From Piromyces finnis finn (taxonomy: Eukaryota > Fungi > Neocallimastigomycota): DNA of 64,000 nucleotides. The notes beneath the pieces were generated by a model. It was not told the DNA's origin. It saw nothing but the letters and a program-made list of their open reading frames with translations, and searched no databases. Below are positions 1 to 64,000 of the stretch, piece by piece. The position numbers and the translations under genes are program-made. Numbering within the stretch: position 1 is the stretch's first letter; the number at the start of each line of letters is the position of its first letter. The stretch lies in contig MCFH01000080.1 in the NCBI GenBank assembly GCA_002104945.1, positions 127,875 to 191,874 of the forward strand. Reading direction: 5' to 3'.

Positions 1-3000
1 TCACTTGAACGTTTATGGATATGTGAAACAAAAATATCAAAAATAAAAGGGTTGGATGCTTGCACAAAATTAGAAGAATTATACTTGTAAATTTAAAAAT
101 TATTAATTATTATTTTGATATAAAAGGATTAATTAGATATAATTAAATGAAGTAATCACATTACTAATATAAATCATTGTTATTTCATTTTATTCATCAA
201 TAATTATTTGATACATATGAAGATATGCTAACAAAATCAAAAAAATCGAAGGATTAAATAATAACATTCATATTAAAAAATTGTGGATTTTTAGTAATGG
301 TAGATATTTATACAATTTATATAGTATTAGTAATAAGAATACCTCATATATAAATTAAATATTAATTTTTTACCACTCTTTATTTTATAATACACTTAAT
401 TATTCTTTATAAGAAATTGAACAAATTGAAAATATTTCTCATCTAAAACAACTGGAAGATTTAAACATATCAGGAAATAAAATTCAACAAATTAAAAATT
501 CACTCGCAGAAAATACTAATTTAAAGGTTTATAGTGATAATTATATTATTATACAGATTATTTCAAAATAAATATTAAATATTTTTTTATATAAAAATAT
601 ATATTTCTTGATATAAAAATATTTTCATTAATTTTAAATAACTGATAAAAAAAAATAATACTGGTGGAATTCATTTAATCATAGACATTACATATAGCAG
701 GAAATAAATTATCATCCTTTAATGATTTATTAAATTTAACTCGCCTTTTAAATTTAGAAACTTTAGTATTATCAAGTCAACTTTTTGATAATAATCCTAT
801 ATGTGATCTTTTAAATTATCAAACTTTTATAATTTTTCATATGACATACATTAAACAATTAGATGATATTGAAATTACTGATGAATCAAGAAAAACTGTA
901 GCATCAACAATTATTAAAAAAAGAATGTAATCTATCAACCAAATATATATATATATATTATTTCATTCTAAAAAAAATCTTTATCATATCTATCCAATTA
1001 AAATTTATTTTAACTGATCCTTTTAAATATATAATTTATTTTATTTTATTTTTTTTTTTTATAAAAATGATATATATAATTATTTATAATATTTATTAAG
1101 GTATTACAATACTCAAATTCAAGCAATTCATAGAAATAAAAATTTCTTAATAAGATTTTTAAAAGCAACATATCTTCAAAGAACATGCATTTTGGAAGAT
1201 GAAATAAAAAAATCATATATTAGAATCCGTACATTACAAAGATTTCTTTACGATCATGAAAACAACATTTGTGAACATAATAAAGTAAAATTTTTTAATA
1301 CATATACATTTTTATTTGTTTTATTAAATATAAAGAATACATAAAAATTAAATAAATAAATAAAAAAAAAAGAGATGGTTTGTAAAAATATTTTAATCTT
1401 AATTTATATAATAAAAATACGTTTATTATATTTATTATTTATTCTTTTTATTAGTTAATGGAAAATGATATAAATAAAACAATTTCAGATTTAATGAAAA
1501 GTATTCAAATGAATTGGAATTCCATCAATCAAATTCAAAACAGTATAGTAAAAACTGGAACACATATTGATTATCAAGGTGATATAGAAATAAGGTATTC
1601 TATCTTTTACTTAAAGCATAATGGATATAAAAATTATATATATATATTTTTTCAAAATTTATAATAAAAAAATTTTTATTACTAAAATATATAAATATAA
1701 TATTATAAAATATTTTTTAACAATAAAAGAAAATTACAACTAGAATTAGAAACTGGTGGTAATATTCGACTTGAAAAAACAATGATTGGAAGTTCATGGT
1801 ACAATTTTGGATCAAAATTTTTACTATCTGAAATATTAAATAGTAATTCAAGCATAAAATGCGAAAATATAAAAATTAATCGAATATCTCTCATATATAA
1901 TCGTCATATCTTTAAAATATTTGATGTAAATTTAGAAAGCATTATTCGTATATTAGTATTTTATATTATTAGCTAAAAATAATTAAATAAATATTAATTG
2001 CAAAAAAAAATTATGTATTTATAATATAGAATTTCATAAATCAATATTCAAAGGTTAAAAAAGAAGAACCTCTTTATGCTATGTATACAGTAGTTAATAA
2101 AAAACATAATAGTGCGGAACCAGAAATCTTTTCTGTTATTGAAAATGGATTTACACAAAATAATTATAAATGGGTATTAAATGGAAATATTATAACCCAT
2201 AAGACACCAAAAGTTCCTATATTTGAAAAAGGAAATTATCATTATACTATTATTTCAAGGGTATATACAAAACAAATGATAGTAAATTCACTTTCTTCTA
2301 AAAAAAATAGAGAAATAAAAGAAGACTTATTACCTGAATACGATAGTAATGTTATTGTTGAAGCTATTCGTCCAGAATATTTGGTTGAATATTATATTGA
2401 TGAAGATATCAGTAAAAAGAGACCACCCATTGAACAATATATTATTGAAGTTTCAAATTCAAATCAATTATCAAATTTAAATATGTCCTACGCTATTCGT
2501 CCATACATAGAAACTATTTTAGAAAAAGAAGTAATAAACTATTATTATATTTATTTATTTTCAACAATATAAATTAAACTGATTTTATTTTATTTTAAAT
2601 ATATAATATTTTATATATTAAAATTATTAAAATAAAATGTATATGTTACTTTTTTCCTTATTGTATATATATATATTTATATATAGATGAAAGAACCAAT
2701 TAAAAAGTATATTGTACCAATATTAAGTAATGAATCAGAAGAATCTGAAATTAAAAAAATGGGAGTAGTAAATTCCACAAACTTTAATGTAAATATCATA
2801 TACTTTCAAGTTCTTAAGCCTTTTCTAAATATATGACACTATCTATATAAATATAATACTATTATAGAATATACTAATATACAATATTAAATTAAATATT
2901 TTTATTAAAAAAAATAATAATGATAATATAAAATCCATTTATAGATCTCTGCTGAAGTTTTAGAAAGTACAAAAACAATTAATTTTACTGGATCATCCAT

Positions 3001-5159
3001 AAAGAAAATTGAAGATTTTACACCATTTATTGGAATTAAAAAATTGATTTTATGCAATAATAAATTAAAAAGTGTTAATGGTATAGAAGCATTGAAAAAA
3101 TTAGAATTTTTGGATTTATCTTTTAATGAAATTAAAAAATTAGATTTTTTAAAAGATCTAAAAAAATTGATTCAATTAGAAATGCTTTCAAATTTGATTA
3201 CAGATGTAACAGGATGTAATTGGAAAGAAATGTATGGATCAATATATATATTTTAATTAGCTCATAAATATATATATAATTTTTCCAAAGGATGTTATTA
3301 ATTATTATAAAAATTAATGAAACTTTTTTTTTTTTTAATTTTTTGATAAAATTATTCAGTGCTCCAAATTTAATTATTGCTGATTTTAGATTTAATCCAA
3401 TATTTAATAGAAAATATTATCAAAAGTGGATGATCAGTCATTGTCAAAAATTAGAATATTTAGATGGCTTAAGAATAAATAAAAAAGTAATATGTTATTA
3501 AAATGTTTAATATATAAAATATTTAAAATATAAATGAATTTATTATGTAAACTATGAATTATTGGTATATATCTTTAACATTTTTAGAATAGATTCCAAG
3601 GCAATGTTATAAATAATGATATTATCATAAATAATTCCAGTATTCAACCATTCTTAATTCAACAACTTTCTATGAGAAAAAAATGGGGTGAAAACTCTTC
3701 TTCTCGATTAATAGAATACAGTGTTATTGGCAATATGACAAAATTTTCATTTAATGATATATTACCCTACATTTCATTATTGGAATTGGATAACTGTAAT
3801 TTAATTGATATTTCTGACTTTTCATTTGAGTTAGTATCTTAATTTTTTTATAACAATCCTATTATTGTTTTTATTCTATTAAATCAAATATATAAAAATA
3901 ATAGTAATAACCTTTTTGTTTTATATTATTTTTTAAAAAAGAAATTTTGTAAATTTACGTTGGTTAAGTTTAAGAAATAATTATATAAAAGATATTAGTT
4001 CACTTACATTATGTCATAATCTTATTGAACTATCCATTGATAACAATGATGTTGAGTATATTGACTTTTTATCATCACTAAAATACCTTCAAAAAATTAA
4101 TGCCAGTTCAAATAAAATTATGTTATTTGATCCTAAAGCTGATGTAGTGTTTGAATCTTTAACACAACTTAATTTAGAAAATAATTCAATAAGAAGTCTC
4201 AAAGGAATAAAAAAATTAACATCCTTAATGGAATTATGTAAGAAAATTTAAAAAAAGAAAAAAAAAGAAAAAAAAAATTAAACTTATTAAAAAATTTTCA
4301 AATTTTCTTTCTTTTTTTTTTTTTAATTATTAATTTGTATTATTCTATTTTTAAAAATAAATTAAAAAGATTTAGGAAATAATTATATTAGTGAAACTTC
4401 AAATATCTTCTTCTTGAAAGATTTACAGAAATTTATTATTTTAGATCTTACAGGAAATTCAATATGTAGTATCCAAAATTATAGATTATTTATAATATAT
4501 CACCTATCCAAATTAAAGGTAAATAAATACATTTTATAATATGGAAAAAAAAAATATATTAAAAAAAATATATATTTTTTTATTTCTTCTTATATTTCAT
4601 ACATAGGTTTTAGATGGTATAGCTTGTACCTTAAAAGAATATTCTGATTCAAGAGAAATTTATTTAGGTTTGTTAACCACAGATATTTTATATCAACATG
4701 TTGGAAAATCAAATATTTCTTCACTTACCAAACTTGATTTAAGAAACTGTAAAATAAAAAACATTGAATGTTTCGAAAAAATTGAATTAAATCAATTAAT
4801 TATATTAAATATGGATAATAATAATATTAATTCCTTGGAAGGACTTCGAAAACTTACAAGTTTGAAATTCCTAAGTCTAAATAATAATAAAATTGAAAAA
4901 TTAGTTAGTAGTAATTATATGTCAAAAAACTTACCAATAGTTTTCCCAAAAATAGAAGAACTTCATCTTGGAGGTAATTTAATCCAACGTATACCCGATA
5001 TCTCTATGGTGAAATTCCCATGTCTAAAACTCTTATTCTTAAATAATAATAAAATTAATAAGGTATTAATTATTAAAATATATCAACATAAAAAAAAAAA
5101 AAGTCATGTTACAAAAAATCTATATTTATGTCTATAATATTAATTTTTCCTTCTTTAAA

Positions 5160-5193
<34 letters not shown>

Positions 5194-6081
5194 TTGAAAG
5201 ATTCAACACCATGCCAACATTAATTGAACTAATTGTAAATAAAAATCATATTAAAACAATAGATGATGATGGTTTTGATGGATTATACAACTTAAAGGAA
5301 TTACAAATTAAGTATGTATAGATTTATGATTGAGCATTTTAATTGTTAAAATGATATTATATATATATATATAAATAGATTAACTAACTTTTAAAAAAAA
5401 AATTATTTTTTTTTTTTAAAAAAAGGGACAATTGTCTAAAATCTATAGCTAATTTAAATTCATTATCTAGTTTAAGAAGATTATATCTTACAGGAAATAG
5501 AATTCAAGATTTAAATGAATTAGGAGTAAGTTATATTTATATATTAATGAATAATACGATAATAATATACATTACTTATATACTTATCTATCATACATTT
5601 CTTCCTTTATTAATAAATTTATCTTAAATAAATATTAATATAAATAAATAATAATAAAAAAAAGAAACTATCCTTACCAAATCTTTTTGAGATATTTATT
5701 TCTCAAAATCCTATAACAAAAAAAATGGGATATCGTTACACTTTAATTATAAGACTTCCAAAACTTACTTCCATTGATGGAAATGAAATAACCTCAGAAG
5801 AAAAAGAAAAAGCAATTGTAATATTTTTATATTTATATCAATTAATTATTATAAAGAGTCAATAAATTTTATTATTTTTATTACTCATCATTTTTTTATG
5901 ATTTTAAATTATATTACTAATAACTATATAGGATTATAATATTGACGGAATGAATACATGGGATGAACGTACATCATTAATTCAAAAGCATCCATCATTA
6001 ATTTCCACTACCAAAATAAAATGCCCTATTAAAGTAACAGCAATGGTATTTGATGTGGAATCGACAATTCCTACTAAATAA
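1..6081 (+). CDS. LRRC9: Multi-exon leucine-rich-repeat protein, LRRC9-like; 5' end lies before the window
   Basis: Spliced translation gives SLERLWICETKISKIKGLDACTKLEELYL, LHIAGNKLSSFNDLLNLTRLLNLETLVL..NNPICDLLNYQTFIIFHM..KKRMYYNTQI and ELETGGNIR, then many further LRRs (ORFs 3044, 4670). These segments match my recollection of animal LRRC9 in order. Exons are bounded by GT-AG introns; last exon 5932-6081 ends ..VESTIPTK*. Confidence 0.75.
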
Positions 6082-6227
6082 TCTTACCTTAATAAAGGTT
6101 ATTTATTTATTTTTTTTATTATTGTTATTATTATTTATTTATTTATTTATTTTATTTAATTATTATTTATTAAATATCAAATTTATTTATTCAAAAATAA
6201 TCATTTTTACAAAATTACATATTAAAC

Positions 6228-6282
<55 letters not shown>
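6228..6282. repeat. (AAT)n microsatellite
   Basis: Pure AAT run; produces the spurious poly-Ile ORF 6050..6442. Confidence 0.9.
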
Positions 6283-6826
6283 CATTTATAAAGAAAATTT
6301 AAAAATTTTATTTAAAATAATTACACAAAGTTTATTTTCAATATACCAATATCTAGTAAAAAACTTTTCTTTTTATCTTTTCGTTATTCACATATTTATT
6401 ATATATAATATAGATTATATATTTATACAAATATTTGTTTAATAGTAAAATGGCTAAATTAAATTTTTAATGTATTCTATAATAAATAACAATCTTTAAT
6501 AAAAATTTATAAAATATAATGAATTTATATAAAAAAAAAAAAAGAAAAATTATATATATATAGTTTAAATAATTTATCTTTATTGAATATTAATTATCAA
6601 TAAATATTTGAATATGGTATATTATAATTTCTAATAATACGATATGAAGTGAAAATTGTTTGTTCTTTTAATAATAAAAAAGTTAATAAATATAGTTTTA
6701 GAGTTATGAATTGCTTATAATAACTTATTTAATATTGTTTTTTTTTTTTTTTTTGTTGTTGTTGTTGTTGATGTTGTTGCTTTTTCTTTAATATATTTCG
6801 CTAAATGATAGAATAAAAGATAGTTA

Positions 6827-7960
6827 TTACTTCTTTTCAAGTTTGCTTAATAAATATTCCAACTATTTTTGTATTTTTTAAAATTTATAATTATAAATTT
6901 ATATTAAAATAAATAAATAAATTAGAAATTTCAATTATTCAAAAAAAATAATAATAAGAATTTTTTATAATAAACTTACTTGATTTTTCATAATTGGTTG
7001 ACCTTTACTGTTTTTACGGGCTAATTTATGTCTGATACTTTTTCTATTTCTGAAATATTCTTTTTTCTTTTCAAGATTCTCTTCTTTTATTCTTTTCTTT
7101 TCCTTTATTATTATTATCAAAATGGAATTAATATATTATTACTTTGAAAAAAAAAATATATTTTTTGTTTATTGAATATTATATAAATAAATTTATGAAT
7201 ATATATAATTACTTCTAATTCTTTTCTCTTTTCTTCTCTTTCTTTATTTCTTTCTTTTATAGCTTTAGCAAATGGATTTGGTTTTCTATTTTTATTAGTT
7301 TTTTTATTTTTGTTCTTTCCTTTATTAGAAGTCTCTTTTTCTTCATTTTGTTCAGTTTCAGAATTACTATTTTCACCTTCATCACTTTCAAAATCTTTAT
7401 AACTTAATTCATTGTCTTTCTTTTCTTTTTCTTCTTCTTTATCAGTACCGAAAATCTTTTATGAATATTATTATTTTTATTATTATTATTATTATTATTA
7501 TAAAAAATAAATGGTTATAGTTCATATATTTAATTGATAAAAGATATTAATAAAAGGTTTTTTTGTTTTGTTTTGTTTTGTTTTGTTTTCCTTTTATATA
7601 AAAAAAAAATAATTATAATACTAACTTCCTTAATATAACTTGGAGTATCATCTACTTCATTTTGAATACTCTTGTAATATTTGCTCTTAATTTTTGATTT
7701 TTCTATGAGCTTACGCTTTTTTTTTATAACTTTTTTTTTTTTTTTTTTTTTTGAAAACCAAATTATTTGAAATTAATAGATATAAAGACAATTAAAAAAA
7801 AAAAAAAGAAAGAAAAAATTAATGTTTATTCCTATATTATCATTTTATATATAAAATTTTCTATTTTAAAATATTTATTTCATTACTTTTTCCTTTATAT
7901 GTATTTCCAAGATTTCTATTCATTTTGTTACTCAAAATAATTATTCAAATTTTATATATA

Positions 7961-7999
<39 letters not shown>

Positions 8000-8076
8000 T
8001 TTAATAAATACTTTTTTAACCAATCATTCTTTTTAAAATAATACTAAAGTACAAAAATTCTTGTAATAGCAGCCAT
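6827..8076 (-). CDS. FYV7: Lys-rich rRNA-processing protein, FYV7/CCDC59 family (multi-exon; start codon and first exons uncertain)
   Basis: Minus-strand exons read KKKRKLIEKSKIKSKYYKSIQNEVDDTPSYIKE, RKPNPFAKAIKEE and RKSIRHKLARKNSKGQPIMKNQ|LEYLLSKLEKK* (stop 6827-6829). The KGQP.M....LL.K C-terminus is typical of this family. Confidence 0.6.
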
Positions 8077-9137
8077 CTTTATGGCTGTGAATAAAAAATA
8101 TCTGGTAGAAATATCACACCAAAAATTTAAAATAAATTTTACAAACAAAATAATATTTAAATTTTACTTTTTTTTTATTTTATTTTATTTATTTATTTCA
8201 AATAAATATTCTTTTCTATTTTGAATTTAAAAATAAAATATTGATTTTTAAATATTATATTTATTTTTATTTATTTATGATTATTTAAATGAAATATATT
8301 TTAATATAGCTTAAAAATATTTATTAAAAAAATTATATTTAAAAAATTATATTAAATAAATAACTTTTATATATATGAAATGATTATTAAAAATGAATTA
8401 ATATTAATGAAATATAGTCTATTTTCTTTCTTTAAATCAAATTTTTCATATATATAAAAAATCTTAAAAATGAATAATTAATATTTTAAAGTATTCAGAA
8501 AACTTTAAATTTGCCTTTCATTCTTCTATAATTTATATTTCTATTTTACATTTCTGAATCGTTTATGAATATTACTTGTTCATTTTTTAGTTTTTAATTT
8601 TTTTTTTGTTGTTGTTTTTGTTTTTGTTTTATATTTGTTTTGTTTTGAATTATTGTTTTTCGATGTTTTTTTTGTTTTGTTTTGTTTTGTTTTGTTTTAG
8701 GTATTAATTTTTATTTAATTTTGAATATGAATAAAATTACTTTTTTTTTTAATAAAATTTAATATATTTTTTTACTGTATTTTTATAATAAATTTTTATA
8801 AATAGATAATAGTTATAAAATGTTGATATTAAAATAGTGATATTATTATCTGTTAACTATTGGAAATAAAAATTAATTTTACATTTAAGATAGTTTTATT
8901 TTTTTTTTTTTTTTTCTGAATTTTTTTCGATTCTTTTTCTGTAATTTTTAATTTTTTTCATTTATTTTTCTAGTTTTTTATTTACTGAATAATTTATCGT
9001 TTTTTTTTTTTTTTTTTTCAACTAATGTTGGTGATTACACATTACTCTAATTTGTAATTATTAAATTGATTGAGTATTAACACACATAACATAGTTGTGT
9101 TAAAAATATAAAATGTATTAAAATGGTATCTTAAAAT

Positions 9138-12100
9138 TTAAGCTTCAATCGAACCAATTTGCTTTTTAAGTTGATTTATCATAGCTTCCATTTGTTCATT
9201 ATCATTTTGTAATTTTTCTTTTTCATCAAGTAATTGTTGACGATCTTCAATAAGTTCCTTTAATTTTTTATGAGCACGGGAAGATAAATCATCAAATTCA
9301 ATTTCTTTACGCTTATTATTTTCAATCATTTTTTCACGTTCATGACGCATTTGACGATAATCACTTGTTAATTGTTGATTTTCTCTCTTTATATCTCTTA
9401 ATTCATCATTCATACGTTTAATAATTTCACGATAGTTAATAAGTTCATTTTGAAGTATTTCTACATTTATGCTCTTTTCAACATCACCCTTAAATATTGT
9501 GCTAATATCTTCGATATAAGATGTAGTTTGAACAGCTACATTATGATTATTAACACGTCTAGTTTGTATTTGAACATGTCTAACCTTTGGTCTCACACGT
9601 AATGGTGGTGGTGCATTACCATTACTATTAGTTGCTGGTGGTGGTTGAGACATATGATGACGTACCTTATTTGGAGCAATCTTTCCGAAATTAGCTGGTG
9701 GTGGAGTTGAGGTTCTTATATTATCTAAATTTTTAAGTGTATTTTTATCAAATGGTACTGGTGGTGGTGGATTAGTTGGTGGTGGATTCTTATTTCCACT
9801 ATCAATTCTTGGTGGGTTTTCATCTTCTAATTCCTCCAATTCATAATCTTCTATACCTGGCATAGAATTAGTTACAGTAATTTCACCCATTTGTGGAGGT
9901 GGTAATGTAACACGGTTATTTATGGTTTGTTTTTGATTATTAAGAACACGAGTGAGATTTTGTCTCATTGGTGGTGGACCATGACGAGAACTACGACGCT
10001 CAGACATTCTAATTCTATGTTCACGATCACGGTCACGATCATGGTCACGATCATGATCTCTTGGTGGTGGTGGACCTCTTAATCCATGACTACCAGTTAA
10101 ACGATGTTCTCTTCTAGCATTATTATTACGATGTTGTGGTGGTGGTCTTTCGTGTCTTGGTTCTTCATCAGAAAAGAATCCTTGTTCATCATCTGAAACA
10201 TATTCAACATGACTGATTCTCTTAACATTATCATTAAATTGAACAGTCTTTCTATTTGGATCTGGTGGTGGTCTTTCAATTGGTGAATCAAAGGATTTAT
10301 CATAATAAAATTCATCACCAACCATATTAGCATTGAAACGGGTATTACGAATTAATTCTGAATCAGATTCACTAAAGTAATCATCTTCGTCTTCATCATC
10401 TAATAATCCTTGATCATAATAACTGTTACCATTATTGTTGTCTTCTTCAAGTGTAGAAGCAGCTTGTGGTTGTTGTGGTGGTGGTGTTTGTTTAACTTCA
10501 CCTACTTCTACTATAGTCTTATTTGGTAATAATGAATTTAAATCATTATTATTGTTATCCATATTATTATTATTCATGGACATTGGTGCAGCATTTATTC
10601 TTGGTCTTGGTTCATCTTCATCTAATTCATCATAATTGTTATTACGTTCAATGGATAAGTTTTCTAAATTTTCAACAATACGATTCTTTACACTTGGACT
10701 AACCTCTGTATCATTTGTTGGACCATTATTAATGGTAGATACAGAAATATTATTCATCATATTTGGTTTTGGTTGATTATTCATACTACCGGAATTTGAT
10801 GTAGAATTAGAAGGAGAGTTCATTGCTGAACCAATATGTTGTGAAATTCTATATTGATCTTGAGGATTCATACCCTTCATTTTATTCATTTTTCTTGGAT
10901 CTTGTGGACCGGTAATTGGACTTTGAATAGATAAATCGCCATTACTACCATTACTATGGGCTGTCATCATTCCTGGTTTATTATATGGGAAATTATCGCC
11001 CTGAGGCTTTTGATTCATTGGCATGTTTTGGGCTTGTAATTGTTGTGACATTAAATTTGAATTTTGGAAATTATTAAAACGAGGACCTCCTTCATGGAGA
11101 GGACTTTCTGGAATATCTGGCTTGTTTTTTAAGCTCATAACATATGGACTACCATTACCTTGTAAACTATTTATTGATGAAACAGAACCACTACTCTTTA
11201 AATTATTAAATCCAGTTGGCATTGGAGGTACATTTGGATTTGGACCATTGTTATTCATTACAAATTGATTTGGAACATTAGGGTTATACATAGTATTTTG
11301 TTGACTTCCAGAATTTGAAGTGTTATTTTGACCAGAATTAAGATTAGGTTGGTTTTCTGCTCCGGGATAATGAATTACAATTGGTGTATGCTTTGGAGTA
11401 TTAACATTTGATGGTGGTGAACTACTTCCACTACCAATTTCTTCACTAAGAGCTGAAGGTTTCTTTTCTTTTTTCTTACCCTTCTTAAATTTAAAAAGTG
11501 ATCCACGCTTTTTCTTACCTTCTATACTTCCAGCTGGGGATGCTGGAGGACCTCCTAACATATCTGGACCAGTATTCTTTAAGAAATCAGCTAATGCTTC
11601 AGTTTCCGTTTGTTTACGTTGTTTTGGTTGTTCTAAGAAATCTTCAAAATCAGAATCTTCTTCAAAACTCTCATCACGGAAACCACCAAAACTATTGAAA
11701 CTGGTTTGAGAACTATTAAAGTTAGAATTCATTATCTTAGAACCCATCATTGGGTTTGGGTTGAAATCATAGGAACCATTATCCATTGGACGAAAACTAG
11801 TATCAATTGTTAAATCTGAATTATTTAAATATTTACTTTGTTGCATAGGTAATTCCATATTTGGCATACTTCCACCCATTCCTGGATTACCAGGTCCAAA
11901 TCTTGGTGATTGCATAAGGGTTTGATCTGAATTCATTCTATATAAATTATTACTACTATTCATGCTAGAATTTGACGATTTTGATTTTAAACCATTAGCC
12001 ATAGAATTAGCAAAAAATTCTTTTTGTTTTTTCATTTGATTATAATCAATATTTGGGTTCATTCCCATTTGATTTGGATTTGGACTAATTGGACTTACTT

Positions 12101-12233
12101 GCATACTATTTGATTCAAAATTTACCATTGGATTTGTCAAGGATATTTTCATTGGATCCTTTTGTTGACGTATTTTTTGCTCAAATTCTTCAATAGAAAG
12201 CATTTTATTAACGCCGTTATTCATCGGATTCAT
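9138..12233 (-). CDS. Intronless 1031-aa N/P/Q/M-rich, largely disordered protein with a C-terminal coiled coil; function unknown
   Basis: Long open frame with coding-like composition inside very AT-rich flanks. Contains ETEALADFLKNTGP, an acidic block, Pro-rich motifs, DHDR repeats and a heptad-rich tail. Confidence 0.85.
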   Translation of the reverse strand: MNPMNNGVNKMLSIEEFEQKIRQQKDPMKISLTNPMVNFESNSMQVSPISPNPNQMGMNPNIDYNQMKKQKEFFANSMANGLKSKSSNSSMNSSNNLYRMNSDQTLMQSPRFGPGNPGMGGSMPNMELPMQQSKYLNNSDLTIDTSFRPMDNGSYDFNPNPMMGSKIMNSNFNSSQTSFNSFGGFRDESFEEDSDFEDFLEQPKQRKQTETEALADFLKNTGPDMLGGPPASPAGSIEGKKKRGSLFKFKKGKKKEKKPSALSEEIGSGSSSPPSNVNTPKHTPIVIHYPGAENQPNLNSGQNNTSNSGSQQNTMYNPNVPNQFVMNNNGPNPNVPPMPTGFNNLKSSGSVSSINSLQGNGSPYVMSLKNKPDIPESPLHEGGPRFNNFQNSNLMSQQLQAQNMPMNQKPQGDNFPYNKPGMMTAHSNGSNGDLSIQSPITGPQDPRKMNKMKGMNPQDQYRISQHIGSAMNSPSNSTSNSGSMNNQPKPNMMNNISVSTINNGPTNDTEVSPSVKNRIVENLENLSIERNNNYDELDEDEPRPRINAAPMSMNNNNMDNNNNDLNSLLPNKTIVEVGEVKQTPPPQQPQAASTLEEDNNNGNSYYDQGLLDDEDEDDYFSESDSELIRNTRFNANMVGDEFYYDKSFDSPIERPPPDPNRKTVQFNDNVKRISHVEYVSDDEQGFFSDEEPRHERPPPQHRNNNARREHRLTGSHGLRGPPPPRDHDRDHDRDRDREHRIRMSERRSSRHGPPPMRQNLTRVLNNQKQTINNRVTLPPPQMGEITVTNSMPGIEDYELEELEDENPPRIDSGNKNPPPTNPPPPVPFDKNTLKNLDNIRTSTPPPANFGKIAPNKVRHHMSQPPPATNSNGNAPPPLRVRPKVRHVQIQTRRVNNHNVAVQTTSYIEDISTIFKGDVEKSINVEILQNELINYREIIKRMNDELRDIKRENQQLTSDYRQMRHEREKMIENNKRKEIEFDDLSSRAHKKLKELIEDRQQLLDEKEKLQNDNEQMEAMINQLKKQIGSIEA

Positions 12234-26945: not shown

Positions 26946-28526
26946 ATGTGGCCATTTAAATCTGCTGAAAAAATTTTACTTAAAAAAATGGATATTAATC
27001 CATTTTATCCTTATATACTAAAAGATAATGGTAAATCATCAAATATATATATATATATATTATGTTTTTATTCTTTATTTTTTTTGGTTTTCGTTTTGTT
27101 TTTTTCTTCATTTTTTTTTCTTATTTGCAACTAATTGTTGTTAAAAAAAAAAAAAAAAGTATAATTTTATTATTATTTTATACTCTATCAATATTTTTTT
27201 TTATTTATTTCATTAAATATATCATAATTATTATTAATATAATAATATATATTTAGTTTAAAATATATATATCACTTTTCTCGTATTGTTAATAAATACA
27301 ATATTTTTACATTATTATATAAATCTCATTTGGTTGGAATTGCCTATTTATATAGAATTAATTATTAATGCTAGAAATAAATATTATTGGATTTCTGTTA
27401 TTCTAGTAATAATTACTCTTTCTGGAACTTTAATTACTTGGCTTGTCAAAGGCTTTAAAAATGTATAAATATCTTCTAGAGAATAAATATATTAAAAACA
27501 AAAAAAAAATAATAATAATAATTGGAATTAACTTTAAAATTATAAATATATAATAATTTCTTTTCTTAAAAATATACATATCTATCTATATCTATAGTTA
27601 TTCTTTTTAATTTTTGTCATATCCTTTATCGCTTCATTAATTTTTAGTATTTCAAAACTTGGTATTAATATTTATAAATTGGTGGCGGATGAAGAACTTT
27701 ATATTTTTATGAAAATTAATATATATGGTAAAAAAGTTACCCTCAGTGATATTTATAACATTTATATAAGAGTAAAAAAAACAGGTAAAGATAATTAAAT
27801 AATTTCAAAAGTATCAATAAAAATAAAAAAAAAAAAGAGATAAATATGTCTATTTATATTAATACCTTCAAGAATATTAAAAATTTTATTTTACTTTTAA
27901 TAATATTATATAATATACCTATTATTAATCATTCTACAATTACTTTTCAAAAAAAAAAAAAAATAATAATAATAATAATAATAATAATAAGATCAATGGG
28001 GAACTAGAAAATACTATTTAATTTTGGGAGGTTATAAAATGAATCCTTTAACAATATCCGGGAAAACTAAAAATATTGAAGAATTAAGGAGATTGGGGGT
28101 GATGATAGCTGAAAATTTAAATATAAACTTTTTCGATTATCCAAACTGTTCACCTTATCGTACGTACATATATTCTTCAAATAAATACTACTATATACTA
28201 TAGTTCATCTTTTTTTTTTTTTTTCTTTTTAGTTTTGTTCTATTTTCATTAACTTTATTTTTATCTAAAAAAAAAAAAAATAAAAAAATAAAATAAAAAT
28301 AATACTATTTATATACATTTATATCATTCCATGATTTTATATATATTTAAATTAATCTAGATGCTATCATTCATTATCCACCAGATTATGATTATGAAGT
28401 TGTTTTATAAAATAAATGTTTATAACTATATTATCTTTAAAAAAAGGAACTATAATTTTTTATTTTTCTCCCTAGATTATTGATGCCAAGGAACATCAAA
28501 ACAATGACAAAATCACAAATATATAA
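26946..28526 (+). CDS. TMEM249: TMEM249 (CATSPER-theta)-like two-TM protein, 211 aa, 6 exons
   Basis: Exons 26946-27030, 27356-27462, 27598-27784, 27992-28159, 28361-28398 and 28476-28526 join in frame via GT-AG (636 nt). Protein: NPFYPY..two TM segments..IYIRVKKTDQWGTRKYYLILGGYKMNPLTI..EELRRLGVMIAENLNINFFDYPNCSPYHAIIHYPP. This is collinear with recalled human TMEM249 (NPYYPF..VYVRL..FFHLVLGGHRLEPL..LGRYIARKLNINYFDY..HVVRHWPP). Confidence 0.75.
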
Positions 28527-29029
28527 TACAATAGATAGTATACCATGTTTTTAAAGTATTATTAATAAAAATATAAATTTTCACATAATTTTTTTTTTTT
28601 TTTTTTATTTTATTACTTATTAAAGATTAATAATGAAATGTAAACTAACAGACTAACAGATATTACTTTAATGGATTAAATAAAATATTAAAAATTGCAA
28701 TATTGAAATGAAAGAAAAATATATATATATGTGAATATGCAATATATAGATATTAATTAATTAATAATAAAAATAAAAAACTAATAATAAATAAATTAAT
28801 AAATCAATATTGAAAAAAAAAAAAAAAAAAAAAATTTTTTTTTTTTTTTGATGTCTTGAAAATAAATAAATAAAAATAAATTATCATTTTCTAATTTATT
28901 GTATGTATAAATTTGACATAGTATTTAACTCAAATTGATTTAATATAATAAATGTCTAATAATTATGATGTTGTTAAAAAAAAAAAAAATGACGAAAGAC
29001 AGTGGTATTCAAATAGCTTTTTTTTTTTT

Positions 29030-32458
<3,429 letters not shown>

Positions 32459-33916
32459 GGAATATATATTACTGATAATAATGTAATAATTCATGTTTTT
32501 AATTATGTTTTAAATTTTTAAATTTTAAATCTACTGATTGAATTGCTTATTCATTTTTTAAAATTAATGATAAATTGTAAAATGAATCAATTTAAAAAAA
32601 AGAATATAATAATAGTTATCATATTAAAATTAAAATCATTTATTTTATATACAATTACAATGTTTTCTTTTTTTCTGATATTTCATTTTTTTATGTAAAT
32701 AAATTGGATTTTGATAAAATCTCAAACAGAATTGTCATCTATAAACATACTTTTGAAAATTTGGAAAATGGAAGAATCAACAATGTAAAATTTTTAAATT
32801 CTTTGTATAAAATTAATATAATAGATAATAGAGTATGAATATGTTTTCTTTTCAAAGAAAAAAAGGAAAAGAAATCCAAGCAATATTAAAAATACTGTTG
32901 TCGCTTTTGTTTTTAATAATGTATGATTGAATTTGAAATTAATTTGAAGTATTCATGTTTTAATTTTCCATCACATAACTAATTACATAAAATATTTGTT
33001 TTTATATGTATATATGTATATAATGTGAGAGTTATTGAGAGCAATTAAAATAAAAATATCTAATTTGTATTGAATGTTTCATTGTTTAAATCTTTTTATA
33101 AATAATATATATCCATTATGGTAATATTTTAAATTAAAAAAAAAAAATCCAAATTCTATCATTTAATCTCATATTACAAATTATTGTTGTAATTAGCTTT
33201 GATTTATAATACTACTAAATATATATATATTCAAGTAAAACAATTCATTGTAAAATAAATATACTCTAATTACCAATTAACTTCATCTTAATATAACAAA
33301 TATAATTTATAAATTTTAAAAAAAAAAAAAATAACCACTTTAAAAAAATTTAATTCATTACTACTAAGAAAAATTAAAGTTTTCTTTAAAAAATTTTTAA
33401 AGGATTATGGTAATATAATATTAAAATAATAAAATAAATTTTTAAAATATATAATTGTTTTTTTAAATAAATTTTGCTTTTTCGATTTTAAAATATACTT
33501 TAAACAATAATAATATAAAAAAAAGAAAAAAAGACTTGGTTTTTCTTTATAGTTTATTAGTATAATAAGCTCGTTTTCTATATTTATATTAACCTTTTAG
33601 ATATATAAATAAGTAGCATTATTTTATTAATAATAATTATTAAAAACTTACTCATTAATACCTTATTCATTCTTTTTTTTATATAAATATATAAATGATA
33701 CATAGTTCTAACTTTTAGATAAATAAAATACTTACTTTTATAACTCAAAAAAGATTATATTAATTGAAAATGTGAATTTATTATGTATGTAATTACTATT
33801 ATTATTTTAAACAATAAAATAAGGAAGAAACTTTTTAATTTATAAATAAATAATATACATATTTTTTATTTGAATATAAAAAAAATAAGCATTTATTATT
33901 AATTAACTATTCTAGC

Positions 33917-34072
<156 letters not shown>

Positions 34073-37000
34073 AGGCAAAAATTCAAATATTTTTTATACA
34101 ACTATAATCATTTTATTTTATTAAAATAATAATATAATAATATTATAGTATTAATTCTATATATTGTTTATTTAATCCATGACATTAATTATAAAAATTT
34201 CAAAATGTAAAATATTGGATGTCAACAAATTTTGGTTTATATGAATAAAATATATATAATTAAATGAGTAATTATACTCATTTAATATATATATTCACTT
34301 ATTTTTCCACTTTGTTTATCATTATATAATGTTAAATATGTAAATAAACATTAATGTAATTTAAATCATTGATTAAAAATAACTAAGTTACTTTGGAATA
34401 TATTTATGTAATAAATAAAGATCAAACTTTTCTGTTATTCTTGTTTCTATTAGTACAAATTATTAAAGAGATAAAGTTTGATATATCAATTTTACTTTTT
34501 AGAATTATCAAAATGATTATTATTATATTTTATAAATGTAACATTTTTAAAATTTTATTTTTACATTCCTTTTTTTCTTAAATAACATTTATTTACTTTA
34601 AAAAAAAAAACATTATTAAAACTCATTCAACATTTCCTTAACAAATCATCAAAGAAAAGAATTCTCTTTTAAACTTTTCAAATAGTTCAATCTGAATAAA
34701 TTAAAATTTTTAAATATTAAATTTAAATAAATATAAAATTCTATTTATTATCATTTTAATAATTAAAATTTAATTTGACTATTTTAAGGATAATTTAATG
34801 AACCTTCTTAGCAAAAAAAAAAAAATAAAAATTTGAAAATTTTTAAAAATAAGATGATACTTTAAATAAGCAATTACTATTTACAAAATAAGATACTCTT
34901 ACCAGGAGGAAGGTTCTAGCTTATTTGCTATGTAGTATTTTAATATATATAAATATAAAAATATTAAATAACTTCAAGTATTTTAAATGCTGTATTAGAA
35001 TGAAAAATATTTAATTTATCTATTTAAAACATATTCATTTATAAAGACACTTTGCCACTTTAAAAGCTAATGTATCTAAAGTAATTCCATACAAAAAAAT
35101 AAAATACAACGACATTATAGAATGACTTTATTATAAATTAAAAATAGTATTCATTTTACTTTTATGTTAATTCATTAACTCTGAATATAAAAAAAATAAT
35201 ATATGATACAGAAATATTTTTATTTTAAATTAATAATTATTTATGAGTTAATATACAAAAATTAAATTTTGGCAATATAGAAAGAATCTATTTATATTTT
35301 GTGTTATATAACTTTCAAAAGTTTCTTATGAAAGCAAAGAGGAAAAACAAAATAATGAATGAATAATAGTAAATAATAAATAATGATAATAATCATTATT
35401 TACCCATTATTATTTATATAATCCTTTGCTTTTCTTACAACTATCTTTATAAATATTAAATCATCTTTGTCACACCCTGTTTAGATTTATTTAAAGTATT
35501 AATATTAATTATAGATTTAAATTTTACTATTTTTTTAAACTTTTTAAACTTTCATAATAAATACTATTTAATATACTATTAATATATGTTTGTACGATAT
35601 TGCTATATTAATATATTTTAATATGCATCATCACTTATTAAAAATTCTCAATAAATATTGGTCAAAATTTTTAAAAATTTGATTTTTATAAATATTATCA
35701 AATCATATTCGTTCGGATCGGTAAAAATAATAATTTCCAATTTATTCTTTTTTTAATTAATTTTTATAAACTTCATTAAATTATATATATAATATATACA
35801 ATGATGATATATATTACATAATAATCTGATATATATTAAATAATATATATCAAGTAAATATACTTCTATTTAAGCATTTTTTTTTTTTTTTTTTAATTTT
35901 TTCTTTGCTTTGATTAAAATTATCAAAGTTTGATTGATAATAAAATGTAATAAAGATTATAATTATAATTATTAGGATTGTTATTAAAGTAATTACTTTT
36001 TTATCTTTTTCATAATAATAATGTGTAAAAAGGGTATGTTTCATTAATTTTACACAAAAAAAATGGTAATAAGTTATAATGAATTCTTAATTTTTTATAA
36101 TTCCATAGTTATATATAGTATTATATATGCAAAGTAAATTTATATTAATTATTTGAAATGTATACTTTGTAACAAGTTTGTTTATAGATAAAATTGTTTT
36201 GGAGATAAAATTATAATAATAATAATATCTTTAATTATTATAGGAGCAATAATATCAATAATACTATTACCACCTTATTTTTTGTTTTCTTTTTAAGTTC
36301 TGAAATAATTTAATTTGAAATTTAAAAAGGATTCATATTCATTCCATTGATTGATAATTTTTTTTTAATATTAAATTATTACAAAAACAACAATACAAAA
36401 ATTTGATATGATATTTATTAATTTGATAATTGGATTGGACGAAATATACCCATAAAATAACCTACAATCTAGTACTAAATTTAACATTTCTCCATAATTT
36501 TAAAATATTATTTAATAAAAAAAAAAAAAAAGAAATAAAATATATTTGTTTTTTTATTATTATTTATTATTGCTATTGTTATTATTAATTATTTAGTAAA
36601 GGTATTAAAATTATGTTATTAATTAAATGGGCCTTTTTATATAATAAATAGCTGTAATTAAATAATATTAATTAATTAATTACATAATAATAGTTAAGCA
36701 TTTCAATTATTTAATTTTCATTGAAATTCAAAAAATAATAAATAGACTACATTATTGTACTTTACATAAAATTGAGTATTTCATAAAATTATGGTTGGTT
36801 TATAGAAATACATCCCATAATTTGAAAATTATTATTTTTTTTTTTTTTACTACTATCCTTTTTTTCTTCTTTGCTAACGGCTTCGATAATAACCAAGTCT
36901 TTACCTCCAATTTTTCACCCTTTTTTAAATTAATATTACAATTTAAATTATATTTTTTTATCTTTATTATATTTTCATTTGTTTTAAAAGTTTTTGTAAT

Positions 37001-37381
37001 ATAAACAAATGAATAAATGTATAATAACATAAGAAATATATTATAAATAAATACTTTAATTAAATATAAATATAATTGATTAATATTATAATATATGGGG
37101 AAAATTTTTTCAATGTAAAACAATATAAATTTTACAATATATAAATACTCTTTATATATATTTTATATCGAATTAAATTAAATTTAACTTTTTATATATA
37201 TTATAAAATAAGTAAGTAATATAAATATATTGATAATACATTATAATCATTGGATTATTATACAAGCTAAAAAAAATTTTATTGGATAAAAAAAAAGATA
37301 TAAATAAAATATTTTTTCTTTTTTTTTTTTTCTTCACATCATATTTATATTATAATATTATTATATTATATAATATAAAAA

Positions 37382-39324
37382 ATGCAAGCTTTATTAAATC
37401 AATCAAACGGTTTACTCAAAAAGACTGCCTCTATTGGTTGTCAAAGAGGTTTAGCTTCTATGTCTGAAGCTATTAAGGAACGTATCAGATGCCCATCTAT
37501 GCTTAAGAAGGTTACCAACAATCCAGAAGATGTTACCAAGCATCTTTTCGATGATATGCGTATGGGTTGGTCTGGTTTCACTGGTGTCGGTTACCCAAAG
37601 GTAATTAATAAAAACAATTATTATTTCTAATATTTCTATTTATTCCAAAATATCTATTGTTTAAATTTATTTTATTAAAAATAAATTGTGATCAATGAAT
37701 AAAAATGTAAAAAATCAATTAATTAGTAAATTTATTTGAATAGTAATAAAAAAATAAGAGAAAGTGAAATGAAAAAAAAATAAATTAAAATTTATTTTAA
37801 ATACTTATTCAATTTTACAATGAATAATTATACATTATAAGAATGATAAGAATAAAAATTAAAAAAAAATGATATTTTTATATTAAATAGGTTGTCCCAG
37901 AAATGATGGCTCAACATGTTGAAAAGAACAACCTTAAGGGTAAGTTCGGTATCCACTTAGTTATTGGTGCTTCTGCTGGTGCTGCTGTTCACAACAGATT
38001 AGCTAAGTTAGATATGCTCAAGTTCCAAGCTCCATTCCAAAACGCTAAGGATGTTAAGACTTGTATTAACACTGGTAAGACTAACTTCGCTGATACTCAC
38101 CTTTCCAAGTTCCCAGTCGATTTATTATACGGTTACTACGCCTTAGATAAGAAGGTTGACCCAGAATTCCCACTTGATGTTGGTGTTCTTGAAGCTTCTG
38201 CTATTACTGAAGATGGTTTAGTTATCCCAACTGCCTCTGTCGGTACTTCTAACATTATTGGTCAAGTTTCTAAGAAGATTATTATTGAAATCAACACTGC
38301 TGAACCATCTTTCGAAGGTATGCACGATATTGAAACTGAAAACCCACCAAACTGTGGTCCACTTATGATCAAGAGCGTTGGTGACAGAATCGGTACTAAG
38401 GGTATGAAGATTGACCCAAGCAGAATTGTTGCTATTGTTGAATCTACTACCCCAGATAAGACTCCAAACAACACTAAGCCAGATGCTAAGTCTCAAGCTA
38501 TTGCTAACCACATCGTTGACTTCTTCAACCAAGAAGTTAAGGCTGGACGTATGCCAAAGAGTCTTTACCCACTCCAATCTGGTATTGGTAATGTTGCTAA
38601 CGCTGTTGTTTCTGGTCTTGTTGACTCTCCATACGAAAACGTTACTGTTTTCACTGAAGTTTTACAAGATTGTTTCCTTGATTTCTTCGACAAGGGTAAG
38701 CTCGACCATGCTTCTGCTACCTCTATCCGTCTTTCTCCAGATGGTTTCAAGAGATTCTATGCTAACAAGGACAAGTACGCTCCAAGAATTACTCTTCGTT
38801 CCCAACACATCTCTAACTCTCCAGAATTAATTAGACGTCTTGGTGTTATTGCTATGAACACTCCAGTTGAATTCGATATCTACGGTCATGTTAACTCTAC
38901 CTGTGTTATGGGTACTCGTATGATCAACGGTATTGGTGGTTCTGGTGATTTCCTCCGTAACGCTAAGTACTCTATTATTCACGGTCCAGCTTGCAGAAAG
39001 AGTAAGAACGATAAATTCGGTATTACTACTGTTGTTCCAATGGTTACCCACTGTGACCACCCAGAACACGATTTAGATGTCTTAGTTACTGATGAAGGTT
39101 TAGCTGATATTCGTGGTTTAGCTCCAAGACAACGTGTTGACCGCATTATTGACAACTGTGCTCACCCAGTCTACCGTCCAATTCTTCACGAATACTACGA
39201 TCTTGCTTACGATGAATGTCTTAAGCGTAAGGCCGCTCACGAACCACAATTACTCGACAAGGCCTTCAAGATGACCTTAAACCTCCAAAAGAATGGTACC
39301 ATGAGAATTGACAACTGGAACTAA
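37382..39324 (+). CDS. ACH1: Acetate:succinate CoA-transferase / acetyl-CoA hydrolase family, 550 aa, with an N-terminal organellar presequence; 2 exons (37382-37600, 37891-39324)
   Basis: GWSGFTGVGYPK|VVPE, LQSGIGNVANAV, TEVLQD, EFDIYGHVNST..MINGIGGSGDFLRNA and DHPEHDLDVLVTDEGLADIRGLAPRQR are Ach1/ASCT motifs. Strong high-expression codon bias. Confidence 0.95.
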
Positions 39325-40081
39325 GTATCTTAATAAATTAATTTAAATAGCCATCCCTCCTTTTTTTTAATATCTTAGAATTTAGAAAAAGAAAAAGAAA
39401 TAAAAAAAGAGGATATATATCATAATTAGAATATATAAAAATAAATATGCCAGTAAAATTATAATAAATAAAAGATTTATTTTTCTTTTTATTTATTTAT
39501 TTTTATTTGGAATTTATTTTATTAGAAAAAGTAAAATATAAAGTAGTATAACAAAGTCTTTTTTGAGTATTCCAAAATACAAATTAAGAAAAAAATATTT
39601 CAAAGAAAGAAAGCTTTTATTTATTTTTTTTTTGTAAAAATAAAACTAATAATAATAAAAACTAAAAAATCAAAAATATATAAATTAAAAAATGCTAGTA
39701 AAATATTAAAATATAAAAAACTAAATTTTAGGAAATTAAATAAAAAACCTTCATATAATAAAAAAAAATAATTTATTTTTATTATTTATAAAAAACCAAT
39801 ACACAAAACGAAAATACTAAAATTACATCTATCAAAATTTAACTATTATTTTTTTAAATTAAGAAAAATAACGGTTAAAGTATTTATATATAAAATAATT
39901 AATAAATAAAATTAAAAAAAATTTAAAAAAAAATTTGAAATATTTTATTTTGGTATTTAAATTTTAATAAAATTTGATTTAATCATTAATATTAAAGGAT
40001 TATGAAATAATTTAGTGGAGATGTATTTAAAATGGTATAATAAAGTTTATCATAATGATATTTTTTATATAAGCAAGACAA

Positions 40082-40163
40082 GTCAGTTTGTCCGAGTGGT
40101 TAAGGAGTTTGACTCGAAATCAAATAGGCTCTGCCTGCGCAGGTTCAAATCCTGCAGCTGACG
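40082..40163 (+). tRNA. tRNA-Ser(CGA), intronless, long variable arm
   Basis: Acceptor stem GTCAGTT/AGCTGAC, D arm TCCGAGTGGTTAAGGA, anticodon arm TTTGA-CT-CGA-AA-TCAAA, variable arm, T arm GCAGG-TTCAAAT-CCTGC, discriminator G. Confidence 0.97.
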
Positions 40164-40168
40164 TTTTT
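40164..40168 (+). terminator. Pol III T-tract terminator of tRNA-Ser
   Basis: TTTTT immediately after the discriminator base. Confidence 0.8.
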
Positions 40169-40237
40169 ACTTTGGATTTAAATTTTTTTTTTTTTTTTTA
40201 AAGAAAAAGTATATTCTATTCAACAATCATTTCAACA

Positions 40238-40535
40238 CCCCCCTCTTGGGAACGTGCCTTCATTTATTTAATAAATGTAGTTTCTCAAGGGGGTCTACTC
40301 ATGCTCATGGTACTGAGAGAGTAGAAAGAATTAAATCCAAGTATTGCGCAATGGATGCTTGGTGCCCTCTTAGGAATGTGCCTTCATTTATTTAATAAAT
40401 GTAATTTCTCAAGGGGGTCTACTCATGCTCATGGTACTGAGAGAGTAGAAAGAATTAAATCCAAGCATTGCGCAATGGATGCTTGGTTAGTCTTCAAGGG
40501 AAAATTATTAGGACTAAGCTCATGGTACTGAGCGA
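40238..40535 (+). repeat. Structured ~124-nt tandem repeat (2 units: 40241-40364, 40365-40487) plus a terminal two-hairpin module; candidate RNA element
   Basis: Near-identical units, each folding into three hairpins; differences between copies mostly preserve pairing. Confidence 0.85.
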
Positions 40536-41130
40536 TTAAAAAACATTTTATTCATCAAATTTAAGTATTTGATGAATAAGTGAATGTTTGATTTTTCAGG
40601 TAAGTTTGTATAGTATTTAATTAGAAGAGTAATACATTTTGTTGCTGTATTTTTTCTTTTATTCATGTATTCATGTAGTACTACTCTTCTCTTGTAAGAA
40701 TCCAATGTAGTCAACTTTAGCATTTGCATTGTACTTTTATATTCATGTAGCTATTGTTGTATTGTTTCTTGTAAGAGACTGATTCACTCTACATCATGTA
40801 AAAATACTATTCACAAGCTTTCTGGTGTCGACATTCTTGATTCAAATTTTTTACCAATTTAAATATTTAATGAAAAGTAAAGTCAAACAAGTTTAGTGTC
40901 AAAAAGCGAATCGAATTTACTAACAACAAACCAAAACTAGAATTTTTAAAGAAAATTTACAACTAGAATTCAAAAAAAGAAACTTTAAACAAAGCATCGT
41001 AACAATTTTTGTACTATCCAGTACTTTTAAGAAGAGAGAGAGAGACAGATTTTTTTCCATATACGTTATATTTGTAATTTTTATTAGTATTTATTTTATA
41101 TTCAATATTTTTTAATTAGAATTTATTATC

Positions 41131-44100
41131 ATGTCAGTCCTTTATATTAAAGATAAGAATTATATCAGACGTGGTACCCGGTCTTATGGTATCCCCTTAG
41201 ATGATATTCGCTCCTTCTTTATCCGTGGTATTCGATCATGGTCAGTAAATATGCTATGGGAAAAACTCGAGGTTATTCTAGAAGATAAATTTAATTCAGT
41301 TATTAGTGTTAAATATTTTCAAACTTTCAATGATCACTTTTTCTTAGTCAAGGTTCATGGTTCATCAAAAGATTGTATTAAAATCTTACACATGTTAAAG
41401 AAGAAACTTTCAGTTACCTCAATTTCCTTTTCAGCTCGTAGTAGAAGGAATCACAAATACACTTTTTCCACTCTCAAACGTAAAATTTTAGTTTCTAATA
41501 AACATCAACATTCTATTCAACAATCATTTCAACAATCAGTTCAACAATCAGTTCAACAATCTCATCAACAATCCGATCTTCAACAAGATCTTCAACAGGA
41601 TCTTCAACAAGTTTCCCATCATGAAAATATTCCAGATCTACAGCAAACACAATTTCAATCTCAACATTCAACAATTAATTCTAATAGTTCTATCAACTCT
41701 GATAACAGTTCAATAGTTGATAGTTCTTCAGTTTCACAGCCATCTAGTAATAGTTCTACTTATTCCTCTGATGCATCATCCATTAATAACGATGACTTTA
41801 ATAATAATAATAATAGCAACGATTCTTCCTCATCCAACAAGCCTGATAACTTTTCTTTTTGTCTTAGTTGGAACACCAATGGGTGGAATCATGAAAAGAG
41901 AGATAGTATTAGCTATTTCACAGCTATTTTCAAACCATTATTCTTATGTTTCCAAGAAACTGGTAATGGTTCTGGATCGAATACAGATTATCCTTGTCGT
42001 GTTACTTTGCGAAACTATAGACACTTTTTCAAGAAAGCTGACGAATCAGTTCCGGGAATGAGAGGTTTATATTTAGGTTTTCACAATTCGTGTCAAGCCT
42101 CACTTGAAAACTTCTCTGGAAAGTATATTATTTCTATTTATACTTTTAGTCTCTGGAATAGATTCAAATGCTCGATTGGAAATGTTTATATGCCTCATAG
42201 TCATCACAACATCTATGTTGATCATGCAAAGTTAGAAGTTCGCTTGTGGTTACAAACTCATTCATCCCATCCATCGATTCTTGTTGGTGATTTTAATATG
42301 TCTAAAGTAAAATTATCCAACTGGTTATCAACTAATGGATTAGGAGATTGGGAAATTCTTCCGCTTAGAGGGTCTACTATCTCTTGGACTCGAGGTGATC
42401 AATCTTCCGACATTGACCATGCTCTTATCAATTCGAAGATGAAAGATCTTATTCACTCAGGATCATTTATAAATAATTTTTATCCTGTATCAGACCATAA
42501 GCCACTTCTTATTAATGGTAAAATTATTCCTATGGAAGATTTTTCTAATGACTTTAATGTTCCTAAGAAAATTCTGAAATGGAATAGATTAAAATGTATT
42601 GAGGAAAAGGAATCTATTATCAGTCATAATAAATTCCAAATTCTTTCAGCAAAATTCAACGATCCTAATGTTTCTACAGATGAACTTTCCAAAGAGTTTA
42701 CTTCAACTGCTTTTTCAATTGCAGACGAGCTCAGTATTACTTCAGCAAATAATGTTATAAAGTCTTCATTTCATATTTCACAACAAATTTTTAATCTCCA
42801 AAAAATCAAAATGAAGTTGTATAAGAGATTTAAAAAAGAAAGAATTTATGATATAGATGAATTTATTAAAAGAATTAAAATCTACCGTAAGCTCATTGAT
42901 TACATCCACAAAAGATGTAATGAATTTAGGAAACAAGAATATCTTCATTGGATTAAAACAGGATGTGAGTATATGAAGAGTCATAATCCTAAGAAGGCCT
43001 GGAAATGGATCAAGAAAACTGCAAAAATTGGAAAAGATTCTTTCTTTATTGCTCAACCAATTAAAAATAAAAATGGAGAATTAGTTGTTGCTACGGAAGA
43101 ACAACTAGATGTGTGGCATGATCATTTCGAAAAGCTTGCATCAGATCCAAGTGGTGTAAGTCTTGATTTGGAGCATTGGTATGAAGAACCAACGAATAAA
43201 CGTTTTTCACTCCCTATGCTTGATGAATGGGATATCAACCAAGATATTAGTATTGATGAAGTCAAGTCAGCTATCCTCTCTACTCCGAATTATAAAGCAT
43301 CAGGTCCGGATGGTATTCCAATTGAATTTTACAAAGCATTAATTCCATCAAGTAATGATTCTAATAATGCTACAGATAATAATTCTTCCGGTAATACCAC
43401 TTCAGATAATGATGCTTATGGTTTAAATTTTATTCTTAAATTATTCAACCGTACTTGGAATGGAGATTTCCCCAACTCATGGAATGAATCCAGTATTGTT
43501 TCTATTCCTAAGAAGGGAGATTTGACAGATTGTGATAACTATCGAGGTATATCACTTATCAATAATGGTATTAAGTTGATTTCCAAAATTGTCACCACTA
43601 GAATCTCAGAATATGGTCTAAAGAATAATTTCATTAGACCTGAACAATTTGGTTTTCGAAAAAAGGAAGAAAGTATCAGTCTTTTCATTTCAATCCAAGA
43701 AATATGCCGTAGACGTCAATTAGATAATAAAGAGACATATTTGGCCTTTTTAGATCTCAGGAAAGCATACGATTCAGTCCCAATCGGTAATATTCTCCAT
43801 AAATTAGATTGTTTAGGAATCCGAGGTAAGAGTTTACAATTCATCAAAAATTTATATTTAACATCTAAGGCTAATGTCAAATTAGATGGACAATTCTCGA
43901 AATCTTTTGATGTGAAGAAAGGAGTCCGTCAAGGATGCCCTCTTTCTCCTATTCTCTTTAATCTCTTTATTAATGATATATTTAAAGAGTGTGAAGATCT
44001 CGGAGTCAGTTTAGGTGACACTCGATGCTGTGGTGGACTTTTTGCAGATGATATAGTTATTTGTGCTCCAACAAGAGGATGCTTAAAAAAGATGCTTAGA

Positions 44101-45666
44101 AGAGTTAATGAATGGGCATTGTATAATGAAATGGAATTTGGTATCCAGAAGTGTTCAACGATGGTGATTCGTCCTGAATCAATAGAAAATCAGAACAAGA
44201 GAGATCCAACATTTTACTTAGCAGGACAACCCATTCCAACTACTGATTGTTATACTTATCTTGGTGTTCCATTTGATAAGAATCTGTCCCTTAAACCAGT
44301 TATTAAAGCTCTTAATAACAAGGTTTTGAAAGGGCTTTTTTCAGTCAGTAAATTCTTAAGAAATCCTAATATTCCTATTCCCTTCAAAAAGCTAGTACTT
44401 AACTCACAAGTGATTAGCAGAGTTTCATACTTTGCACCATTACTTGGATCCAACAAAGCCAGGTCTAGAATTGCACAGAAGCATGTTAACAAAGGAATAC
44501 GATGGGTTGCCGGAGTTCATAAAGCTGTATCGTTTATATCTTTATACTCTATCTCAAAAGATTTGAATATTCCTCCATTGTCAGCCAAATGTGCATTAGC
44601 TCAGGTTAGATGTTTTAACAAATGGAAAAACTCAAATTGTATTATCTCACACCTTGTCAATTACATTCCTAAATTTAGAAAATACACGTGGTGCAAATCA
44701 AGTAGGACACTTGATAAAAAACTAAAGAAGCATGGAGATGTTAAAGCAATTAAAAACTTTTATTGGAAAGATCTCAAAGGGAATTCAATCAAAGCGCAAT
44801 ATTATGATGATAATAAATTTATTGAAACTAAAGATTTTATTAAATTATGTTATGAGTACCCAGAGTTTGCCTATGGCTTCTACTGGCTATTGAAAGCAAG
44901 AAGCGGATACAAGTTGGATGCTAGAGTTGCCAAAGCTGCTAAATTTGTTGATCCAGTTTGTCCTAACTACTGTCCATGTTGCAAGTGTGGAGATCAAAGT
45001 ATTAAACATTGGTTATTAGATTGTCCAACATTTAGAGATATCCGTATTAAACATTATGATTCTATAGTCCAGCTATTAAATTTTTTCAGTCAACGTAATT
45101 CCAATAGTCCTATCAATAATAATGAAATTGATAATATCAGTAGAGATAGTAATAACATTAATAGTAATAGTAACAATAGTAATAATAACAATAGTAATAG
45201 TAACAATAGTAATAGTAACAATAGTAATAATAACAATAATAGAAATAATAATATTAGTAATGATAGCAATAGTGAAGATAATAATTCTAATTTAGATAGT
45301 AATTTAGTTAATGATAGTAATAGTTCTAATAATCCGGTGAATATTAATGTGTATGATTATTCTAGTGTGTGCAGTGAAATATTTAAATTCCTTCTTGGGG
45401 GAAAAAGTTTTAACAATATTAATTACAATTCCAGGGAATGGAAAGAACTTTGTAAGCGTCAGATTCAATCTGGTACTAACGAAGGAACACCATTCTTGAC
45501 GGTAACCGCGGAACTTCTAACCAAAATCATGCCTTTTGCTATTGGCCAGCAATGGTCAATGTTCAAAAGGTTTGAAGCAACATCCAAGAGCGTCAATGCT
45601 GAAGAAACAGTAAGACAGGCCAGGAGGGCCAGCGCAACCAATGGAGATCATAATTTTGTTCCATGA
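41131..45666 (+). CDS. LINE polyprotein: N-terminal domain, APE endonuclease, reverse transcriptase, CCHC motif
   Basis: APE motifs SWNTNG, FQET, GNVYMP, LVGDFNM, SDIDH and SDHKP. RT motifs KASGPDGIP, NYRGISL, QFGFR, FLDLRKAYDSV, GVRQGCPLSPILF, LFADD and YTYLG. Zn motif CPCCKCGDQSIKHWLLDC. Confidence 0.96.
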   Translation: MSVLYIKDKNYIRRGTRSYGIPLDDIRSFFIRGIRSWSVNMLWEKLEVILEDKFNSVISVKYFQTFNDHFFLVKVHGSSKDCIKILHMLKKKLSVTSISFSARSRRNHKYTFSTLKRKILVSNKHQHSIQQSFQQSVQQSVQQSHQQSDLQQDLQQDLQQVSHHENIPDLQQTQFQSQHSTINSNSSINSDNSSIVDSSSVSQPSSNSSTYSSDASSINNDDFNNNNNSNDSSSSNKPDNFSFCLSWNTNGWNHEKRDSISYFTAIFKPLFLCFQETGNGSGSNTDYPCRVTLRNYRHFFKKADESVPGMRGLYLGFHNSCQASLENFSGKYIISIYTFSLWNRFKCSIGNVYMPHSHHNIYVDHAKLEVRLWLQTHSSHPSILVGDFNMSKVKLSNWLSTNGLGDWEILPLRGSTISWTRGDQSSDIDHALINSKMKDLIHSGSFINNFYPVSDHKPLLINGKIIPMEDFSNDFNVPKKILKWNRLKCIEEKESIISHNKFQILSAKFNDPNVSTDELSKEFTSTAFSIADELSITSANNVIKSSFHISQQIFNLQKIKMKLYKRFKKERIYDIDEFIKRIKIYRKLIDYIHKRCNEFRKQEYLHWIKTGCEYMKSHNPKKAWKWIKKTAKIGKDSFFIAQPIKNKNGELVVATEEQLDVWHDHFEKLASDPSGVSLDLEHWYEEPTNKRFSLPMLDEWDINQDISIDEVKSAILSTPNYKASGPDGIPIEFYKALIPSSNDSNNATDNNSSGNTTSDNDAYGLNFILKLFNRTWNGDFPNSWNESSIVSIPKKGDLTDCDNYRGISLINNGIKLISKIVTTRISEYGLKNNFIRPEQFGFRKKEESISLFISIQEICRRRQLDNKETYLAFLDLRKAYDSVPIGNILHKLDCLGIRGKSLQFIKNLYLTSKANVKLDGQFSKSFDVKKGVRQGCPLSPILFNLFINDIFKECEDLGVSLGDTRCCGGLFADDIVICAPTRGCLKKMLRRVNEWALYNEMEFGIQKCSTMVIRPESIENQNKRDPTFYLAGQPIPTTDCYTYLGVPFDKNLSLKPVIKALNNKVLKGLFSVSKFLRNPNIPIPFKKLVLNSQVISRVSYFAPLLGSNKARSRIAQKHVNKGIRWVAGVHKAVSFISLYSISKDLNIPPLSAKCALAQVRCFNKWKNSNCIISHLVNYIPKFRKYTWCKSSRTLDKKLKKHGDVKAIKNFYWKDLKGNSIKAQYYDDNKFIETKDFIKLCYEYPEFAYGFYWLLKARSGYKLDARVAKAAKFVDPVCPNYCPCCKCGDQSIKHWLLDCPTFRDIRIKHYDSIVQLLNFFSQRNSNSPINNNEIDNISRDSNNINSNSNNSNNNNSNSNNSNSNNSNNNNNRNNNISNDSNSEDNNSNLDSNLVNDSNSSNNPVNINVYDYSSVCSEIFKFLLGGKSFNNINYNSREWKELCKRQIQSGTNEGTPFLTVTAELLTKIMPFAIGQQWSMFKRFEATSKSVNAEETVRQARRASATNGDHNFVP

Positions 45667-45901
45667 TAAAATTTCGATCTTTGGCTCGGTGTCCCATTGG
45701 AAGTCAAATACAATTATTATACTTTAGTATGATAGTGGCTTTCTTACTTTAATTAAAATTACTAGAATACATTATACCCAATTTTTATTCATTTGTGTTT
45801 ATTTAAACATATTTTTTTTATTTTTATTTTATTTTAATTTTTATATTTCATGTATTATAATTTTAATTAAATTAATAATAAAGTTTAAAATATTTGATGC
45901 C

Positions 45902-45946
<45 letters not shown>

Positions 45947-45948
<2 letters not shown>

Positions 45949-46185
45949 ACTCATGCTCATGGTACTGAGAGAGTAGAAAGAATTAAATCCAAGTATTGCG
46001 CAATGGATGCTTCCCTCTTGGGTACGTGCCTTCATTTATTTAATAAATGTAGTTTCTCAAGGGGGTCTACTCATGCTCATGGTACTGAGAGAGTAGGAAG
46101 AATTAAATCCAAGTATTGCGCAATGGATACTTGGTTAGTCTTTATTTGGAAATATTATTAGGACTAAGCTCATGGTACTGAGCGA
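45947..46185 (+). repeat. Second copy of the structured array: half unit 45947-46012, full unit 46013-46135, terminal module to 46185
   Basis: Directly follows the poly(A) of element 1 and has the same sequence as 40295-40535 with a few substitutions and a different loop in the terminal module. Confidence 0.9.
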
Positions 46186-49100
46186 ACAGAGTTGATAATT
46201 TGAGTGTTAGTTGTTATATCATATATCCCTTACACCTTCAACTTATTTTTTAGATAGTAGTTGCTTTAACAACTTTTATAACATATTATTTTAAACTTAA
46301 AATTGTTTGATTCGGTAGTATTAAATACTGATTTTGAATATTTCTTGATTTCATTTTTATTTTAGCTTTCATCGATAATTTGTTATCCCAGTTTACTACT
46401 TATTCTCTTTGTTCTTTTATTCCTTTTTTATTCTTTATATGTTGATTAGTCAGATAGTTTTGTTTTTTCAGTTAGTTTGTTATTCCTTTCATTTATTCTT
46501 GAGTTTCGTGTGGGGTGCGGCTTTCATTACTATAATCATATTTAATCTTTTATTTTTTTTTCTATTTTTATTATTTTCGAGGGGCGCGGCTTTTTTATTT
46601 TTCCTTTATGATTTTATATGATTCTAGTAATATCTTTTTTTATTTCTTATTTTTTTTGTAACTCTAGATTTTCCAAGGAATCTCTTTTCTACTAACATTC
46701 TTTTGTATACTTTTTCTATCTCTTTTCTATATATATATATATTTCTTATACCTTATATTATATGTATATTTATATATCTGTATAACTTAATTAGGTTTAT
46801 TATGGACTATTATGGTAAGTATTAACACCTTTTTTTTCTTTAACATTTTTATTATCAAAGCTTCTATCCTGGAAAATCGAGTATTCTATTTTTATATTGT
46901 AAATACTACTCTTGTTTCAATTTTATCTTTTAAAAAAAAAAAAAAATTTATTATGTTTACCCAAAATTCTTCAACTTTTTTTCCATTATTTTTGATATAA
47001 CAACTTTTCACTCTTATTATCTCTCTACCTTACAACATAAACAACCCAAATGAATGTTCAATTTCAACAATCAGAATCAACACAATACAATAATCATCCA
47101 ATAAATTATACAATTCTTATAAATATAAAGAGCTTTCAAAATACAGTTATAATACAGAAATCCAAAGTGATAGATATTCAAAATTTATCTTCCCGTTTAA
47201 AGTCTTCAGTAGAGTTGGAACTAAGTTTGTCAACAACTTAGCCACTTTTCCAGTTATAAAATTTAAAATATTGTTTGACAAATAATCCACTAGCTATATA
47301 ATATATCCGTCTTTATTATTATTATTTTTATTTTACTATTTATTTTATTTCATTATCTTATTTATATTATTATATCAATACTTCAAATTATTAATATCTA
47401 TTGTCATAATAAGTTCTTTCAAAATGAACAATACCAATTGTACTGTACCTACCTTACGACGTGGTCTTCGTTTCTTCGGATCTAACTCCAATAAATCATA
47501 TCTAATTTTTATCCATGATCTTAGTTCATGGTCCAAACAACGACTAATGGAATTTCTTTTAAAGACATTCAACCCTTCAATGATATTCTTCAATCCCTCA
47601 CCAAAAAATATTCACAATCACTCGGTACCTATTTCATTCTAAAAGTCAATGGAAAATGCCCGCTTAAAGCCATGTTACTTATACACTCACTTTCTAAAAA
47701 ACTCCCAATCTCTAGTAAAATATCTTGGAAATTCATTGATAAGCTCAAAAACAATAGATCATACAAAAGCAAACGATCTATCAAATCCACTACTGGTCCA
47801 CTCTCTGACGATTTCTATTTTAGTCATCTAAGCTCTAATGCTTCCTTTTTCAACTTATGTACTTGTTGGAACATCAATGGTTGGAACCCGGAGAAAAAGG
47901 ACGGTGTTTTATACTTCGTCTCTGTTTTCAAACCTGTATGTGTCTGTCTTCAAGAAGTAGGTAACAGCCAATTCCTCTCTGGTAATGCAATTTCCTCCCC
48001 ATGCCTACCGAACTATAAACCAGTACACAGACGTGCTAATCCTAAAGTTCCAGGTATGAGAGGACTTTACATTGGTGTTCATAACTCTTGTTCCTTTACT
48101 CCTGAACCTCTTCTATATAAGTACATCATTTCAGTTACAATACTGTCATTTTGGAACCAGAGATGTACCATCGGTAATATTTACTTCCCGCAAACTAGAT
48201 GGCCGGATGCTAGATTAATTGCCTTTGATGAACTTGATAAGTGGTTAACAACGCATAACAAATTCAACCACCCAGCTATCCTTGTAGGAGACTTTAATAT
48301 GTCAGCTATTAAAATCAAATCTTATATATCACAACACTTCCCGGATTGGACTATGGCTGAGTTAACTGGTAATAATTTTACCTGGGAAAAAGGATCTAAA
48401 TCTTCATGCATTGATCATATTATATACAACAAAGCTATGACAGAACACATAAACAAATCTTCAGTATGCGAAGTTTTTCACAATGTTTCTGATCACAAAC
48501 CGATCCTTGTGTCTTGTAAAAAAGACTCTTCTGATGGTTTCAAAAAGCCTAAGAAGACCTTTAAGTGGTCAAGTCATATCTGTAACACAAAGTGTTCTGA
48601 CATTCTTACTAGTAATCGCTTTGCTGTTCTAGCTTCCGAGCTTGAAGCTAATTGCGATAGCCTTTCGGCTGACGATATGGTTTCAAAATTTTTAGATACT
48701 TCCAAAACTATAAGTAAAGAAATAAAAGCCATTGTGCCTGCAGATTTAAAAGGTCCAGCATTCCATTGCCCTCAATACATCAAAAACTTATCACATGAAA
48801 AACACCTGGCTTACAAAAATATTAAGCCCCTTTCAGATTGCGCTGACATGGAAAATTATCTTAACCAGTTCTCCATATACCAAAATCTATGTAATACCAT
48901 CAAAAAGGGTTAAGAGTAAATTCAGATCCAATCTCTATAAAGCTAATATTGTTTAGTTTCTATCGGTAAACATTTTATTGATAAAAGCTTTAGACAAGGT
49001 TGGAAAGGCCTTAAAAAACTTGCCAAACCAAGTTATTCGTCCTCCCATGTTTCAACTATTAAGGACAAGAATGGCAAGGATTTATTTACTCCTCAAGAAC

Positions 49101-49612
49101 AATTAAAACGTTGGGCTGAACATTATGAAAATCTTGCATCTGATGTTACAAATCACAGCTTAAATCGTGGTTACTGGGAAAGAGCCTTCCAATTCAACCA
49201 TATCAATCAAATAGCATGGGATATAAATGGTCCCATTTCTATTGAGGAAATTAGAAATGTTGTTCTGTCAATGAAGAATAACAAGGCTCCAGGTCCCGAT
49301 GGTATCCCAATTGAATTTTTCAAAGCTTTCTTTTGTAACGAAGAACTGGAGAAAGAACATAAGTCTGCTGGAAATTGTCTTAAATTAATTTTTAATAAAA
49401 TCTGGAATGGTTCCTTTCCTTTGAAATGGAACTCTGCTTCCATTGTTTCTATTCCAAAGAAAGGCGATCTTTCAGACTGTAATAATTATCGTGGTATTTC
49501 TCTCATCAATGTAGGTCTTAAAATTATTTCAAAAATTGTAACTAATAGAATTTCAAAGTATGCTCTTTCTCATAATTTTATAAGACCTGAGCAATTTGGT
49601 TTTCGCAATTAA

Positions 49613-49804
49613 TTCAACAATCTCATCAACATTTAGATCAAATACAGAGTATCCTTGTCGTGTTACCTTACGAAACTATAGACATAAAAATTTACAATTC
49701 ATCAAAAATTTGTATTTAACATAAGGCTAATGTCAAATTAGATGGACAATTCTCGAAATCTTTTAATAAAGTTTAAAAATATTTGATGCTGTTAAAAAAA
49801 AAAA
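49613..49804 (+). mobile_element. 192-bp non-autonomous mosaic derivative of the element-1 family, with an A11 tail
   Basis: Four collinear pieces matching element 1 at 41552-41570, 41975-42023, 43833-43908 and 45877-45904, followed by poly(A). Confidence 0.85.
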
Positions 49805-50313
49805 TACTTCATATGTAGAGGATCTCGCGGCTTTTCTTACTAAAACAATCCCTATCATTAGTAGCTCAATGGAGCTTCTTTTTAATAGATTTAGTAAGAT
49901 ATCTAGTGTAATAAAGAGCGCCGACGTCCTATCGATATGGCAAAGGAACATTCTTAATATTCAATAGACAGGGTTCAATGCTAGTATTTCTTCGAATGAA
50001 AACATTTTGAGCTCATGGGAGAGCTTAGTGAACACCACACTATCATACCTGATATTACTTCCCTTTTTTATTTCATTAGGTAGGGACCAATCCTACACAG
50101 TACGAATTGCAGAGTTCATTGAACTTTTATGTAACTTTAATAATTATTTTATTTTATTTTATATTTATATTTATACATATATTATTATTATATTATTATA
50201 TCAATATGTATTATTATCTAATATAATCACAAATTAAATAAATAAATACAAGAAGTATATTCTCTTCCTAATCTAAAAAAAATACTAAAGAAACAGTATG
50301 ATAAGTTGGTAGA

Positions 50314-50527
50314 ATTATACTTTCGTATAATAGTGGCTTTCTCACTTTAACTAAAGTTACTACAATATTCAATTTTTATTCATTTGTGTTTATTTAAACT
50401 TTTTTTTTTTTTAATTTTTATTTTTTTTATTTTTATTTTTATTTTTTATAGCATGTATTATAATTTTAATTAAATTAATAATAAAGTTTAGTAATATTTG
50501 ATGCTGTTAAAAAAAAAAAAAAAAAAA
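50314..50527 (+). mobile_element. 3'-terminal segment of the element-1 family with AATAAA and an A19 tail
   Basis: Aligns with 45716-45946 (ATTATACTTT..AGTGGCTTTC..ATTCATTTGTGTTTATTTAAAC..AATAAAGTTTA..TATTTGATGCTGTT-An). Confidence 0.85.
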
Positions 50528-51647
50528 GGTAAGTAGAATCAAAGTAGCCAATGTAATTATAACTTTGTTCCATAATAAAAACTGGATTTTATTTAAAGTC
50601 ATAAACAATCACTACAGCTAATATTGTACTCAAGTATAATGACTTTTTTATATAAATTACTAAAATAATTAAATCAAATTTTTATTTATTTATATTTAAT
50701 GGTGTGTCTTAATTACAAATTTAATATAATAAGTAATCTATAATTTTTATTGCAAATAAAACTATTTATTTTCACTATTTTGCCTAGGAATTGAAGGATT
50801 ACAAATATTATTTATAAAGATTTTATTACAAATATTAAATTTATATATTATTTTTAAATTTATCAAATAAAAAAAGTATTCGTTTTAATATTTTTTAAAA
50901 TATTATAAACATTAATATTATTATATATATTTTAAAAAATCAATTTAAAGTTTTGCCTTTGTAAATTAAATATTAAGAAAAAAAAAAAAAAAAATTAATT
51001 ATCTTATTTCATAACCCTTAGTATAAGAAGGTTAGAATAATATAATATTTTTTCAATTGTTAAATTTATGGAATTATTTAAGTTTACATTTTTTTATCCA
51101 ACAAAAACATTGATTATATATTAATGCATGTGATCTATTTGAAATTTTGATCTTGAATTATCCACTTTTTTATTGTCCAACAAAAATTAATATGCCATGT
51201 GTATTAATTTGTATTTATTATAAATAATAATATTTAAGGAAAAATAAAACAAAAAATTGAAACATTTAATATAATATCGAGTTTTATTTTTTTTTAAAAA
51301 ATACCATTTTAATAAAAATAATTATAGCATTTATAATTTTGAGTTTAATAGAAAGTAATCCTTGCTATTTTAGTTTTATATATTTTGTAATTATTATGGA
51401 AATATGATAGTTTTTTTTTATTAATAAAATTATAGTTTTAATATTATTATACCCAAATCATACATATTTAAATTTTCTATTTGTTTTTAACATCATTGCT
51501 TAAATTAAAATTTAGAAATCTGGGCATAGTTATTTTTATTAGCATTTTTATGTCATTAATAATAAAGATAGTGACAATAAAAAGAGAAATTAATATTATT
51601 TTAATACCACATTAAAAATAGTATATTGGAAATTTATAAAATTGTCA

Positions 51648-51690
<43 letters not shown>

Positions 51691-52289
51691 TAAATAATGT
51701 TACTTTGTGAATTATATATTCATTATATTTACCATAATAAATTTAAAATCTTGTTTCATAGTTTTTTCATTTGTATTTATATAGAATATATTAAACTCGA
51801 AATATTTGTTTTGATGTATTTTTTTTTTCATTAATAATGTTATTGAGTATTATTTTTATTAAAAATTCTAATAAGCCTTTAAAAAATATTATTATAGGCA
51901 ATAATGTTACTTTTTAATTTCATTTAGGTATTAAGATTTAAGAATAATATTTAATTGTAAATTATTTTTAACTTCAAAGTTTATATTTAACTTTTATTAC
52001 ATTTCTTTTTTCTTTTCTTTTTTTTTTTTAATACTACTACTACTACTAATAAATTAAATATAAAAAATATTTAAATATAAAATAAATTTTATAATTTTAT
52101 AAAACATAATAATAATTTTATCCCTAATAATGAATTAAAAATCAATTATTAAATTAATATAAATATTTATTTTAGTTAGTTCGTTCGTATAGTTTATTAT
52201 ACCTAAAAAAAAAAAAGTTCTATAAATTTAATGCCATTATTTATTTGAAATATTTATTATGGAATTTATTATAGATAATATCAAAGGAG

Positions 52290-52417
<128 letters not shown>

Positions 52418-53131
52418 TTCAAAAAAAAAAAAAAAAAAAAAACGGAAATTATATTAATCGATTAATTCTCACACCTTTTCAGTTTATTTAAATACTTTTA
52501 TTTTATTGGTAGATATTTCAATAAATCTATATTGAATAATTTATTATATATAATATATTTATTTTATATGCTATATTAATTTTTTAGATTCAATTTAACT
52601 CTTAGATATTTTTTTTATAAGGCATGCTTTATGCTTTGAATACCTTTCTTATTATTGTTGCATTTAATAATTAATTTGTGAAATTTAATTTGATGATTAG
52701 ATTGGTGCTTTTTTCCTGTAAAATACTTTCTTTTTCTGATATCAAATATATAACTATATGCTTCGATCTATTTTTATATATACAGTAATATATAATCATC
52801 AATTAAATAATAAATAATAAAGGGTCTAAAATAAACTATAGCTACCTTTATATAACTAATAAGAAAGTATTTATATATTACAATGAAATACTTGTGAATT
52901 TAAAATTGGATTTAACTTGAAAATAATATAGCACTTTTTTAAATATTTTAAATATTACACATCTTTAATCATCTTTTAAAGATGTAATAATTAAAAAAAT
53001 TTTGATTTATTAAAAAATATATATTAAATATTTAATTTACAATTTTATTTATTATCAAAATATTCTATTTATATATTAATTATATATATTACATTACACA
53101 TTATATATATTAATAAAAAAAATAAAAATCA

Positions 53132-53162
<31 letters not shown>

Positions 53163-53889
53163 TTGTTTCTGTTAAGCAATAAAGAGAGCCTTTTTTTTTT
53201 TTTTTTTAAATCAATGTTAATATTTAGTTAAACGTAAAGTTAAGCTAAAATATTAAAATTGAAGTTTTTAATTAATTTCTATATATTTAATAATTATTTG
53301 TTTAATAGAAGCAAAGGATAAATTAACGAAAGTTTTATTATTTTATTGTTCAATTAAGTAAATAATTACTGATATTTTTTTTAAACTTTCAATCAATTGA
53401 AAATTGGTTCAAATACTTTTTTATTTTTAAATAATTTATTTAAAATTCCTTTTTATTATTTTATTAATAATAATTTAATTAGCATATTATATTTCAGATA
53501 AAAAAGTATATAATATTAACATAAATTATTTAATTTTGATTACATTATTACAATTAAAATATAATAAAAAGTAATTTGTGATGATTTAAATAAAATACAA
53601 ATACTTCCCAGAAATAATACGCTTATTAAATTTTACCACAATAAAGAAATATTATTATATTATTGTTATATATAATAACTATTACAATTTATAATAATAA
53701 AATATTAACATACTATATTAATAAAATTAGTATTAAAAAATAAATAATAAAAATAAAAATATAGAAATAGTAAAAAACAACAACAACAACTCTATTATTT
53801 CTTTTTAAAGCAAAAAAAAAAAAAAAAAAAATAATAATAATAAAAATAAAATATATAGATTTTTTTAAAAACGTTAATTGATATTAAAA

Positions 53890-53961
53890 ATGGCTACCGA
53901 AAATTCATTATGGTATATGAAATCTGATAATTGGAAAATTCACCCAAATGTAATTATTACT

Positions 53962-54008
<47 letters not shown>

Positions 54009-57000
54009 AATGTTATATATGATAAAAACATTTCTTTAAATAATAAATATAAATCTTTTACTTCATTTAAAATATACTAACAAATAATTTTTTTTCTTTT
54101 TCTTTTTTATTTATTGAATATGCTTTTTTAAAATGAATATATATTATATATTACACATATATATAGATGTTATTGGGATATGTGCTATGGACAATAAAGC
54201 ACGTTCAAAGCCCATGAGAAATATATTAAATAGATTACTTTCAACAGGAGAATTTCAAATTGTAATATTCGGAGATAAAGTCATTCTTGATGAAAGTAAA
54301 TTGAAATCCTTTTTTTTTTTTTTTTAATTTCAAAAATAAAGTTTACATATAGAATGCAACTTAATATGAATTTTGGAATAATTATTTATGCTATTAAAAA
54401 AGAAATATATATATGTTTTTTATTATTATTATTATAAAAAAAAACCGAAAACAACAAACAAAAAAAAAAAAAAAAAAAAAAAATGGTTATTTAATAAATA
54501 TATCAATATAGGGCATATATATATAAATTATATATATTCAAATATGCAAATTGCAAATTAGTATCTAATAAAAAAATTACTATTTATTTTTAATTAATAA
54601 TTATTTAAAAGGTATTGAAAGTGGCCAATATGTGATTTTTTAATATCTTTTTTTTCAAAAGGATTCCCACTTCAAAAGCAATTGATTATGTAATTTAAGA
54701 AAACCATACTGTATCAATGATTTAGAGATGCAACGCTTATTATTAGATAGACGTCTTGTTTTAAAATTATTAGATGCTATTCATGCTCATCTCCAAAAGA
54801 CTTTTGTTGATAATAATCATAGTGAATGGGTACCTGATAGTTTAATAGAAAAAGTTAAAGAAAGAATGGGTATTGATCTTATGCTCCAGAATTTAAAACC
54901 AATGGAAAATTATTCAAATTGATGCTGATACTATATCATTAGATGGAAAATATTGAAAAAACCATTTGTAGAGAAGCCAATATGTGGTGAAGATCATAAT
55001 ATATATATATATTATCCTCAATCAACTGGTGGTGGTGTAAAAAATTATTTAGAAAGGTAATATTAATAAATATTAAATAAATGAAATTATTTAGTTATTT
55101 TATTATTTTTCGAAGTTTTTTTATTTAAAATATTTATAAAAATTTGATATAGTAAATAAATAACTTGATAACATAATGATTTAATAATAATAATAATAAT
55201 AAAATAATAATAATAATAATAATAAAATATATTTAATGAACATTATAGGTCGGAAATAAGTCAAGTGAGTTTTGTCCAACAATAACAAATATTAGAACAG
55301 ATGCTGAATATATATGAAGAATTTATGAAGTTGATAATTGTGAAGATGTTAAAGTATATACTATTGGTGAAAATTATGCACATGCTGAAACTAGAAAGTG
55401 ACTATGAATTTTGATTTATATTTAAAAATAATATTTTATTGATATTAACTATTAATTATTAATATTAACTATTAACTATTGTAATTTTAATATTATCAAT
55501 AATATATCAATCTATTATATTTATTAAAATAATCAACATAAAAAATATATTTATCGAATTTAATATTTAAAATAATAACAAACAAAATGATATTTAATAT
55601 TTCAATAATATTCTTGATAAAAACTCAAATTTATATAACATGTAATACTAATAGATCACCAGTTGTTGATGGTGTCGTTTGCAGAAATGCTGAAGGAAAA
55701 GAAGTAAGATATGTAACAGCTTTAAGTGAAGAAGAAAAATGTTTGCTAATAATGTATGCACTGCCTTTTTACAAGCTGTTTGTGGTTTTGATTTGTTAAG
55801 AGTTCGTGGAAAATCATATGTTATTGATGTTAATGGTTGGTCATTTGTTAAGGGTAATGATGAATATTATGATAATTGTGCAAGAGTAAGTAAAATTGTT
55901 AATATAACTTTTTTTTTTTTATAAAAACTATAAAGAGCAATAATACACTATAAATATTATTATAATATTAATAACTATAAATAATTTAATTTATTTTTTT
56001 TATATATTTTGTTTTCATAAGATTTTAAGAAATTTATTTTTAGAATATGCAACCCAAAGAAATATAAAAAGTTCTGTAGTAAAGGAACAAAATTTGATAC
56101 CAGATGGAGATTGAAGGGATTTATATCAGTATTTAGACATGGTGATAGAACTCCAAAACAAAAGATGAAGTTCCAATTAGAAGCAAGCCATTTGTTGATT
56201 TATAAAGGGTTCGAAAGATGAGGTATTTTTTCAATTTCTATATACAATTTTTATATTATATATATATATTTTTTTTCGAAGTCTTAATAATTATAATACT
56301 TATAATGGTAATAATTATAATATATTATTTTTATTATTATCCTATTTTTTATTATTATCCTATTTTTTATTATGATAATTTTAATACAAGATAATTCTTA
56401 GAAATCCAGATCAATTAAAAGAAGTCGTTAAAAGCTGCTAATGAAGCATATGAATTAAAATGCGAAGATTTAGCATTATTAGAACAATTAAAATATATAT
56501 TATATAAAAAGTCAAAACTACCTGGAACAAAGGTACAGCTTAAACCAAGTTATAATAAGAAAACGGGTGATCTAAAAAAAATTTCAATTAATTGTAAAAT
56601 GGTATATATTTATATATAAATTTAAATTTATTTTTATTTATTTTTTTTTATTTACAGTTAAATTAATTATTCAATTTATTATTATTATTATTATTATTTC
56701 ATCATATAAAGGGGTGGTGAGGTAGATTTTTTTTTTTTTCTTTTTTAATTATATTATATATAAAAATAATATAATAAAATTTATTTATTTTAATCGTTCA
56801 TTTTATAATAAATTTAATATAATTATTACCATCATGACAGTTCACACATGCAGGTCGTCATCATAGTAGAGATTTAGGCGAAAATTTGAATAAGGTAAAG
56901 ATATATTTTAATTATTTTTTATAGAAAAATATATATATATATATTGATATATTAAATGTTTTTTAATTTTTTTTTATGTTGTTTTAATATATTATAGGAT

Positions 57001-58393
57001 ATAACAATTATGAATCCAAATGTTTAGATAATGTAAAATGTATAGTTCATCGGAAAGACGTTGTTTGCAACGGCTGATATATTCTCAAAGGCATTTTTAA
57101 AGGTTTCTGAATTACCAAAAGATTTTTTAATAATAAGTAAAGAAAGCTAGATGATACAAATGCAGCAAAGGAACAAATGGAAAGTGTTAAAACAAAACTT
57201 CAAGATATATTTAATCCAAAACAAGGATTTAGCTGTCCATCTAGTTTTATTTTACCAAAAAATATGGAAGATCCTCCAGTATTAGTACAAGATACTATTG
57301 ATTTATTATGTTCATTAAGAGAAGTTATGAATGAAAATTTCAGAACTTTGGATGTTGATAAACTACAGTCAAGATGGTGTTGTTCAGAAAGTCCAGATTT
57401 ATTTTAAAGAACGTTGGGAAAAACTTTTCCATGAATTTTGTGATACTTATAACAGAAAAAATGTATTCGATACCTCAAAAATTTCAGAACTCTATGATTC
57501 ATTGAAATATGATGCTCTTCATAATAGAGATTTCTTAGAAGGCATATTTTCTTCACCTAAATATGGTCGAGATTTATTAAGACAACTTTATAGAAAAGCT
57601 AAAGTTTTGTTTGATTTTGTAGCACCACATGATATGGTATTGAAGATTCCGAGAAGTTGGAAATTGGTTTATTAAATTCAAAACCATTACTTTTAAAAAT
57701 ACTAGGTCATATACAGGAAGTCAAGTCTTCACCAAACCCCTTGTGCTCGTCTCTTTTTCACAAAGGAATCAAAGGTAATTTGCTTATTAAATATCATTTT
57801 TATTAAGTGAATTACCAACAAGTGTTGATAAAGCTGATACTGAGAACTTGATGTAATTATTTTATTTTCAATTATATTTTTATAATTATATTTTTATATA
57901 TATTATCATCCTTATATATTAATTTATTTGGATTGTATATAAAGACATATAAAATGATTCATTATTATTAATCTTTTTTTTTTTCTTTATTTATAAATAT
58001 ACAATGATTAGACTTACACAATAACATTTGAAATTATGAAAGAAGTAAGAATGTTGGTCCAGATCAATATATTTCAGAGTATTCAATGAGAGTTTCATTT
58101 AGTCCTGGTGCACATGATTCTAATTTAATAGATCTTCAAATTGATGGTAAACACTCTATATCCGTTGCCCCTAGAAAGTAACTATTCTTTTTTTTTTTTT
58201 TTAAATCATATTTTCTTAAATCTAATTTTATATAAAAATGTAAAATGTAAATATTTATTATTATTTATTAATATAAATTTATTAACATATATTATTAATA
58301 TATATATTTAATTTAAAAAAGATTTATAACAGATCATGTATCATTAGATTTTGGTATAAGGCTCTTAATGATGTTATTGACAATAAGAAATAA
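53890..58393 (+). CDS. VIP1: Vip1/Asp1/PPIP5K inositol pyrophosphate kinase-phosphatase, multi-exon, with many apparent 1-nt homopolymer deletions
   Basis: [129 protein letters not shown] and RVSFSPGAH are all present in order. The frame must be shifted repeatedly at A-runs. Confidence 0.88.
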
Positions 58394-58419
58394 TTTTTTT
58401 TAATCATTAACTAATAGAT

Positions 58420-58421
58420 GA

Positions 58422-58507
<86 letters not shown>

Positions 58508-58800
58508 GCATAATAAACATAAACATAATAACAATAACAATAATAATAACAACAATAACAATAATAATAATGGTAATAGTAATAGTAATAATAAAATAAA
58601 AAAAAAGAATGAAAAAAATAATAAAAATAATATCATTATTTGATATATAAAAACTATAAAAATAATTAATAACTAATAACAAAAAAAACAAAAAAAAACA
58701 AAAAAAAACAAAAAACAAAAAACAAAAAACAAAAAAACAAAAAACAAAAAACAAAAAAACAAAAACAAACAAACAAACAAACAAACAAAAACAAAAAATT
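58420..58800. repeat. Compound microsatellite: degenerate (AAT/AAC)n followed by (CAAAAAA/CAAA)n
   Basis: Visible low-complexity block after VIP1; source of two spurious minus-strand ORFs. Confidence 0.85.
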
Positions 58801-59588
58801 AAAGTAATAAAAAATCGTTTACTGGTTTTGAAATATTATTAATAAAATAGAATTTTTTTTTTTAAAAAAAGATAATTAATTTAATATACAATTGATTTTA
58901 AAAAATATTTTATTTTAGAATAAGTTTTTCTCACTCTTATACTCTTTCTTTTTCGTTTTATTTATTTATTTATTTTTATAATATTAATAAGTATAGTTTA
59001 TTAAATAATAACAGTAATAATTAAAATGGTTAAAGAAATTTTTTTTTAAAATTCCTTTTTTTATTTTATTAATAATTTATTGGAAAATCATTTATTTATT
59101 AGTAAAATTCATTTTTAATAAAATTAAATTTATGTTAAAAAAAACATAGTAAATTATATATATATAATTTACTGTCAAAATATTTAATAATAATTTATTT
59201 AAAATATTTATATAAGTATCTAAAAATGAAAAATAAAAGTACTTTAAAAAACAAAGCAAAATAAATAGAGAAATAAAAAATAAATATTTAATAAAAAACA
59301 GGTGTAAATTTATTATTATTATTATTTTTATATATAATCATTGCTTAGAAACTTTAATAATTATGTTTTTTTAATAGGATTTAATATTTTTTATTTGTTA
59401 AGCATTTTATTAATGGAAAATAAAATAAAATTGTTATTTAGCATAATTTAAAAATCTTTATATATATAAAAAAAAGTATCATATTTCACATTTTTTCTTT
59501 ATATTTTTTTTATGTTTTTTTTATTTTTTAATTTTATCTATTATTTATACGCATTACACATACACATATAATAATAAAACAAAAAATT

Positions 59589-62500
59589 ATGATAACAACA
59601 CAAAATATATCAGATAATTCTGATAATACTAATAATATTAATATTATCTCAGATAATAATACAGGTAACATTGAATTTTATATTCTCCATATTAGCAATG
59701 AAAATTAAAAAAAAAAAAAAAAAATTAAATAAAAACAATTAATGTTTTTGTAGTGTATAAGTATAACATTTATTCATAACAATAAAATGATATATTAATT
59801 AATTATTACTTTATTATAACATTAGATGTTAATAAATTTTGGGATAAAAATTCATTAAGTTCAGTATATAATAAATCCAATATAATTTCTAAAGATGATC
59901 TAGAAAAAAAAAAGGAATCAGAAAATATTAAAAAATCAAAAGAATTTGAAAGAAATACTAATAACTCGAAATTACATAATGCCTTGATTGAAAATTTTAA
60001 GAATGAGTCAGCGGATATAAATCGATTATTGCTATCTAGAAAAATTATTGAGGAAACGAAGGAAGAAGCAGATGGAAGTATCAAGTATACTTTACCAAAG
60101 AGTAAAAATAAAGAAGAATTTCAAGATGATATGGAAAAAACATACTATGGTCCAAACGATTCTTTATTCCGAAATAATTATACTATATACCTATTAATAA
60201 AGATAATGATTTTCAGAACGAAAATATATTTATTAATAATGTGAACCTTAATTTTGATGAGGAAATAAAAATAAACGAAAAATATAGTCAAATGTTATTA
60301 CAAGTAAAAACCTCGATACAAGTAAAGATTTTTATAATATATTTACCGAACAAGAAATAAATGAAAGAATTCAAAAAATCGTTGCCAAAGTTATTCCAGA
60401 AGAATCAAAAAAATTTAAAACCTCACTTCCATTATTTGATGCTCTTGGTGCAATTGAAAATATGAGATCAAAATATATAACATTAGTAGATAAATTAAAT
60501 AATATAAATGATATTTATGAAGAATGGGTTGAAGGTAAAAAAAAAAAAATTAATGCTTAATTATAATTTTTATAATATTTAAACTATAGATTATAGTTAT
60601 ATATTTTTTTATTTGAACGATTTCTAAATAATATATATAATAATTTTTTTAAAGAAAGAGAAAGATCTATTGTTCTTAATTATCAGACTGCTGTAGCGAA
60701 ATATGAAAAATATAAAAATGTTGATCATGTAATAAATCTTAATGATTAAAATAAGAATAATAACATTAGAATTTTGAATTTAATAATATATTATTATATT
60801 ATTTATTTCTGAATATAAAAACATAAAACAAAAAGGATGAACTTATTAATGAGCTATTAAAAAAAAACAATGATTCAAAATTCAATGAAAAAGAAATAGA
60901 AAATCTTATACTATCTAATAATTCAGTAATTTATTTATTATATTATTTATTATTTAATTATCGCTTTCTTTTTTTTAATAATATATAATTAATTAAAATA
61001 TTATATATTATAATATATTAGTTGAATAATAAAGTGGATGAGATAACGAGCGAATTACAAAATACTCAAAAAGAAAATAGACTAATATATAATATTATTG
61101 GAAAACTAAGAATAAAAAATAAATTACTATGTAAAAAACTTAAAGAGATCATTATAAAAAAAAATATAACTTTAGGAGAACTAGAAATGGATAAAAAATT
61201 AGATGTTTGTTTCGGGGATTTTAATTATATATTATTTTATATAATAAAAATTAACCAATGAATAATATTATAATATATTAAAAATTTATATTTTTCTATC
61301 TATTTAATTTAAATAATAATAAATTTTTGAAAATGATTTAAATTAATATTTAGAATAATGATGAAGATGAAGAGGAAAAAGATATATTAAAAAGTTATGA
61401 TGGAAAAAATATTGAAAAATCATTGCTATTAAAGGAAATAGATAAAATTAATACAGAAATTGAAAATACAAATAGTGAGATTCTTTGTTGGTATATAAAA
61501 ATAAAAAAAATTTAATAATTACTTATATTTTGAATATAATATTTTAATTTTTAAAAATCCTTTTTTTCCAACCATATAAATTAATATGAAATAAATATAT
61601 TTCTGTAATGATGTATAGCTTAACTAATATAAAAGAAAAAAAGAAATGGAAATAATTCAAAAATTTTTGATAAATCAATAATTAATAATGTTGATTATAG
61701 TTAATAAGAGATAATGAGGATGAATCTAATTTAAAAAACAAAAGTACAGGTAAAAAAAATCCTAAAATTATGAATAATATAAATAATAGTTATATATATA
61801 TAAACTTATTATTATAATTAATAACATTCATTAATATTTATTTATAATAATGAATTTTTCTTTTTTAATTTTTATTAGAATTTCAAAAAGATTATGAACA
61901 AGAGATTAATAAACTGAGAAATATAGTTATTCAGGAAAAAAAACAAAAAAAGTATTATAGTTATATACTAATATGAATATCATTTTTGAAATACTATTCT
62001 TTTCTAACAAATATAATTAATATTCTAATATTTTCGTTAAAAATATTATTTCCAATATACATATGTATTGTTTCTTAAAGAAATATGCTTAATAAATTCC
62101 AGAAACATTCAAGAGTTACAAATATGATAAAAGAATTGATTGAATCATGGTATTGAGGAATTAAAAATAACAAAAAAGAAATATATAATAATGATACAAT
62201 TATTAATAAGTATAATTTTAATTTTATTGATACAGTTTTTAAAAACTATTTATTTGAAGATGTCTTATACAGTAATCGGAATCCAATATTACAAACAGAA
62301 TTTCTATCGATCAAATACTAAATATGAATGAATCTAAACTTTTTTCACATGACGAAAAATTTATCTTATTTATTTTATAATATTCAATGGTGAGCGCATT
62401 TAATAATGTAATTAAAAATGAGTTTGAAAATCAATCGAACGTTGTCAAAGATGTTAATAATTTAGTTAATAATAATTCAATTGAAAATCAAGGTTTAAAT

Positions 62501-63333
62501 GTTATTGGTGTTAAAAATAAGTTAAATGTAAGGGAATCTGATAATTTAATAGATAATAAAGAAAAATTCAATTATGATATGAAAAAGAAAATGCAATTTC
62601 CTAAAAAAGATAAAAATATAAGTAACATCAAAAGAGATAATATTTGTGATAAAACCATAAATAAACGGAATGATAGTAGTAACTCTATTCAAAGTAAAAT
62701 TGATGAGGAATCAAGTGATAAATGTGATTTATTAGAAGAAAGTCAAAGAAATAAAGAAAAAGCATTTATTAATAGATTCAATGACAATGAAAGTGACTCA
62801 TCTAGTATTGTAGGTGATGATGAATTTATTGATATAACAACTCTTTCTAGTCGTTCTCGAAAAAAGTATACGGAAACTCTTAAAAATAGATATCTAGAAT
62901 TAATGAAAAATCCCAATATTAGTTTATTAAATACAAAATCACCTAATAACAGCAACAATAGTAATAGTAATAGTAATGAAAACTGTAATATTATTGAATC
63001 TTCTGATAATTTAATTAAAAATAAGCTAAAAGAAGATAAAAATATTAATGATAATATAATAATAAATGAAATTTATGAAGAAAAAATAAAGAGAGTGATA
63101 AAGTAATTGAAGAAAATGTATTGGCAATAAAAAATGTCAATAATATTTTAGAAAAAAATTTAAATGATGAAAATAATGATTTTAATAATAATAAGTCATC
63201 GTCTGATAGTAGAAGATCAAGTTATCCTTGTAATATGATTAATCAATTACCTTATTATGGTAGTAATAAAGATTTTGAAAATGAAAGTATTGAAACTGAA
63301 ACTAATAAACTGTTATTTAAAAGTAGAAAACTA

Positions 63334-63373
<40 letters not shown>

Positions 63374-63467
63374 TAATAATAATAATAATAATAATAATAG
63401 TAATATAATAATAATAATAATAAATAATAATAATAAATATAATAATAATAATAATATAATAATAATA

Positions 63468-63517
<50 letters not shown>

Positions 63518-64000
63518 TAATAATAATAATAATAAAATAATGATGATGATGATGATGCCGATGATGATAATAATAATTTAGAGGATATTTTAACTATTGA
63601 TATAATTAAAGATAATAATGAACATATTAATAAAGAATTAAATAATAATATTAGAACAAAAAATTTATGTTTTATAAATAAACCAGTCAATAAAAATAAA
63701 GTTAGAGTTATTCGTAATAAATATAAAAATGGAAAATTTATGCGAAATGATGAAAAAAAAAGAAAACAATAATTGAATTAATTGATGATGATTCCCCACC
63801 TGATAAATTGAATAAATATTATAATAAACAAGAAAAGAAAAAACGAAAACCCAAATGAATTTAAAGTAATAAATTGTATGAGTTATAAGCTACCACCTGA
63901 AAATTCAGATATATATAATGATAGCTTTGATAACTATTATAATAAAGAAGAATATCAAATCTATAAAGAAAACATTGTCAGTCAATTTTTAGAAAGGAAA
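59589..64000 (+). CDS. Multi-exon coiled-coil, Asn/Glu/Lys-rich protein of unknown function; 3' incomplete and probably frameshifted
   Basis: Exon 1 (59589-59664) splices in phase to 59827 (DVNKFWDKNS..ADINRLLLSRKIIEE). Later exons read TSLPLFDALGAIENMRSKY and KVDEITSELQNTQKENRL, followed by the ORF 62387..63106. Confidence 0.55.
63334..63545. repeat. Degenerate (AAT)n tract inside the terminal gene (poly-Asn; phase slips)
   Basis: AAT run with single-base slips, followed by (GAT)n. Confidence 0.8.

Follow-up and report, generated by a model that had tools for sequence, protein, structure and literature searches.

What is the hairpin-forming repeat that opens two retrotransposons lying end to end in the genome of the anaerobic gut fungus Piromyces finnis, and what could it do for them? 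The repeat lies in a stretch of 64,000 nucleotides (hereafter the window) in which the G+C content outside genes is ~15-20%. An initial annotation described tandem units of ~124 nt at the 5' end of non-LTR retrotransposons, took the differences between copies as covariation and suggested a functional RNA, possibly a new self-cleaving ribozyme. The placement is correct. The ORF behind the repeat matches both Pfam Exo_endo_phos and RVT_1, and its closest solved relative is human L1 ORF2p (1.9e-32; R2 scores 1.9e-18). With APE and RT in one ORF, a poly(A) tail and target-site duplications of 13-14 bp, the element is an L1-like LINE of the APE type, which we call family 1. A second LINE with the same cassette and a different body, family 2, follows it directly. 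The features of the two elements are as follows.

40241-45946, plus strand: full-length L1-like LINE of family 1, starting with CCCTCTTGGG, ending in poly(A) and carrying the APE + RT ORF
40536-41130, plus strand: non-repeated remainder of the family 1 5' UTR, ~600 nt, parts of it homologous to the 5' UTRs of the homolog loci L085-L088
41131-45666, plus strand: single ORF of family 1, 1511 aa, with APE at about aa 245-456 and RT at aa 792-1047
45905-45946, plus strand: poly(A) tail of the first element, with the second LINE starting at once behind it
45947-46182, plus strand: cassette of the family 2 LINE
45947-46012, plus strand: partial unit of family 2
46013-46136, plus strand: full unit of family 2
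46135-46167, plus strand: terminal stem-loop of family 2
46168-46182, plus strand: H2-core remnant of family 2, with the family 2 body beginning at 46183

The family 1 cassette consists of two units and a terminal module. TRF reports a period of 124 nt with 2.0 copies and 96% matches at 40241-40487, and the two units differ at unit positions 8, 13, 40, 102 and 124. We divide the cassette as follows.

40241-40364, plus strand: unit 1, made of element nt 1-123 and one additional G, from TRF, fold and alignment
40365-40488, plus strand: unit 2, at which no copy begins
40241-40293, plus strand: H1, the long hairpin closing the RNA 5' end (nt 1-53), from the minimum-energy fold
40294-40325, plus strand: H2, a two-part stem with loop UGGUAC, from the minimum-energy fold
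40337-40362, plus strand: H3, with a stem of 9 bp and the loop GCGCAAUG, which is part of the palindrome TTGCGCAA, from the minimum-energy fold
40487-40517, plus strand: terminal stem-loop with an 8-bp stem and a variable loop, from the fold
40518-40535, plus strand: H2-core remnant GCTCATGGTACTGAG (a 15-mer, 40518-40532) and the shared end of the cassette

The minimum-energy fold gives the same three hairpins per unit that had been drawn by eye. A single unit folds at -43.4 kcal/mol (z = -4.70), a value that 0 of 200 shuffles equalled. Over the 300-nt cassette the sense strand reaches -99.5 kcal/mol (z = -5.5) and the antisense strand -83.4 kcal/mol (z = -6.0), so that the sense strand folds better by 16 kcal/mol because of its G.U pairs. 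Several details of the initial description also hold: GUGCC in H1 is complementary to GGUAC in the loop of H2, the 8-bp terminal stem is kept while its loop changes (40487-40494/40510-40517 versus 46135-46142/46160-46167), and GCTCATGGTACTGAG occurs exactly 6 times in the window, where 0 are expected. Families 1 and 2 diverge immediately past ...CTGAGCGA. In older family 2 copies the H2-core remnant runs on as GAGTAG and resembles a degenerate H2.

The evidence for a selected fold does not come from the copies in this genome. The listed pair changes exist: pair 13/40 goes from C-G to U-A, the copy at 46013 has a U-U mismatch, and one H3 pair is U.G, C-G or U-A. The change of pair 8/45 from G.U to A-U is found only in the register of the initial annotation and disappears in the minimum-energy register, in which lower H1 is moved by one base. 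As covariation, however, these differences do not go beyond chance. The copies are ~97-100% identical, and the 26 distinct genomic units have a mean identity of 97%, with 97.5% of cells paired in the structure first proposed. Pair 13/40 is the sole double change among them; it occurs in one distinct sequence, the intermediates U.G and C-A are both present, and 163 of 500 shuffles did equally well. In the minimum-energy register there are zero double changes. The H3 pair (102/117; U.G, U-A or C-G) carries little weight because any transition from U.G keeps pairing. We therefore set within-genome covariation aside as structural evidence, since neither register beats the shuffles; the fold itself is not refuted by this.

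Support for the fold comes instead from the LINEs of other species. We took homologs of the family 1 ORF (45-70% identity) from ENA, JGI and NCBI assemblies, those with names belonging to Orpinomyces and Neocallimastix, and used the contigs that include 5' UTRs. In each contig that reaches the 5' end of the element, it begins CCCC or CCCU right where the flank stops; the ORFs of the homologs with these 5' UTRs are 45-64% identical. Each lineage closes its 5' end with an H1 helix of 8-12 bp whose sequence is unrelated between lineages, checked pair by pair: 12 bp in P. finnis, CCCCUAGCA/UGCUAGGGG in L086/L088, 8-9 bp in L087/L090 and 4+8 bp in L089/L092. Directly behind H1, L085 and L087/L090 have an H2 with a two-part stem of unrelated, fully paired sequence and the loops UGGUGC, GUGCGG and GUACGG, which share a conserved GGURC with the UGGUAC of P. 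finnis. The H3 loop GCGCAAUG is identical in P. finnis, L087, L090 and L095, and in the H3 stem of L087/L090 (AACAUUAU/AUAAUGUU) 5 of the 8 pairs are changed on both sides relative to P. finnis. The chance frequencies in the homolog loci are 0.001 for a stem of 8 bp around a fixed 8-nt loop and 0.002 for one of 7 bp around a 6-nt loop. A covariance model built from P. finnis alone, run over both strands of 37.6 kb, scored highest at the 5' ends of L085, L090 and L087, which were its first three matches (E = 0.04-0.11). The middle helix of H1 in L085, GAGGAC/GUUCUU against GGGAAC/GUUUCU in P. finnis, favours the register drawn in the first place. These helices were compared in 5-7 lineages aligned by hand, with the pairs checked by script; MAFFT/RNAalifold on the same cross-lineage set recovered H1 alone and misaligned H2 and H3. 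Helices kept through two-sided changes across lineages, with H1-H3 rebuilt on unrelated complementary stems, support a conserved, structured cis-RNA selected on the sense strand at the extreme LINE 5' end, as judged by comparison of sequences. A 5-nt complementarity between the internal loop of H1 and the loop of a downstream hairpin is kept in five lineages. A pairing of the H1 and H2 loops, and a role for the palindromic loops, would be an after-the-fact reading from few lineages and is only a lead. A search of JGI metagenome contigs with the cassette patterns gave 0 matches.

Where the copies start tells more about how the module is used. At least 40 copies are 100% identical to the cassette over 295 nt, and all of them start at the base corresponding to 40241; the best 30 copies share the same first base (CCCTCTTGGG...) in unrelated flanks. 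Genome-wide there are 239 starts of the unit 1 type and 118 exact unit 1/unit 2 junctions. Unit 2 is not used as a start anywhere in the genome: GGTG followed by the start of unit 2 occurs 118 times, and the same start after a base other than G occurs 0 times. Family 2 copies (86-100% identity) mostly have one unit and the terminal module; the divergent cassettes of this genome were gathered by way of family 2 bodies. The number of units thus varies from one in many family 2 copies to two in family 1 and at least four in contigs C124 and C133, where up to three consecutive unit 2 starts are spaced 124 nt apart. In sequencing runs that are probably RNA (the label is our guess, and contigs only were used), the element has a word depth of 500-9000, and the flanks have 0. 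We also looked for the footprint of a cap as an extra G before nt 1 and found no excess; the preceding base is mostly A or T, with G at ~10% of the starts listed. A G is present at two inherited internal junctions, nt 123+G and nt 213+G.

The cassette is found on LINEs that are otherwise only distantly alike. For instance, the APE regions of families 1 and 2 are 38% identical, whereas their cassettes are ~97-100% identical. In a second example, from sister NCBI assemblies, the ORFs of L087 and L090 are 43% identical and their cassettes 97% identical over the first ~92 nt, after which the sequences are unrelated. The same 5'-terminal segment therefore sits on different families in both pairs, and these comparisons show, at the level of sequence, that the module has been exchanged between LINE families with proteins just 38-43% identical. 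Since the exchange crosses such deeply different proteins, factors of the host are favoured over element proteins as its partners.

To see how tandem units arise, we decomposed 13 arrays against the element. Nearly all of the added upstream segments start at nt 1 (sometimes at nt 2-3), and the outermost is sometimes truncated at its 5' side. Their ends are scattered, at nt 18, 45, 45, 67, 67, 68, 86, 188, 190, 191, 213, 379 and 460, and the joints hold 0-26 extra bases. Neighbouring starts genome-wide are spaced by 32, 69, 81, 90, 98, 118, 124, 128, 129, 189, 212, 214 or 259 nt, mostly not multiples of 124. The fixed unit 1/unit 2 junction has the same form as the array joints (nt 1-123, an extra G, nt 1). 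At four loci, target-site duplications of 13-14 bp span the whole array.

L010/L071: ATTACTTCAGCAA
L080/L082: TACAAAATAAAATA
L076/L083: TCATTGTAATCCC
L079/L084: TCATTTACCCTCT

In the array of L076, segments of two sequence variants alternate inside one duplication. Nested insertion accounts for a single case: the junction of L014 at nt 95 is an insertion with a duplication of its own and not a template switch. As a general cause it fits L014/L072 only, as the arrays of L010, L080, L076 and L079 each lie inside one duplication, and it is unable to yield runs such as 1-45, 1-45, 1-95. From the starts at nt 1, the variable ends and the duplications around whole arrays we infer template switching by the reverse transcriptase at the RNA 5' end. 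The footprints show that further module copies are added on the upstream side, in register with that end and within single insertion events. In the simplest mechanism, the reverse transcriptase would reach the 5' end of its template, switch to an internal site of a second RNA and copy to nt 1 again; such switching would also put the module onto other LINE families, and the tandem units would be by-products and not a designed array. LINE enzymes are known to jump from one template end to another (cited in PMC2881922).

A similar joint occurs in another fungus. In L092, an ENA metagenome scaffold, a 55-nt stretch that normally lies behind the 5' hairpin also precedes nt 1 (CCCC) (positions 1-185), a reiteration of the 5' end of the same kind as in the P. 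finnis arrays.

Based on these data, we propose that the cassette is a portable 5' module that acts as an internal promoter in DNA and as a non-catalytic structured leader in RNA, with its tandem units made by template switching; we hold this to be moderately probable. As DNA it would be an internal Pol II promoter from which transcription starts at the module's own first base. As RNA it would form a leader without catalytic activity, whose conserved, partly palindromic loops would be contact points for a protein or another RNA, for example if the internal loop of H1 paired with the loop of H2 as a kissing contact or a pseudoknot. It is an attractive idea that the palindromic loops (GCGC, GUAC, UGCA) might aid RNA-RNA contact and template switching. 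The putative promoter and leader are preferred because many copies in unrelated flanks have exactly the same start, because the module has moved between deeply different families and because the probable RNA runs cover the element at a word depth of 500-9000 and its flanks at 0. There is also precedent: most LINE 5' UTRs contain internal promoters, and promoter replacement is frequent (PMC2881922). A full promoter in each unit predicts starts at unit 2, and none exist; the proposal therefore needs the two changes within the first 13 nt of unit 2 to disable initiation.

An alternative is that the RNA creates its own 5' end. Such a new kind of RNA, acting either as an undescribed self-cleaving ribozyme or as an exonuclease-stalling fold, conserved in gut-fungal LINEs and movable between families, is in our view unlikely. 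Taken by itself, a new ribozyme class, in which transcription would come in from external promoters and self-cleavage would release the element precisely at nt 1, in the manner of the HDV-like ribozymes of R2, RTE and L1Tc, we consider quite improbable. It would fit the coincidence, seen in all lineages, of the RNA 5' end with the base at which a conserved helix begins to pair, as well as the conserved unpaired motifs and the possible pseudoknot kept in five lineages. It would also fit the target-site duplication that abuts the first segment in 4 of 4 cases, so that no flank was carried along, and there is a precedent in Pr77/L1TcRz, where a single 5' segment combines the two activities of promoter and ribozyme (PMC3185411, PMC3383444). 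However, the copies argue against it. Unit 2, with all three hairpins, is never a 5' end (0 versus 118), and at least 3 loci hold arrays made of nt 1-213, an extra G and an intact cassette; at two of these, L010 and L080, the array has a separate target-site duplication. These whole arrays were retrotransposed with an intact internal cassette, and therefore this cassette was left uncleaved in those RNAs. These points weaken the ribozyme and make it unlikely, although an inactive unit 2 or incomplete cleavage could account for them.

Known ribozymes offer no match either. The initial annotation could not fit the cassette to hammerhead, HDV, twister or pistol cores, and the Rfam cmscan that it had called for, run on both strands of 38000-50000 with permissive filters, agrees: at E <= 10 it returned a tRNA and a chance snoRNA match only. 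With these sensitive filters no Rfam ribozyme family (HDV, hammerhead, twister, pistol, hatchet and others) was detected at E <= 10, and the same holds for the small ribozymes taken together (hammerhead, twister, twister-sister, pistol, hatchet, hairpin and VS). HDV-like ribozymes have a nested double pseudoknot in the order P1-P2-P3-L3-P3'-P1'-P1.1-P4-J4/2-P2'. Read by hand, this order cannot be drawn for the cassette, because the middle helix of H1 occupies the bases that P2 and P3 need. The bases between the strands of the helix at nt 1 pair with one another (middle helix and apical hairpin), leaving no P2 strand and no 3-bp P3 with a 5-10-nt L3 beside P1'.

A different possibility is that the units are promoter monomers purely at the DNA level, as in mouse L1, and that the hairpins are a by-product of palindromic transcription-factor sites with no role for an RNA fold. 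Tandem units of variable number upstream of a non-repeated segment fit this view, and ATTGCGCAAT and the GTAC-type palindromes resemble putative dimeric transcription-factor sites; in addition, the orientation of the motif GTACTGAG differs between lineages. The cross-lineage comparison speaks against it: inverted repeats 18-40 nt apart stay complementary while their sequence is replaced, which factor sites do not need, and G.U pairs make the sense strand the better folder. We give this explanation a small chance.

An exonuclease-stalling fold similar to an xrRNA, at whose first intact H1 the 5'-to-3' trimming of read-through or decapped transcripts would halt and so set the 5' end, is very unlikely: it would explain why the 5'-most intact unit is always the end while internal units are protected, and would suit a conserved helix from nt 1 with a possible tertiary pairing, but it has no match among the catalogued Rfam xrRNA families and is drawn from the pattern of copies only.

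Targeting to tRNA genes, or Pol III read-through from them, is rejected, as a tRNA gene lies within 1.5 kb at just 2 of 60 loci. The comparison with Dictyostelium TRE5-A made in the initial annotation fails accordingly: the host is an anaerobic gut fungus and not a dictyostelid, and a tRNA gene is near 2 of 60 copies only. The TRE5-A A-module is similar in that it, too, is repeated at the 5' end of a non-LTR element and is regarded as an internal promoter, but the few tRNA-adjacent P. finnis copies (2 of 60) lie downstream of the tRNA gene. Both belong to family 1 (2 of 30, 35-77 bp downstream; 0 of 30 in family 2), behind a tRNA-Ser at 40082-40163 of the window and a tRNA-Leu at 1196-1278 of L003. 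This proximity is far below general targeting and yet above the expectation for random 100-bp windows; the T-run behind tRNA genes may simply be a good target for the endonuclease.

The promoter and leader that we favour have one of their two closest parallels in the 5' monomers of mouse L1Md (A, Gf, Tf) with their tether, which are likewise arranged head to tail in variable number before a non-repeated segment and are swapped between subfamilies. The P. finnis element, with its variable tandem units followed by a terminal module and a 600-nt unique UTR, has the layout of such a monomer array. In mouse L1, new monomers are added on the upstream side, and the mechanism of monomer duplication "remains unclear" (PMC6454616). 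The systems differ in several ways. The mouse units are ~200 nt long, against 124 nt in P. finnis, with no relation in sequence. The first mouse monomer is cut on its 5' side at an internal start site, whereas P. finnis arrays start at unit nt 1 and have segments cut on the 3' side; we looked for a mouse-type start inside the first monomer, and copies start at unit nt 1, with none at unit 2. Moreover, the P. finnis unit is also a conserved, covarying RNA fold, and its duplication footprints point to the RNA 5' end.

A second parallel is Pr77/L1TcRz of the trypanosomatid elements L1Tc, NARTc, ingi/RIME and SIDER, a short segment at the extreme 5' end that is common to different retroelement families and acts inside the transcript; its dual nature as DNA promoter and RNA structure is documented (PMC1874656, PMC3185411, PMC3383444). 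The P. finnis cassette differs from it in having no HDV-like fold or Rfam match and in belonging to another host phylum. The HDV-like ribozymes of R2 and RTE are similar in that a helix begins right at nt 1 of the element RNA and in being prone to pseudoknots, but the cassette lacks their nested double-pseudoknot topology. R2/RTE HDV-like elements depend on host co-transcription at fixed sites, whereas the P. finnis copies lie in diverse flanks. We also note a resemblance to retroviral dimerisation initiation sites, kissing hairpins where loops with short palindromes (as GCGC, GUAC and UGCA here) occur in an RNA with frequent template switching; LINEs are not known to package two RNAs.

We found no paper on the LINEs of Neocallimastigomycota. 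The cassette adds an undescribed conserved cis-RNA, without an Rfam family, at the 5' ends of LINEs in this group. Its young, near-identical copies keep the footprints of the birth of LINE 5' monomers, so the template-switch model is directly testable in P. finnis. LINE families that are far apart in sequence bear one and the same 5' module, both within P. finnis and between two sister assemblies, and this makes a clear example of how a promoter or leader is captured. We know of no genetic tools for anaerobic gut fungi, and a compact, self-contained module that is highly expressed in the probable RNA runs is a candidate promoter/leader for them.

Several features of the elements outside the cassette deserve mention. 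The first 240 aa of the family 1 ORF (41131-41850) have no Pfam match and may stand in for a separate ORF1. A consensus-like 5' splice site (CAG/GTAAGT) lies at 40586-40595, ~55 nt past the cassette in the unique 5' UTR, and a pyrimidine tract with AG at 41108-41119 lies just ahead of the family 1 start codon; putative counterparts of this intron end are found at ~800-815 of L085, with CAG one base before the ATG, and at ~497-510 of L090. These signals could mark a 5'-UTR intron whose removal would take out many upstream ATGs. Joints of the putative intron were absent from the contigs of the probable RNA runs, and a search for spliced retrocopies lacking it gave 0 matches. The last ~200 nt before the poly(A) (45716-45915) recur at 50314-50519, past the family 2 body, with 89-100% identity, and represent either a 3' end common to both families or another fragment of family 1. 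A new copy very often begins immediately behind the poly(A) of an older one, so that LINEs are stacked head to tail, as at 45905-45947 of the window; further stacks are present at L012, L019, L020, L028, L031, L038, L044, L046-L048, L058 and L060. This stacking is consistent with an endonuclease that prefers A/T runs.

Lastly, in an older sublineage of family 2 (L062, C198:173000-175500; L067, C69:10000-12500) the apical hairpin of H1 is missing its 3' arm through a loss; a loose end at 40406 in run X2 belongs to the same observation. In the same sublineage, three substitutions make a new 4-bp apical hairpin (CAUC/GAUG), which looks like repair of the hairpin after the deletion.
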